This document shows, piece after piece, positions 1 to 63,527 of a stretch of 63,527 nt of DNA (its first letter is position 1; every line of letters begins with the position of its first letter). Under the pieces are notes generated by a model. It had not been told where the DNA came from and did not search any database. It saw only the letters and a program-made list of their open reading frames with translations. The position numbers were made by a program, and so were the translations under genes. The DNA is from an uncultured Mycoplasmatota bacterium (GTDB taxonomy: Bacteria; Bacillota_I; Bacilli_A; RF39; UBA660): assembly GCA_947166445.1 (NCBI GenBank), contig CAMVED010000005.1, positions 1 through 63,527 of the forward strand. The letters run 5' to 3'.

Positions 1-198
1 TTTTAACTTGTCAACACTTTTTTTGTTTTTTTTATTGCAAAATATAAAAATGTGTAGTAATATGTGTTTTGACGTTTTGAAAAATTTTTGCATTTGTGCA
101 TGATAAGGGTATACTACATGGAAATGTGGTTTTTTGTGTTGTAGGAAAGGAGGATAGATTAAGCCCTTAGTTTTTAAGATGTCAGATTAGGAGGAAGT

Positions 199-1182
199 AT
201 GAGTTTTATTGTTGTTAAAAACTTAAATAAAACATTTAAGGTGTTACAAAGAGATAGTGGCCTTATGAATGCTTTTAAATCCTTATTTAAAAGAAAATAT
301 AAAGAGATTAAAGCAGTAGATAACATTTCATTTAATATTAATAAAGGTGAAATTGTTGCATACATAGGGCCAAATGGCGCTGGGAAATCTACTACTATAA
401 AGATGCTTACAGGAATACTTAAACCTGATAGTGGTACTATTTTAGTAGATAAACTTAATCCATTTAATGACAGAGTAAAATATGTCAAAAATATAGGAGT
501 GGTCTTTGGACAAAAGAGCCAGCTATGGTGGGATATACCTGTGGAAGATTCATTTCTTCTTTTAAAAGACATTTACAAACTTGATGATAAAGAGTATGAA
601 AAGACGAAAGAAGAACTGGTAGAACTTCTTAATTTAAAAGATTTTTTAAAAACGCCAGTTAGGCAACTTAGTCTAGGACAGAGAATGCGCTGCGAAATTG
701 CCGCATCATTACTTCACAATCCTAAAATTTTATTTTTAGATGAACCTACTATTGGATTAGATGCAATTTCTAAAGTAGCTGTAAGAAAGTTCATCAAAGA
801 AATAAACAAAAAGAAAAAAGTAACTATTATATTAACTAGTCATGACATGAGTGATATTGAAGCTCTTACTAATAGAATTATAGTAATTGGTCATGGAAAG
901 ATTTTATATGATGGTTCACTTAATGGCATCAAGAAAAAATTCAATAAGGAAAAGAAACTTGAAATAATATACAAAAAGTTAGATAGTATTCCAAAAATTA
1001 AAGATGTAGAAGTTATGCATAAAGAAAAGAACAAAGTTTTACTAAATGTTAACATGGAAAGCAACTCTATTTCTGATGTAATAAGAGAATACTCTAAAGT
1101 ATGTGAGATAGCAGATGTTAATATTTTAGAAAATAGTATTGATGATATTATAGTAAAACTTTATAAAGAATATAATTTATGA
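199..1182 (+). CDS. ABC transporter ATP-binding protein (ABC-2/DrrA-like exporter)
   Basis: Walker A GPNGAGKST, signature LSLGQ, Walker B LFLDEPT; SD AGGAGG upstream. Confidence 0.9.
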   Translation: MSFIVVKNLNKTFKVLQRDSGLMNAFKSLFKRKYKEIKAVDNISFNINKGEIVAYIGPNGAGKSTTIKMLTGILKPDSGTILVDKLNPFNDRVKYVKNIGVVFGQKSQLWWDIPVEDSFLLLKDIYKLDDKEYEKTKEELVELLNLKDFLKTPVRQLSLGQRMRCEIAASLLHNPKILFLDEPTIGLDAISKVAVRKFIKEINKKKKVTIILTSHDMSDIEALTNRIIVIGHGKILYDGSLNGIKKKFNKEKKLEIIYKKLDSIPKIKDVEVMHKEKNKVLLNVNMESNSISDVIREYSKVCEIADVNILENSIDDIIVKLYKEYNL

Positions 1183-1979
1183 AACCATATTTATCTTATT
1201 TTAAAAGTGAACTTTTAGTTGGACTTCAATATAAAGAAGCAGCTTTAGCAGGTCTTACTACACAGTTCTTTTGGGGAATATTATATGCTTTTGTATATCA
1301 AGCTTTTTATAATCACACTGGTGTCAATACCATTAATTTTAAAGAGCTCATGTGTTATGTTTGGCTTAATCAAGCTTTCTTTTCATTGATAATATTTATT
1401 TTAAGAGATAATCAAATTATGGAGCAAATAAAAAATGGTACGGTAGCATACGAGTTGTGCAGACCATACGATCTATACTGGTGGTGGTTTTTAAAACATT
1501 TATCCAAAAGATACGCATCTTGTTTTTTAAGATGTTTGCCTGTTTTAGTTTTTGCATTTTTACTACCCAAGCCATATAATTTAACTTTACCTATTTCTAT
1601 AGAAGCATTTGTTTTATTTCTAATTGCTTTATTTTTAGGATCAATAATTATAGTATCCATGGTTATGATTATTCAAACAATTAGTTTTTTTACATATCAA
1701 GATAAAGGTATTACAAGTATTTTCGGTACAATTGGAGGACTTCTTTCAGGACTTGATATTCCACTTCCACTTTTGCCTGTTGTATTTTTAAGTGTTACAG
1801 AATTTTTGCCCTTTAGATTAATAAGTGATTTATCACAGAGGTTATATTCTGGAAATATTGGCATAGAATATGGATTAAAAAGTATTGGATTACAAATTAT
1901 TTGGATAATAATATTAGTAATTATTGGTAAACTACTTATGAAAATAGCTTTAAGAAAGGTTTCAATACAAGGCGGATAG
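1179..1979 (+). CDS. ABC-2 family transporter permease
   Basis: Multiple TM helices, GTVAYELCRP motif, overlaps the ATPase stop codon. Confidence 0.8.
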   Translation: MKPYLSYFKSELLVGLQYKEAALAGLTTQFFWGILYAFVYQAFYNHTGVNTINFKELMCYVWLNQAFFSLIIFILRDNQIMEQIKNGTVAYELCRPYDLYWWWFLKHLSKRYASCFLRCLPVLVFAFLLPKPYNLTLPISIEAFVLFLIALFLGSIIIVSMVMIIQTISFFTYQDKGITSIFGTIGGLLSGLDIPLPLLPVVFLSVTEFLPFRLISDLSQRLYSGNIGIEYGLKSIGLQIIWIIILVIIGKLLMKIALRKVSIQGG

Positions 1980-1980
1980 A

Positions 1981-2757
1981 ATGAAACTATTTTTAAAGTA
2001 TATATCTCTTCATTTAAAAATAAGTTTAGAGTATAAATCTTCATTTATAATGACTATTATTTCACAAACTTTAGCTATGTTTGTAGAATTATTTACTGTT
2101 TATTCTTTATTTTTAAAGTTTAAACTTCTGGATATTTACAATCCTTTTGAACTGCTTTTAGGTTTTTCTACTCTTTGGCTTGGTTATTCTTTAGTAGAAT
2201 TATTTGCAAGAGGTTTTGATCATTTTTCTAGAATAATAGTTAATGGTAATTTTGACATTCTATTAATTAGACCTGCAAATTTATTTATTCAAATATGTGG
2301 AACTGATATATGTCACGAAAAGATAGGAAGAGTTATTATATCATTGTTAATATTTATATATAGTTCTATTAAAGTAATTAGTCATTTTACTATTTATAAA
2401 CTCTTATTACTTATTTTAATGGTATTTGGATGTGTTGTTATCATATTTTCAATCTTTATAATCGGCGCAACTATATGTTTTTTAACTATCCAAGGACTTG
2501 AAGCTGTTAATATTATCACCAATGGTACAAGACAAGTTTGTCAATATCCAATGGGGATATATAAAAAAGCAGTAAAGATATTCTTTACTACAGTTATTCC
2601 TTTATCACTTGTTAATTATTATCCACTTGATTATTTAACAGGAAGAACAGATAATATTTTATATGTATTTATGCCAATACTTACAATAATAATGTTTTTT
2701 ATAAGTAAATTTATATTTAATCTAGGGCTTAGAAAGTACTGTAGTACCGGATCATAG
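1981..2757 (+). CDS. ABC-2 family transporter permease (second subunit)
   Basis: Hydrophobic, GNFDILLIRP and QYPMGIY motifs; operonic with the two genes above. Confidence 0.8.
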   Translation: MKLFLKYISLHLKISLEYKSSFIMTIISQTLAMFVELFTVYSLFLKFKLLDIYNPFELLLGFSTLWLGYSLVELFARGFDHFSRIIVNGNFDILLIRPANLFIQICGTDICHEKIGRVIISLLIFIYSSIKVISHFTIYKLLLLILMVFGCVVIIFSIFIIGATICFLTIQGLEAVNIITNGTRQVCQYPMGIYKKAVKIFFTTVIPLSLVNYYPLDYLTGRTDNILYVFMPILTIIMFFISKFIFNLGLRKYCSTGS

Positions 2758-2787
2758 AAAAAAGGAAGATTCTTTCTTCCTTTTTTT
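2758..2787. terminator. Bidirectional intrinsic terminator
   Basis: AAAAAAGGAAGA-ttctt-TCTTCCTTTTTT inverted repeat between convergent genes. Confidence 0.8.
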
Positions 2788-2791
2788 ATTA

Positions 2792-3271
2792 TTACAATTC
2801 ATACCCTAGCCTTTCTAACTCTAGTATAGTTATTAAGGATAAGTTTTCTTTTTTTAATTCTTTTATGCTATAAAATGATGCTCCAAGTGAATCATCGTTT
2901 TGTTTATCAATTTTTACTTCTTCTTTTATATTTCCTTCATGTTTTGTTACTTTATAAAATATTCCTATATGATGTACTTTTATTAAAGTATTATTATAGT
3001 TCCAATCTGCTATAACTGAATTTGCATCATATAACTCATATTCTGTAGGTGTTACTCCTGTTTCTTCTTTCAGTTCTCTTACTAAAGTTTCTTTTGGTGT
3101 TTCTCCAAACTCAAATGATCCTCCGGGAAGATCTAGCTTTCCATCGTATGGTCCAGTTACTTTTTTTATTAAAAGTATTTTATCATCTTTTATAACTATT
3201 CCATATACTCCAATATGTGTATGGGCTTTTATTTTGTTTCCATTCTTATCAATTATTTCTTTTATATTCAT
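2792..3271 (-). CDS. Nudix hydrolase
   Basis: Nudix box GGSFEFGETPKETLVRELKEETG. Confidence 0.9.
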   Translation of the reverse strand: MNIKEIIDKNGNKIKAHTHIGVYGIVIKDDKILLIKKVTGPYDGKLDLPGGSFEFGETPKETLVRELKEETGVTPTEYELYDANSVIADWNYNNTLIKVHHIGIFYKVTKHEGNIKEEVKIDKQNDDSLGASFYSIKELKKENLSLITILELERLGYEL

Positions 3272-3770
3272 TTAATACCTCCAACATTTCTTCTACTATG
3301 ATTTTGTTTATTGGATTATCTGGAATACTATTTATTAATACTTGTTCTATATTATCCAAATTGATGTACTCTATTTTATAATTTCCTTTTGTTTCCCAAT
3401 CATCTAGATTAGCATTATTCATATTAGCTTTTTCGTCTGTTTTTATAGAAAAATAATATATTTCATTTTTTCTATTTAATCCTGTATCTCTATAATTTTT
3501 ACTATAATATGTAATTTTTTCAAATGCTTTTAGATTAGTATTTTTTATATCTATTCCCGTTTCTTCTTTTACTTCTCTTTTTAAACCTTCTTCAAGTGTT
3601 TCGTTTTCTTCAAGATGACCTCCAGGAAATTGATATGTTTTGTGACAATATCCAAGAGCTATTTCATTTTTGCTATTTATTAACAATGCCTTTACTCTTA
3701 TTACTGTTTCATCTATATCATTTTCTTTTAGGTTATCATGATTATAAACTATTTTTTTCATAAAATTCAT
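3249..3770 (-). CDS. Nudix hydrolase
   Basis: Nudix box GGHLEENETLEEGLKREVKEETG. Confidence 0.9.
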   Translation of the reverse strand: MNFMKKIVYNHDNLKENDIDETVIRVKALLINSKNEIALGYCHKTYQFPGGHLEENETLEEGLKREVKEETGIDIKNTNLKAFEKITYYSKNYRDTGLNRKNEIYYFSIKTDEKANMNNANLDDWETKGNYKIEYINLDNIEQVLINSIPDNPINKIIVEEMLEVLNEYKRNN

Positions 3771-4293
3771 CTTTTAATATATCCATTTTTATATCATCAT
3801 ATCTTTTTCCGTTATGAAATTTTGCTTCTCTAATTCTTCCTGCTTCTTTAAATCCTACTTTTTTATAACATGCAATTGCTTGTTCATTAAATGAATAAAC
3901 TCCTAAATACATGTTGTGAAGGTTTAATGTATTAAATCCATAGTCAAGAAGCATTCTAAGTGTTTCTTGTCCATATCCTTTTCCTCTTACTGATTCTTCT
4001 CCAATTAATATTCCTACTTCCGCGGTCTGATTTATTTGATTAATATTCATAATTGAACAAGTGCCTATTAAAGTATCATTTTCTTTTGTTACTATACTGA
4101 AACAATGATCACCTTTCTTCGTTACTTCTTGAAGATATTCTATTTCATTTTCAAGTGTTGTGACATCTTTTGTTTTTCCTATTCCATCTGTTACTCTATA
4201 ATCATTTAACCATTTTGTATAGATTGGTGCATCTTCTAGCATCATAGGTCCTAAATATATATTTTCACTCTCTAGTTTTTTAAAATACTTCAT
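3742..4293 (-). CDS. GNAT N-acetyltransferase (RimJ/RimL/SpeG-like)
   Basis: RGKGYG acetyl-CoA motif, NEQAIACYKKVGF. Confidence 0.85.
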   Translation of the reverse strand: MKYFKKLESENIYLGPMMLEDAPIYTKWLNDYRVTDGIGKTKDVTTLENEIEYLQEVTKKGDHCFSIVTKENDTLIGTCSIMNINQINQTAEVGILIGEESVRGKGYGQETLRMLLDYGFNTLNLHNMYLGVYSFNEQAIACYKKVGFKEAGRIREAKFHNGKRYDDIKMDILKDEFYEKNSL

Positions 4294-4310
4294 AATTTTA
4301 CCTCCTTATT

Positions 4311-4919
4311 TTAGTTGTTAACACTTTTTGTTATAAATTCTATTACATCATCTTCATTTACTTTTATTAGTTCCTTATCTTCTTCAGTTATTTCTGTAAA
4401 GTATTTATCTAAATTCTTATATTTCGATATTGAATTTAAAGGATAACCTTTATTTATCTTATCTGATGGCTTTTCTACCATATAAAAGTTTTCTTTACTC
4501 CATGTATAAGTACTTTCTTCACCTTTTTGGTTGATAACTGCTAAACCATATACCCACTTACAATCTAGTTTTCCATTTGTTCCATATTGTTTTACTAAAC
4601 CTGTATAATGCTTTATCATTTCTTCGTCTGTTAGAGTTTTGCCATTTACTCTTCTTACATATAATCCTGGTTGTTTATCTTCTGGGACACCTTCCAAATA
4701 TAAAGTGTCATCCATTCCCATAACAGGCATGTGTGTTTCATTATAATATGCTCTTGCTTTTATAAGAGCGTTTTCTATTGCAGTTTTACCATTTTCGTTA
4801 ACGTCTATGTTTATATTTAAATCTTTTAATGATAATAGTTCAATATCATTTTCTAATAATCCTTGTTTAAAACGATTTAATTTACTTTGATTACTTGTCG
4901 CAAATAATAGTTTTTTCAT
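4311..4919 (-). CDS. Ham1/ITPase family non-canonical purine NTP pyrophosphatase
   Basis: FATSNQSK N-terminus, ENGKTAIENALIKA, DDTL, PGLYVRR motifs. Confidence 0.8.
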   Translation of the reverse strand: MKKLLFATSNQSKLNRFKQGLLENDIELLSLKDLNINIDVNENGKTAIENALIKARAYYNETHMPVMGMDDTLYLEGVPEDKQPGLYVRRVNGKTLTDEEMIKHYTGLVKQYGTNGKLDCKWVYGLAVINQKGEESTYTWSKENFYMVEKPSDKINKGYPLNSISKYKNLDKYFTEITEEDKELIKVNEDDVIEFITKSVNN

Positions 4920-5406
4920 AATTACCTCTTATATATATTTTTTTAAATAAATATCCATGTGATTCTTTGAACTGATTGTTTTCTATTAGTTTTAATATTT
5001 GTTCTTTTGTTAACCATTCTACTTTTTCTACTTCTTCTTTTTGTAGTGTTAAGTTATTTAAATCTATATTACAATTGAATTCATAGACACTGAAAAGACA
5101 TGGTGCTGTTGGATGCTTTTCTAATGATGTAAATCTTAGATCTTCTTTTGTTACTTTTAAACCTAATTCTTCTTGTATTTCTCTTATGATGCATTCAAGT
5201 GGGGTTTCATTAGTAGTTATATGTCCTCCAGTTGTACTGTAATCTCCACCTTTTTCTTTGCTTGTTTTTTGAATTAAATATTGATTGTCTTTGTTTTTTA
5301 TAAATACAATACTTAACATTATTTTACCTTCTGAATACTTTTTGCCGCGTTCCACTGTTTTATTTAACTTGTTTCCATTGTCATCATATAAATCTAATAA
5401 TTCCAT
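4891..5406 (-). CDS. Nudix hydrolase (IDI/YfcD-like)
   Basis: ELLDLYD N-terminus; GGHITTNETPLECIIREIQEELG; LQKEEV. Confidence 0.85.
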   Translation of the reverse strand: MELLDLYDDNGNKLNKTVERGKKYSEGKIMLSIVFIKNKDNQYLIQKTSKEKGGDYSTTGGHITTNETPLECIIREIQEELGLKVTKEDLRFTSLEKHPTAPCLFSVYEFNCNIDLNNLTLQKEEVEKVEWLTKEQILKLIENNQFKESHGYLFKKIYIRGNYEKTIICDK

Positions 5407-5419
5407 TTTTACCTCTTTT

Positions 5420-6043
5420 TTATATCTTTAATTTATTTCTTTTTGTATATCTTATTTCTTTTGTTTTTGTATCTTTTGATACAAACCACATTAAAAGTGA
5501 TCCTATAAAGTTACCTAGTATACAAATCAATATTGAAGTGTGCCAAGCTCTAGCTACTCCCATTGTTATGATGTTTGCTATGCAATGTTGGAAACCACAG
5601 AAAATGAATAAAGGTATGCCGAATATGATACCTAACGGAGTTCCTTTTCTATACATATATACTGCTATATACATTATGATTCCACATAAAACTGATTTTA
5701 CGAAGAATGCTAATGACACATCCCAAGTTTTTACTTTTTCTACTGCATTTTTGAATACTTCTGGATCTGTTACCGAGTAAAGTAATCCTAAAAGATAACC
5801 TGCGATTAGATTTATTAACAATATTGTTAATAAATCAGTTACTTTTATTTTGTCTTCAATTAGAAATCCACATTTACCTGTGAATAAGTTTTGACCCATG
5901 TAGCATACTCCAAGCAATCCTAGAGAGAAAAGAACTGGTCCAATAGGACTTCCTAGTTTTAATAGAGCGTAATCTCCAAGTGAAATTAATATTGCTGCTC
6001 CAATACTTTTGTTTATTAATTCTATTTTTTTCATAAAAAACAC
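5420..6043 (-). CDS. Short formate/nitrite transporter (FNT) family protein
   Basis: LFTG, GIICGIIM-like, FIFCGFQHCIAN, GNFIG motifs; TM-rich. Confidence 0.8.
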   Translation of the reverse strand: MFFMKKIELINKSIGAAILISLGDYALLKLGSPIGPVLFSLGLLGVCYMGQNLFTGKCGFLIEDKIKVTDLLTILLINLIAGYLLGLLYSVTDPEVFKNAVEKVKTWDVSLAFFVKSVLCGIIMYIAVYMYRKGTPLGIIFGIPLFIFCGFQHCIANIITMGVARAWHTSILICILGNFIGSLLMWFVSKDTKTKEIRYTKRNKLKI

Positions 6044-6089
6044 CTCACTTTAAAACTATTATATACTTTTTAGCATTATAAAAACAAGA

Positions 6090-6740
6090 CTATTGTAGTC
6101 TTGTTCTAAGTCTTGTTAAAATTTCTTTCTCCTTTCTTGATACTTTTACTTGATTTATACCAAGTTCTTTTGATAGTTCACTTTGAGTTAAACCTTCTTC
6201 ATATCTTTTCATTATAATATTTCTATCATATTCGTTTAAATTATCTAGCTCCTTTCTTAAATCTAATATATCTTCTCTATACATTTGCTCTTCATATCTA
6301 ACTTTGTTATATAGATTCTGTTCTTCTTCGTTTTCAGTTTCTAAACTGATCATTAAGTTATTGGCCTCCTTGGCCTGCCGGATGCTTTCTATATCTATTT
6401 CTAGAAACAATGCTATGTCATCATCGGTTGGAACATGACCTATTCTTTGTGTTAAATAGTCTTTTGCTTTTTCAATTGAAGTATTTAATTTTATTAATTC
6501 TTTACTTACTTTCATCATATTTGAATTTCTAATAAATTCTTTTACTTTTCCTGAAACATAAAAGTATGCAAACGATGAGAACTTTGTATTTTTATCACCT
6601 TTATAGTGGTCATAGGCATCCATTAGTCCTATCATTCCTACTTGATACAAGTCATCTTTATCAAAGTAATAAGTATATTTATTTATTATGGAATAAACAA
6701 TATTTTCGTTTTCTAATAAAACCTCTGCTTTATCTTTCAT
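6090..6740 (-). CDS. sigF: Sporulation sigma factor, SigF-like (N-terminally short)
   Basis: DDLYQVGMIGL region 2.2, KFSSFA, region 4 TQSELSKELGINQVKVSR; overlaps spoIIAA by ATGA. Confidence 0.75.
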   Translation of the reverse strand: MKDKAEVLLENENIVYSIINKYTYYFDKDDLYQVGMIGLMDAYDHYKGDKNTKFSSFAYFYVSGKVKEFIRNSNMMKVSKELIKLNTSIEKAKDYLTQRIGHVPTDDDIALFLEIDIESIRQAKEANNLMISLETENEEEQNLYNKVRYEEQMYREDILDLRKELDNLNEYDRNIIMKRYEEGLTQSELSKELGINQVKVSRKEKEILTRLRTRLQ

Positions 6741-7072
6741 ATGCTTATCATCTCGTATGCTGCTTTTTCTTCATTTACTTGGTAAAGATTATCTGTTAGT
6801 ATTTGATTTGCTTTTAATATTCTATCCATTCCACAGAGAATAAGTTTACCACTATTGTTTACTATTTGTTTATAACTAGATTCTATAGCTTCCAGGCCAA
6901 AGTGGTCTATATAACTTAATTGTTTCAGGTTTAGGAGTACATATTTTATTCCATTATTTTTTATTACAGTTTCTAGATCATTTTTAAATAATAGAACAGT
7001 ATCTCCGTTTAGTATTCCTTTTAATCTTGTTACTAATATTCCATGTTTAAATTCCATATCTATATCTAACAT
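6737..7072 (-). CDS. spoIIAA: Anti-sigma factor antagonist (STAS), SpoIIAA-like, phospho-Ser site altered
   Basis: VTRLKGIL, VLLNLKQLSYID.G, YKQI...GKLILC match SpoIIAA; DSSG replaced by DHFG. Confidence 0.75.
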   Translation of the reverse strand: MLDIDMEFKHGILVTRLKGILNGDTVLLFKNDLETVIKNNGIKYVLLNLKQLSYIDHFGLEAIESSYKQIVNNSGKLILCGMDRILKANQILTDNLYQVNEEKAAYEMISI

Positions 7073-7249
7073 TTAATCGACTCCTTTTCTTTTATGTTAA
7101 AAATATATCAATCTACGTGGTAGGTTTATGTCGATTATTGGTAATAGATTAAAACATTATTAGACAATTTTGTTTTATGCATAATAAAAAAACCTCCTCA
7201 TATATATATTTCACAAAAACTATATATATTACCTAGGTTTTTAGTTTTT

Positions 7250-7975
7250 TTATTTATCTAATTCATAAAGGATAATGCTTGTAGCTACTGCTACATTAAG
7301 GCTTTCTACGTTATTTGTATTTAAATGAATATACTTATCTATTTTATTTTTTACTTTTTCACTTATTCCAGAGCCTTCATTACCCATGATGATACAGAAG
7401 TTTTCTTTATTTACTGTATCTATGCTATCTCCTTTTGCTACATCTGTTCCATATATGTTAATACCTATTTTATTTAGATTGTCTATTGCTTCTTCAAGAT
7501 TTTCTCTTATAATATTAAGTCTAAATAGTGACCCTTCAGTTGCTCTTATAGTTTTATCGTTATAAACATCACAAGAATCATCTGATAGAATTAAAGTATC
7601 TATGTTAAAAGCTACTGCACTTCTTATTATCGTTCCAAGGTTACCTGGGTCTGCTACTTTGTCTAGCATTAAATATCTTTTTCCTATATATTCATTACTA
7701 TCTTTTTTTGAACATATTCCAATGTATTTTGATGTATTTATACTCTTTATTTTGTTCATTACGTTTTCTGATACATAATAGATTGGACAATCAACTTTAA
7801 AAGATAGTTCTTCATTTTCTAAAATATATACTTCTTCAAGTTTTCCTTCAATATAGGCTTCTTTTATTAAATTTTCTGTTTCTATAATAAATTTGTTTTC
7901 TATATCCCTATATTTTTTTTGTTTTAGTTTTACCAGTTCTTTTATTTTTTTATTATCAGTACTTGTTATTAACAT
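7250..7975 (-). CDS. TrmH/SpoU family RNA methyltransferase
   Basis: DPGNLGTIIRSA, MGNEGSG, VESLNVAVA. Confidence 0.92.
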   Translation of the reverse strand: MLITSTDNKKIKELVKLKQKKYRDIENKFIIETENLIKEAYIEGKLEEVYILENEELSFKVDCPIYYVSENVMNKIKSINTSKYIGICSKKDSNEYIGKRYLMLDKVADPGNLGTIIRSAVAFNIDTLILSDDSCDVYNDKTIRATEGSLFRLNIIRENLEEAIDNLNKIGINIYGTDVAKGDSIDTVNKENFCIIMGNEGSGISEKVKNKIDKYIHLNTNNVESLNVAVATSIILYELDK

Positions 7976-7983
7976 TTAATCAC

Positions 7984-8457
7984 CTAATCTATCCTTTTTA
8001 CTTTAATATTATTATCTTCTTTGATGTTTATATTGTTTTCTTCTTTTATAATAGCATCTATCATATCTACTAAGCTAATGTCATCAATGGTTAAGTGATA
8101 GTTTTTAAGATGGTCGTTGATTATATCTGCCATTTCATGCAGTTTTGGTAAATCAGCAGATTTATATGATTCAATATACAATTCTTTTTTAGCCTCTTCT
8201 CCAATCATAATACCAACTTTTGTTTTTATGTCTAATATTTCTTTTAAATCATTAGCTATTTTTTCACTAACTATACCAAGTTCTTTCATTCTACTAAGTT
8301 TATACAAAATCAAAAAATGTTCTATTGTATAATTCCCATACTCAGAACCAATTCCTTTTGAAATGTAATTTCTAGTTATATCACGTACTTTTATACCCTT
8401 TGTATATATTTTTAAAAATTTTTCAAACGAAGTAAACTCTTTTTTTATATCATTCAT
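7984..8457 (-). CDS. Hypothetical protein
   Basis: Long ORF in operon orientation with SD GAGGTG; no motif recognised. Confidence 0.6.
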   Translation of the reverse strand: MNDIKKEFTSFEKFLKIYTKGIKVRDITRNYISKGIGSEYGNYTIEHFLILYKLSRMKELGIVSEKIANDLKEILDIKTKVGIMIGEEAKKELYIESYKSADLPKLHEMADIINDHLKNYHLTIDDISLVDMIDAIIKEENNINIKEDNNIKVKRID

Positions 8458-8550
8458 TTTCTACACCTCACGTATAAATTCGCTAATTATTATATCACTA
8501 TAAAATAATAAATCAAATACTAATTATTTTACTATATTAATACTCCTTGT

Positions 8551-9189
8551 TTATACATTTCTCATATGTTTTCTTATTTCTTTATAATTTGGTACATAGA
8601 TTTCTACTAAATCCCAAAAATCTTTTGAATGGTTGTGATGCTTTAAATGAGATAGTTCGTGGTATATTACATATATTAAGCACGCAGGTTCTAGTTTTAT
8701 TAGTTCTTGATTTAAAGTTATTGTATTATTTGTGACGTTACAAACTCCCCATTTACTTTTCATTTTTCTTATTTTTAATTCTGGTTTTAAAGAAGCTTCT
8801 CTAAAGTTTTTAAAGCATTCATCATAATACTCTTTAAACATTTCTTTAGCTTCTTTTTTATACCAGTTATCTACATTTGTATTTTTCCCAATATAAGCAA
8901 TTGTATCTGTTAAAGTTATTCCATATTTTCCAGTATATAAAATATCATAGTAATGTCCGAGGTATTCAAACTTACCAGATTTTTTATTTTGTAGTTGTTG
9001 TTTTTTTATGACATTTTTTGCTATAAAATTAATATTTGATTCTATAAATTCTCTTATGGTTTTTTCTGTTGTTCTTAAAGGGGCTGTGATTTCTATTTTG
9101 GGTCCATCTTTTATTCTTAAATACATATTTTTGTTGTTTTTATATGTTATTTCAATAGGATATGTAATACCATTTATTTCTATTTTCAT
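8551..9189 (-). CDS. YgjP/M48-like (SprT family) zinc metallopeptidase
   Basis: [28 protein letters not shown]. Confidence 0.88.
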
Positions 9190-10160
9190 AAAAGTGTTCC
9201 TTGTTTATTTTTGTGAAAATATTCGTAGGCTTTTTGGGTTGCAATTCTACCACGTGATGTTCTTTTTAACATTCCTATTTGTATTAAATATGGTTCATAC
9301 ATATCTTCAATTGTTGAAACTTCTTCTCCTACAGAGGTCGCTAAAGTATCTATTCCAACAGGACCACCATTAAATTTTTCTATTATTGTTAACAGTATTT
9401 CTTTATCTGTTTCATCTAGTCCTATTCTATCTATTTTTAATCTGTCTAAAGCTTTTCTAGTTACTTCCAAATCGATAATACTTTTTCCTTCGACTAGAGC
9501 AAAGTCTCTAACTCTTCGAAATAGTTTATTGGCAATTCTTGGAGTTCCTCTACTACGAAGTGCTAACTCTTTGGCAGCTTCATCCTCTATTTCTGTTTCT
9601 AGAACTTTACTAGTCCTTTTTACTATTTGTGTAAGTTCTTCTTCTGTATAATATTGTAATTTATTAACTATTCCAAATCTATCTCTTAGAGGTGATGTTA
9701 AGTCTCCTGCTTTGGTTGTCGCTCCAACAAGCGTGAATGGCGGAAGATCTATTTTTATATTTCTAGTTGATCCTTCAGTTCCAATTATGATATCTAATGT
9801 AAAGTCTTCCATAGCAGGATAAAGTATTTCTTCAATAAATCTTGGCATTCTATGTATTTCATCAATAAATAGAACATCACCTGGTTCAAGTGAAGAAAGC
9901 ACTGCTGCAAGATCTCCACTTTTTTCTATTGAAGGACCACTCGCTGTTTTTATATTTACGTTTAACTCATTAGCTATAATAAAGGCCATAGTTGTTTTAC
10001 CAAGCCCTGGAGGCCCATACAAAAGAACGTGATCTAATGCTTCACCTCTTATTTTTGCCGCTTCGATGAAAACTTTCATGTTTTCTTTTACTTCAGTTTG
10101 ACCAATATATTCATCAATCAGTCTGGGTCTTATAGTTTGTTCATATTCTTTTTCTTCCAT
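9186..10160 (-). CDS. ruvB: Holliday junction helicase RuvB
   Basis: [34 protein letters not shown]. Confidence 0.97.
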
Positions 10161-10161
10161 A

Positions 10162-10779
10162 TTATGCCTCCTTTGTTAGTTTATCTTTTATTTGTTTTAA
10201 ATCAATTTTGTTTACTTTTTCTAAATAGCATTTACCACATAATGGTACATATGTTATATTTTCAGTCCCATCAATTATTATTTCTTCTCCATCTTTGACA
10301 AATTTATCTCCTACTTCTCTACCTACATATCTTGCTATTTCTCCACAATGACATAATGTTGTTATTCCTTCCAAGACATCTGATATTTCCAGTAGTCTTT
10401 TACTTCCTGCGAAACTTTCCATTTTAAAGTTTGTCCTAAGTCCATAACAGATTACAGGTATATCACATGCTTTTGATATCAAGAATAAGTCTTCTACTTG
10501 TTTTATAGATAGAAACTGTGCTTCATCTACTAAGATGCATGCTATATCAGTCAGATTGTTCTTTAGCTTTTCTAAAATACTATCAGAGTATAGTAACAGT
10601 TCATCTACTTTTCTAGATAATCCTACTCTTGAAGTAATAGTATTATCTCCTTTTGTATCTATTGCTGGTTTTAATATCAATACACTATAGCCATTCTCTT
10701 CGTAGTTATGAGCTGTCCTGATTAAATCTATACTTTTTCCTGAGTTCATACTAGCATACTTAAAATGCATCTTTGCCAT
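10162..10779 (-). CDS. tdk: Thymidine kinase
   Basis: SMNSGKS, VDEAQF, YGLRTNF, Zn motifs CHC / CGKC. Confidence 0.95.
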
Positions 10780-10787
10780 GATATCAC

Positions 10788-11339
10788 CTACCTTAATAAT
10801 AGTTTTAGTGCTTCTTTTACTTGCTCTTCGACTGTTTTTGAAGAATCCACTTTAGCAATTATTCCTTTGTAATCTTTTTCTTTGTAACCTAGTCCTTTTA
10901 GAACTTCGATTAATTCTTCTTTAGAGTTGTCTTCCTCTATTCCAGTAGTATTTAGTTTTCCTTTTAAGTCTAAAATTATTTGTTTTGCAACTTTATCTCC
11001 AATCTTTGGAAATTTTTTTAAATATAAAATGTTTTCTCTTTCAATAGCATCTACTATACCATTTATTGATCCAGTTGCAAGCATTGGTATAGCCATTTTA
11101 GGACCTAGTCCTTTTACATTTATTAACTTTAGAAATAATTCTTTTTCATCTAAATTTTTGAAGCCGTATAGAGTATGTTCATCTTCTCTTATATGTTCAT
11201 ATAAATATACTTTTACTTCCCTTTCAATTTCATATGAATAAGGATTTGGTACATTTATTTCATAGCCTATTTTATTTACTTCTAACATTATTTGATTAGA
11301 TGTTTGATCTGTTACTGTTCCTTTCATATATGCATACAT
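10788..11339 (-). CDS. ruvA: Holliday junction protein RuvA
   Basis: MYAYMKG, LYGF, VKGLGPKMA, PKIGDKVAKQIILDLKGK. Confidence 0.95.
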   Translation of the reverse strand: MYAYMKGTVTDQTSNQIMLEVNKIGYEINVPNPYSYEIEREVKVYLYEHIREDEHTLYGFKNLDEKELFLKLINVKGLGPKMAIPMLATGSINGIVDAIERENILYLKKFPKIGDKVAKQIILDLKGKLNTTGIEEDNSKEELIEVLKGLGYKEKDYKGIIAKVDSSKTVEEQVKEALKLLLR

Positions 11340-11418
11340 ATTATCACTCCTATCACTATTATATCATACAAACACTTGTTTGCAATAAAAAGAAGACATA
11401 ATTTACGGTATTTGTCTC

Positions 11419-11991
11419 CTATCTTTTATATTTTAATTTTATAAGTTTAGCAAAACTAGCTATTAGAGGCGTAACACTGGTGCCGCTTCTATATTTAGTA
11501 GTACTCTTTCCACCGTGTATAAGATTTTCTAGTTCAATATTTTTTCTTTTTATTAGAACTCCAAAGAATGGAATATCGTCTTCAATAGTTATAAAATCAT
11601 ATTTATTTAAATCACTATATTCTTTATTTAAATCGATATCTATATGATTAATCTTTCCATCATAAAACTTTTCATCTTTTACTGAAACAAATGTATTTCT
11701 ATCTATATTATCTTTGTTTCTTATATCTATATTTTTTTCCTTACATATTTTTATCATTTCTTCATTATCTGATAAAATGCTCTTGATACTATTAGCAATT
11801 ATTGTAAAACTCTCTGCATTACCGCTTGTGTATATAACATCATAATCATTTAAGTTTAGAACATTTAGTATTTGATTTGTAGCGGCTTCTTCTAGTTTTC
11901 TAGCATCAAGTCCAAGTTTATGTAGTGAATTACTATTGTAACCATAATCATGACTTGCTTTATCATATGTATTTAATATATCTTCTTTCAT
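11419..11991 (-). CDS. Miniaturised/degenerate cysteine desulfurase (NifS/IscS)-like protein
   Basis: NSNSLHKLG...YTSGNAES and LIHGG...RSGT match IscS segments; no SxHK PLP-lysine or catalytic Cys; only 190 aa. Confidence 0.6.
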   Translation of the reverse strand: MKEDILNTYDKASHDYGYNSNSLHKLGLDARKLEEAATNQILNVLNLNDYDVIYTSGNAESFTIIANSIKSILSDNEEMIKICKEKNIDIRNKDNIDRNTFVSVKDEKFYDGKINHIDIDLNKEYSDLNKYDFITIEDDIPFFGVLIKRKNIELENLIHGGKSTTKYRSGTSVTPLIASFAKLIKLKYKR

Positions 11992-12159
11992 ATAATACCT
12001 CTTTGTAATACTTTTTAATTTTTTTCATATATTTTCTTAGATATTAATATCTAAAAAGATTATAACACTTTACACTTGATTAGACAATAATTACTGTAAA
12101 ACAAGGTGTTTGGTTGAAAAGAATCTTTTGTTGTGTTAGAATATAATAAGGTGATAAAA

Positions 12160-12564
12160 ATGAAAAGAGTAAAATTGGTTATGTTATTGATAGCAGTTTT
12201 ATTACTTACAGGATGTGCAAATACTTTAAAATGTAAAATTGATACAAATAATTATACTTCTAAAGTGGTGATAAAATTTAAGAATAATAAACCTTCAACA
12301 TATGAGTTTAAAGATAAAATGATGTTTTCTCCGCAAGCTCCAGAAGCTGAACTTTATTATCATTCAAAATATGATGAGCACGGAACTTTGATAGCAGAAA
12401 AGTTTGCAAAAATGAGAAACAATGTTGACAATATAACTTTAAGAGTAAAATATGATTTTACTAAAAACAATTCTACTCAAGAGGATAAACTTTTGGTGAG
12501 TAGAAATGATTCTAAAAATGATGCTAAAACAAAAATAGAAAACTTAGGGTACAAATGTAAATAA
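12160..12564 (+). CDS. Putative lipoprotein
   Basis: Lipobox LLLTGC after a basic/hydrophobic signal; start reassigned to MKRVKL by SD AAGGTGA. Confidence 0.7.
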   Translation: MKRVKLVMLLIAVLLLTGCANTLKCKIDTNNYTSKVVIKFKNNKPSTYEFKDKMMFSPQAPEAELYYHSKYDEHGTLIAEKFAKMRNNVDNITLRVKYDFTKNNSTQEDKLLVSRNDSKNDAKTKIENLGYKCK

Positions 12565-12575
12565 CCTAAGCTTTT

Positions 12576-13850
12576 TTATTTATAATTATTTATCAAATCA
12601 ACTAGTTCTTGTTCTTCTTGGTCAGATATTTTTTTTCTCTCTATATTTTGATCAAACCAATCTGGTAGTTTTTCTTCTGTTTTCTTTTTAGTAACTGAAC
12701 TATTCTTTTTCATCTTTTTATGTTCTTTTATACAAGCATTCATTGCTTCGGGAACTGTTTCAATTCCTAGTCTCTTCCAGTGACTTCCTATAGTCTCAAT
12801 ATATTTTCTATTAAGCTGTTTATTATTAACACGAAGTACATAATCTAATAAAACATTAACTACACCAGGAGATAGTTTTAAATCTAAAAGCAAACTTTCA
12901 ATTAGTTGTAAATCGCGAGTTACTACTTTACCATTTTTATATTTGCTTTTTACAAACTGATATGGATTGGTATTTTCAAAAGTATAAATCATTTTCCCTT
13001 TTGGAGATACATCTCCAGTTGGGGTTTTTAAATGCTCAGGTTGTGACGAATGAATTAGGGTTGGTAGATTACCACTGTTTTCAAATTGATAAAAATTGCG
13101 AGATGCTTTTCTTAAAGATTCTTTATCTATCATACCTTTTTCATTTAGACATGTTTTTATTAATCCTTGCATCGTTATAACATCTATATTGTATAAGAAA
13201 CATAAATTGTTAATTAGTGATTTTGTATCTTTATTGAATGCTTTTTCATTAATTATTTTAGTATCAAGTCCTGAAATTAATAATTCGAAATCTATAGTAT
13301 TCTTGAATATAATTTCTCCTTTGTTCTTGGTGATGATGTCATCATTATTAAAGAATGAATTAACTGGTACAGTAGTAAACACTTCGTCAAAAGTTGATGA
13401 AACATCTTCATAATCTTTTAGTACTACCCTAGGAAGTTTATAACTTTCTACTATTTTTTTATATTCAGCTTTACCAACATTGTTATAGAGAACAATGTTT
13501 AAAATTGGATGATTTAAAAACTCATTTGCTGATACCGGGCCATATAATACATATACATAATTGCTAATAGGTCCTTTTTTTTGATATGTTTTTAAAAGTC
13601 CTACTGCTTCAAGTCTTTCTCTCATCTTTGTTATGTCTTCAAGTGATGTTTGCATTACACTTAATAAGTGATGGTGAGTGAATTCTTCAGTAATAGTACT
13701 ACTTTTATCTAAATCATTTAAAAGCGTTAAATATAAAGAGACTGATTTATTTCCTATAATTGGTTGGTATAAATCAACAAGTATCTTTTTATCTTGTTCA
13801 GTAATAATACTTTTATTAACAACTATATAACTGTCTGCAGGTAAAACCAT
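12576..13850 (-). CDS. dnaB: Replication initiation/helicase-loading protein DnaB (Bacilli type, DnaD domains)
   Basis: LYQPIIG, RERLEAVGLLKTY, LSPGVVNVLLDYVL, HWKR; start at MVLPAD after GGTGA. Confidence 0.88.
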   Translation of the reverse strand: MVLPADSYIVVNKSIITEQDKKILVDLYQPIIGNKSVSLYLTLLNDLDKSSTITEEFTHHHLLSVMQTSLEDITKMRERLEAVGLLKTYQKKGPISNYVYVLYGPVSANEFLNHPILNIVLYNNVGKAEYKKIVESYKLPRVVLKDYEDVSSTFDEVFTTVPVNSFFNNDDIITKNKGEIIFKNTIDFELLISGLDTKIINEKAFNKDTKSLINNLCFLYNIDVITMQGLIKTCLNEKGMIDKESLRKASRNFYQFENSGNLPTLIHSSQPEHLKTPTGDVSPKGKMIYTFENTNPYQFVKSKYKNGKVVTRDLQLIESLLLDLKLSPGVVNVLLDYVLRVNNKQLNRKYIETIGSHWKRLGIETVPEAMNACIKEHKKMKKNSSVTKKKTEEKLPDWFDQNIERKKISDQEEQELVDLINNYK

Positions 13851-13907
13851 ATCAATCACCATATTTATTATACTATAGATCAAAAAAAGAAAAAAGAAAA
13901 AGATTAA

Positions 13908-14129
13908 TTATAGTTTAACTAAAATTACATCTTCTCCAATTCTTTGTATTTTATCCCAAGATATCTCTGTTTCAGAGTCTCCTGATTTTAGTCTTATAAA
14001 CTTTTTGTTTTCTTCAATTACTAGGGAAAGTAGTTTTCCTGATTTATCTATTTTAACATCAATTATATTACCTATTTTTTTACCTTCAAGATTTACTATA
14101 TCTTTATATTGTAATTCTGATAATCTCAT
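13908..14129 (-). CDS. YlmC/YmxH family sporulation PRC-barrel protein
   Basis: MRLSELQYKDIVN...ISWDKIQRIGEDVILV. Confidence 0.85.
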   Translation of the reverse strand: MRLSELQYKDIVNLEGKKIGNIIDVKIDKSGKLLSLVIEENKKFIRLKSGDSETEISWDKIQRIGEDVILVKL

Positions 14130-14172
14130 ATTATCACCTATTTAAATTTATGAAAAATTAAAAAAAACATAA

Positions 14173-14604
14173 CTAGTTATGTTTTTTAAAAACAAATATT
14201 TTACTAAATATATAGTTTAATATCATTATGATAAATTGTACTAGTATTTTAGATATTTTGTCATTAATATGAAGTGGACTTGTAAGTAGCCACATACTAA
14301 TCATTTCTATACCAAGTGTTGTAAGTCTAGATAGAAAGAACTTAATCATTTCTATTAACTTGCCCTTACCTTGTATTTTTGATTCAAACACATATTTTTT
14401 GTTAGCAAAAAATGCAAAAAGTACTGCTAAAATCCAAGATATTATGGTTGATATTTGAATGTGTAACTGACTATTGTTTGTTAATATGAATAGTCTTACT
14501 ATGTAAAATGATGCAATACTTACTACTGTAGTAAGGCCTCCGACTATTATATAATTAATTATTTCTTTATACTTTTTATATAAATCTTTGATTTTATTTA
14601 TCAT
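14173..14604 (-). CDS. GtrA/GtcA family lipid-carrier flippase
   Basis: YIIVGGLTTVVS, FAFFANKKYVF, NYIFSKIFVF. Confidence 0.88.
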   Translation of the reverse strand: MINKIKDLYKKYKEIINYIIVGGLTTVVSIASFYIVRLFILTNNSQLHIQISTIISWILAVLFAFFANKKYVFESKIQGKGKLIEMIKFFLSRLTTLGIEMISMWLLTSPLHINDKISKILVQFIIMILNYIFSKIFVFKKHN

Positions 14605-15535
14605 TCGATATTTCTTCCTTTACTATATATATTGGTCTATCTTTGCTTTCTAAATATATCTTACTTATGTATTCTCCAATTATACCTATGCAAAAAAGTT
14701 GGATGCCTCCAAGCAAAAGAATTAAAGTAATAATTGTTGGGTATCCAGGAATATCTATACCAATGAATATTTTTTGTATTAAAACTACCAACAAATAAAT
14801 TCCTGAAAGAATTGATAGAAACAATCCTAAAAATGTCGCAAGTTTTAAAGGCTTTGTAGAGAATGATACAATGCCTTCCATGGCATATTTAAATAATTTA
14901 TAAGGATTCCATTTTGAAGTTCCATGAACTCTTTTTTCAGGTGTATATGGCAGGTAGCTAGTTTTAAATCCTACCCATGAAAATATTCCTTTTGTAAAAC
15001 GGCAACGTTCATCAAGTAACAAAAGTGCTTTTCTTACATTTGCTCTAAACATTCTAAAATCACTAGCACCTTGTTTTAACTCTACATCGGATATTTTGTT
15101 CATTGTCTTGTAAAACAATCCTTTAACTTTACTCATTAGTTTTCCTTCAATTCGCTTTGATTGATAATAGCAAACGCAGTCAACATCTTCTTCTTTGTCA
15201 AGAAGTTCAGCCATTTTTAAAGTTAGACTTGGAGGTTGTTGCATATCTGCATCTATTAGAACTGTATAATCTCCAGTTGCGGCATTTAATCCTGCATATA
15301 TAACTGATTCTTTACCAAAATTTCTTGAAAACGATAATACTTTTACTATACATTCTTTAGTTTTGGCTATTTCTTTTAGCTCATTTAAAGTATTGTCTTT
15401 TGAGCCATCATCAATAAAGATTAGTTCTATTATATATTTTTTACTATCCTTATATGTCTTGATAGCATTTTCAAAAAACAATTGAACATTACCTTCTTCA
15501 TTATAACAAGGTATTATCATCGATATTTTTTTCAT
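14594..15535 (-). CDS. GT2 undecaprenyl-phosphate glycosyltransferase (GtrB/CsbB-like)
   Basis: IIPCYNEE, DDGSKD, FSRNFGKE, DADMQ, two C-terminal TM helices. Confidence 0.9.
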   Translation of the reverse strand: MKKISMIIPCYNEEGNVQLFFENAIKTYKDSKKYIIELIFIDDGSKDNTLNELKEIAKTKECIVKVLSFSRNFGKESVIYAGLNAATGDYTVLIDADMQQPPSLTLKMAELLDKEEDVDCVCYYQSKRIEGKLMSKVKGLFYKTMNKISDVELKQGASDFRMFRANVRKALLLLDERCRFTKGIFSWVGFKTSYLPYTPEKRVHGTSKWNPYKLFKYAMEGIVSFSTKPLKLATFLGLFLSILSGIYLLVVLIQKIFIGIDIPGYPTIITLILLLGGIQLFCIGIIGEYISKIYLESKDRPIYIVKEEISNDK

Positions 15536-18002
15536 GTCTTTTTACTCCTTTATATCCAATAGTTATTAGTAATAAACATATTCCCATTACTGATACTATT
15601 TTTCCTATATTCAACCATGGTGCAGTATAATTTATTTCTATGTTATGATTCCCTTTTCCTATTTCAAATCCTATAAATGATTTATTTACTATTTCATAAT
15701 TTGTTTTCTTTCCATCAACGTATATATTATAACCTTTATCATATGGAATTGAAAGATTAAAATAGCCGTTTTCTTTAACATTTATATGTCCTTTTATAGT
15801 ATCTCCTTGTGCTTTATCTATAATAAACTCATCATGTAATTTATTGATGTTTTTAATATCATTGTAATCTAGTGTGTACACTTCAATATCTGATATATCA
15901 TATTTTCCTTTTTCTACCTCTATATCAAGTCTGTTTGGCTCTGAAATAACATATGTAAAACTGTAATTATTATTATGATATTTCCAGCTTTTACATGTTA
16001 AAACATTTCTAACATCATTTATAGTTATATAAGTATCTCCCTTACTACAACTTTGAGAATAATTCATGTCAAATTTTATTACAACTATTTTGTTGTCTAA
16101 ATCTTTTAGAGATTTAATAGTATAATATTCCTTTTCTTTGAGATTAAATTCATAATCTTCTTGTACTTTTTTATTAAATGAATTGCTTATTTTCATTTCC
16201 TTTAACTTTGAACTATATCCTGAAACAATATCATTTTTAACAATTGTATAATTTAGAAGTGCTTCTATGTTGTATGGATATTCTAACATATTAAATTCTT
16301 TTTCACTCATAAGTTTACTATTTGAATATCCAATGCTAAAAACATCATCATTTTTATATAAATTAATATTGTCACTAGAAACTAATTCGTATCCTATCGG
16401 AGGATTGTCTCCAATTAAATACTTATTACCGAAGTATATGTTAAATAACGGATTTGATATATCACTAAAAATAGCATTGTTTCTATTAGGATTGTCTGTA
16501 TCATAAATATCCCAATAGAAATTTTTGTAATATTTATTAGTAACAGAAGAATACATAGTTGTTTTATATTCATTCATTGTTCTTATATTATTACTATTTA
16601 ATGATTGATTAGTTAAATCAATTGTTCTATAGATATTGTTATCATTCATATTATTTATAAGTTCTTGTATATTAGGATCATATTGATTTTTTTCTACAAA
16701 TGGATCATTAAATTTATCACTTGTGTTTACTTTTATACAATTAAACAAACTTAATGATAATATAGCTAATATTAAAAATGTTTTTTTATTGTATTTTTCA
16801 TATATTAACAAGCTTAAACCTATTAGTATTATATCAATTGTATATAGTAAATATTGACTATAATTAAGGCATCCAAGAATACTTATTATTAAAACTATAG
16901 ATATTAAAGATTTCGATACTTTGTCTTTTTTTATTAGAAAATCTTCTAGTGTTTTTGTAATTAATAGTATTCCTAAAGGAATAAAAGGAATAAACACTTT
17001 ACCATTCAAATACATGAATCCATTTAGTACATAATTGATTATTGGAAAACATAGTATAAGCACAAAAACTATTGCTAAAAATCTAGTATTTTTTTGCTTT
17101 TTTAATAATAAATGAATAATAGAAACTATAAGAATAGAACTAAGTCCCATGGAATAACTATTATAAAGAATACTTTTAAATGATATATTAGGCACTAGAT
17201 ATGTGAATATAGTTTCTTCAGTTGCTTCTTTGAATCTGTTGTCTAATATTGCTTTTAAGCTTGGTAGTAATAATACTGCACTTATTAACACAGATAATAT
17301 AAAATACCAAGCAATTATTAAATGATTTTTGATAAATTCTTTAATCTTGATTCTTTCGTTGTTTTCTAAATATAAGTATATTGCATATATAAATAGAGCA
17401 ATAAGAGCAGGAACGCTGAAGAAATAACTTGATGTAATTATTAATATGTTTGAAAGTATCAAAAGATATGGTTGTTTATTTTTTAAATACTTTTCTATTC
17501 CAAATAATCCCATAAATAAAAATGGCATATAACACATAAACATAACATGTCTATGAGTATGTAAGATTAAAGGTCCAGCAAAAGTATATAAGAAAGTAGA
17601 AATAAATCTAATCTTTTTATCATCTGTTTTATCAGACACCCATGAATAACACAGAATAATACTTATAATAAATAGAACAATTGTTGTTATTTCTAGATAT
17701 GTTTTCATTTTTAGAAATGGTAATAGATAAGAAATTAATATTATAGGACTTAGTAATCCATAATATGAAAAGTTAAAAATATTTTGTCCCATTCCTAAAT
17801 TAAATGCGTAAGATGGAAAAAACTTTTTTGTGTTATAGAAAAGTGTTCTAAAATATTCTGGTATCATATAGTGTTGATATGAATAATCAATCGTTGATGC
17901 ATAAGATGTTCCATTATGTATTAGTAAAAATATGAAAACAGTAAAAAAAGAAATAATGATTAAAAAAAGATTTAAATAATCTTGCTTTGAATACTTTTTC
18001 AT
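15501..18002 (-). CDS. YfhO family GT-C glycosyltransferase
   Basis: 833 aa multi-TM; LGMGQNIF..YYGLLSP; C-terminal SIPYDKGY...GFEIGKGNH.IE.NYTAP. Confidence 0.85.
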   Translation of the reverse strand: MKKYSKQDYLNLFLIIISFFTVFIFLLIHNGTSYASTIDYSYQHYMIPEYFRTLFYNTKKFFPSYAFNLGMGQNIFNFSYYGLLSPIILISYLLPFLKMKTYLEITTIVLFIISIILCYSWVSDKTDDKKIRFISTFLYTFAGPLILHTHRHVMFMCYMPFLFMGLFGIEKYLKNKQPYLLILSNILIITSSYFFSVPALIALFIYAIYLYLENNERIKIKEFIKNHLIIAWYFILSVLISAVLLLPSLKAILDNRFKEATEETIFTYLVPNISFKSILYNSYSMGLSSILIVSIIHLLLKKQKNTRFLAIVFVLILCFPIINYVLNGFMYLNGKVFIPFIPLGILLITKTLEDFLIKKDKVSKSLISIVLIISILGCLNYSQYLLYTIDIILIGLSLLIYEKYNKKTFLILAILSLSLFNCIKVNTSDKFNDPFVEKNQYDPNIQELINNMNDNNIYRTIDLTNQSLNSNNIRTMNEYKTTMYSSVTNKYYKNFYWDIYDTDNPNRNNAIFSDISNPLFNIYFGNKYLIGDNPPIGYELVSSDNINLYKNDDVFSIGYSNSKLMSEKEFNMLEYPYNIEALLNYTIVKNDIVSGYSSKLKEMKISNSFNKKVQEDYEFNLKEKEYYTIKSLKDLDNKIVVIKFDMNYSQSCSKGDTYITINDVRNVLTCKSWKYHNNNYSFTYVISEPNRLDIEVEKGKYDISDIEVYTLDYNDIKNINKLHDEFIIDKAQGDTIKGHINVKENGYFNLSIPYDKGYNIYVDGKKTNYEIVNKSFIGFEIGKGNHNIEINYTAPWLNIGKIVSVMGICLLLITIGYKGVKRHEKNIDDNTLL

Positions 18003-18095
18003 ATCATCACTCCCAAACCAATATAATATTACTATTAATTATGTGTTTTGTCAAAAAAAAGGACCTAGACTATTATTGTCTAACTCCTTTCATTT

Positions 18096-19682
18096 CTATT
18101 TTAATCTAAATGATTTGTAGTTACTCCATGGAGCATATGTTTTTTTACCATTTATTATTTTATATGCTCTTACTTTATAGTAATATGTTTTATTTTTCTT
18201 TGTATCTATTTTATAACCAATATATTTATCGTTTACTGTTTTTACAATACTATAATTTCTTGTTTTATATACTGATCTTGCTATTTGATATCCTGATGCA
18301 CCTTCAACTTTTTTCCATTTTACTTGTACTTTTGAATTATTATATTTTGTTACTGTTGGCAAATTCATTTTTGTAATTATATAATTTGTAGTTTTGTAAG
18401 TTCCACTTGTAATTATCTTGTTATTAAAATCACCAATTTGTATTTTTATATATGGTACTATTTTAAAGGCATATCTTGTGTTTTTTTCGAGTGCTTCTGT
18501 GGTATATATTGCTTTAGTTAAATCTTCGTTAATTCCACCACTAGTTTTTAATTTTACATCTGCTAAAAATTCCCATTTAGTAGAATTTCCCTTTTTTACA
18601 TATAAATAATTACCTGTTGCTCCAATTAATCCTTTTTGATCCGGATTATTCCATCCAAGATTAATAATATTAGAACTATTTATTTTAGCTGTTAAATTAG
18701 TTACTGGTTCTTTATATACTTTTACTAAATCACCTTTAATTGTAATATCATAATTAGGCATTACAAATGTATTGTAATTTGAATTATATTTTACACTTTT
18801 TGTAACATCTTCTCCTGTTGATGTTTTAATTATTCTAACATTTTCAACATTGTAAAAATATCTTAATTCACCATAAGCTGATTCATCAGTTCCATCATAA
18901 CCAAACACACCATCTTCATAAATAGTATATGAAGCAGGGTTAATTCTCATTTTATTACCATTCACACCAGTTTTTGGTATATATAAATACTCACTATCTG
19001 ATACTTCATTTTTTATATTATTCGCAGTGAAATTACCTATTTTTAGATAGTTAATCCATCCCATTTCTCGCGCTTGATATAATTCTTCAGCTTTATAAAC
19101 AGTTGTATCTCTTGAGTCTCCATAAGGACCTGCTAAAACAGAATGGTTACTAACTACATTTCCTATCAATCCTGTGCCATCACCTTCTCCAGAGTTATGA
19201 TCAAATGTTGTCACCTCTATATTTTTACTTTCAAATGTGATGCTTTTAACTTTTTCAGTTTCTATAGAGCCATTTCCTGGACAACTACTATTATCATATA
19301 CACAAATACCATTATATGAATCTATATATAAACTACCAGTACCACTTATAGTTAAATCTTGGCTTGAGAAAATTGCATAATCGTATTCGCCATATATTTT
19401 GTTGTCTCCAATTAGTACAATCTTAAATGCTTCGGTACCTTTATATGCTATTATGTTATACCAATAGTGACTATCTATTGTAACATTATCAAGTGTTAAA
19501 GTATTTGTAGAACTATCAAATGTAGCAGTTCCTTCATCACAGTTGATTGTTGTTTTTTCACTTGTAAATTCTTCTCCATTTATAAACAATCCATAGTTTT
19601 CAGTAGCTTGTACACTATTTATCGTTATAATACTTATTAATATTGTTGTTATAGTTAATAATAATTTTTTTATTTTTTTCAT
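18096..19682 (-). CDS. Secreted surface protein with C-terminal fibronectin type III domains
   Basis: Signal peptide; KWKKVEGASGYQIARS...YYYKVRAY Fn3 pattern; paralog at 49879-51468. Confidence 0.75.
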   Translation of the reverse strand: MKKIKKLLLTITTILISIITINSVQATENYGLFINGEEFTSEKTTINCDEGTATFDSSTNTLTLDNVTIDSHYWYNIIAYKGTEAFKIVLIGDNKIYGEYDYAIFSSQDLTISGTGSLYIDSYNGICVYDNSSCPGNGSIETEKVKSITFESKNIEVTTFDHNSGEGDGTGLIGNVVSNHSVLAGPYGDSRDTTVYKAEELYQAREMGWINYLKIGNFTANNIKNEVSDSEYLYIPKTGVNGNKMRINPASYTIYEDGVFGYDGTDESAYGELRYFYNVENVRIIKTSTGEDVTKSVKYNSNYNTFVMPNYDITIKGDLVKVYKEPVTNLTAKINSSNIINLGWNNPDQKGLIGATGNYLYVKKGNSTKWEFLADVKLKTSGGINEDLTKAIYTTEALEKNTRYAFKIVPYIKIQIGDFNNKIITSGTYKTTNYIITKMNLPTVTKYNNSKVQVKWKKVEGASGYQIARSVYKTRNYSIVKTVNDKYIGYKIDTKKNKTYYYKVRAYKIINGKKTYAPWSNYKSFRLK

Positions 19683-19825
19683 TTTTTTCTCCTTTCTTTT
19701 TTATTATTTATTTAGTTTTCTTCTATTAATCCTCCTTCCAATTATTCTTATAATAATTATATCATATATTATTTATTTATCAAGAGAGTGGGAATTTTTT
19801 GTATAAAAAAAGAACTTGTTAGTTC

Positions 19826-20596
19826 TTATAGTTGTTTTCGTACTCTTTGGATAGCACTTTTTTCTAGTCTTGATATTTGAGCTTGGCTTATACCTATCTC
19901 TTCTGCTATTTCCATTTGTGTTTTTCCTATTACGAATCTTTGATCTAGAATGAATTGTTCCCTTTCTGATAGATTTTTAATTGCTTTATCTACTGCTAAT
20001 CTTAGATCCAAATCTTGATTTGTTGAATTATCTGCTACTTGATCAAATAGATATATTGTATCTCCTCCATCATTATAAATCGGTTCAAAAAGGCTTACTG
20101 GGGGTCTTAGAGCTTCCATTGCTGTTATAATGTCTTGTTCTTCTATCTCTAAAAGGTCTGCAAGTTCTTTATCAGTTGGCTCTACTCCGTTTTTTACTGT
20201 TAATTCATCTTTTAATTTTATTACTTTATAAGCAATATCTTTTATACTTCTACTTATTCTAATACTATTGTTATCTCTTAAGTAACGTCTTACTTCTCCA
20301 AGAACCATAGGTACACAGTATGTCGAGAACTTCACTCCATAAGATAGATCAAAGTTATCGATTGCTTTTACTAGTCCAATGCATCCTACTTGAAATAAAT
20401 CATCCATATTTTCATCTTTTTTATTAAATCTTTTTAGTATTGATAAAACTAATTTTAAGTTACCATTTATTAATCTTTCTCTAGCTTTGTTATCACCTTT
20501 GTTCATTTTTTTAAATAACTCTTCCATTTCTTCTTGAGTTAGTACTTCTATATCGTTTGTATTCATTCCTGTTATTTCTACTTTATGTTTTGCCAT
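19826..20596 (-). CDS. sigG: Late forespore sigma factor SigG
   Basis: KVEITGMNT N-terminus, GNLKLVLSI, DDLFQVGCIGL, EPIYNDGGDTIYLFDQV, GKTQMEIAEEIGISQAQISR. Confidence 0.92.
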   Translation of the reverse strand: MAKHKVEITGMNTNDIEVLTQEEMEELFKKMNKGDNKARERLINGNLKLVLSILKRFNKKDENMDDLFQVGCIGLVKAIDNFDLSYGVKFSTYCVPMVLGEVRRYLRDNNSIRISRSIKDIAYKVIKLKDELTVKNGVEPTDKELADLLEIEEQDIITAMEALRPPVSLFEPIYNDGGDTIYLFDQVADNSTNQDLDLRLAVDKAIKNLSEREQFILDQRFVIGKTQMEIAEEIGISQAQISRLEKSAIQRVRKQL

Positions 20597-20649
20597 TAAA
20601 AAAACTCCTTTCATATCTGTATTGATATAAAAAGAGTTTTTTTATTCAT

Positions 20650-21504
20650 TTACTTATTAAAAATACTTTTTAGATTTAAACTAGCATTATAAATTTCTTT
20701 TTTAGAAAGGTTTTGATTTTCTTTATTAAGTTTATCAACCGCTTCTTTTAAAGATATATTATCTTTTACTATGTAATCTATAAGCATAGATTCTATTGAT
20801 ATATTGGTTTCTTTTTTTATTATTTGTTCTTGTTTTTCTATAACAAATGTATATTCTCCTGCTTGTGCTTTTTCATCTTTTTTTAATTCTTTTAATACTT
20901 TTGTTATATCTCCATAATAGTTTTTTTCATGGAGTTTAGTTAGTTCTTTACAAATGCTTACTTTTATATTTGAAAATTCTTTTTCTAACACTTCAAGTGT
21001 TTTAATTATTCTTTTTGGAGATTCATAAAAGACATATGTTTTTATACTTGAACTTTTTATTATTTTTATAAGTTTATTTTGATCTTTCTTTTCTCTTGGG
21101 AAGAATCCATAATATGTAAAACTTGTAGTATCTAGTCCACTTATAGAAAGTGCTGTTATTACCGCAGATATACCTCCGATACCATATACCGGTATTTTCT
21201 CTTCTCTAGCCTTTCTTACTATTACTTCCCCAGGATCATTAATACATGGTGTACCTGCATCTGATATAACTGCAATGTTTTTTCCTTCTTTTAAATCTTT
21301 TATTATGGAATTACTTCTATCTTGTTCATTAAACTTATGATAAGAAACTAGTTTATTTTTTATGTCAAAATGATTTAATAATTTCAAACTATTTCTAGTA
21401 TCTTCACAAAGAATATAATCTACTTCTTTTAAGGTTTCTATAGCTCTTTGTGTCATATCTTTTAAGTTTCCTATTGGGGTTGCTACTATATATAAATTTC
21501 CCAT
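20650..21504 (-). CDS. rsmI: 16S rRNA C1402 2'-O-methyltransferase
   Basis: LYIVATPIGNL, CEDTR, SDAGTPCINDPG, YESPKR, KELTKLHE. Confidence 0.95.
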   Translation of the reverse strand: MGNLYIVATPIGNLKDMTQRAIETLKEVDYILCEDTRNSLKLLNHFDIKNKLVSYHKFNEQDRSNSIIKDLKEGKNIAVISDAGTPCINDPGEVIVRKAREEKIPVYGIGGISAVITALSISGLDTTSFTYYGFFPREKKDQNKLIKIIKSSSIKTYVFYESPKRIIKTLEVLEKEFSNIKVSICKELTKLHEKNYYGDITKVLKELKKDEKAQAGEYTFVIEKQEQIIKKETNISIESMLIDYIVKDNISLKEAVDKLNKENQNLSKKEIYNASLNLKSIFNK

Positions 21505-21513
21505 TTTATCACC

Positions 21514-22053
21514 TTATCTTTTTAGAACTTTTGTTTTTTTATTTATGCGTTCTTCCATTTTAACTCGTGGATTTTTATACGCTAAAACGTTGTACATTTC
21601 CATAAATGCTTCATTAGCAGGAGCATATTTACTATCACTATTTTTTATTTTTATTCTATAATTGTCATTTTTTCCTTTTTTGAAAACTATTTTAATACTA
21701 TCCTCTTCTTTGTACATTTGAAGTAAACTTGCTTCTTCGCTATCTTCGTCAGAGTACCAATTAACAATATTACCATCAGTTAGTAAACATTCTTCATTGT
21801 CAGAGAACAGATCACATTCAATTAATTCCTCATATAATGTGTTAAACACATTAAACAAATAATAGTTTTCTCTTGTAATTTTATATGTGGCATCTTCTTC
21901 TTGATAATTCTTATGAACAGGGTTCAAATATAAATCTGAATTTTTTTCACGAATAATTACAAAAGTACCATCATCAGTATTAATAATTATATTTTCACCA
22001 AACTGAGTGTTTATAGTGTAATAATTAAACATAAAATCCTCCTTACTTATCAT
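21514..22053 (-). CDS. Hypothetical protein
   Basis: Open frame in operon orientation; no motif recognised. Confidence 0.55.
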   Translation of the reverse strand: MISKEDFMFNYYTINTQFGENIIINTDDGTFVIIREKNSDLYLNPVHKNYQEEDATYKITRENYYLFNVFNTLYEELIECDLFSDNEECLLTDGNIVNWYSDEDSEEASLLQMYKEEDSIKIVFKKGKNDNYRIKIKNSDSKYAPANEAFMEMYNVLAYKNPRVKMEERINKKTKVLKR

Positions 22054-22074
22054 CTTTTTCTTTATTTTTAGATT

Positions 22075-23088
22075 TTAATCTCTAAAATAAATACCTTTAT
22101 CACTGTTTTCTGATAAAGCGATATCAGGTTTTCTTTTAAGTATTTTTAAGTATTTATCTGGTATTTGTTTATTTAATCCAAACATTACTGAATATATTAA
22201 AAAATCATCCCACAATTGTATTTCTTCTTTTGCTTTATTATCTAAACTACTAAAATCTTTTATATAGTTTTTTAATCCTTGTAATTTAAAATAAATATTT
22301 TTTCCATCATCTAACAATTTAAACTTAACTAGTTTTTCTCCGGAAGAAATTGAAACTTTCACAAGAATAACTATAGGAAAAACTATTATTAATAAAACTA
22401 TAATTATGAATGCAATATATAGTAATCCAACTTTAACTTGATCAGATAAACGCAAAGTAAAAATTGCAACAAAGCATCCTATCATCACGAAGAACATTGG
22501 AACTGTAACTTTTCTCATATTTTTAAAAATATCAGCAAAATACAAGTTTTTTTCTTGGTTTGATATTGTTTCGATCAATCCATCCTCAATGCATTCAGCC
22601 TCAACAATTCTTTCAAGAGCCGGTTCATCTAATTCATCTAAGTATCCATCTTTTATACTACTTAAAAGATACTTTTCTGATTTTGTTAATTTTAAATTAC
22701 TATAATCCAAAGCAATAATTTTTTCGCCATCTATTTTTAGTGCATTTAATCTTTCTAATTTTAATAACATTGCCACAATATCATTAAAATAGGAAAACTC
22801 AAAGCCATCAATAAAACTAAGTTCTGCTATAGAATACTTTTTTATAATATCTCTGAAATAACTCTTATTTTGTTCAAAACTCAAATTATTAATTTTATAA
22901 CGAATCATATCTCTATGTACTCTAGATATGATATAATATACGCCATATGCTATTACAAAGATTAAGGCTACTAATAATCCAGTTTTGTTCTCGTCATCTG
23001 GATATCCAAATAATAGTATACAAATAATGTATAATAAAACTACAATGTATAATATAATACCCCTTATATTTTTCATAAATACCTCCAC
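22075..23088 (-). CDS. DUF2207-like membrane protein
   Basis: TM pairs; C-terminal GLKNYIKDFS...LWDDFLIYSVMFG. Confidence 0.65.
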   Translation of the reverse strand: MEVFMKNIRGIILYIVVLLYIICILLFGYPDDENKTGLLVALIFVIAYGVYYIISRVHRDMIRYKINNLSFEQNKSYFRDIIKKYSIAELSFIDGFEFSYFNDIVAMLLKLERLNALKIDGEKIIALDYSNLKLTKSEKYLLSSIKDGYLDELDEPALERIVEAECIEDGLIETISNQEKNLYFADIFKNMRKVTVPMFFVMIGCFVAIFTLRLSDQVKVGLLYIAFIIIVLLIIVFPIVILVKVSISSGEKLVKFKLLDDGKNIYFKLQGLKNYIKDFSSLDNKAKEEIQLWDDFLIYSVMFGLNKQIPDKYLKILKRKPDIALSENSDKGIYFRD

Positions 23089-23124
23089 TACTTTTCTTTA
23101 CTACATTATAGCACTTTTTTAAGT

Positions 23125-25671
23125 CTACTTATCATCTTTTTCTTTTGAAATAATTTCTTTTTTTAGATTATCTATTATATTTAGTGCTTCAATTGGAGTT
23201 ATTTCAAGTGTGTTTATTTTCTTTATTTTTTCTTCTATTTCATTTTCTTTTTTAGGTTCAAAATCTAAGAATAAACTTGTTTGTGTATAAACCTCTTTTT
23301 TTGTTTCTTGTTTTTCATAAACATCTAATATTTCTTTTGCTCTTGTGATTACTTTGTTTGGCAAATTTACTAATGATGCTACATGAATACCATAACTTTT
23401 ATCAACCGCTCCCTCTTTTACTTTATGCAAGAAGATAATTTTTTCATCTTCTTCTTTAGCACTTACATGAACATTTTTTAAATTTCTTAAGTTTTGTTCT
23501 AGAGATGTCAATTCATGATAGTGAGTTGAGAAAAGTGTCTTTGCTTTTATATTATCATGAATGTATTCTAGAATTGATTGTGCTAGGCTCATACCGTCAT
23601 ATGTAGCAGTACCTCTACCTAATTCATCAAAAAGGATTAAGCTGTTTTTGGTAGCATTACTTACTGCGTAATTTGCTTCTTTCATTTCTACCATGAAAGT
23701 ACTTTCACCGCTTACTAAGTCATCACTAGCACCGATTCTTGTAAATATATTATCAAATATAGGAAGTACCGCTTTTTTACATGGAACAAATGATCCAATT
23801 TGATTTAGTATTACACAAATAGCTAGCATTCTCATATATGTTGATTTCCCACTCATGTTTGGCCCTGTTATTAATAAAATATTTGTTTTTTCATCCATTA
23901 TTACATCATTTGGAACATAATCTTTTTTAGATACAACTTCTACTACTGGATGTCTTCCTTCTTTGATTAACACACTATGTTTATCAGTTATTTCAGGTTT
24001 TACAAAATTGTATGATTCTGCTACTACTGCGAGTGATAAAATAACATCAAGTTCACTTAATACTGCTGCTACTTCTTGTATTTGTGGAATGTATTCTTTT
24101 GTTTTATTTCTTATATCTAGAAACAATTCATATTCAAGATTTATTATTTTGTCTTCAGCATTTAAAATTAGATCTTCTTGTTCTTTTAATTTTGGAGTAA
24201 TAAATCTTTCTGCGTTAGCTAATGTTTGTTTTCTTTCATAACCGAATTCTTCTTTGACGTTTGCACTTTGTCCTTTACTTATTTCAATATAATAACCAAA
24301 GACTCTGTTATATCCTACTTTTAAGTTTTTAATTCCAGTTCTTTCTTTTTCTTCTTGTTCTATTTGAAGAATAAAGTCTTTACCACCACTAGACAGCTTT
24401 CTTAAATTATCTAATTCTTCATTATAACCTTCTTTTATTATATTTCCTTCTTTTACATAGATTGGAGGATCTTCTTTTATGGATTTTTCAAGTAAATTAT
24501 GAAGGTCTTCTAAAGTGTCAAATTTTTTGTCATAGTTAATATTATCCAATATTTTCTTAATATCAGGTAATGTACTTAATGAATTTTTTAACCATATTAA
24601 GTCTCTACCATTAACATTACCATAGGCAATTCTACCTGATAATCTTTCTAAGTCATATACATTATTTAATAATTCTCTTAGTTCTTCTTTATAGATGAAT
24701 TCGGTTAAAAATGTTGATATAAGGTTTTGTCTTCTTAATATTTGTTCTTTATTTATTAAAGGATTTTCTATATAACTTTTTAATGTTCTAGAACCCATCG
24801 CTGTTTTTGTTTTATCTAAGAACCAAAGTAAAGAATATGTTCTTTCTTTTAATCTCAGTGTTTCGGTTAGTTCTAGATTTCTTTTGGTATGGATATCTAA
24901 ATTTAATGTATCCATTTTTTTATTATGGATTACTTTTTGTAAGTGAGATAGATCTCCCTTTTTTGTATCTTCAATATAGAAAAGTAAATGTTTTACTGAG
25001 GTAATTAATCTTTGATCTTCTAAATCTTTATATATATAACTATAGTTTTCAGAAAGATCATTACTAATTGTTACTAGTATTTGGTAGTTTTCTCTTAGAG
25101 TGTTTATTATTTCTCTATTAATCTTGGAATTAACTAACACTTCTTTTAATTCAAGTCTTAATACTTCATTTACTATTTTTTCTTTGTCATAATCTATTAG
25201 TTCTGTATGAAAAGATCCTGTAGAGATATCAGCATAGCTTAGCGCATAGCAATGATCAAAGTCATAAATACTTCCAATGTAGTTGTTATTTTTTTCATCA
25301 AGTGATGAATTATCCATTATTGTTCCTTTCGTAACTACTTGTGTTATTCCGCGCTCTACTACTCCTTTGCCTGGAGGTGTTAATTGTTCACAAATAGCAA
25401 CTTTATAACCTTTTTCAACAAGTTTTTGTAAATAACTTTCATAAGCGTGAAAAGGAATACCACACATTGGAACTCTTTCTTCAAGACCTGCATTTCTTCC
25501 TGTTAGGGCGAGTTCTAACTCTTTTGAACCTGTTATGGCATCTTCAAAGAACATTTCATAGAAATCCCCAAGTCTATAAAATATTATTGTATCTTCATAT
25601 TTATCTTTTATACTCATGTATTGTGCCATCATTGGTGATAATTTTGTTCTGTCTACTTCGCTTCTTTTCAT
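23125..25671 (-). CDS. mutS: DNA mismatch repair protein MutS
   Basis: SPMMAQY, GDFYEMFF, GPNMSGKSTY, STFMVEM, DELGRGT, FSTHYHEL. Confidence 0.97.
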   Translation of the reverse strand: MKRSEVDRTKLSPMMAQYMSIKDKYEDTIIFYRLGDFYEMFFEDAITGSKELELALTGRNAGLEERVPMCGIPFHAYESYLQKLVEKGYKVAICEQLTPPGKGVVERGITQVVTKGTIMDNSSLDEKNNNYIGSIYDFDHCYALSYADISTGSFHTELIDYDKEKIVNEVLRLELKEVLVNSKINREIINTLRENYQILVTISNDLSENYSYIYKDLEDQRLITSVKHLLFYIEDTKKGDLSHLQKVIHNKKMDTLNLDIHTKRNLELTETLRLKERTYSLLWFLDKTKTAMGSRTLKSYIENPLINKEQILRRQNLISTFLTEFIYKEELRELLNNVYDLERLSGRIAYGNVNGRDLIWLKNSLSTLPDIKKILDNINYDKKFDTLEDLHNLLEKSIKEDPPIYVKEGNIIKEGYNEELDNLRKLSSGGKDFILQIEQEEKERTGIKNLKVGYNRVFGYYIEISKGQSANVKEEFGYERKQTLANAERFITPKLKEQEDLILNAEDKIINLEYELFLDIRNKTKEYIPQIQEVAAVLSELDVILSLAVVAESYNFVKPEITDKHSVLIKEGRHPVVEVVSKKDYVPNDVIMDEKTNILLITGPNMSGKSTYMRMLAICVILNQIGSFVPCKKAVLPIFDNIFTRIGASDDLVSGESTFMVEMKEANYAVSNATKNSLILFDELGRGTATYDGMSLAQSILEYIHDNIKAKTLFSTHYHELTSLEQNLRNLKNVHVSAKEEDEKIIFLHKVKEGAVDKSYGIHVASLVNLPNKVITRAKEILDVYEKQETKKEVYTQTSLFLDFEPKKENEIEEKIKKINTLEITPIEALNIIDNLKKEIISKEKDDK

Positions 25672-25779
25672 AATATAACACCTTTTTTTATTGTATCAAA
25701 AATTGTATTTTTTTGCTATTAAAATATAAAAAATAGTCTAAAATCTAAATAGACTATTTAATGGTAATCATAGAAAAAA

Positions 25780-26451
25780 TTAATATTCCTCATAAAAATT
25801 ATTAATACTGTTATTATTGTTTCTTTTTCTTATTACTACTAATATAATTACACCTGCAATAGTAGTCAGAGATAGTATTACTATAATAGGTTTATAGGAA
25901 AATGAATTACTATCAGCATTTTTGTTTTGTTTTCCCATTTCCATACTTATATATAAATCTTCATCTATTTCATCCCATATATATTTATTACCATCTTTTA
26001 ATGCGTTAGAATCAATAACATTTATACTGGTTTCAAATGTAATAGATATATTGTCTGCGATATTAGAGCAATAAAATGGTGAGGTAGCAGAAAAATATGT
26101 TTCTGTTTTTTCTTTTTCTATATAAGTTCTAGTAAAGCATTTATTTATTAATTTACTATTTACAATTTCATTACAATTATAGTCGCTGTGAAGTGTTACT
26201 ATTGTGTTATTAAGATAGCTAGATATTTTTTTGTCATAAAGATTAGTATTATTTATATCAAAATATATTTTATTGTTTATGATGTCTTTTAAATAACTAT
26301 TAGTTGTTTTTTTTTCAATGTTATAAGTAATTGTTTCGTGGCACACAGCATTATCATCCATTATTAAATTATAATTTAGACTGCTAGCACTAACACTATC
26401 AAAGCATGTGATAGTTAGACAAAATACTATTAAAAAAACTGTTTTTTTCAT
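25780..26451 (-). CDS. Hypothetical secreted/membrane-anchored protein
   Basis: N-terminal signal peptide and C-terminal TM followed by a basic tail. Confidence 0.6.
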   Translation of the reverse strand: MKKTVFLIVFCLTITCFDSVSASSLNYNLIMDDNAVCHETITYNIEKKTTNSYLKDIINNKIYFDINNTNLYDKKISSYLNNTIVTLHSDYNCNEIVNSKLINKCFTRTYIEKEKTETYFSATSPFYCSNIADNISITFETSINVIDSNALKDGNKYIWDEIDEDLYISMEMGKQNKNADSNSFSYKPIIVILSLTTIAGVIILVVIRKRNNNNSINNFYEEY

Positions 26452-26470
26452 AATATAATCTCCATTTCAT

Positions 26471-27469
26471 TTATTTAAGATGTGCTAAAATACATACCTT
26501 TTTTTTGCCACTTATAATATGCCTACTTACTGTTTTATTTTTAACAGCAGTATGTCCGGCATCTGCAAATATATACTTCCCTTTGTCGTTTTGTCCTATA
26601 TACATTGTAGTATGTCTGTAATCGCATGTTCCAATGGCATCACCTGGAGTAAGTGCTCCACTTGATACTAGTGATTTAATTGTCTTGTGGTCTGGTTTAC
26701 TGAGTGATATTTTACCTCCACTAGTTAATGTTTTTTTGTGGTGTATCTCTGTTTTATCAAACCAAAAACATTTTTTATCCTTAGCTATAACGCCAGCATC
26801 TTTATAGATCCAGCATACTGCTAGAGCACAATTTGTCTTATATAATTTATCCTTAATTGCAGCATCATAAGTTGATGAAAATGGTGAATTATTACTATAG
26901 ACAAAATCATGACTGTCTATTCCTCCACCAACCTTTTGCACAGATTGCAATACTGTTTGAGATAAAGTAGTATTAACAGTTCCAGGTGTTTCAGATGATG
27001 AAGAACTATCTTTAGATCTATTTTTAGCTTGTTCCCTTAACTCTTTTAACTGTTGTTGTTTAGCAGCTTTATTTGCTTTAGCTGCTTCAATTAATTTTTG
27101 TCTGTCTGCTTCATATGCAATGAGTTTTTCTTTTTCTGCTTGAACTAAAGTTTCCACAACATCATCTGTTGCATTTGTATAACAATCTGTCCAAGATGTA
27201 CCTAAATCTCCAAGAATAGAAAACGATGCTTCTACAATGATAGGCACAAAAAACACTACTAAACTCACAATTATTCTTTTTATAGCTACCTTTTGGGCTT
27301 TTTTTATATCGTCATCACTATTAGCTACCACTGCTTTTGTTATATCTATTGTAATTAATAAAACTAATAATGCTGGTACTATATATGATATTATTTGAAC
27401 TAATTTTTTAATAAATAATATTGTTGCTAAAAAGCTTGCATCTTGACACACAGATTCCAATATTAACAT
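26471..27469 (-). CDS. Membrane protein: pilin-like two-TM N-terminus, coiled coil, putative NlpC/P60-like Cys-His amidase domain
   Basis: TM hairpin ..KRIIVSLVVFFVP; C-terminal NCALAVCW and GDAIG..HTTMYIG. Confidence 0.5.
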   Translation of the reverse strand: MLILESVCQDASFLATILFIKKLVQIISYIVPALLVLLITIDITKAVVANSDDDIKKAQKVAIKRIIVSLVVFFVPIIVEASFSILGDLGTSWTDCYTNATDDVVETLVQAEKEKLIAYEADRQKLIEAAKANKAAKQQQLKELREQAKNRSKDSSSSSETPGTVNTTLSQTVLQSVQKVGGGIDSHDFVYSNNSPFSSTYDAAIKDKLYKTNCALAVCWIYKDAGVIAKDKKCFWFDKTEIHHKKTLTSGGKISLSKPDHKTIKSLVSSGALTPGDAIGTCDYRHTTMYIGQNDKGKYIFADAGHTAVKNKTVSRHIISGKKKVCILAHLK

Positions 27470-27550
27470 TTTATCACCTACTATTCTATAGTATACTAAT
27501 TATTATCGTAAAAAACAAGTATGATAAAAAATAAAAATATATAAAGTATA

Positions 27551-28273
27551 CTACTTTTTACAATAATAAACTCTTTCGTTTTCATCATCTGCTAATATTG
27601 CGCGAAATCTATTTTTACTTGCTCTAACTTTTATTTTATAAGTAACATTAGTATCATCCCATTTATTTACTAAATCACCATGTTCGTATTTTTCTAAAGG
27701 ATTAAGCACAATAGTATGATTATCATCTTCTTCAAATGAATATATACCTTTTATATAATTTTTTTCATTGTTATATTCTGTAATTATAAATTTTTTATCA
27801 TTATCTAAAGTTAATATTAATTTATAATCACTACTTAATACTTTTTCTCCATTTTTACATTTCCATTCTCCTAAAACTTCTTCTTGTTCTATTTCGTTTG
27901 AAATATGTTGGCTTATATTATCGCTAGCATAATTATCTACTGCTATCACTAGTAGTACTATTGATGCTATAAAAACTAATACAGATACTATCATAGCAAT
28001 ACCATTTAGAATTATACCCGATACTTTTTTACCATTTTGAGCTTTGTTAACAATACCTAAAATTAATCCTACTAATGCTAGTGGAAATATAAATAAACTT
28101 ATTAAGAATGCAAAGATTAGGGAGATGATTCCTATTACCGTTGATGCTGTTCCTAAACCTTCTTTATTGCTTTTATTATTAATTACTTCTTTATCTGATT
28201 GATGTTTTCCACACTTTGGGCAATAATCATCATTTTTATCCATTTCTTGTCCACAGTATTTACAATATTTCAT
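27551..28273 (-). CDS. Zinc-ribbon / DUF4190-like membrane protein
   Basis: MKYCKYCG...YCPKCG; TM segments GIISL...GLILGIV. Confidence 0.7.
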   Translation of the reverse strand: MKYCKYCGQEMDKNDDYCPKCGKHQSDKEVINNKSNKEGLGTASTVIGIISLIFAFLISLFIFPLALVGLILGIVNKAQNGKKVSGIILNGIAMIVSVLVFIASIVLLVIAVDNYASDNISQHISNEIEQEEVLGEWKCKNGEKVLSSDYKLILTLDNDKKFIITEYNNEKNYIKGIYSFEEDDNHTIVLNPLEKYEHGDLVNKWDDTNVTYKIKVRASKNRFRAILADDENERVYYCKK

Positions 28274-28281
28274 AAAATCAC

Positions 28282-29568
28282 CTATTTTATTTTTTCTATT
28301 TTTTCTTTATTTCCCATATATGGCCTTAAAACTTCAGGGATTGTGATGCTTCCATCTTCGTTATAGTTGTTTTCTATTAAAGCTATAAGTGCTCTTGTTG
28401 ATGCTAGTACTGTATTGTTAAGTGTGTGCGGATGATAGTTGCATTTTTCTCCTTTTACTCTTATTCCAAGTCTTCTAGATTGAGCATCACCAAGAGTACT
28501 ACAACTTCCTACTTCAAAATACTTTTGTTGTCTTGGTGACCACGCTTCAACGTCTACTGATTTTACTTTTAGATCCGCAAGATCCCCAGAACAACATTCA
28601 AGTGTCCTTACTGGTATATTCATGTTTCTAAATATTTCTACTGTATATTTCCACATTTTATTATACCAATCCATGCTGTCTTCTGGTTCACAAAGAACTA
28701 TCATTTCTTGTTTTTCAAATTGATGTACTCTATAAATTCCGCGTTCTTCGATACCATGTGCTCCGACTTCTTTTCTAAAGCATGGTGAATAAGATGTCAT
28801 TGTTATAGGAAGTTCATCTTTCTTTAGAATTTGCCCCATAAACTTAGCAATCATTGGATGTTCACTAGTTCCTACTAAAAACAAATCTTCACCTTCAATT
28901 TTGTATACCATGGCATCTCTTTCTTCGAATGACATAACTTCATCAATTGCTTCCTCTCTAAGCATAAAAGGTGGTATGCAATATGTAAATCCTTTTTCTA
29001 TCATGTAATCTCTAGCATAGTTGAGCATTGCAGTTGATAGTCTTGCAGCATCCCCCATTAGATAGTAAAAACCATTGCCTGTGGTTCTTCCTGAGGATAC
29101 TTTATCAAGTCCTTTTATACTTTCTAATATATCTGCGTGGTAAGGCACCTCATAACTTGGAACTTTAGGTTCTCCATATTTTTCGAGTTCTACATTTTTA
29201 GTATCATCTTCTCCGACTGGTACACTTTCATCCATAATATTTGGTATAACCATCATTATTTCTCTTATTCTTGTATTTATACTATTTTCTTTGTCTTCAA
29301 GTTCCTTAATTTGATCGTTTATTTTTGTGACTTCTTCTTTAATTAAATTTGCTTTTTCTATTTCTTTGTTTCTCATTAATGTGCCAATTTCTTCACTTTT
29401 TTCTTTTCTTTCATTACGAAGATTATCTCCTTCGAGTTTTAAACTTCTTGTTTTTTTATCTAAATCAAATACTTCATCTACTAATGAAAGTTTTTGATTT
29501 TGAAATTTTTTCTTTATATTTTCCTTTACTAAGTCTTTGTTTTCTCTAATTAATTTAATATCTATCAT
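28282..29568 (-). CDS. serS: Serine--tRNA ligase
   Basis: [43 protein letters not shown]. Confidence 0.97.
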
Positions 29569-29819
29569 AATTTTATCTCTCCTTTTTCTATTTCTATTTC
29601 TTCAAATCTATATTTTTGTTTCACATTTGGATACTTTTTATGATCTACCTCCGAGAGAAACATATCTAAGGGTCTAGCACATAATGATAAATCTCCATAT
29701 AAATGTCTATATATTACTAGATTTTCACCTGTTTCACTATGTTTAGCTATATCTATTGTTAGATACAAATCACCTTTGAAATGTTTATAAATATGATTTA
29801 GTTTTAGTTTTCTTTCCAT
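29565..29819 (-). CDS. DUF1653 domain protein
   Basis: YKHFKG..Y...[16 protein letters not shown]...ARPLDMFLS; start at MERK after SD GGAGG. Confidence 0.85.
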
Positions 29820-29832
29820 ATTTCCTCCTTTA

Positions 29833-29995
29833 AACAAAAAAAGGATAACACTTAAGGAGTGCTAAAAAGCACGGTGCCATCCTTTATTTTACTTAATTTG
29901 ATAACGGTTTATACCGGAGCAAATGCCCTTCTTAAAGAGTAGATTCACAAAAATTATTTATATCAGTTTTCACCAAACACTGACTCTCTACAATA
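29833..29995 (-). promoter_or_regulatory. T-box riboswitch, serine specifier
   Basis: Minus strand: AGAGA..GGTGAAA stem I, GAA-UCU-A specifier (Ser), T-box AAGGATGGCACCGTG, then a terminator hairpin and U-run. Confidence 0.85.
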
Positions 29996-30069
29996 AACTT
30001 TTCTTTATTACTTGTCTCTTATTTGAATTTCTAAGGTTATTTTAACAAATTATTTTTATTTTGTAAATG

Positions 30070-30984
30070 TTATCTTCTATTTTTACCAATTATTTCTATA
30101 TCATTTGTTAGAAGTTTTACTCTTTCTATTATTCTTCTTGCTTTTACTTTATCACTTTTATCTTTAGTTACTGCTAAATTATTTTCTAATTCTTCAATAT
30201 TTAGGTTTGAGGTAAAAAATGTTGGTAAGTTTTCATTTGCTCTATATTGAAGAAGTGTTCCAAGTATTTCATCTCTACCCCATGCAGTTACGTTTTCTGC
30301 TCCAATATCATCTATGAGAAGAAATGGTACTGTTTTTATATATTCGTACTTAGTGCTGAAGGTTGCTTCTTCTGGATCACTATTCTTGAATGACGCTTTT
30401 AATGTTCTTAAAAATTCTGGAAAATAGATAATAGCACTTTTTTCGCCTTTTTTAGCAAGTTCATTAAATAGTGCTGCAATTAAATAAGTTTTTCCTGTAC
30501 CAAAGTTTCCGTGAAGATATAAACCTTTCATTTCTTCTTTTTTATAGTTTTCTAAATACTTTAATATATATTTAATAGCTTCAGTTCTAGAATTATCATC
30601 TGTATAAATATCTTTTATCTTTGCCTCTTGTAGAACTTTAGGCATATCAAATAGATTTAAATTCTCTTTATATTTATTTCTTTCAATATCTTTTTTCTTA
30701 TATCTACAAGCTTTATAAGAAAAAGTAATACTTTCTCCATCTACTTCAGGCAAGTTACAATAACCATTTACTTCGTTTTTACATTCTTCTAAACCTTTAC
30801 ATTTCATACAGTGTTCTAACTCTATAGTAGAGTTTTCAATACTCGAAGTATGTTTATATAATTCTTTTTGATCAATTTTTAATTTATTGACTATACTTCT
30901 GAAAGTTTCATCATTAAGTTTTTCCTTGAAATTTCTTTCTAAATTTTCATCTCTTTTTTCTATAAGGTTTCTTATTTGTTTCAT
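30070..30984 (-). CDS. dnaI: Primosomal helicase loader DnaI
   Basis: N-terminal Zn Cys (HCMKC..C), GNFGTGKT, LLIDDIGAE, FFTSN, ARRIIERV. Confidence 0.92.
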   Translation of the reverse strand: MKQIRNLIEKRDENLERNFKEKLNDETFRSIVNKLKIDQKELYKHTSSIENSTIELEHCMKCKGLEECKNEVNGYCNLPEVDGESITFSYKACRYKKKDIERNKYKENLNLFDMPKVLQEAKIKDIYTDDNSRTEAIKYILKYLENYKKEEMKGLYLHGNFGTGKTYLIAALFNELAKKGEKSAIIYFPEFLRTLKASFKNSDPEEATFSTKYEYIKTVPFLLIDDIGAENVTAWGRDEILGTLLQYRANENLPTFFTSNLNIEELENNLAVTKDKSDKVKARRIIERVKLLTNDIEIIGKNRR

Positions 30985-31049
30985 AGTACCACCTGTAAAA
31001 ATTGTAACATATAAAAAGTGATTTGTTAACAAATCACTTTAAAAAATGG

Positions 31050-31817
31050 CTATTTTCTAATACTTATTATTTTATCTAAGGAGTTTAGCTCTAAAAGTTC
31101 ACTTTTACACTTTTCAATTTCTTCTAATAAAGATTGTTCTTGTAACTCTAAATCTTTTCTTGTTTTATAAACATAATCATACTTTTGTTCCAGAGTTTCA
31201 ATTTTATTTAGTAAACCCTTACTTTTTAACAACAATTCTTTATGATAAATATCTAATTCATTGTTATCAAGATTATCACTATTAATCAAATCAGATATAA
31301 TATCGGAACAAAAATTAGTTAAATCTATTACATGTTTTCTATTATACCTATGGCTATTATTCCAATTAAGAACTTGATTAGTCGTAATACTTATAACATC
31401 TCTTAATGTTATAACATCGTTTGCAGTTATATTCTCTCTAATCAAGTTTAAACTCTTAGGAGGAATATTTAAATCAAGTATATTCATGTCGAGATCAATT
31501 TTACCTTCTTGTTTAAATTTATCTCTATAGTATGAAAAAGTTGCAATTCTTCCAATTTCTTTTGCATAATTAGTCCAAGAAGCACTTGGATAAATCCCAG
31601 TATTTCTATAATGTAGATAGGAAATAGATTTATCACTATTTGGAAACATTTCACTGATAACTGAAAAAAATTTGGCCTTCATATAGTTATTAATAGAACC
31701 AGTTTCATCACAAAACACAGCATTGTTATAAAAATATTTGTTGTTTGAAATGCCAGTTTCGATCATTTTAACTATGGTTCTGTAAAACTTAGCACGTTCT
31801 AATTCATAATTTGCCAT
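31050..31817 (-). CDS. Hypothetical protein with possible RNAP alpha-CTD-like segment and C-terminal coiled coil
   Basis: LDMNILDLNIPPKSLNLI..VITLRDVI resembles the alpha-CTD pattern (weak); start at MANYE after GGGGG. Confidence 0.5.
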   Translation of the reverse strand: MANYELERAKFYRTIVKMIETGISNNKYFYNNAVFCDETGSINNYMKAKFFSVISEMFPNSDKSISYLHYRNTGIYPSASWTNYAKEIGRIATFSYYRDKFKQEGKIDLDMNILDLNIPPKSLNLIRENITANDVITLRDVISITTNQVLNWNNSHRYNRKHVIDLTNFCSDIISDLINSDNLDNNELDIYHKELLLKSKGLLNKIETLEQKYDYVYKTRKDLELQEQSLLEEIEKCKSELLELNSLDKIISIRK

Positions 31818-31830
31818 TTTAAGGCCCCCA

Positions 31831-32307
31831 TTAAATAAAGGTAAACTCTGCATATGCTGAAATACCTCCTAAAGCATTGATATCTTCTTGACTTATATTA
31901 AGAACTATTTTATATGTACTATCCTCATTTGAATTAATAGTTGTTTTAAATAAAACACCTTCTTCTTTTACTATACCTTGTTTTACTATAGTATTATTTT
32001 TTAATATAGTGTAATTCATATAATTGTACGGATAAGCTTCATTAGTATTATTTAGTACAAATGATACATCTTGTTTTTTATGAGAAACATTTCTTATTTG
32101 TACACTGTGTTCTTCTTTTAAACCTGAACTTTTATCAATTTTATTATCTAATTCCGCTACTGTAAAACCTGGCATGTTATTAATAATAGCATTTGCCTCA
32201 TTGTAACTTGCTTTAACATTATTTCTTATCATAGAGAAAAATACTACAAAAACTATTACTAGGATAATTCTACATACCCTATACATTATCTCATTTTTCA
32301 TTTCCAA
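31831..32307 (-). CDS. Hypothetical exported protein
   Basis: N-terminal TM/signal, beta-rich remainder. Confidence 0.55.
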   Translation of the reverse strand: MEMKNEIMYRVCRIILVIVFVVFFSMIRNNVKASYNEANAIINNMPGFTVAELDNKIDKSSGLKEEHSVQIRNVSHKKQDVSFVLNNTNEAYPYNYMNYTILKNNTIVKQGIVKEEGVLFKTTINSNEDSTYKIVLNISQEDINALGGISAYAEFTFI

Positions 32308-32378
32308 AACCCCTCTTAAAAATGTGGCATTATTATAACATATTTTTGGGAAAATGTCAATGATCAGGGCATTTTAAA

Positions 32379-32406
32379 CAAAAAAGCAACCAATTAATGA
32401 TTGCTT
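32379..32406 (-). terminator. Intrinsic terminator closing the peptide-rSAM-PqqD-aspS-aspS operon
   Basis: Minus strand AAGCAA...TTGCTT hairpin followed by a T-run, just past the second aspS stop. Confidence 0.6.
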
Positions 32407-32420
32407 CTAATTTTTTATAA

Positions 32421-33734
32421 TTAAAGTTTTAATTTTCTTGATGGCCCTCTATATATAAAGTTTGTATCCATAATATTATCTATTTCTAAAGTTTTCATAA
32501 GTACTCTAGATAGTCCAAGGCCATAACCACCATGTGGTGGACATCCATACTTGAATAGTTCTAAATATGCTTTTAATTCATCTGGATTAATTCCTTTTTC
32601 AAGTACTTGATTTAATAATTTGTCATAGTTATGTTCCCTTAATGCACCAGTTGTTATTTCTAGACCGCGATATAATAAATCATAGCTCTTAGTATTACCA
32701 TTTTCATCTACCTGTTGATAGAATGCTCTTGATTCAAACGGAAATCCTTCTATAAATATAAAATCTGATTTAAAACATTCCAATGCATATTTGCCTAATA
32801 ATAATTCTTCTTTCCTATCAAAATCTGTTTTTCTTTCTCCAACATAATTGTATCTATTCTTTAATATTTGTTTAGCTTCAAAAAAAGTTATTCTTGGTAT
32901 AGTTGCATCTATATTAACCAATTTACTATTAAAATCATTTTTTATCATGTTGCCATATTTACTATTGAGCTTTTCAAAGCCATATTTCAAAAATTCTTCT
33001 TCAAAGTCTTCAATTTTTGAAATATTTTCTATCCATGATATTTCTACATCACACATATTAATTTCTGAAGCATGATAACTTGTATTTGATTTTTCGGCTC
33101 TGAAAGCTGGACCAATTTCAAATACTTTGTCAAATCCTGATGCCATTGCCATTTGTTTATAGAATTGCGGACTTTGTGCTAATGCTGCTTCTTGTCCAAA
33201 AAAATCTATTTTAAATACTTCACTACCGCTTTCTGCAGCTTTGGCAGTTATTTTTGGTGAATGTAATTCTATGAAATCATTTTTTATACAATACTGTCTA
33301 AGAGCATTTTCAAAATATGTTTCGATTTGGAATAATTTATAATTTTTCTCAGATCGCAAATCTAGATTTCTATAATCATGTCTAACACTTCTGCTTATAT
33401 TTTTTTCTTTATAATTTAATGGTAACTCCTCGGCTATTGATGTTACATTTATTTTAGTTGGAATAATTTCCATTCCATTTAGTTTTACATTTGGAGCTTC
33501 ATTTAATACACCTTCAATATTTACTGTACTATCAAGTGATAATGTTTTTACTGTTTCATTTAATTCCTTATTATTATCGTTTTTTTCAATGGTAACTTGT
33601 ACTTTTCCGGTATGATCTCTTAGTATCAAAAATTGAACATATTTCAAATCCTTTATATTATCTACAAAACCTGATACAGTAATTTTTTTATCTTTATATT
33701 TATTTAATTCATTCATGTATATTTTATTATTCAT
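32421..33734 (-). CDS. Divergent short-type (archaeal/AspRS2-like) aspartyl-tRNA synthetase paralog
   Basis: OB-fold LRDHTGKVQ, AQSPQFYKQ, FRAEKSNTSYH, GALREH, YGCPPHGGYGLGLSR. Confidence 0.85.
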   Translation of the reverse strand: MNNKIYMNELNKYKDKKITVSGFVDNIKDLKYVQFLILRDHTGKVQVTIEKNDNNKELNETVKTLSLDSTVNIEGVLNEAPNVKLNGMEIIPTKINVTSIAEELPLNYKEKNISRSVRHDYRNLDLRSEKNYKLFQIETYFENALRQYCIKNDFIELHSPKITAKAAESGSEVFKIDFFGQEAALAQSPQFYKQMAMASGFDKVFEIGPAFRAEKSNTSYHASEINMCDVEISWIENISKIEDFEEEFLKYGFEKLNSKYGNMIKNDFNSKLVNIDATIPRITFFEAKQILKNRYNYVGERKTDFDRKEELLLGKYALECFKSDFIFIEGFPFESRAFYQQVDENGNTKSYDLLYRGLEITTGALREHNYDKLLNQVLEKGINPDELKAYLELFKYGCPPHGGYGLGLSRVLMKTLEIDNIMDTNFIYRGPSRKLKL

Positions 33735-33757
33735 TTTACTTTCCCCCTAATAATTTA

Positions 33758-35074
33758 CTATGGTTCTATTCTGTTTGGACCTCTGAATAGTAGCATTGTT
33801 TCTTTTAAGCTCGGAAGACCTAGTAGTAACATGGTTAATCTATCAACTCCTATTGCAAATCCTCCATGTGGTGGACATCCATATTTAAAGAAGTCTAAAT
33901 AGAAATCTACGTCTTTTCCCAAACCTTTTTCTTTTGCTTGAGCTTTTAATATTTCATATCTATGTTCTCTTTGTGCTCCAGTTGTTATTTCAGTACCTCT
34001 CCAGATTAGGTCATATCCATTTGGAATACCATTTTCATCTCTCATATGATAGAATGCTCTTTTTTTGCTGCTAAAACCTGTTATAAATATAAATTCATGG
34101 CCATATTCTTCCATGGCATATTTAGATATTAATGATTCTGTTTCATTGTTCATATCTCCTACATCTTCTTCAGGAATCTTATATCCATATCTTTTATTTA
34201 GTTCTTGGTATACATCATTTAAATCCATTCTAGGAAAAGGTTTTGAAGGTACTATTACTTCTTTACCAAATATTTCTTTTATAGTTTCTCCATATTTTTC
34301 TTTTACCTTTGTAAGACCTGCAATTAAAAGATCTTCTTCTACATTCATTACGTCTTCAACACTATCAACATAAGCAAATTCTAGGTCAAATGATGTATAT
34401 TCAGTAGCATGGCGATAAGTATTAGATTTTTCTGCTCTAAATACTGGTCCTACTTCAAACACTTTATCAAGTCCACTTGCTAATACCATTTGTTTATAAA
34501 ATTGTGGTGATTGAGCTAAATAAGCACTTCTTTCAAAATACTTAACTTCAAAAACTTCGCTACCTGATTCTGAAGCAGCTGCTATTAGTTTCGGACTATG
34601 TATTTCACAAAAATTATTTTTATATAAATAATCTCTCATTCCTTCAGTCATACAGGATTCAATTTGTCTAATAAGCATATTCCTTTCATTTCTAATATCT
34701 AAGAAACGGTAATCAAGTCTTGTATCAATGTTAACCCCATCTAAATTATTATAGTCATATGGAAGTTCTTCTGCTTGTGATAAAACTTTTACTTCTTCTG
34801 GAATAATTTCTATTCCTCCAAGTTTTACTGCTTCGTTTTTTGAAACAGTACCATTTACTTCTACAACTGAATCTTTAGTTACTTTTTGGAACAATTCAAT
34901 CATTTCAGCATTTTTTTCTTCACTTTTTTCTAGTGTTAATTGAACTTTTCCTGTTGAGTCTCTTAGCACTACAAACATTACCCATTTTTTATCTCTTACT
35001 GTGTCTACAAAACCACTCATTACTACTTCTTTTCCAAGATGCTTTTCTAATTCATTTACAAATACTTTCTTCAT
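33758..35074 (-). CDS. aspS: Short-type (archaeal/AspRS2-like) aspartate--tRNA ligase
   Basis: LRDSTGKVQ, AQSPQFYKQ, FRAEKSNTYRH, GAQREH, YGCPPHGGFAIGVDR: all canonical. Confidence 0.93.
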   Translation of the reverse strand: MKKVFVNELEKHLGKEVVMSGFVDTVRDKKWVMFVVLRDSTGKVQLTLEKSEEKNAEMIELFQKVTKDSVVEVNGTVSKNEAVKLGGIEIIPEEVKVLSQAEELPYDYNNLDGVNIDTRLDYRFLDIRNERNMLIRQIESCMTEGMRDYLYKNNFCEIHSPKLIAAASESGSEVFEVKYFERSAYLAQSPQFYKQMVLASGLDKVFEVGPVFRAEKSNTYRHATEYTSFDLEFAYVDSVEDVMNVEEDLLIAGLTKVKEKYGETIKEIFGKEVIVPSKPFPRMDLNDVYQELNKRYGYKIPEEDVGDMNNETESLISKYAMEEYGHEFIFITGFSSKKRAFYHMRDENGIPNGYDLIWRGTEITTGAQREHRYEILKAQAKEKGLGKDVDFYLDFFKYGCPPHGGFAIGVDRLTMLLLGLPSLKETMLLFRGPNRIEP

Positions 35075-35145
35075 ATTATTAACTCCTTTTTAATACATGT
35101 TTTTTTTATTTTATATTTTTTTTAAGTTTAAATCAATATTAATAA

Positions 35146-35406
35146 TTAAAATTCTTCAAAGATTCCGCATATTTTCATTTTTTCATAGAACTCTGTAACA
35201 TCTTTTTCAACTATTGATTTTTCAACATTGTACATTTTAGAAACGTCATTAATCAATGCTTCAAGAGTGTCACACTTTTTTGATTCATCAAGTATATTTT
35301 TTCCTATTTCATTAATTGTTATTATCTTTGAGTATGGCGTCATTGTAATATATTCATCATCTGATTCTTTTCTAATCCTTAAAAGTTTTGTTTTATACTT
35401 TTTCAC
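35146..35406 (-). CDS. PqqD family RiPP recognition element (RRE)
   Basis: 86 aa; INEIGKNIL...Y.V....EKDVTEFYEKM..CG winged-helix pattern; GTG start 7 nt after GAGGTG, overlapping the rSAM end. Confidence 0.82.
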   Translation of the reverse strand: MKKYKTKLLRIRKESDDEYITMTPYSKIITINEIGKNILDESKKCDTLEALINDVSKMYNVEKSIVEKDVTEFYEKMKICGIFEEF

Positions 35407-36406
35407 AGCTCATCACCTCATCTAAAATCTCATCATATGAGAAATCACAATTACGAGTTTCCTTGCATCCAGAATGGCAACGCTCAAATAAGTCACATGT
35501 TTTACATTTATCTGGTAACCATTTCATACTTCTGTATTCCATTAGCATTTCATCATTATTCCATACTTCTTCTAAATTATTTTTAAAAATATTACCTAGT
35601 TTTTTGTAAGTATATGAACACGGTTGAATATTACCATCGCAATCAATACTTATATAATTTTGTCCAAATCCACAATTACCAACATACTTTAAGTGTTTTG
35701 GATTTTCTACAATACACAATGGAAAATGTATGGCATATTTAAATGTTGTATCCTTATATTTGCTAGCTAGATAATCTATATCTTTTAACGTATTATTAAT
35801 TTGCTCGACAGATAGTTTTAAACTATCACTTATTTTTTTAGGCAACTCTGGATTTGAAATATATCTATTAAATGCAAATGCTTTTATTTCATACTTATCT
35901 TTTAAATCTTCTACAAATTCTTTAATATCAGTATAATTGTTTGCAGTAACTGTCATGTTTATAGTTAATGGTATTTTTAATTTGTTAATTTTTTCAATGG
36001 TATTCCTTATAATTTGATATTGTTTTTCATTAGATCTCGTTAATCTACAATGGCTGGCCATTGATCCATGTATTGATACAGCAATTCCATCTAAAGTATT
36101 AGCAAAATCAGTAAACTCTTTACGCCAAATCATACCGTTTGTTATAAGTGTTGTAAAAAATTCTTTATTTTTAGCATATCTAACAAGTCCAACTATATCA
36201 TTATATACTAATGGCTCTCCTCCAAAAAAGTTTATTCTCAAAACATTATTATCATATAATGTATCTATTATATTTTTTAATCTCTCAGCACTAACATCTT
36301 TTATTTTTTTATTGCTCATGTGCTCTACCCCGCAAAAAATACAATTACCATTGCAGTTTCTAGTCACAATAAAATTGGCAGTAATTGGTGTTTTATAATA
36401 CTTCAT
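35393..36406 (-). CDS. Radical SAM / SPASM-domain peptide maturase
   Basis: CNGNCIFC (CX3CX2C), GGEP, TNG; SPASM CGFG..IDCDGNIQPC..CKTC..FERCHSGC; SD AAGGAGG. Confidence 0.92.
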   Translation of the reverse strand: MKYYKTPITANFIVTRNCNGNCIFCGVEHMSNKKIKDVSAERLKNIIDTLYDNNVLRINFFGGEPLVYNDIVGLVRYAKNKEFFTTLITNGMIWRKEFTDFANTLDGIAVSIHGSMASHCRLTRSNEKQYQIIRNTIEKINKLKIPLTINMTVTANNYTDIKEFVEDLKDKYEIKAFAFNRYISNPELPKKISDSLKLSVEQINNTLKDIDYLASKYKDTTFKYAIHFPLCIVENPKHLKYVGNCGFGQNYISIDCDGNIQPCSYTYKKLGNIFKNNLEEVWNNDEMLMEYRSMKWLPDKCKTCDLFERCHSGCKETRNCDFSYDEILDEVMSCEKV

Positions 36407-36425
36407 AATTACCTCCTTTTTAGTA

Positions 36426-36455
36426 TCAATAGAGTGTTAAAAAACACTCTATTGA
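36426..36455 (-). other. Perfect 13-bp stem-loop between precursor and rSAM (no U-tail)
   Basis: TCAATAGAGTGTT-aaaa-AACACTCTATTGA. Confidence 0.8.
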
Positions 36456-36562
36456 CATGGTGGATCACAAGAAAACGCAACGATTTCTTTTTCGTTTTCT
36501 TTTGAAATTTTGATAGCTTTATTTCCTTGTTTTAGCTCAGCTGTTGGCTTTTCCCATTTCAT
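36449..36562 (-). CDS. Putative RiPP precursor peptide, 37 aa (MKWEKPTAELKQGNKAIKISKENEKEIVAFSCDPPCQ)
   Basis: Hand translation; SD AAAGGAG 8 nt before ATG; WxxP leader motif; Cys-containing C-terminal core; directly upstream of rSAM+RRE; absent from the ORF track. Confidence 0.82.
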   Translation of the reverse strand: MKWEKPTAELKQGNKAIKISKENEKEIVAFSCDPPCQ

Positions 36563-36709
36563 TTTCACCACTCCTTTCAAATTTTAGTTTTTTAATGAGA
36601 TCCCTATAAACTCAATTTTTTACAAAGAATAAAAAAAGGCGAAAGCATAATAAAGCCATGATATATAAGCCTTAAAACTCTCTCACCTCTCTTTTAAATA
36701 ATTGTCATT

Positions 36710-36738
36710 AATATACACCTAAACTATTATCCTGTCAA
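36710..36738 (-). promoter_or_regulatory. SigmaA-type promoter for the RiPP/aspS operon
   Basis: TTGACA-17 nt-TATATT on the minus strand. Confidence 0.7.
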
Positions 36739-36774
36739 TAATCACTATTGCTATTTTAAACAAAAAAGAAACTT

Positions 36775-37221
36775 TTATTTAGTTCCTGTTGAGCCAAATC
36801 CTCCAGTTCCTCTTTGAGTATCAGACAATTCTTCTACTTCTAGAAATTCTGCTTTATAAAATGGCATTATTACCATTTGAGCGATTCTTTCTCCATTTGA
36901 TATAGTTTGATCTATATTTGAGTGATTATGTAGTGCTACCATTACTTCTCCTCTGTAATCAGAATCAACTACTCCAACTTTATTAGCAGGAGCAAGTCCT
37001 TTTTTTGTAGCTAATCCACTTCTAGCAAATATCATTCCAGCATAACCTTCAGGTATTTCCATAGATAGTCCTGTTTTTACCAGGAACGTTTCATGTGGTT
37101 TTATAATTATATCTTCATCAAGGATAGCATATAAATCAAAACCTGCAGCACACGCTGAACCATAACTTGGTATTGTTGCTCTTTCATCTAATTTTTTTAT
37201 TCTTACTTGTCCACCTAGCAT
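36775..37221 (-). CDS. dut: dUTP diphosphatase
   Basis: AGFDL, RSGLA, GVVDSDYRGE, ERIAQ, RGTGGFGSTG; start at MLGGQ after GGAGG. Confidence 0.95.
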   Translation of the reverse strand: MLGGQVRIKKLDERATIPSYGSACAAGFDLYAILDEDIIIKPHETFLVKTGLSMEIPEGYAGMIFARSGLATKKGLAPANKVGVVDSDYRGEVMVALHNHSNIDQTISNGERIAQMVIMPFYKAEFLEVEELSDTQRGTGGFGSTGTK

Positions 37222-37724
37222 AATACTTCCTCCTCTAGTTTTACTAAACATATTTTTTTATTTTTTAAACTTTTTTTAACATCTATTACTCTTTGATTTG
37301 AAGAACCTCTGTATTTTAATCTAAAATCATGTAATTCATCTTGATACCTTCCGTCTACTAAGACATCTACATATTTAAATACTTCTTTATCTTTGATATT
37401 TTCAAATAGGAATCCTGACCACATCCAGATGTTTTTATTTGGATACTTTTCTTTAAATGCTTTTGCAAGTTTTGTTGTGTTTTCTTCATTTTTTGGATGC
37501 ATTGGTTCTCCTCCAAGGATAGATAATCCTTTTATATAATCTTTTTCTGCAAGTTCTAGGATTCTATCAATTGTCTTACCAGTAAACTCTTTTCCTTTTT
37601 TAAAGTCCCAAGTTTCTGGATTGAAACAATTTTTACAATGAAATTCACATCCTTGCATAAAGATCGATACTCTTACACCAGGTCCATTCGAAATATCCAT
37701 TTTTCTTATTTTGTTATAGTTCAT
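37215..37724 (-). CDS. nrdG: Anaerobic RNR activating enzyme
   Basis: NGPGVRVSIFMQGCEFHCKNCFN, LGGEP, GSSNQR. Confidence 0.95.
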   Translation of the reverse strand: MNYNKIRKMDISNGPGVRVSIFMQGCEFHCKNCFNPETWDFKKGKEFTGKTIDRILELAEKDYIKGLSILGGEPMHPKNEENTTKLAKAFKEKYPNKNIWMWSGFLFENIKDKEVFKYVDVLVDGRYQDELHDFRLKYRGSSNQRVIDVKKSLKNKKICLVKLEEEVLC

Positions 37725-39919
37725 TATTCTTCGTCATCCTTATTATCTATATGAATTACTCTATCTCTTATTTCTTCAGTTCTACCTTTGTTCCAAAAGT
37801 TTGTTCCAATGTATCCACAAGTACGTCTTGCAACATTTAACTTGTCATGATCCCTATTTCCACATTCTGGACAATACCATTCTAGATTATCATCTAATAA
37901 GATTTCTCCAGTATAACCACATTCTTGGCAATAATCGCTTTTAGTATTAAGTTCTGCATACATGATATTGTCATAAATGAACTTAATAACTTCCATTACT
38001 GATTCTAGATTGTTTTCCAAGTTTGGTGTTTCAATATAAGATATTGCTCCTCCGGGAGATAATTTTTGGAAATCTGCTTCTAGTTTTAATTTGGTAAAGG
38101 CATCTATTTCTTCGAATACAGGAACGTGATATGAATTAGTTATATAATCTCTATCAGTTATTCCTTTAATCTTTCCAAATCTTTCTTTTAGGCCTTTTGC
38201 AAATTTATATGTTGTTGATTCAATTGGTGTTCCATATACTGAATAATCTATATCTTCTGCTTCTTTCCAGACTTTACAAGCATCATTCATTTTTTGCATT
38301 ACTTCAATCCCAAACTCATAACCTTTTCCTTTATCTGTATGAGAGTGTCCTGTCATATATTTTACGCATTCATAAAGCCCTGCGTATCCAAGTGAAATTG
38401 TTGAATAGCCATGGTGTAATAATTCATGAATTGATTCACCTTTTTCAAGTCTAGCTAGCGCACCATGTTGCCAAAGGATTGGTGCTACATCACTTGTTGC
38501 CTTTGACAATCTTTTATGTCTTATTTGAAGTGCTCTATGACACATTTCTAGTCTTTCATCAAATATTTTCCAAAATATATCCATATCTTTTCCAGATGAC
38601 AATGCTATATCTGGTAAATTTAGTGTTACAACGCCTTGGTTAAATCTACCATAATATTTTCCTTTTCCTTCGACATAGTTTTTAGCTCTTGCAACGTTCC
38701 CTCTTGAGATTGATCTATCTGGAGTTAAGAATGATCTACAACCCATACATGGATAACATTCTCCTTCTCCATATTCATTTTTCTTTAATTCTTTCATTAC
38801 TTTTTCTGAAATGTAATCTGGCACCATTCTTTTAGCAGTGCATTTTGCAGCAAGTTTTGTTAAGTAATAATATTTTCCTTTTGGGTTAATATTATCTTCT
38901 TCAAGAACATATAAAAGTTTAGGAAAGGCTGGTGTTATATAAACTCCTTTTTCATTTTTCATACCTTCAATTCTTTGATTTAAGAATTCTTCAATTATCA
39001 TGGCAAGTTCATCTTTGTATTCTTCAGTTTCTCCAAGATACATATTTACAGACAAGAATGGTGCTTGTCCATTTGTGTTAGTCATAGAATTTATTTGATA
39101 TTGGAATGTTTGAACACCATCTACTATTTCTTTGTGCAAGTCTTCTTTAGCAAACTTTTCACATTCAGCTTTTTTGAAACCTCTTTTTTTATACTTATCT
39201 AAAAATCTATTATATGAGTCCCTTACAAATGGTGCTAAATGAGTTAGTGAAATTGTTGCTCCACCATATTGAGATGATGTTACTGCTGTAATTATTTGAG
39301 TTGCAATAGTCATTGCAGTTAAAAATCTATGTGGTTTTTCTATCATTACTCCATTCATATTTGTGCCATGTTGTAGCATGTCATCTAAATTTATAAGATC
39401 ACAGTTGTGAAGAGCGTTTTGGGCAAAATAGTCAGCATCATGAAAATGAATTATTCCTTCTTCATGGGCTTTAACTATGTCTTCAGGTAGTAAAAATCTT
39501 TTTGTAATATCAGTAGATGTGATACCTGCCAAATAATCTCTTTGAGTAGTTACTACTTTAGCGTTTTTATTTGAGTTTTCTGTATTCCAATACTCATTTT
39601 CGCCATCTATTAATTCTTTGATAGCTAAGTCTGTTGTATTACTTCTTCTCACTAGTTCTCTCGTATATCTATAGGTTATATATCTTTTAGCAAGTTGATA
39701 CTTACCAATAGACATTAATTTCATCTCAATAATATCTTGTATATCTTCTACTAAAATTCTTTTTTTACCAAGTTTTTCGATATACTTAATGATGTTTTTG
39801 ATTTGGACAGGAGATGCTTGTTCCTCTTCTTCTACTTCCATATTTGCTTTTTGAATTGCGTTTTCTATTTTTTCTGGGCAATAATCAACCATATGTCCAT
39901 CTCTTTTAATTACTTTCAT
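37724..39919 (-). CDS. nrdD: Anaerobic (class III) ribonucleoside-triphosphate reductase
   Basis: ATP-cone VIKRDG, CMGCRSFL, Zn motifs, glycyl radical RRTCGYIG; start at MKVIKR. Confidence 0.96.
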   Translation of the reverse strand: MKVIKRDGHMVDYCPEKIENAIQKANMEVEEEEQASPVQIKNIIKYIEKLGKKRILVEDIQDIIEMKLMSIGKYQLAKRYITYRYTRELVRRSNTTDLAIKELIDGENEYWNTENSNKNAKVVTTQRDYLAGITSTDITKRFLLPEDIVKAHEEGIIHFHDADYFAQNALHNCDLINLDDMLQHGTNMNGVMIEKPHRFLTAMTIATQIITAVTSSQYGGATISLTHLAPFVRDSYNRFLDKYKKRGFKKAECEKFAKEDLHKEIVDGVQTFQYQINSMTNTNGQAPFLSVNMYLGETEEYKDELAMIIEEFLNQRIEGMKNEKGVYITPAFPKLLYVLEEDNINPKGKYYYLTKLAAKCTAKRMVPDYISEKVMKELKKNEYGEGECYPCMGCRSFLTPDRSISRGNVARAKNYVEGKGKYYGRFNQGVVTLNLPDIALSSGKDMDIFWKIFDERLEMCHRALQIRHKRLSKATSDVAPILWQHGALARLEKGESIHELLHHGYSTISLGYAGLYECVKYMTGHSHTDKGKGYEFGIEVMQKMNDACKVWKEAEDIDYSVYGTPIESTTYKFAKGLKERFGKIKGITDRDYITNSYHVPVFEEIDAFTKLKLEADFQKLSPGGAISYIETPNLENNLESVMEVIKFIYDNIMYAELNTKSDYCQECGYTGEILLDDNLEWYCPECGNRDHDKLNVARRTCGYIGTNFWNKGRTEEIRDRVIHIDNKDDEE

Positions 39920-39990
39920 ATACTTACCTTCTTTCTTCTTTTTGATTATTTTCTCATGATATGAATATATCATATTTTTTAAAAATAATT

Positions 39991-40008
39991 TTGTTGTACT
40001 TGCAACAA
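39991..40008. promoter_or_regulatory. Putative Crp/Fnr-family operator (TTGTTG-N6-CAACAA)
   Basis: Palindrome with CRP-type 6-nt spacer between divergent nrdD and the crp/fnr gene. Confidence 0.55.
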
Positions 40009-40048
40009 TTTACAAAAAAGTTTATAATTTTTTTTAGAGGTGTAAAGT

Positions 40049-40678
40049 ATGAAAAAATTGTTCGATGATATTTCTCATACCAATAAAGGAAAATTGTTAA
40101 AACTTTTGCAAACTCATACCTTTACATTTAAGAGTGACAAAAATATACTTTCTCCAATAAAAGGTGATAACATCATCGGAATAGTGGCTGAAGGCTCAAT
40201 TAATATTGTACAAAATAACTATAATGGTGAAAAAATTGTGGTTGAAAGACTTAACAAAGATGATGTCTTTGGCACTATGTTTTTAGATATTGCAAATGAT
40301 GATTTTGACATTATAACTTTAGAAGACTCAAAAATTATTATTATTGACTTTAAAAATATTATTAATAATAGTTTTTATCATTACTCTTATTATCATAAAT
40401 TCATTAGTAATTTACTGAATATTGTTTCTGAAAAAATGAAAGAAAAAAACGAAAGAATACAATTACTTTCTCAAAAAACAATTAGAAATAAACTTCTTGA
40501 ATATTTTAAACTAAAAACAGAAAACAGAATAACTAAAAACGTTTATTTACCTTATACTTTTACTGAACTTGCTAATTATTTAGGAGTTGATAGAAGCGCG
40601 ATGTATAGAGAACTAAAGCATTTACAAGATGAAGGTTTAATTGAAATAAAAAATAAAAAAATTACTCTAAAGTATTAG
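40049..40678 (+). CDS. Crp/Fnr family transcriptional regulator (HcpR-like HTH)
   Basis: cNMP-binding fold; HTH FTELANYLGVDRSAMYREL. Confidence 0.88.
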   Translation: MKKLFDDISHTNKGKLLKLLQTHTFTFKSDKNILSPIKGDNIIGIVAEGSINIVQNNYNGEKIVVERLNKDDVFGTMFLDIANDDFDIITLEDSKIIIIDFKNIINNSFYHYSYYHKFISNLLNIVSEKMKEKNERIQLLSQKTIRNKLLEYFKLKTENRITKNVYLPYTFTELANYLGVDRSAMYRELKHLQDEGLIEIKNKKITLKY

Positions 40679-40729
40679 AGTTTTTATTTTTCACAAACAT
40701 TTTGCTATTTCATATATTACACTAGATAG

Positions 40730-40987
40730 GTGAATTATATGAATATTGATACTTTAAACAATTTATCTTTGGGAGAAGATGCTATTATACTCGAAAACAA
40801 TGTGAAAGGCAGGAACAAAAGACATTTAACTAATTTAGGCCTTTCTAGTAAAAATAGAATAAAATGTTTATACAAAAGTCCTTTGAATGATCCAGTTGCA
40901 TACAAAATTAAAAATGTAATAATTGCTATTAGGGAAGAAGATTCTAAAAATATAATTATAATGAGGAATAATAATGGGACTAACTAG
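40730..40987 (+). CDS. feoA: Ferrous iron transport protein A
   Basis: RHLTNLGL, SPLNDPVAY, IAIREEDS. Confidence 0.88.
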   Translation: MNYMNIDTLNNLSLGEDAIILENNVKGRNKRHLTNLGLSSKNRIKCLYKSPLNDPVAYKIKNVIIAIREEDSKNIIIMRNNNGTN

Positions 40988-42848
40988 AAATTCTAAAAAG
41001 TTTAAAAACAGAAATAAAGAAAATTATACCAAAGATGATAAAAACATAATAGCTCTTCTAGGTAATCCTAATGTAGGTAAAACTACTCTTTTCAACACAT
41101 TAACTGGTCTTCATAATCACACTGGCAACTGGCCCGGTAAAACCGTATCTAATTCTGAAGGAATACTTAAAACAAGTAATAAGACTTATAATCTTATTGA
41201 CTTACCAGGAATTTATTCTTTAAATCCATACTCCGAAGAAGAAATAATTGCTAAAGAGTTTATTGAGCAAAGAGATATAGACATTATTTTAATAGTGGTG
41301 GATGCCACTTCTTTGGAAAGAAATTTAAATCTTGTTTTGGAAACCAAAAATATTAAAAATAATATAATTGTTTGTTTAAATCTTTTAGATGAAGCTAAGA
41401 AGAAAAGCATTAATATCGATATAAATTTATTAGAAAAATCTCTTGGCCTTCCTGTTATTGGAACTGTAGCTCGTAATAAAAAAGGTATTAAAGAACTTAT
41501 TAATAAAATTGAAACTTTCGAGTTTCCTGATGAAAATGAAGAATTTCTGATTGACACAGAATCTAAAGCTAAAGAGATTTATAACAAAGTCGTAAAACTT
41601 GATGATGAAAACTATAATAAAAAAACTATAAAAATTGACAAGATATTAACATCTAGAGTTTATGGAATACCTATTATGTTATTAACGCTTGGAATAATAC
41701 TCTGGATAACTATAATAGGTGCAAACTATCCATCCGAAACTTTAAGTAAACTGTTTTCTTTCATTTATGATAAGTTGTTAACACTGTGTGTTAATATGCA
41801 CTTAAATAAAACATTTATAGATTTATTTTTAAATGGTATTTATAAAGTGATTGCTTGGGTTATATCAGTTATGCTACCTCCAATGGCCATTTTCTTTCCA
41901 ATGTTTACTCTTTTAGAGGATCTTGGATACTTGCCTAGAATATCATTTAATACTGATAGGATATTCAAAAAATGTGGTTCTAATGGTAGGCAGTCTCTTA
42001 CTATGTGTATGGGATATGGATGTAATGCATGTGGTGTTATAGGATGTAGAATAATAAATACTACAAAAGAAAAAATTATAGCAATACTTACTAACGTTTT
42101 TTCTCCATGTAACGGACGTTTTCCAAGTTTAATTGCAATTACTTCAATATTTTTAGTTTCAGGTATTGGAAATAAGTTTGTTAAATCAATTACTTCTGCA
42201 CTTATTCTTTTAGGTTTAATAGTATTTTCATTTCTTATCACTCTTTTGATTTCAAAGATACTATCGAAAGTTATTTCTGGAGAAGATGCGAGTTTTACTT
42301 TAGAACTGCCTCCCTATAGAAAGCCTAAAATAATCGACACTATTATTAGATCCATACTTGATAGAACAATATTTGTTTTGGGACGTGCTATTGCAATATC
42401 AGTTCCTGCAGGAATTATAATATGGCTCTTAGCAAATATAAATATTGGTGATGTTTCTGTTCTTTCTCATTTAGAAAATATACTTGCTCCAATTGGAAAC
42501 TTTATGGGTCTAGATGGTGCAATACTGCTTGCTTTTCTTTTAGGAATGCCTGCCAACGAAATAGTAATTCCTATAATGCTTATGATTTATTTACAAACTA
42601 CTACTCTAACTGATTATTCTTCTCTTGAGCAATTAAGGGAAATACTAGTTAAAAATAACTGGACTATTATTACTGCCATAAGTTTTTTAATATTTACAAT
42701 ATGTCATTTTCCTTGTGGCACAACAATACTTACAATAAAAAAAGAAACTGGTAGTATAAAATGGACTATACTTTCTATAGTTATTCCTACTGTTACCGGG
42801 ATAGTATTATGTGTTATTATATCGAACTTGTTGAGGTTATTTATTTAA
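40974..42848 (+). CDS. feoB: Ferrous iron transport protein B
   Basis: GNPNVGKTT, GNWPGKTV, DLPGIYSL, CNGRFP, ELPPYR. Confidence 0.95.
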   Translation: MGLTRNSKKFKNRNKENYTKDDKNIIALLGNPNVGKTTLFNTLTGLHNHTGNWPGKTVSNSEGILKTSNKTYNLIDLPGIYSLNPYSEEEIIAKEFIEQRDIDIILIVVDATSLERNLNLVLETKNIKNNIIVCLNLLDEAKKKSINIDINLLEKSLGLPVIGTVARNKKGIKELINKIETFEFPDENEEFLIDTESKAKEIYNKVVKLDDENYNKKTIKIDKILTSRVYGIPIMLLTLGIILWITIIGANYPSETLSKLFSFIYDKLLTLCVNMHLNKTFIDLFLNGIYKVIAWVISVMLPPMAIFFPMFTLLEDLGYLPRISFNTDRIFKKCGSNGRQSLTMCMGYGCNACGVIGCRIINTTKEKIIAILTNVFSPCNGRFPSLIAITSIFLVSGIGNKFVKSITSALILLGLIVFSFLITLLISKILSKVISGEDASFTLELPPYRKPKIIDTIIRSILDRTIFVLGRAIAISVPAGIIIWLLANINIGDVSVLSHLENILAPIGNFMGLDGAILLAFLLGMPANEIVIPIMLMIYLQTTTLTDYSSLEQLREILVKNNWTIITAISFLIFTICHFPCGTTILTIKKETGSIKWTILSIVIPTVTGIVLCVIISNLLRLFI

Positions 42849-42871
42849 AAGATTCATAACAACATGAATCT

Positions 42872-43543
42872 TTATTTTTTTTCTATTAATAAATTATAAC
42901 TATTATCTATTAATTCTTCTATTTCTTTTTGATTTATATCTTCATCTAATTTAATACTTATCCAACTTTTTTTATTCATATGATAAGCTGGATAAATTGT
43001 TTTGTTATTTATTATTTCTTTGGTTTTGTCTTTTTGATATTTTATATTTAGTACTTCTGTTTCTTTATCGCTTTTTAAACCAAGACTACTTTCTTTTATA
43101 GTCATAATAAGTCCATACCATTTATTATTATTTTTATTTCTCCATATAGCACAGTTTGGTAGTTTTTCCCATAAATATTCCAAATCACCATTATATTTAC
43201 TTTTTATATATTTAATTACATGTTTAGAGTTTTTACTTTTGAAGATATTGAGTTCTGTACATTTTTCTATGAAAGCTTTTATTGTTGTTTCATATTCATC
43301 TTTTATTTTTCCTACAAAAGAACCAGATGTTTTTGTATCTACTAAAATGTATTCTTCATTTGATATCAAATCTATTACTTTTGAAGTTTGCTTTTCTTTT
43401 GATATTTCAATTACTACTTTGAATTCATTATTGTGGATTTCTTTTTCCAATATATATGTACTATTTTCTTTTACAAAGCTATTGTTTGTTAATTTTTGAT
43501 AATTTATTTTTCTATTTTTTAAGTATATTGATAAGTCTCTCAT
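42872..43543 (-). CDS. MmcQ/YjbR family DNA-binding protein
   Basis: AIWR...KWYG, PAYHMNKKSWISI, LIDNSY. Confidence 0.85.
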   Translation of the reverse strand: MRDLSIYLKNRKINYQKLTNNSFVKENSTYILEKEIHNNEFKVVIEISKEKQTSKVIDLISNEEYILVDTKTSGSFVGKIKDEYETTIKAFIEKCTELNIFKSKNSKHVIKYIKSKYNGDLEYLWEKLPNCAIWRNKNNNKWYGLIMTIKESSLGLKSDKETEVLNIKYQKDKTKEIINNKTIYPAYHMNKKSWISIKLDEDINQKEIEELIDNSYNLLIEKK

Positions 43544-43625
43544 TGTATCAAATCCTTTGTCATATTATAGCACATTTGTTGACTGATTTTATTATTTTAT
43601 ATAAAATTATATCAGGAGGAAAGTT

Positions 43626-44186
43626 ATGAGTGTTTATGATTACAAAGTAAAGACTAGAGATGGTAAAGATTTTGATTTAAGTAGTTTAAAAGGAAAAGTA
43701 CTTCTTATTGTTAATACTGCTACAGGATGTGGTTTTACGCCTCAATATGAAGGACTTGAAAAGTTATATGAAAAATATAATTCGAAGGGATTAGAAATTC
43801 TGGATTTTCCATGTGATCAGTTTGGACATCAAGCACCAGGAAGTGATGATGAAATTCATAGTTTTTGTACTTCTAAGTACGATACAAAGTTTGATCAATT
43901 TTCTAAAATAGAAGTAAATGGTGATGGCGAAAACTTTTTATATACTTTTTTAAAGGCGAAACAGCCTAACGAAGAAGTATATGGAGTTAAAAATAAAATG
44001 GCTATGAAGGCTATTGAAAAAATCAGTACTACTTGCAAGAAACCCGGGGATATAAAATGGAATTTTACTAAGTTTTTAGTAGATAAAGAAGGTAATGTTG
44101 TTAAAAGATATGATCCTACTTTTAATCCACTTGATATGGAAAAGGACATAGTTAAACTATTGGATGGAAGTATTGGAGGAAGATAA
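43626..44186 (+). CDS. Cys-type glutathione peroxidase
   Basis: NTATGCGFTPQY, FPCDQFGHQ, WNFTKFL. Confidence 0.93.
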   Translation: MSVYDYKVKTRDGKDFDLSSLKGKVLLIVNTATGCGFTPQYEGLEKLYEKYNSKGLEILDFPCDQFGHQAPGSDDEIHSFCTSKYDTKFDQFSKIEVNGDGENFLYTFLKAKQPNEEVYGVKNKMAMKAIEKISTTCKKPGDIKWNFTKFLVDKEGNVVKRYDPTFNPLDMEKDIVKLLDGSIGGR

Positions 44187-44198
44187 AAGAGCAGATTT

Positions 44199-44393
44199 TT
44201 AAAATCTACTCTTTTTTTTTGTTTCATATCTAGATAAGTCAAAATTATTTTGAATAGCTATTTTTATTACTTCTTCATCACTTGCTTTTTCTGTCTTGAT
44301 TAAATCCATCATTGCAGTTGGATTATAAAATGATGCAGTTCCAAAATAATTTATTAAATCACTTCTTAACTCTTCTATATCGATGTTTTCCAT
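44199..44393 (-). CDS. Small hypothetical protein
   Basis: 64 aa ORF coupled to the upstream ORF. Confidence 0.55.
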   Translation of the reverse strand: MENIDIEELRSDLINYFGTASFYNPTAMMDLIKTEKASDEEVIKIAIQNNFDLSRYETKKKSRF

Positions 44394-44650
44394 TAGTTTT
44401 CTTTACCCCCAAATGGATGTTTTAACTTATCTTTTAGACTATTTGTTAAAATACTCATTGCTTTTTCATATATGTTTTCTGCTTCTTCTTTTGTCATACC
44501 TAGTTTTTCTTCAAATTTACTAAGTAATTTTTCTTTGTTGTTTTTTCCTATTAAGAAAGTGTCTTCCAATATACTATTAATAGATGTACATTTTTCTTCT
44601 GATAAATTAGTTAGTTTTACTAATTCCTTTATAAATTCTTCTTTATTCAT
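44393..44650 (-). CDS. Small hypothetical helical protein
   Basis: 85 aa ORF with SD AAGGAGATG. Confidence 0.55.
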   Translation of the reverse strand: MNKEEFIKELVKLTNLSEEKCTSINSILEDTFLIGKNNKEKLLSKFEEKLGMTKEEAENIYEKAMSILTNSLKDKLKHPFGGKEN

Positions 44651-44695
44651 AATCTCATCTCCTTGTTTTATTATATCACAAAAAAAGCACGTTGT

Positions 44696-44851
44696 TTACT
44701 CATGCTCTTCTTCACATTTACAGTCTCCACAAGTACATTCTTTGCCATCTTGGCATCCACATGTGCCGTTTTCATCACAAGTACATTCTTTTCCTTCTTG
44801 ACAACCGCATGTACAAGTTTCATCGCAATTGCATTTTTTTTCTTTTTCCAT
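44696..44851 (-). CDS. Metallothionein-like Cys-rich protein, 51 aa (MEKEKKCNCDETCTCGCQEGKECTCDENGTCGCQDGKECTCGDCKCEEEHE)
   Basis: Hand translation; 13 Cys, nearly all in CxC motifs; SD AAGGAG upstream; absent from the ORF track. Confidence 0.82.
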   Translation of the reverse strand: MEKEKKCNCDETCTCGCQEGKECTCDENGTCGCQDGKECTCGDCKCEEEHE

Positions 44852-44939
44852 TTTTATCTCTCCTTTTTAATTTTTTTCCACTTGCTATAACAGTTACATT
44901 ATATACCAACCTTAGTATTCTTGTAAATAAGTAATATAT

Positions 44940-45827
44940 TTATGACTTTCTTTCTTTTATTTCATCATCATCTTTTAGATGTCCTATAAGTAAAGAGGAT
45001 TTTGGGTCATGTTGCTTTATATTTTCTTCAATTTTAGTCTCATCAAAGTTAGCATAGCAGTATTTGCACAGATGTTTACACGTATTATAAGTTCCAATAT
45101 CTGCCATTTCAACACATTTGCATTTACGTGCTTGCCATAGTTTGTACTTTTTGCCTGTCAACTGATAGGCAAGTTCTTTTGACAAACATTGTCGATTTAT
45201 AAAACCGTATTCTGTCAATGTTTTTTCTTCAAAACAAGTCTGTACAGTCATATTATTTTCTCTTGCAATTCTGCTGAACTCTTTTCCTATGATTTCATAG
45301 TCTTTTTCAGACATTTTTCGATATTTCAATACACTTTTATTATTAATTGTATTCTTATATTCATCCATGAATGACACTATTATTTGTTTGACATATCCCG
45401 ACAATAGTTGGCACATGTTTTCAAAAGATTTTACATGGTATTTTGTCGTATATTTGTCGCTTATAAATATAGGATCATATCTAACATATAAGTTATCTAT
45501 TCCTACAATTTTAGATACTTCTTTTATGCTTTCGATTATTCTTCCTTTTGGAGGAAGATTAGGCTCAATGTCTTTATGATATGGAGTTAATGTTACATGA
45601 AAAAGCACTTTATGATTTATATCTTTTAAATAAGGAACGATTGGCATTGGATTTTTAGTACAAAACAATATTAAATCTACGTCTTTAAAATAGATTCTAC
45701 TCACCATTTTTTCATAAAATGGATTTCTAACATCTACGAATCCTTGTTTATATCTATTCATGAACCATTTTGTATAAAAAGCTACTATATCGGTTCTTCC
45801 ACTTACCATTAAAATCATAATCATCAC
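44940..45827 (-). CDS. DUF1848 family protein (SPL-like Fe-S)
   Basis: VSGRTDIVAFY, FCTKNP, RYDPI, C-terminal CKC..DIGTYNTCKHLCKYCYAN. Confidence 0.88.
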   Translation of the reverse strand: MMIMILMVSGRTDIVAFYTKWFMNRYKQGFVDVRNPFYEKMVSRIYFKDVDLILFCTKNPMPIVPYLKDINHKVLFHVTLTPYHKDIEPNLPPKGRIIESIKEVSKIVGIDNLYVRYDPIFISDKYTTKYHVKSFENMCQLLSGYVKQIIVSFMDEYKNTINNKSVLKYRKMSEKDYEIIGKEFSRIARENNMTVQTCFEEKTLTEYGFINRQCLSKELAYQLTGKKYKLWQARKCKCVEMADIGTYNTCKHLCKYCYANFDETKIEENIKQHDPKSSLLIGHLKDDDEIKERKS

Positions 45828-45859
45828 TTCTTTTTTATTATAACATAAAAAAAGAAGAA

Positions 45860-46099
45860 TTAATCTTCTATTACTTTGCTAATATCTTTTACTTTTCCTT
45901 TCACTTCGCTAGCTACTCCTTCGATCATTTCACATTCTTCTTTTTTAACTTTTTTTGCTTTGTTTAACGCTTTTTTAGTTCCTTTTTTCAAGTCTTCTCT
46001 TAACTCTTCTCCTTCTTTAGGAGCATAAAGCATTCCTGTTACCGCTCCCACCATAAATGTTAACATTGTTTTAAAAAGCGAATTTTTTTTCATAATCAT
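45860..46099 (-). CDS. YtxH domain protein
   Basis: GAVTGMLYAPKEGEELREDL. Confidence 0.85.
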   Translation of the reverse strand: MIMKKNSLFKTMLTFMVGAVTGMLYAPKEGEELREDLKKGTKKALNKAKKVKKEECEMIEGVASEVKGKVKDISKVIED

Positions 46100-46145
46100 C
46101 CTCCTATGGATTATTATGCGCGAGTTTCAAATTTTAATACACTTT

Positions 46146-46649
46146 TTAACAATTTGGAGTATTACACATTATATAGGAAATCATTATATCTTCATATTTT
46201 TCTTCTATATCTTTATTTAATCCTTCTTCTATTTCCTCTGCTTTTTTATCTTTTATAAGAAATAATGTTGGTGAAACAACTTCTTCTTTTCTTAGTTTCG
46301 TTGTTAATTCTTTTTTTATTTCTTCTTTTTTATCTAATCCTTCAGTATCATAATAATATATTTTATCTATGCCATTATCTTCTGACACTTTTAAAAGAGT
46401 TTTTACTGCAGTTTTAGTTTCTTTAGAATTTTCTTTTCCTAAGAATATTAACTTATCATTTGTTGATAATGCTTTTATAATGGTTTCATCTGTTAAATAC
46501 ACTATTTCTGTTCCTTTTGGTACTTTTACATTATAATCATTATTAAACTTTTTATTATCGCTATTATCTCTTGGTAAGAAGATAACAAGACCTATTACTG
46601 ATATTATTACGATTGTTATAATTGAAATTATTATTTTTTTATTTTTCAT
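46146..46649 (-). CDS. Hypothetical membrane-anchored thioredoxin-like-fold protein
   Basis: N-terminal TM; IYYYD, SPTLFLIKD segments (no CxxC). Confidence 0.45.
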   Translation of the reverse strand: MKNKKIIISIITIVIISVIGLVIFLPRDNSDNKKFNNDYNVKVPKGTEIVYLTDETIIKALSTNDKLIFLGKENSKETKTAVKTLLKVSEDNGIDKIYYYDTEGLDKKEEIKKELTTKLRKEEVVSPTLFLIKDKKAEEIEEGLNKDIEEKYEDIMISYIMCNTPNC

Positions 46650-46799
46650 TGTTACACCTCTTGTTATATTTTATCATTTTTTATAATATAATGGTATAAT
46701 TTTATTAAATGCAACTTAAAATGTACAAAAAACAACTAAAAGTTGGTAGAGTGCAACCAGTTTACTTTTATATAATTTTTTATGTAAGGAGGAAAAAAT

Positions 46800-48161
46800 A
46801 TGAATTTAGGAGATAATTTAAAAAGCATAAGAAAAGAACATAATTTATCACAAGAACAGTTTGCAGAAGCACTTGGAGTATCTAGACAAAGTGTATCTAA
46901 ATGGGAATCAGGTCTTGCTTATCCTGAAACTGATAAGCTACTTGCTATTAGTAAGATGTATAATGTAAATATTGATGAACTAATGAATCAAGATTATAAG
47001 GAGATTAGCGAGACAAGACAAAGCACTAATACTATCAACAAGTATATAGATGATTTTTTAGCATATGTTACTAAAACCATTGATATGTTTAGTTCTATGA
47101 GTTTTAAATCTAAAATAAAGTGTTTGTTTGAAATAGCATTTATTATATTTATACTATTTATGATAGGACTTATAGTTGGTGCAATAGGAAATGGTATAGT
47201 TTCTGATTTATTATCATTTTTACCTAATAAAGTTTCATGGTTTCTACATAGTGTTATTGCAGATATCTATATAATTGCTATTTTAGTCTTTGGAACAATA
47301 TTAGTGTTTCATATATTTAAAACTAGATATTTGGATTACTACACTATAATTAAAGATACAGATGTTATTGATGAAAATGAGTCTAATGAGGAATCTTCTG
47401 ATAATAAAAAAGATACTATTGTTTTAGAAAAGAAAAAAGAAAAAATTGTTATTCGTGACCCGGACGATTCTAGTTATAAATTTATAACAGGGCTTGCTAA
47501 ATGTTTATTATTTTTTATTAAGTTGTTTGCAGGGTTTATAGGACTTAATTTCTGCTTTAGTTTAATTGGTTTTGTTGCCGCTTTAGTCATATCATTTTTG
47601 TTTTTGAAAACTGGTTTAATGTTTACTGGTGTTCTTCTTATATTAATTGCTTGTATAGTAATAAATATTTTAGTTCTAGATATTTTATATAACTTTATAG
47701 TTAGCAGAAAATGCAAGAAAAAAATATTGTTTATTAGTTTTATTGCTTCTTTACTTGTGTTTGGAGTTGGGTGCGGATTATGTGTTAACTCTATTACTAG
47801 TTTTGATATAAAAGAAGAAGAAATCATTAAAGAAGAAAAAACTATTGCTATGAAAAATGATTTAATTATAGATGATTACTATAATTTAAATTATATTGAA
47901 ACTAACTCTAATGATATAAAAATAGTTACTAAACATTCTGCATATTATGAACCTGCAATAAATTCTAATGGCAATATTGTCTCTATTAATTATGAAGAAG
48001 TTATTAATAAGCTGGATATTATAAGAGATCAAATAAAACTAATTAATAATAAAAAAATAAGTAATGGATATACCTATTCTACAGATATTTATACATCAAG
48101 AGAAAATATTAAAAAGTTAAGGCATAATTTAAATAAGTATTATGAATATGATTATGAATAG
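46800..48161 (+). CDS. XRE-family HTH regulator with multi-TM C-terminus
   Basis: LSQEQFAEALGVSRQSVSKWESG plus hydrophobic segments. Confidence 0.85.
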   Translation: MNLGDNLKSIRKEHNLSQEQFAEALGVSRQSVSKWESGLAYPETDKLLAISKMYNVNIDELMNQDYKEISETRQSTNTINKYIDDFLAYVTKTIDMFSSMSFKSKIKCLFEIAFIIFILFMIGLIVGAIGNGIVSDLLSFLPNKVSWFLHSVIADIYIIAILVFGTILVFHIFKTRYLDYYTIIKDTDVIDENESNEESSDNKKDTIVLEKKKEKIVIRDPDDSSYKFITGLAKCLLFFIKLFAGFIGLNFCFSLIGFVAALVISFLFLKTGLMFTGVLLILIACIVINILVLDILYNFIVSRKCKKKILFISFIASLLVFGVGCGLCVNSITSFDIKEEEIIKEEKTIAMKNDLIIDDYYNLNYIETNSNDIKIVTKHSAYYEPAINSNGNIVSINYEEVINKLDIIRDQIKLINNKKISNGYTYSTDIYTSRENIKKLRHNLNKYYEYDYE

Positions 48162-48177
48162 AAAAAAGGCTTAAGAT

Positions 48178-49812
48178 TTATTTCTTAAGTCTTTTTGTAT
48201 TTAATTCGTGATAGTATTCAACTTCTTCTTTCTTATAATATGAAATATTTCCTTTCGGCAAGGTTAAGGTTCTTTCTACTCCGAGATTATCTACAAAATC
48301 AGGATTATGGGAAACAATTAACATTGTTCCTTTGTAATTTTTAAAAGTATCTGCAATTATTTTTTGAGTTTCAGGATCTAAATGGTTAGTAGGTTCATCT
48401 AGTATTAATAGATTAGCTTTAGAAAGTGATAGTTTAGCAAGCGCTACTCTACTTTTTTCACCTGGAGATAATACTTTTACTTTTTTATAAACTTCATCAC
48501 CTGTAAATAAGAATCTTGATAGTACTCCCCTTAGGACTGAGTCATTTAAATTATATTCTTCGAAATTATCTATGATTGTTTTGTCATCTTCTAAAAGTTC
48601 ATGCTCTTGGGCATAGTAAGCAATATCTGTTTTAACTCCTAGTTTTATTTCTCCACTTATTGGAGTAAGTTTACCTATTATTAGTCTTAATAAAGTAGAT
48701 TTTCCTATACCATTTTTACCTACTATTAAGAATTTTTCTCCTCTTGTTATTGAAAAAGATAAATTGTTAATAAGTGGTTTTTTACTATCTTTATCATAAC
48801 TAAATACAAGATTATTGACCTTTAATGGAATTTTATTACTTTCTCTATTCATTTCTATTCTAAAATCTGTTTCTTTTTGTTTTGGAGTAAGTTCTATTTT
48901 GTTTTCAAGTAACTTTTCTAATTTCTTTTCTCTATCTTGAACCATTTTCTTTCTTTTACCAGAACTACTTGAATATTTATCAATAAAAGTTTTTAATCTT
49001 TTGGCTTCTGCTTCTTGTATTTTTGATTCATTTTCTATACTTTTTATTTTTTCTTTATGAAGTTTTAAAAATCTATCATAGTTACCATTATAAAGTTCTA
49101 GTGTTTTTCTTTGTTTATCCACATATAGTATTTTTGTAGTTATTTCATTTAAAAAATCAATATCATGTGATATTACATAGACACTACCTTTGTAATGTTT
49201 TAAGTAATTTGTTACATAATCTTTACTTTCTTTATCTAAATGATTTGTAGGTTCATCTAATAAAATTATTTCCGGTTTTGAGTAAAGAAGCTTAGCAAAT
49301 GCTATTTTTGATTTTTGACCACCAGATAACTCTGATATTTTTTTATCAAGAATATCACTTGTAATATTCATTCCTTCGATTATTTTTAAAAGAGTGCTTT
49401 CAGCAGAATATTCTTCCCAGTACTCTAGATCTTTTTGTATTTTATTTATTTTATTATAAATTGCATTGTGTTTTGATTCATCTTCTTTTGATAAATCTTC
49501 ATAACATTTTTGAAGTTTATTATTCAATTTTTCTATAGGTCTTGCTGATAACAAATATTCAAAAACTGATATATTTGAATCAGAGATATTATCTTCAATT
49601 ACTTGAGGTAACCATTCTATACGAGTATTATGAGGAAATGTTATTTTTCCATCACTTGGGTCTTCTTGCCCTAGAATAATTTTAAATAATGTTGATTTAC
49701 CTGCGCCATTTACTCCCACTATACCTACTTTTTCATTTTCTGAAATATAAATACTAACATTTTTAAAAAGTTCTTGTGTACCAAATGACATTGTAAGATT
49801 TTTTATATTCAT
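48178..49812 (-). CDS. ABC-F family ATPase
   Basis: Two ABC cassettes (GVNGAGKST, LSGGQ, DEPTNHLD; GKNGIGKST, LSPGE, DEPTNHLD), no TM. Confidence 0.9.
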   Translation of the reverse strand: MNIKNLTMSFGTQELFKNVSIYISENEKVGIVGVNGAGKSTLFKIILGQEDPSDGKITFPHNTRIEWLPQVIEDNISDSNISVFEYLLSARPIEKLNNKLQKCYEDLSKEDESKHNAIYNKINKIQKDLEYWEEYSAESTLLKIIEGMNITSDILDKKISELSGGQKSKIAFAKLLYSKPEIILLDEPTNHLDKESKDYVTNYLKHYKGSVYVISHDIDFLNEITTKILYVDKQRKTLELYNGNYDRFLKLHKEKIKSIENESKIQEAEAKRLKTFIDKYSSSSGKRKKMVQDREKKLEKLLENKIELTPKQKETDFRIEMNRESNKIPLKVNNLVFSYDKDSKKPLINNLSFSITRGEKFLIVGKNGIGKSTLLRLIIGKLTPISGEIKLGVKTDIAYYAQEHELLEDDKTIIDNFEEYNLNDSVLRGVLSRFLFTGDEVYKKVKVLSPGEKSRVALAKLSLSKANLLILDEPTNHLDPETQKIIADTFKNYKGTMLIVSHNPDFVDNLGVERTLTLPKGNISYYKKEEVEYYHELNTKRLKK

Positions 49813-49878
49813 AGTAATCAGTCCTTGCTTATATATTATATCATAGCAATAGAAAAAGGACTATTATGTCCTTTAGTT

Positions 49879-51468
49879 TTATTTTAGTTTATATGTTCTT
49901 ATACTACTCCATGGTCCACATATATTACCATTACAAGCTCTTACTTTATAATAATATGTTGTTCCTCTTTTTGCACTTACTGTCGTTTTAGAATAACTTG
50001 AACCTACTGTTTTAATTATGGTAAAGTTTTTAGTTTTATATTTTGATCTTGCTATTTGATATTTTGTAGTTCCATTTATTTTATTCCATTTTACTGTTAC
50101 TTTGCTATTGTTATATTTTAATACAGTTGGAATATTTAGTTTTTTTAACGTATAAATAGTTACTGTTTTATAAGTATCACTATATACTTTGTTACCATTT
50201 ATTACTGAATATGGCACTATTTTAAATGTGTATTTTGTACCAGGAGTAAAGTTTGCTTTTTTATATGATAGTTTAGTAGTAGTTCCTAAAGATGTATATT
50301 TTGTGGCAGTTCCTTTTTTATAATATATTTGATAATGACTTGCTTTTGTTGAAGTCCAAGTAAGACTTATATCATCATATCCATATAGTTTTGCAGTAAA
50401 TGTTTTTGGAACTACTTTAAAGTTTTTGATAAATGTTGTTTTTATTGTTATGTTATAGTTCGGCATAGTTAATTCATTAGTAGTTGAATCGAGTAAGCTA
50501 GATGTAATATCTTCTCCTTCTTCATTTAATATTTGAATACTATTTAACTTATAAATTTCATTACCATTATAATCGTCATGTCCACCTTCAACTCTAAGTT
50601 TTTGCCCTTCGAATGCTTGAGAAGGGGTTGCTAGAAGACTATTTGGTGTTGAACTATTAGTTACTTTGTATGTTTCAAAATCTCCAAGCTTTAAATATCT
50701 AATATAATAACTATCATGTAATGCTATAAGTTCATCTTTTGTTACTATGTCAGCGTTTGTTCCATCTTGTTCAAAACCTGCCATTATTTTTCCTTCATAA
50801 TCATCTAGTTTTAGATTACCAGTGATTGCTTCAAGTGAAGAAATTGTAATATTTCCTTTATAAATAGTTATATCTTGCTCTTCTTGTTGTTCATTCATAG
50901 CAAATAATCCTAGATCAGAAGAAATATTTAAATCCGTTCTATTGTCTATTGTTATACCAGATGCTGCATATATTCCAACTGTTGGATCATTGTTTGGGCC
51001 TGTAAAATTTATATTAATTGTTGATCCATTTGTATCTATTGCTCCATTTGAAAAGATTCCAACTTGCATATCACTACCTGTTGTCTTTGTACTGTTAATA
51101 TTTAATGATCCTGTTCCTGAAATTGATAGATCTCCGGATACTGCTATTGCGGCATTATAGTTTGAAGATATATTACTTATACCTTTAAGTTCTATTTTTA
51201 AAATGTCTTCATTATCGTAATAGATACCTTCAGTCATACCATCTTCATCTGTGTATGAATTTGTAATTATAGCATTATTAAGTGTTAATGTTTTTAGGGA
51301 TACATTGTAAGTCGCTGTACCACTTCCACAATGGATTGTTGTTTTTTCATTTGTAAATTCTTCACCATTTACAAACAGTCCTGTTCCTGTAGCAGCATTT
51401 ACATTTTTTGTTGTAAATACTAGCAAGATACTTATTAACAAAAATGTTAATATCTTAATTTTTTTCAT
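49879..51468 (-). CDS. Secreted surface protein with C-terminal Fn3 domains (paralog of 18096-19682)
   Basis: Signal peptide; GLFVNGEEFTNEKTTI; Fn3 KWNKINGTTKYQIARS..YYYKVRAC. Confidence 0.75.
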   Translation of the reverse strand: MKKIKILTFLLISILLVFTTKNVNAATGTGLFVNGEEFTNEKTTIHCGSGTATYNVSLKTLTLNNAIITNSYTDEDGMTEGIYYDNEDILKIELKGISNISSNYNAAIAVSGDLSISGTGSLNINSTKTTGSDMQVGIFSNGAIDTNGSTININFTGPNNDPTVGIYAASGITIDNRTDLNISSDLGLFAMNEQQEEQDITIYKGNITISSLEAITGNLKLDDYEGKIMAGFEQDGTNADIVTKDELIALHDSYYIRYLKLGDFETYKVTNSSTPNSLLATPSQAFEGQKLRVEGGHDDYNGNEIYKLNSIQILNEEGEDITSSLLDSTTNELTMPNYNITIKTTFIKNFKVVPKTFTAKLYGYDDISLTWTSTKASHYQIYYKKGTATKYTSLGTTTKLSYKKANFTPGTKYTFKIVPYSVINGNKVYSDTYKTVTIYTLKKLNIPTVLKYNNSKVTVKWNKINGTTKYQIARSKYKTKNFTIIKTVGSSYSKTTVSAKRGTTYYYKVRACNGNICGPWSSIRTYKLK

Positions 51469-51521
51469 AGATTCCTCCTTTTATTTATTTTATTATAACA
51501 CAATCTATTTATTGTTTTAAT

Positions 51522-51956
51522 TTAATATAAGAATTTATCTTTTTCTAAAGTGGTTTCACAGTAATGACATCTATATATCTTTTTATCTTTATCTGTTAAA
51601 TTGAAAACTTGATCTAGATTCCTTTCGATTGATGTAATACATCTTGGATTGTTACATTTACAAACGTTAATTAGTTTTTCAGGTAATTGTAGTTTTTGTT
51701 TTTTTATTATTTTATTGTTCTTTACTACATTTACAGTTACATCTGGATCAATAAATGCTATTTTATCTAAATCTATATCTATTAGTTTTCCTATTTTTAA
51801 TAAATCTTTTGTTTTGGTTTTTTTACTTTTTACATTAGTAATTAATGCTACCTGACATTCTATGTTTTCTAAGTCAAGTAATCTATATATTTTAATAGCA
51901 TTACCTGAAGTTATATGATCTATTACATATCCATTTTCTATTGTATCTATATTCAT
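51522..51956 (-). CDS. pyrI: Aspartate carbamoyltransferase regulatory subunit
   Basis: IENGYVIDHI, CKCNNPRCITS, YRCHYC. Confidence 0.92.
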   Translation of the reverse strand: MNIDTIENGYVIDHITSGNAIKIYRLLDLENIECQVALITNVKSKKTKTKDLLKIGKLIDIDLDKIAFIDPDVTVNVVKNNKIIKKQKLQLPEKLINVCKCNNPRCITSIERNLDQVFNLTDKDKKIYRCHYCETTLEKDKFLY

Positions 51957-52885
51957 TATTTTACCTCCAATAATTTAAGTATTAAAGCCATTCGTATGTA
52001 TACTCCGTTATGAGCTTGTGTAAAATATTTAGCTCTTGGATCGTCATCTACATCTGGATTTATTTCACTTACTCTAGGTAGCGGATGCATTATACATAAA
52101 TCTTTTTTTGCATTATCTAGTTTTTTTCTATCTAAAATATAATAGTCTTTTAACCTTAAATAATCTGCTTCATTAAAGAATCTTTCCTTTTGAACTCTAG
52201 TCATATATAGAATATCTAAATCACTCATATATTCTTCAAGGTTATTGGTTTCAACGTATTCAATATTATTTTTTTCTAATACTTCAGTAATTGTATAATC
52301 TGGTAGTTTTAGCTCATCTGGAGATATTAAGATAAACTTTATATTGTCATATCTAGACATTGCACTTATTATGGAATGAATTGTTCTTCCGAATTTTAGA
52401 TCTCCACATAGGCCTATAGTAAGATTGTTTAATCTTTTCTTTTCTCTACTTATAGTTAAAAGATCAGTAAGAGTTTGTGTGGGATGATTGTGTCCGCCAT
52501 CTCCTGCATTTATAATTGGTACTGAAGCTCTTTTACTTGCTACTACTGGTGCTCCTTCTTTAGGATGACGCATAGCAATTATGTCTGCATAACCACTTAC
52601 TGTTTCTATTGTATCTCCAAGCGTTTCTCCTTTAGCAGTTGAACTAGATCCTGCTTCAGAAAAACCAAGTACTTTCCCACCAAGCCTTAACATTGCAGAT
52701 TCAAAACTTAATCTTGTTCTAGTACTTGGTTCAAAAAATAAAGTAGCCAATATTTTACCATCACATTTATGAGAATATTTTTCCCTGTTAGTGATAATAT
52801 CATTGGCTACTTTAATTAGTTCATCAATTTCTTTTACTGAAAAATCTTTAATGTCAATCAAATTTCTTATTTTTTCTTTCTTCAT
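51956..52885 (-). CDS. pyrB: Aspartate carbamoyltransferase catalytic subunit
   Basis: [36 protein letters not shown]. Confidence 0.96.
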
Positions 52886-52947
52886 ATCGATCCTCCTTAA
52901 AAAAATTGTAGCATATTGTTTTTAATATGTCTACAATTATATTTATA

Positions 52948-53400
52948 TCATCTTTTGAATACTGCATTAATACTACTATTTCCTAAATCTGGCAAATCGT
53001 CTATATGCCCTATCTTAGTATAACTATATGACGTATCAAAACTTTTATAGAATATTACTAAACAGTTATCCCCAAATAGCATTACATCACCTTTGTTAAT
53101 ATGTTTTGGACTAACCGGATTACTTGTTAACGAATAGTCTAAATATACATACTTTTCATTACCATTTAATTCATTCATTTTTAAATCTTGTGGTAACTTA
53201 TTTATAAACTCTGTTACTGTTTCATTATTTTCTATGTTCATTGTATATTCTTCATCATTAATTGTTACTTTCATAGAACTAATCACTTCCTTATTATCAT
53301 TTGTCTTTTTTTGTTTTTCTAGTTTATTACAACCAGTTATTAACAATACTGTTAATAGCATTATAATTATTATTTTTCTTTTCATATTTTCACTCATCAT
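52948..53400 (-). CDS. Cyclophilin-like fold lipoprotein
   Basis: Lipobox LLITGC; ELNGNEKY, GDVMLFGDNCLVIFY. Confidence 0.75.
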   Translation of the reverse strand: MMSENMKRKIIIIMLLTVLLITGCNKLEKQKKTNDNKEVISSMKVTINDEEYTMNIENNETVTEFINKLPQDLKMNELNGNEKYVYLDYSLTSNPVSPKHINKGDVMLFGDNCLVIFYKSFDTSYSYTKIGHIDDLPDLGNSSINAVFKR

Positions 53401-53803
53401 TTCCTATTAAAAAACACATAACCATTTTTTCACATTCTATAAAGTAGAGATCATCCAGAAAGAAAAATGGTATATTTCTTATATTTTCTGTTATATTACT
53501 TTTTTCATTTACTGTTAATATCTTATTTACTTTACCTACAGTAAGTTTTATCCAGTGAGATAATCCTTCGATTAAATCTTTATTATCTCCGAATAGATTA
53601 GTTAGAAACTCTTCGAAACTTTGATTAAGTTCTTCTAGAATTAGTTCGTTTTCATTTATTTCATATATTTTTGAAAACTCTTTTTTATAATCTTTTAATT
53701 CAAAACAATCTGCATCTACGTATGATAAACCTATTTGTTTTGAACAAGATGATGCCATATTAACTAGTCCTGAAATATAAGAACTTGCTCTTTTTAAATA
53801 CAT
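53390..53803 (-). CDS. Hypothetical protein
   Basis: ORF with SD AAGGTGA, overlapping the downstream gene. Confidence 0.55.
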   Translation of the reverse strand: MYLKRASSYISGLVNMASSCSKQIGLSYVDADCFELKDYKKEFSKIYEINENELILEELNQSFEEFLTNLFGDNKDLIEGLSHWIKLTVGKVNKILTVNEKSNITENIRNIPFFFLDDLYFIECEKMVMCFLIGNDE

Positions 53804-53876
53804 TTTATCACCTTCTTATTTTTATTATATATTACTAGTTTTTTTATGTAAATAATAAAAAATAACAGTTAAACTG

Positions 53877-54482
53877 TTATTTTAATACTTTTTTATTCCA
53901 ACTTTTTTCATGACATCTTGGACATTTCATATATCTAGTTCTTCCCATGTGCATTGACCAAAATACACTTTGATATGTAGGTATATATTTATGATGACAT
54001 TTATTGCATTCATAGTATCCTGCGATTTGCTCAATTCTAACTGCATATCCTACTCCAACAGCAAAGATGATACTACCTAGTACAATTAATATTATACTTA
54101 CTATTGTTGGCATTTTTATATATGCTGCTATAAATATTAAAGTCATGAAGGTAATTGATGCAGTAAAGCCTATTACGTATTCTAAAGCCAATAACTGACT
54201 ATCCTTTTCTTCTTTTTGTTTTGCTAATTCTAAAAGATTTTCTTCTAACTTTTTCTTATCATTTTTCATATCTACTATTTCACCACTAAAAAGATCATTA
54301 ATAGTTATATTTAATAATTTACAAAGTTCTGGTATTGTCCCAGCATCTGGCATACATATACCATTTTCCCATTTTGAGATTGCTCTATCTGTTATAGATA
54401 ATTGTTCTGCAAGAGTACTTTGAGTTAAACCTTTTTCTTTTCTTTTTTCACTTATAAATTTTCCTATTTTTACTTGATCCAT
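53877..54482 (-). CDS. XRE-family HTH regulator with TM segments and C-terminal Zn ribbon
   Basis: LTQSTLAEQLSITDRAISKWENG; CNKCH...CPRCH. Confidence 0.85.
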   Translation of the reverse strand: MDQVKIGKFISEKRKEKGLTQSTLAEQLSITDRAISKWENGICMPDAGTIPELCKLLNITINDLFSGEIVDMKNDKKKLEENLLELAKQKEEKDSQLLALEYVIGFTASITFMTLIFIAAYIKMPTIVSIILIVLGSIIFAVGVGYAVRIEQIAGYYECNKCHHKYIPTYQSVFWSMHMGRTRYMKCPRCHEKSWNKKVLK

Positions 54483-54792
54483 TAGTATCTCCTTTCATGT
54501 ATAAATTGTATAATCTTTTTTTACTTTTTTACACGAACTAAAGGTTGAGTTATTAATTTTTTACTTTATTTGATTTCCATAATATAAGTTTTATATTAAA
54601 AATATTGTATCAAATTTTTTCTAATGTTACTATTGTTTTTGCACTAATCTTTATTTATTATTAAGTCTTTTAAACTGTAAAGTATGTGTAATCCTGTGGA
54701 TATTTTCTTGTACTATTAAAAATATAAACATATAATTATATATAGAGTTTTGTTTTTAAAATATAAAATATATATAAAAGAAGGTACTACTG

Positions 54793-55275
54793 ATGAATGA
54801 AATAAAAATATATAATGATTTGATTAATAGTGATTTATTAAAACAAGAAAAAAAATATCTACAACACGGTGATTTTTCTGTTTATGAACATTCTTTAAAT
54901 GTTGCTAAAACTTGTTTTTTTATTGCTAAAAAGTTAAAACTTGATATTGATGAAGAGTCATTAATAAAAGGCGCTTTACTTCATGATTATTTTTTATATG
55001 ACTGGCACGAAAAGGAAGATTATCATAAATTACATGGTTTTAAGCATGCAAAATTTTCAAGAAATAATGCTAAGAGAGATTTTGGATTAACTAAAAAAGA
55101 AGAAAACATGATTTTATCTCATATGTTTCCGCTTGGAAAAGTTTTACCTAAATATAAAGAAAGCATTGTTCTTTGTATAGCTGATAAATACTGTGCAACT
55201 TCTGAAATATTATCTTCGAATAAAGTTTTAAAAAGAGCTAAATCATGGTTATTACAATTTAGTTATTATTTATAA
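54793..55275 (+). CDS. HD-domain phosphohydrolase
   Basis: QHG..SVYEHS, ALLHDYFLYDWH, SHMFPL, ADKYCA. Confidence 0.85.
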   Translation: MNEIKIYNDLINSDLLKQEKKYLQHGDFSVYEHSLNVAKTCFFIAKKLKLDIDEESLIKGALLHDYFLYDWHEKEDYHKLHGFKHAKFSRNNAKRDFGLTKKEENMILSHMFPLGKVLPKYKESIVLCIADKYCATSEILSSNKVLKRAKSWLLQFSYYL

Positions 55276-55369
55276 ATAAAATAAAAACAACTTAAAACTT
55301 TTAGTATTTAGGTTGTTTTTTGTATCATCTTTGAAATAATGATTAAATTATAAAACTGTATTTATTCTT

Positions 55370-55810
55370 CTATTCATACTTATCTTCCTCTAACGATGGA
55401 TAAGTCTTTTTTAACATATCTATATATTTATCATTCTTTGATACAATTGTAAAAAAACTAGAATCATAAGATATAATTTCTATATCTGCTAAAGGATGCT
55501 GTATAATAGCTTCTTTCCACAAATCCTTATGATCGTTTGCAAATGGAAAATCATATTTTAATACTTCTTCTTTTGAATATTTTTTAGGTATTCCTGAAAA
55601 CACTCCCCATATCCATTGAGGATCATTATTGCTTTCTATTAATTCTAATAATTCATTTGTTGATAAAAATAAATACTCATCATCTAAAAAATAAGTTTCC
55701 ATGTCTGTAACAAGCCAATTATAATCTAATTCTTTTCCACCTAAAGATTTTAGAACTTTCATCATACATCCATTATAAAAATTTTCATTTTTAAATAAAT
55801 ATCTTTTCAT
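55370..55810 (-). CDS. DUF2691-like hypothetical protein
   Basis: YNWLVTD, QWIWGVFSG, EIISYDSSF; start at MKRYLF after GAGGTG. Confidence 0.55.
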   Translation of the reverse strand: MKRYLFKNENFYNGCMMKVLKSLGGKELDYNWLVTDMETYFLDDEYLFLSTNELLELIESNNDPQWIWGVFSGIPKKYSKEEVLKYDFPFANDHKDLWKEAIIQHPLADIEIISYDSSFFTIVSKNDKYIDMLKKTYPSLEEDKYE

Positions 55811-56283
55811 ATTTTCACCTCTTTTAATAACTTTTGATTTATATCTATAAAACATTCGTGAGTGCAGGTGCATAGCATTATTTCATCATTTTTATTATAA
55901 AACGCTATATCGTCATAGCCAAAATCAGTACTTATTTGTTTGTCTCCTTTGTCGTCATAATAATATTTACAAAAGGTCTCAAAACTTCTTAGGTAATTAA
56001 ATAATTCTTTTGAAGATTTTATTCTATATAACTTATATACATCAGCAGATTTAGTACACCACCATACATTTACTTTTTCCATTTTTAACACATCTTGTTT
56101 TAATTTTTCTACTATTTTATTTTTGTCTACAGTAACTATTTCTATATAAACAGTTTCTTTTTCTAGAAGGTTTAACATTTTTATATATTTATCATGTGTA
56201 TTTAGCTTACCAGTATAGTCTACTAAATATGGTAATTCAGGAAACTCTAGTTTTTGAAGTTTTCCAAAACTTATTTTTTTCAT
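55807..56283 (-). CDS. Hypothetical protein
   Basis: SD GGAGG; DIAFY..MLCTCTHE C-terminus; coupled to the next gene. Confidence 0.55.
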   Translation of the reverse strand: MKKISFGKLQKLEFPELPYLVDYTGKLNTHDKYIKMLNLLEKETVYIEIVTVDKNKIVEKLKQDVLKMEKVNVWWCTKSADVYKLYRIKSSKELFNYLRSFETFCKYYYDDKGDKQISTDFGYDDIAFYNKNDEIMLCTCTHECFIDINQKLLKEVKI

Positions 56284-56303
56284 ATTTGGCCTCCTTTATT
56301 AAT

Positions 56304-56873
56304 CTATTTATTACCTTTACTAAATATATTAAAAGGAAATGTCTTTTTTGGGCTATATTCTAATTCATCGAATGGATATTTTTCTAATTGTGAATACTCT
56401 AGTAATAGTTTTGTTGAATACTTTATAGCAGCTTTTTCTTTAAAATATGGTAAATATCCTATAATTTCATTATTAATCCATTGAAAGTAATGTATTATTT
56501 CGTGAGCGATAGGATCTAAAATATCTGCTAAAGCCACTGATTTATTCTTTGTATTTAATAGTTTTTTATAATCTCCAACAGATATTTCAGCAAAAACATC
56601 TCCGTTTTCAATGTTTTTATAATTTTTTGGAACAGATAGTCTTCCTACAACACTTTCACCTTTTGTTGTTTTAACGTGCTCAGAATTTCTAATATAAACA
56701 TATAGCTTAACTGGAAAAAATATATTTTTTGATAGCCATTTTTGAAAGTTGATACATGCTCTTTTAACTTCTTTGTTAACTCTCTTATCATAAATAAATA
56801 CAATGCCTGATTCTATGCTTTTATATTTTTCTAATGTTTTATTATTACATGATAATCTTGATAAAACGTCCAT
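56304..56873 (-). CDS. Hypothetical protein with HExxH zinc-binding motif
   Basis: IAHEIIHYFQW. Confidence 0.55.
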   Translation of the reverse strand: MDVLSRLSCNNKTLEKYKSIESGIVFIYDKRVNKEVKRACINFQKWLSKNIFFPVKLYVYIRNSEHVKTTKGESVVGRLSVPKNYKNIENGDVFAEISVGDYKKLLNTKNKSVALADILDPIAHEIIHYFQWINNEIIGYLPYFKEKAAIKYSTKLLLEYSQLEKYPFDELEYSPKKTFPFNIFSKGNK

Positions 56874-56960
56874 GATAATACCTCTTTCGCATTAATTATA
56901 TCACATATTGAAATATAATAAAAACTTACAAACTTTTTGTGTCTGTAAGTTGTTTACATA

Positions 56961-57037
56961 TGGGGCGATATGTGGGGATCGAACCCACGCATACTGGAGC
57001 CACAATCCAGCGTGTTAACCACTTCACCAATACCGCC
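56961..57037 (-). tRNA. tRNA-His (GUG) with encoded G-1 and CCA
   Basis: GGCGGTATTGGTGAAGTGGTTAACACGCTGGATT-GTG-GCTCCAGTATGCGTGGGTTCGATCCCCACATATCGCCCCA. Confidence 0.97.
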
Positions 57038-57155
57038 ATAAAAGTACTACTCTATATTATCAAATTTTTGTCTATTTGACAAGTTTTTTTCTGTATTTAT
57101 TGTATTAATTCATAAAATCAATTATACTAATTATATATGGTTAGGAGGTTTTTTT

Positions 57156-58094
57156 ATGCCTGAAGGACAAAAAAGTTTTATTGAAAAATATGGTGTTAAT
57201 TTTACTACTCAAGAATATGTAGTTAATCCTGCAATTGGTCGTGAAAATGAAATAAGAGAACTTTCTTTAGTTTTACTTACTCCAGACAAGAGTGCTATTT
57301 TAACTGGTAAACCTGGTACTGGTAAAACTGCAATTGTTGAAGGTCTTGCTTATTTAATACAAAGAAATGAAGTACCTGATGCTCTTAAAGGATATACAAT
57401 TATAAAAGTTGATACACAAGCTTTAATGGGAACAGATCAAACTACTGGGGATTCTCGTGTTCAAACTTTAATTAATGAGATTCTTGCACATGAAAAATAT
57501 ATATTATTTATAGATGAAATTCATACTTTGATTAATGCTACAAGTGAAAGTGCTCTTGACTTTGCTAATATGTTTAAAACTGGTCTTGGTAGAGGCGACT
57601 TAAAAGTAATTGGTGCTACTACAAGTGATGAGTATGAAAAATATGTTTTACGTGATAAGGCGTTTACTCGTCGTTTCCAAAGAATTAATATTGAAGAACC
57701 AGATAAAGAAATGACTGTAAAAATAGTTACTGGAGTTATTCCACGTATCGAACATTCTACTGGTATTAAGATGGGATATACACCATTTATTTGGGAAAAG
57801 ATTGCTCGTTTTATAGTAGAACTTACTACTGAATATAACCGTGTATATGAAACTGCGGGTAGGTATCCAGATGTTCCTATTACACTCCTTAGTCAAGCAT
57901 TTTCTGAAGCATTATTTGATAATAAAAATGTTGTTACTGTTACTCATGTAAGAAAAGCTATTGAAAATTCTAAAGCAGTATATCCTGATGTTATTCAAAA
58001 ATATTTGCAAGTTTTTGATGTGGAATTTAAAGATTTATTAGATGAAGAAAAAAGGGATCATGAAGGATTAATAAATAATAATCCAATTGTTTAA
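57156..58094 (+). CDS. Stand-alone single AAA+ module of ClpA/B/C D1 type
   Basis: IGRENEI, GKPGTGKT, FIDEIH, IGATT..EY, RRFQ, GRYPD; no N-domain or D2. Confidence 0.8.
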   Translation: MPEGQKSFIEKYGVNFTTQEYVVNPAIGRENEIRELSLVLLTPDKSAILTGKPGTGKTAIVEGLAYLIQRNEVPDALKGYTIIKVDTQALMGTDQTTGDSRVQTLINEILAHEKYILFIDEIHTLINATSESALDFANMFKTGLGRGDLKVIGATTSDEYEKYVLRDKAFTRRFQRINIEEPDKEMTVKIVTGVIPRIEHSTGIKMGYTPFIWEKIARFIVELTTEYNRVYETAGRYPDVPITLLSQAFSEALFDNKNVVTVTHVRKAIENSKAVYPDVIQKYLQVFDVEFKDLLDEEKRDHEGLINNNPIV

Positions 58095-58102
58095 GTTGTA
58101 TT

Positions 58103-58480
58103 ATGAAGAAGTTAAATAGATGTTTTTTATATATTAGGCATATTTCTTTTATAACTTTTTTAATAGCTATAATAATACTATATCCTGCTTTTATGGAATA
58201 TGATTTAGGTAATATTTGTTTTATTATTTCTTTTTTATATATTATTTCTACATTTATTATGTTTTTTATAAAAAACAAATATGAAGAAAGTAATATATTT
58301 AATAATTTTGTTTTATGGTTTATGCACATTTATATTTGTTATGTGTCATACAGATATTATTTGATTAAGGATTATGCTATTACTGGTGATGATATTTACT
58401 TTAAATTCAATTTTTTGATGATTTCTATATGTATGATTATTTTATGTTTTAATAAAGTATTTATTTCTATAGATAATTAA
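58103..58480 (+). CDS. Hypothetical membrane protein
   Basis: About 4 TM segments. Confidence 0.6.
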   Translation: MKKLNRCFLYIRHISFITFLIAIIILYPAFMEYDLGNICFIISFLYIISTFIMFFIKNKYEESNIFNNFVLWFMHIYICYVSYRYYLIKDYAITGDDIYFKFNFLMISICMIILCFNKVFISIDN

Positions 58481-58499
58481 AACTTCACAAATGTGAAGT

Positions 58500-59069
58500 T
58501 TATTTTTTTTGATCATAACCTTTTTTCTTGTAGTCTTCATATAACTCTCTAAACAAATTAAAGTGTACTATTTCTCTTTGTCTTAACCATAGAAGTGGTC
58601 CGATTACGTCTGGATCATCTGTTAAATCAATAAGGTTTTCGTAGACTGCTCTTGCTTTTTGTTCTGCTGCCATATCTTCCATAATATCTGCTACAGGGTC
58701 TCCAGTTGTAGATATATATGTTATTGTAAATGGAACACCATTAGCATCTGTTGGATAAAGAGCTGTATTATGTTCTGCATAATGTCCTTCCCATCCTGCA
58801 GCTTTCATTTCTTCAGGTGTTGCATCTTTTGTTAATTGATAGATGATGCTACTTACCATTTCAACGTGGTTAAGTTCTTCAGTACCTATATCTGTTAAAA
58901 GAGCTCTACCCTTTTCATCTGGCATTGTATATCTTTGATTTAAATATCTTAAAGCTGCTGCAAGTTCACCTTGACTACCTCCATATTGAGTAACTATTAT
59001 TTTTGCAAGTTTAGGATTTTTCTTTTTTATGTTTATAGGATATTGTAAAGATTTTTCATATTTCCACAT
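58500..59069 (-). CDS. cotJC: Manganese catalase family spore coat protein CotJC
   Basis: QYGGSQGEL, DIGTEELNHVE, EDMAAEQKAR, LRQREIVH. Confidence 0.92.
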   Translation of the reverse strand: MWKYEKSLQYPINIKKKNPKLAKIIVTQYGGSQGELAAALRYLNQRYTMPDEKGRALLTDIGTEELNHVEMVSSIIYQLTKDATPEEMKAAGWEGHYAEHNTALYPTDANGVPFTITYISTTGDPVADIMEDMAAEQKARAVYENLIDLTDDPDVIGPLLWLRQREIVHFNLFRELYEDYKKKGYDQKK

Positions 59070-59581
59070 TATCTATTTCCCTCCCATGGCCATTTTTTTG
59101 TATCCCATGCCCAAGGCGTAGCTTCTAGCATTACACTATTTTGGGTAATTGGACCAAAACTATTTTCATATTGTGCTAGAGCTTCATTATACATTCTTAT
59201 ATATTCAGCTCTTTGTCTAATAGCATTTGTATCATTTGGATTTACATCTAGATATAGTCCTAAATCATGGGCAGCAAATCCATACATTTGCATTAATAGC
59301 ATCGCATACTCTTTATCGTTTGTAGGATTTAGTTCTTGAGGTCTATAGTTTTTATATTCATCATATAAATTGTCAAACATATTCCCTCTTGTGAATCCTT
59401 GATAAGGTTCTGCTAAACCATTATTTTTGTTTGTACTACTACTCTTCTTGACTTTATTTTGATTATTATTCATCATTTGATTGGGATTTATCATTTGGTT
59501 TAGATTCATCATTTCATTGCTGTTAGGCATTTGATTTAGATTATTAATATAACTGTAATAATCCATATAGTCATTCATCAT
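59069..59581 (-). CDS. CotJA-CotJB fusion-like spore coat protein with N/Q/M-rich N-terminus
   Basis: PYQGFTRGNMFDNLY (CotJA-like) followed by FAAHDLGLYLDVNP...FGPI...PWAW..WPWE (CotJB). Confidence 0.75.
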   Translation of the reverse strand: MMNDYMDYYSYINNLNQMPNSNEMMNLNQMINPNQMMNNNQNKVKKSSSTNKNNGLAEPYQGFTRGNMFDNLYDEYKNYRPQELNPTNDKEYAMLLMQMYGFAAHDLGLYLDVNPNDTNAIRQRAEYIRMYNEALAQYENSFGPITQNSVMLEATPWAWDTKKWPWEGNR

Positions 59582-59599
59582 ATTTATTCCTCCTAGAGT

Positions 59600-59628
59600 A
59601 TAGTATGAATGTACCTATTTTTTGTATG
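59600..59628 (-). promoter_or_regulatory. SigE-type promoter for the cotJ operon
   Basis: ATA-17 nt-CATACTAT on the minus strand; cotJ is SigE-controlled in B. subtilis. Confidence 0.6.
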
Positions 59629-59687
59629 GGTTATTGTCTATTTTTGTAATTTATTATATAATGTATTTATAGTAAGGAGGAATGAAT

Positions 59688-60176
59688 ATGTACTGGCCAA
59701 TGGCGATAGTTCAAGATTATGAAGATGGTAATGTTAAAACAATGCTTACATATGATAGTTGTTCAGAAGAAGACGCACACAAATGGTTTGATGATATAGC
59801 AAAAGAAGCTAGGGTTTTATTTTCTTATATATATGACAACAATAAAAAAATTATTTATTATGACACTATTTTTGACAAAATGGATAATCTAAAAGAAGGT
59901 ACTATGAATGATAGTAAGTTTTATTCTAGAGCAATAGTACAAAACTCTGAAGATAATTCCTTTTGTAGATGGTATTCTTATGATGAATATAATACTTTAG
60001 GAGAAGCAAAAAGTAGGATTAACGATATAAAATATCAGTTTAGGACATTATTTGCATATGTTGAAAAGTTGGATGATAGTGGTAACAAAAGTATCGCTTA
60101 TTATGAAAACAATGTTGACACATTTGGTAGTGTAAAGTATTGGGATAATGGCAAGAATAACGCTAATAAAAGATAG
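59688..60176 (+). CDS. Hypothetical protein with internal domain duplication
   Basis: AIVQ..ED...YD....EA/DA...DI....R.LF.Y occurs twice; SD AAGGAGG. Confidence 0.65.
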   Translation: MYWPMAIVQDYEDGNVKTMLTYDSCSEEDAHKWFDDIAKEARVLFSYIYDNNKKIIYYDTIFDKMDNLKEGTMNDSKFYSRAIVQNSEDNSFCRWYSYDEYNTLGEAKSRINDIKYQFRTLFAYVEKLDDSGNKSIAYYENNVDTFGSVKYWDNGKNNANKR

Positions 60177-60284
60177 AATTTATACATTTGTATAAATTTT
60201 TTATTTCTTATTAACTTATCCTATAATGCTTTACTATTTGCTTCTTTTATTATATAATTAATGTATTGATAAAGGGGTGCAGTT

Positions 60285-60791
60285 ATGTATTTGTTTTTTA
60301 TGATTAGTGGTTATTTATTTGTAGTAGGACTTTCAATAGTATTTAATTTCTTATTTGAACTATTTCCTATAAATAAATTGACTAAATTTTTATCTCCTTT
60401 GGAAAAAACTACTTTTAATAAGATTAATATTATAATTATTCCTAATATTTTATGGTCTTTAATAGAAATTGTTATTTTAGGTAATAATAAGTTTTTTATA
60501 CTTGGTTTTATACTTAATGTATTTATAAGTATGTGTGTTATGTATGTAATTAAATTTGGATATGATTTAATTGCTAATAGAGAGAGTAATATTGTTAATG
60601 TAGTTGCTATTTTCTTTTCATGTTTTTTTGGATTTTTTTGTAACTATATATGCTTATTAATTGGTGTTAATAAACAAATTAATACTTTATACTCTATTGT
60701 TGGGATATTGGTTTTAATAGGATTTTACTTTATTATTAGATTGTATCCTCCGAAAAGTGAGTTTTTTAGAGGAAACATAATAGAAAAATAA
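60285..60791 (+). CDS. Hypothetical membrane protein
   Basis: About 5 TM segments; SD AGGGG. Confidence 0.6.
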   Translation: MYLFFMISGYLFVVGLSIVFNFLFELFPINKLTKFLSPLEKTTFNKINIIIIPNILWSLIEIVILGNNKFFILGFILNVFISMCVMYVIKFGYDLIANRESNIVNVVAIFFSCFFGFFCNYICLLIGVNKQINTLYSIVGILVLIGFYFIIRLYPPKSEFFRGNIIEK

Positions 60792-60814
60792 AAAAGTTTC
60801 AAATGAAACTTTTT

Positions 60815-62758
60815 TTATTTATTTTCTAAAATATAATATTTTTTCTTTCCTCTTCTTATAAGGTTTAGTTTTCTATTATTGTTTATTTGCATGTTTTCAT
60901 CTTTTACTACTTCACCATTTAGAGTAATAGCTCCTGCTGTAAGAAATTCTCTTGCTTCTCTTCTTGATGATGCAATTTTATTATTTGTTAGTATATCTTC
61001 TTTATTAAAATTAAATCTTTCAATATCTTTTAGGGAATCTATTTGTTCATCTGTTAAATCTTTAACATTTCCTGAAAATAGTGCTTCAGAGATCATTATT
61101 GCCTCTTCTAAGGCTTCTTTTCCATGTAGGAATGTAATTACCTCTTCTGCGATTTTTCTTTGTGCTAGGCGCTTTTCTGGGGCTTTATTATGTTCTTCCA
61201 TAATAGATTCTATTTCTTCTTTTGATAGGAATGTATATTTCTTTATGTATTCTTCTACCATTACATCTTCAAAGTTTAATAAGTATTGATACATTTCATA
61301 TGGACTAGTCTTTTCTCTGTCTAGCCATAAAGCATTACCATAACTCTTTCCTAACTTTTTACCCGTTGAATCTGTTAACAATGGTACAGAGAAAGCATAT
61401 ACTTCATCACCATCTAGCTTTCTGATTAATTCAATACCTGTAGTTAAGTTACCCCATTGGTCAGAGCCACCAAACTGCAAATCTACGCCATAATTATCAT
61501 GTAAGTATTTGAAATCATATCCTTGCATTAACATGTATGAAAACTCTGCATATGATATTCCTACTTCCATTTGTCTTTTAACAAGGTCTTTGTTAATCAT
61601 ATATGATACGTTTATTGCCTTACCTACATCTCTTAAAAATTGTACATAGTTATAGTCTTTGAACCATTCATGATTATCAACTACTTTTGTTTCTTCTCCG
61701 AAAAGTTTTTTCATTTGGGCTTTAATTTTTTGGAAGTTGTGTTCTACTTCTTCAATTGCTCTTTTTTCTCTTTCACCAGTACCACGTGGATCTCCAACAC
61801 GTCCTGTGGCACCTCCGACTAAGATTATTGGATTGTGTCCACCTCTTCTTAGACGTTCTGCTACTAGGAATGTTGGGAATTGTCCAATATGAAGAGAATC
61901 TGCAGAAGGGTCTGCTCCAATATAGAAAGTAAGTCCTCCAGCATTTAATTTTTCTTCTAAGTCACTTCCTGCTTCATCTTTAATTAATCCGCGCCATTTT
62001 AAATCATCATATAGTTTCATTTCTTTGTCTCCTTTTTCTTTATTTTCTTTATTATTTTGATCCCATGTAAACTCTTGGTGATCACTATCAACGATGCCAG
62101 ATTCTATTTCTACATCGTAGTTTTCTTTTAAAAAGTTTATCATTTCTTTTTGAAGTTTTAATACTTCTTTTTTGTTTTCTTCAAAACCATCAATTGGAAT
62201 AAATAGATTAGTACTTTCTTCAGTAATCTTACTTTTTTCACCTTGTCTCCATGTCCATTTTCTTGTTTTCACTTCACCTCCTGATACATAAACATATTCA
62301 TTTTCTTCAGGATGTTCTACTTCTCCTCCTCCGAAAGGAGTGAATGTATCTGTTTCTTTTCCTTTTCTAATTTCTATATCACCTTTGAAATTATCAATGT
62401 CATGCACTCCAATAGGTAATCTATATTTTACTGATAAAGCATTACCTAAGTCTACAATTGGATTAATACTTGGTAAGTCTTTTCCTTTGCTAAGTCTTGT
62501 AAGAAGTGCTTCGATTGAACACATATATTTATTTGGGTTAATATCTATAGCTTTAAATGCTTCACGATATGGAGTTATATATGGTTCTTCTTTTACTTTT
62601 ACATCTTTAAGTTTTTCTAAAGCTTCTTGCATGTTTTCAGATAACATGTTTTTAATTTTATCATTTTCTTCTTTATTATCAAAGTTTTTAACAATAATAA
62701 CTCCAAAATATGCATTAGGTACTTTTTCAAAAAAATCTTTACTTACTTTAAATTTCAT
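60815..62758 (-). CDS. tyrS: B3/4 (PheRS-beta editing-like) domain fused in frame to tyrosine--tRNA ligase
   Basis: N-terminal SIEALLTRL..LPSINPIVD; TyrRS YIGADPSADSLHIGQ, QFGGSDQWGN, KLGKS, S4 domain; internal SD+ATG at 62020. Confidence 0.9.
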   Translation of the reverse strand: MKFKVSKDFFEKVPNAYFGVIIVKNFDNKEENDKIKNMLSENMQEALEKLKDVKVKEEPYITPYREAFKAIDINPNKYMCSIEALLTRLSKGKDLPSINPIVDLGNALSVKYRLPIGVHDIDNFKGDIEIRKGKETDTFTPFGGGEVEHPEENEYVYVSGGEVKTRKWTWRQGEKSKITEESTNLFIPIDGFEENKKEVLKLQKEMINFLKENYDVEIESGIVDSDHQEFTWDQNNKENKEKGDKEMKLYDDLKWRGLIKDEAGSDLEEKLNAGGLTFYIGADPSADSLHIGQFPTFLVAERLRRGGHNPIILVGGATGRVGDPRGTGEREKRAIEEVEHNFQKIKAQMKKLFGEETKVVDNHEWFKDYNYVQFLRDVGKAINVSYMINKDLVKRQMEVGISYAEFSYMLMQGYDFKYLHDNYGVDLQFGGSDQWGNLTTGIELIRKLDGDEVYAFSVPLLTDSTGKKLGKSYGNALWLDREKTSPYEMYQYLLNFEDVMVEEYIKKYTFLSKEEIESIMEEHNKAPEKRLAQRKIAEEVITFLHGKEALEEAIMISEALFSGNVKDLTDEQIDSLKDIERFNFNKEDILTNNKIASSRREAREFLTAGAITLNGEVVKDENMQINNNRKLNLIRRGKKKYYILENK

Positions 62759-62786
62759 AATTAGTCCTCCTTTATATTATATTAAT

Positions 62787-62975
62787 AAAAAAGTTCATAA
62801 ATTAAAGGACGAGCATTACCCGTGGTACCACCTTAATTTATGAACTTGTTCATACACTTTAAACTATATCGCGTTACCGTTTTAAACTCATGACTTGTAA
62901 TTCATATTACTTTTTGTTAAGTTTCACCAAACCTTAACTCTCTTTTAAATTTGTAATACTACTCTGAGTCAGTCT
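62787..62975 (-). promoter_or_regulatory. T-box riboswitch, tyrosine specifier
   Basis: AGAGAG..GGTGAAA stem I, GAAU-UAC-A specifier (Tyr), T-box AAGGTGGTACCACG, terminator AAGTTCATAAATTAA...TTAATTTATGAACTT-TTT. Confidence 0.88.
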
Positions 62976-62993
62976 CTGTTTAATTACAAGCAT

Positions 62994-63022
62994 ATTCTAG
63001 CATTTTTTTAATTTATTGTCAA
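62994..63022 (-). promoter_or_regulatory. SigmaA promoter of the tyrS T-box leader
   Basis: TTGACA-17 nt-TAGAAT with extended TG. Confidence 0.75.
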
Positions 63023-63045
63023 CTTTTTTTATTGCATAAAAAAAA

Positions 63046-63152
63046 TCTCAGCAACGTCCTATTTTCGCGAATCACTATCTTCGGCGCTGAAGTGCTTAAC
63101 TTCTGGGTTCGGGATGGAGCCAGGTGTACCCACTTCGCTATCGTCACTGAGA
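63046..63152 (-). rRNA. rrf: 5S rRNA
   Basis: CACCTGGCTCCATCCCGAACCCAGAAGTTAAG...GCGCCGAAGATAGT; paired ends CTCAG/CTGAG. Confidence 0.95.
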
Positions 63153-63222
63153 AAAATATAGAGAAATAATTCTCTGAAAACTCAGATAATGTATGACATC
63201 AAATAAAACCATCACAAATTAT

Positions 63223-63527
<305 letters not shown>

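Follow-up and report, generated by a model that had tools for sequence, protein, structure and literature searches.

The stretch of DNA considered here (the window, 63,527 nucleotides from an uncultured Mycoplasmatota bacterium) carries on its reverse strand one open frame, 60815-62758, which encodes 647 amino acids and joins a deacylase-like domain to a tyrosyl-tRNA synthetase (TyrRS). Pfam matches run along the product from B3_4 (residues 64-207, E 2e-29) through tRNA-synt_1b (276-561, E 9e-67) to SYY_C/S4 (587-643, both PF22421 and PF01479 being matched). The features of the locus are collected in Table 1. Upstream of the gene, the leader scores 107 bits against RF00230 (gathering score 93) and its specifier reads UAC, which bears out the original prediction of a 647-residue frame under a tyrosine T-box. 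UAC-A is kept in 8/8 related leaders, and the leader shares 85-90% identity with those of the related genomes G002 and G007 and 74-78% with same-genus tyrS leaders. The best promoter-like site of the region, a consensus match only, lies directly upstream of the T-box, and a promoter scan of the region revealed no internal promoter above background for the TyrRS part. At the other end, the hairpin between the two convergent genes is probably a bidirectional terminator; it fails the terminator scan owing to its high AT content.

Table 1. Features of the tyrS fusion locus in the window
Feature	Coordinates	Strand	Remarks
Sigma-70-like promoter, TTGACA-17-TAGAAT with TG	62994..63022	-	Consensus match only, 11/12
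Tyr-specific T-box leader	62802..62985	-	RF00230
Specifier UAC (Tyr codon)	62897-62899	-	In GAA-U-UAC-A, 62894-62903
T-box sequence GGUGGUACCACGG	62820-62832	-	
T-box terminator stem	62809-62823	-	Terminator scan
CtdA-family aminoacyl-tRNA deacylase-like domain (stand-alone-type B3/4)	62060..62758	-	Residues 1-233; predicted activity
Domain pocket residues			G105, N106, G117, H119, T165, T169, Q172, P188, D190
Lys/Glu/Asn-rich disordered linker	62021..62059	-	Residues 234-246
SD-like AAGGAG	62029-62034	-	8 nt before ATG of Met247
In-frame ATG (Met247, MKLYDDLKWRG)	62018-62020	-	
Complete type-1 bacterial TyrRS	60818..62020	-	Residues 247-647; TIGR00234, 2ts1 alignment, Foldseek
HIGQ	61880-61891	-	Residues 290-293
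KLGKS	61343-61357	-	Residues 468-472
Stop codon of tyrS fusion	60815-60817	-	
A/T-flanked hairpin	60786..60814	.	Read from sequence; between convergent tyrS fusion and membrane-protein gene (60285-60791)

The TyrRS part consists of a catalytic domain, an anticodon-binding region and a C-terminal S4-like domain. Against the NCBIfam tyrS model TIGR00234, the fusion protein scores 349 bits (cut-off 113.8) and covers model positions 4-404 of 406. Alignment with the Geobacillus stearothermophilus enzyme (2ts1, E 8e-109) reveals that the tyrosine-binding residues Y34, Y169, Q173, and D176 are all identical and that the H45 equivalent is kept while His48 is replaced by Gln, and Foldseek returns TM scores of 0.87-0.90. 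Among the class I signatures, KLGKS is present and HIGH reads HIGQ, a substitution already remarked upon from the sequence alone and confirmed at residues 290-293. The same HIGQ is found in 119/119 of the closest TyrRS homologues, all from uncultured Bacilli and 106 of them unfused, and the fused TyrRS clade nests within the HIGQ clade in the tree. HIGQ is, judged from these comparisons, the signature of a clade and unrelated to the fusion; that it marks decay or accompanies the fusion is ruled out, since all 119 have it. Moreover, it is compatible with function because those 106 ordinary stand-alone enzymes share it. No second TyrRS was found in the source genome (G000, a MAG of 53% completeness) or in the 95%-complete G002, where the fusion is likewise the sole TyrRS. 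The gene product is the only tyrosyl-tRNA synthetase found for this rumen bacterium, with a CtdA-family domain tethered to its N-terminus.

The B3/4 editing domain of the PheRS beta subunit hydrolyses Tyr- and meta-Tyr-tRNA-Phe, and the N-terminal domain of the fusion had at first been taken for a domain of this PheRS type. This assignment was not borne out, as the domain matches CtdA far better (E 6.6e-18 for PDB 9f7e and 2.9e-15 for 9mkl, against 4e-5 for PheRS beta) and lacks the editing residues of PheRS; a PheRS-type editing domain is therefore rejected. The CtdA family was discovered in 2023, and studies of it have, to our knowledge, been confined to the members specific for canavanine. 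Foldseek aligns the predicted domain (pLDDT 87-98) with 9f7e_A (TM 0.81 over 232 columns) and 9mkl_H (TM 0.82 over 231 columns), a match that spans all of CtdA (about 230 residues), and three modelled helices (33-50, 62-70, and 81-90) fall within the span of the family-specific insert, which comprises residues 28-92 of CtdA (PMC12449066). By mutagenesis, N105, G116, and Q173 (Salmonella enterica numbering) were found to be needed in CtdA (PMC12449066); they correspond to N106, G117, and Q172 here and are near-invariant in 150 relatives. By fold and sequence, the domain is best described as a complete copy of a CtdA-family protein. The residues of the canavanine pocket are replaced: H119 and T165 stand in for E118 and C166, with which CtdA binds or selects canavanine (PMC12449066; bioRxiv 10.1101/2024.11.30.626143), and G105 and T169 for Y104 and N170. 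An uncharacterised 'CtdA-2' group of about 20% identity, in which C166 is not kept, has been described (PMC12449066), and the domain may correspond to it.

The codon of Gln234, CAA, is one change from TAA, and the source MAG is far from complete; both points would suit an error of assembly or sequencing, or a stop codon that this one genome has lost very recently and without selection. The probability of either is next to nil, as ENA, Logan, and NCBI together supply four independent assemblies and 14 protein clusters in which the same frame is open, with linkers that differ by in-frame indels and sequences that diverge by up to about 20-25%. G002 (RUG14322) likewise carries an in-frame fusion of 92% identity, and so do the metagenome contigs L029 (92%) and L030 (82%). 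At the protein level, the fusion is present in 13 full-length clusters (648-652 aa) and one that is cut off, so that at least 14 fused clusters range down to about 75-80% identity, and the TyrRS parts of 15 close fused forms make up one clade (97*). The original prediction of a possible recent stop-loss hence holds in part: an origin by stop-loss is plausible in view of a linker that looks like a translated SD-containing spacer, but a recent event is not supported given these clusters and indels. Nor do the relatives all have split genes, as had been contemplated; the fused frame is conserved, and genome and metagenome scans yielded no two-gene split intermediate, although contigs of the sister group with a 405-aa TyrRS (P0015-P0020, 85% identity) were not recovered in them. 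A common split form is also disfavoured because, at 75% identity or above, G007 alone has a full-length deacylase that stands by itself.

The junction reads GAG TTT ACA TGG GAT CAA AAT AAT AAA GAA AAT AAA GAA AAA GGA GAC AAA GAA ATG, and linker residues 235-244 have a pLDDT below 50. Across 15 fused relatives, both length and sequence of the linker vary while the frame is always kept, and an SD-like motif stands 7-9 nt 5' of the ATG in 4/4 fused DNA loci. The AAGGAG noted earlier at 8 nt before the in-frame ATG at 62020 is indeed there, so that both an SD-like motif and the start Met of TyrRS are retained. Most simply, the linker is what used to be the SD spacer of tyrS and is now translated. 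It is possible that a stand-alone TyrRS is made besides the fused product; the chance that translation also starts from the retained SD and ATG and gives free enzyme is, however, put clearly below even.

A further arrangement is provided by G007, a genome of the same genus, in which an intact gene for a 233-aa deacylase (81% identity) lies under the same Tyr T-box, with the equivalent hairpin directly 3' of it and the TyrRS genes elsewhere in the genome. One genus therefore offers three arrangements, namely a plain T-box-tyrS, a T-box-deacylase-TyrRS fusion, and a T-box-deacylase alone. Most likely, the lone deacylase of G007 has lost its TyrRS part, in which case its tie to the Tyr T-box has outlasted that loss, a point in favour of a tyrosine-related function. 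Its nesting within the fused clade is favoured, being recovered in 98% of bootstrap trees with a delta lnL of 5.7, a difference that is not significant in the AU test (p = 0.08). The Tyr T-box before this stand-alone gene may accordingly be a leftover of the deletion. The gene with the H119/T165 (H/T-type) pocket is, moreover, not the only family member in G007, which has another, divergent CtdA-like gene (31% identity).

The relation between pocket and fusion partner was surveyed in a search of 1.84 billion protein representatives, in which the best 150 of 2932 matches were examined. Among these, the domain is fused to TyrRS in 16 cases, to ArgRS in 11, and to a class I LysRS and a class II K/N/D enzyme in one each. 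Within the same best 150 of 2932, H119 and T165 occur together in 16 of the 17 TyrRS-fused domains (the protein of the window included) and in 0/11 ArgRS-fused ones, counts to be read with the fusion partners not being statistically independent samples. The ArgRS-fused domains of this set instead resemble true CtdA, with E119 in 10/11, C165 in 7/11, and N169 in 11/11. In the domain tree, all ArgRS fusions fall into one E/D-C-N clade, while 12 changes are required for the TyrRS label, at least six of them forced by starred branches; the tree thus indicates that TyrRS fusions arose several times. The other TyrRS partners are type-2 enzymes, and since these are only 24-27% identical to the type-1 enzyme here, the present fusion arose independently; among the best 150 of 2932 matches it is the only one seen on a type-1 TyrRS. 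Besides the fusions, hundreds of stand-alone H/T-type genes exist. At the four closest of those checked from the same family outside the genus, there was neither an adjacent tyrS nor a T-box within 1.5 kb (three also at a relaxed threshold). No T-box or riboswitch was detected at stand-alone H/T-type genes in seven loci of the family at the gathering threshold, nor at the G291, G195, and G330 loci at the relaxed one.

As H/T pockets accompany TyrRS and E/C pockets ArgRS, the domain is predicted to act on tRNA-Tyr that carries a tyrosine-like amino acid. Our main reading, with a probability of roughly 0.6, is that the domain edits, in cis, tRNA-Tyr onto which a tyrosine analogue has been loaded; hydrolytic activity is predicted, and carrier and analogue are both inferred. 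The earlier proposal of cis-proofreading against non-protein tyrosine analogues is thereby kept as the best reading, predicted from the CtdA core and the pocket-partner correlation. According to this model, the TyrRS part would occasionally load a non-cognate, tyrosine-like amino acid onto tRNA-Tyr, whereupon the tethered domain would capture the 3' end of the mischarged tRNA and hydrolyse the ester bond by means of the conserved CtdA catalytic core (N106, G117, Q172, and D190). The pocket, rebuilt from the canavanine form (Y104, E118, C166, and N170) to G105, H119, T165, and T169, would select the analogue and spare tyrosine. Transcription is controlled by the tRNA-Tyr-sensing T-box, and the domain is joined to TyrRS through a disordered tether some 13 residues long.

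That the domain is instead still a canavanyl-tRNA-Arg or broad deacylase, joined to tyrS by neutral read-through and merely co-expressed, would fit with CtdA being its closest known relative and with a linker resembling a translated intergenic spacer, and rumen bacteria presumably meet legume canavanine. This explanation is nevertheless very improbable. E118 is changed to H and C166 to T, with Y104 and N170 also replaced; among the best 150 of 2932 matches, the signature of true CtdA accompanies ArgRS and never TyrRS; H/T-type fusions recur on two unrelated TyrRS types; and G007 possesses the second CtdA-like gene. A catalytically idle domain, serving as a tRNA-binding or affinity-enhancing appendage, as other domains attached to synthetases do, or as a scaffold, is in keeping with the flexible tether, with the appending of one domain family to four different synthetases, and with a mode of tRNA recognition by CtdA that is not established (PMC12449066). 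It is still considered unlikely, as the residues of CtdA hydrolysis (N106, G117, Q172, and the acidic 190) are nearly invariant in fused forms, the pocket co-varies with the amino acid of the partner in a way that a mere tRNA handle would not need, and the H/T-type genes also stand alone by the hundreds.

With respect to the substrate, TyrRS accepts D-Tyr, whose charging is a classic fidelity problem, and the H/T pocket could conceivably fit a tyrosyl ring, so that a chiral proofreader removing D-Tyr from tRNA-Tyr comes to mind. However, G000, G002, and G007, and 14/17 genomes of the genus, have a canonical DTD gene (TIGR00256, about 186-195 bits), which already covers this function, and we know of nothing in the B3/4 fold that selects chirality; this alternative is improbable. 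D-Tyr is less likely as the substrate because DTD is present, and a replacement for missing DTD is ruled out on the same ground. Compensation for a PheRS without B3/4 is also ruled out, since the pheT of G002 and G007 is normal and includes a B3/4 domain. Phe is very well discriminated by TyrRS, and this together with DTD makes the need for editing depend on some other analogue. Returning to cis-editing of a tyrosine analogue, the candidates in a rumen setting would be L-DOPA, meta-tyrosine, mimosine, and ring-substituted tyrosines. CtdA mutants made PheRS-like gained no meta-Tyr activity (PMC12449066).

TyrRS is the textbook case of a synthetase said to do without editing, and we know of no form with an editing domain. 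No published description of CtdA-TyrRS fusions was found. The specificity of the second CtdA branch is unknown according to its authors (PMC12449066), and the fusion pattern offers a testable prediction for this orphan branch. Tentatively, and at less than even odds, the H/T branch may be an unrecognised tRNA-Tyr proofreading system, with the fusion mRNA additionally making both editing and plain TyrRS. If so, its stand-alone genes would number in the hundreds among Bacilli of gut and rumen and related bacteria, at least six independent fusions to two unrelated TyrRS types would belong to it as well, plant- or microbe-derived tyrosine analogues would be cleared, and an editing-free TyrRS would have gained an editing function. 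The exposure to plant amino-acid analogues in the rumen is a possible selective force.

Compared with known systems, the synthetase part is closest to bacterial type-1 TyrRS (G. stearothermophilus, Staphylococcus aureus, and Escherichia coli TyrS; catalytic domains about 47% identical), with which it shares the tyrosine-binding residues, a KFGKS-type loop, and the S4-like C-terminal domain, as well as the T-box control known from tyrS of Bacillota. It differs in its 246-residue N-terminal extension and in the Gln that takes the place of the second His of HIGH. The extension, in turn, has the full-length fold of CtdA (Pseudomonas canavaninivorans 9f7e and S. enterica 9mkl), its closest relative in sequence, and keeps the acidic residue at position 191 (D190 here) with N105, G116, and Q173. 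Unlike free-standing CtdA, it is fused to a synthetase and has Y104 changed to G, E118 to H, C166 to T, N170 to T, and I189 to P, and it is under a Tyr T-box whereas guanidine riboswitches are reported for some CtdA genes (PMC10018355). With the B3/4 domain of PheRS beta it has in common the Pfam family PF03483, the B3/B4 core fold, a conserved Asn (N254 in E. coli, N106 here), and the placement as a cis-acting synthetase domain, with editing predicted here. On the other hand, H265, F267, and G318 of E. coli PheRS are G117, H119, and Q172 (equivalents taken from the alignment of the domain to CtdA and the CtdA-PheRS equivalences of PMC12449066), the inserts differ, and the partner is TyrRS. 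Finally, CtdA-type domains on ArgRS, class I LysRS, and class II Lys/Asn/Asp-type synthetases, partners with no known editing domain of their own, have the same N-terminal placement but, unlike the fusion here, keep the CtdA-type pocket (E/D119, C165, and N169) and form a separate clade.

A single open frame beneath a Tyr T-box encodes a B3/4 domain, a linker and a complete tyrosyl-tRNA synthetase (TyrRS), as the original prediction had it; the frame, the Pfam domains, the tyrS model TIGR00234 (NCBIfam; 349 bits, model positions 4-404 of 406) and the UAC specifier all agree. The 5S and 23S rRNA genes lie beyond the T-box on the upstream side of the frame, and the specifier UAC-A is invariant in 8/8 related leaders aligned. 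Direct reading also reproduced the predicted junction, in which ...EFTW is followed by GAT CAA and then by a Lys/Glu/Asn-rich stretch holding AAGGAG. The class I signature is indeed HIGQ instead of HIGH (residues 290-293), and the KLGKS loop and every tyrosine-binding residue are intact. CotJA-like and CotJC/manganese-catalase-like (spore-coat associated) genes (59069-59581, minus strand, and neighbours) adjoin the tyrS locus, a synteny kept across this genus of ~1 Mb genomes.

Features of the fused locus and of the tandem tyrS locus in the relative G007
Feature	Position	Strand	Remarks
Fused ORF	60815-62758	-	single frame, 647 aa
B3_4 domain	residues 64-207		Pfam
Class I W/Y catalytic domain	residues 276-561		Pfam
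TyrRS C-terminal/S4 domain	residues 587-643		Pfam
T-box leader	62802-62985		upstream of fused ORF; 107 bits
T-box specifier	62897-62899		UAC, in GAA-U-UAC-A
T-box terminator stem	62809-62823
Sigma-70-like promoter	62994-63022		strong
SD-like AAGGAG	62029-62034		8 nt 5' of Met247 ATG (62018-62020)
G007 tandem tyrS, L026 (G007:C14:64500-70500)	1647-2915, 3202-4398		T-box 2972-3161

The same fused frame occurs in the rumen MAG RUG14322 (G002; 92% identity), in the metagenome contigs L029 (92%) and L030 (82%), and in protein clusters from ENA, Logan and NCBI (80-95%), 13 of them full-length at 648-652 aa and one truncated by its contig. The linkers of these relatives vary in sequence and in length (10-14 residues), but none shifts the frame or contains a stop. 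An artefact of assembly, which the original prediction had considered, is thereby ruled out, and the fusion, for which it suggested a possibly recent stop loss, is by the clade's own time scale no recent event. The fused gene is the sole TyrRS found in the window's own MAG and in G002 (95% complete). In the proposed comparison of fused and split forms among relatives the fused form recurs and a split into two genes did not turn up, the lone full-length stand-alone protein of at least 75% identity being that of G007, a goat omasum MAG of the same genus.

At the same place, G007 has a Tyr T-box and a free-standing deacylase gene (233 aa; 81% identity) that ends ...EFEWQ-stop directly into the shared terminator, with no tyrS after it at this locus. 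Elsewhere it carries two tandem type-2 tyrS genes, mutually 49% identical and flanked by radical-SAM and CYTH/CyaB-like genes; a Tyr T-box of its own precedes the second tyrS gene, after which comes the CYTH gene. A CYTH (class IV adenylate cyclase-like) gene also lies between the Tyr T-box and tyrS of a HIGQ-type relative (L032:2459-3004). On the domain tree, 98% of bootstrap replicates nest G007 among the fused forms, but the alternative is not rejected by the AU test (p = 0.08); G007 is read as having secondarily lost the TyrRS part. It also has a second, divergent CtdA-like frame (G007:C17:32915-33667; 31% identity to the window's domain), whose wider protein match crosses stops and whose Pfam match (33104-33496) lies inside a 241-aa open frame.

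The usual order in the genus is 23S-5S-Tyr T-box-tyrS, the enzyme having a canonical HIGH. The window's leader shares 74-78% identity with same-genus leaders, 85-90% with those of G002 and G007, and only 58-61% with leaders of HIGQ-type tyrS elsewhere; by sequence comparison, it is native to the genus. The TyrRS part is not the enzyme of the genus (57-62% identity to the HIGH type), and the fused forms make one clade (support 97) nested in a HIGQ clade (99), with the unfused 405-aa enzymes P0015/P0020 as sister. A native leader before a non-native synthetase thus implies that a deacylase and a HIGQ tyrS were substituted for the original coding sequence downstream of the T-box. HIGQ, present in 106 ordinary TyrRS, is on this phylogeny older than the fusion. 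A further TyrRS, P0021 (602 aa), contains ~190 residues directly duplicated within it, whether by true tandem duplication or through an assembly artefact.

An SD-like motif (AAGGAG; GGAGG in L030) precedes the ATG by 7-9 nt in 4/4 fused DNA sequences, and the linker-end Met is present in 15/15 close fused proteins; the older type-2 fusions lack the corresponding Met. The linker thus looks like a translated SD spacer, which fits an origin by stop loss between adjacent genes, and internal initiation may have room there. Since the Lys/Glu/Gly codons of the linker are purine-rich regardless and a promoter scan found no internal promoter for the TyrRS part above background, dual products are best treated as hypothetical.

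At the sequence level the N-terminal domain is far nearer to free-standing CtdA, the canavanyl-tRNA-Arg deacylase (9f7e, E 6.6e-18; 9mkl, E 2.9e-15), than to PheRS beta (4e-5). The AlphaFold2 model (mean pLDDT 90) falls below 50 only at residues 235-244, and so shows two well-folded modules with a disordered tether between them. Model superposition gave TM 0.87-0.90 for the TyrRS part against the E. coli, S. aureus and G. stearothermophilus enzymes, and 0.81-0.82 over 231-232 columns, full length, for the N-terminal part against CtdA. Modelled helices 33-50, 62-70 and 81-90 fall inside the span of CtdA's own insert, residues 28-92 (PMC12449066). In CtdA, mutagenesis defined a pocket of N105, G116, E118, C166, Q173 and I189, in which E118 together with E191 holds the guanidinium and C166 tunes specificity (PMC12449066; bioRxiv 10.1101/2024.11.30.626143). 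The window's domain retains N106, G117, Q172 and D190, but E118 is replaced by H119, C166 by T165, Y104 by G105, N170 by T169 and I189 by P188; the residues thus leave an intact catalytic scaffold with a rebuilt side-chain pocket.

An HMMER search run exhaustively against 1.84 billion representatives returned 2932 hits. The best 150 of these include 116 free-standing proteins (~230 aa) and, among the fused forms, 16 with the domain N-terminal to TyrRS, 11 ArgRS fusions and one fusion each with class I LysRS and with an enzyme of the class II Lys/Asn/Asp type. Word-based searching also yielded a MerR/GyrI-like and a LysRS-AlaX-like fusion; P0278 (506 aa) has a MerR + GyrI-like + B3/4 architecture, and P0281 (1021 aa) joins B3/4, class I LysRS and an AlaRS-type/tRNA_SAD editing region. 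Within the same 150 plus the window's own protein, H119+T165 occurs in 16/17 TyrRS-fused domains versus 0/11 ArgRS-fused ones, a contrast for which Fisher p is 6e-7, a figure that overstates the significance since these are related sequences; the ArgRS-fused domains resemble true CtdA (E119 10/11, C165 7/11, N169 11/11). The tree built from 133 domains puts every ArgRS fusion into one E/D-C-N clade and disperses the TyrRS fusions over the H/T part; the TyrRS label must change 12 times, with well-supported branches forcing at least six of these changes. TyrRS partners in other lineages are type-2 and only 24-27% identical to the window's type-1 enzyme, so the window's fusion is an independent event with a different TyrRS family. 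Several type-2 partners of H/T-type domains (P0153, P0172, P0156, P0152, P0279) have the signature HIGR or HVGR, a further natural substitution at the second histidine of HIGH.

The case for H/T-type domains acting on tRNA-Tyr rests chiefly on the recurrence and partner specificity of the fusions. On the best reading, at a probability of about 0.6, the fused domain would edit, in cis, tRNA-Tyr carrying a tyrosine-like analogue. An unchanged canavanine specificity is weakened by the replaced pocket residues and by the partner rule, which points elsewhere. Clearance of D-Tyr from tRNA-Tyr is likewise weakened, DTD being present in the window's MAG, G002, G007 and 14/17 genus genomes, and a role in making up for a PheRS without its editing domain loses ground because pheT with B3/4 is present. 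The PheRS beta B3/4 regions of G002 (G002:C16:22153-22671) and G007 (G007:C17:43422-43940) score 179-186 bits versus 230-235 in three same-genus genomes, which may simply reflect phylogeny. Alternatively, though less probably, the appended domain may have a purely tRNA-binding role. For cis-editing, plausible substrates in these rumen and omasum Bacilli of ~1 Mb genomes are presumably forage-derived L-DOPA, meta-tyrosine and mimosine, which is our conjecture.

The CtdA papers PMC10018355, PMC12449066 and bioRxiv 10.1101/2024.11.30.626143 describe no fusion and no link to TyrRS, full-text searches brought up nothing further, and the specificity of a second clade, CtdA-2, was explicitly left open (PMC12449066). 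To these known systems the window adds an independent fusion onto a type-1, T-box-controlled TyrRS of rumen Bacilli, a within-genus set of loci, some plain, some fused and one with the deacylase alone, an SD and Met kept within the linker, and an explicit tabulation of pocket type against fusion partner.
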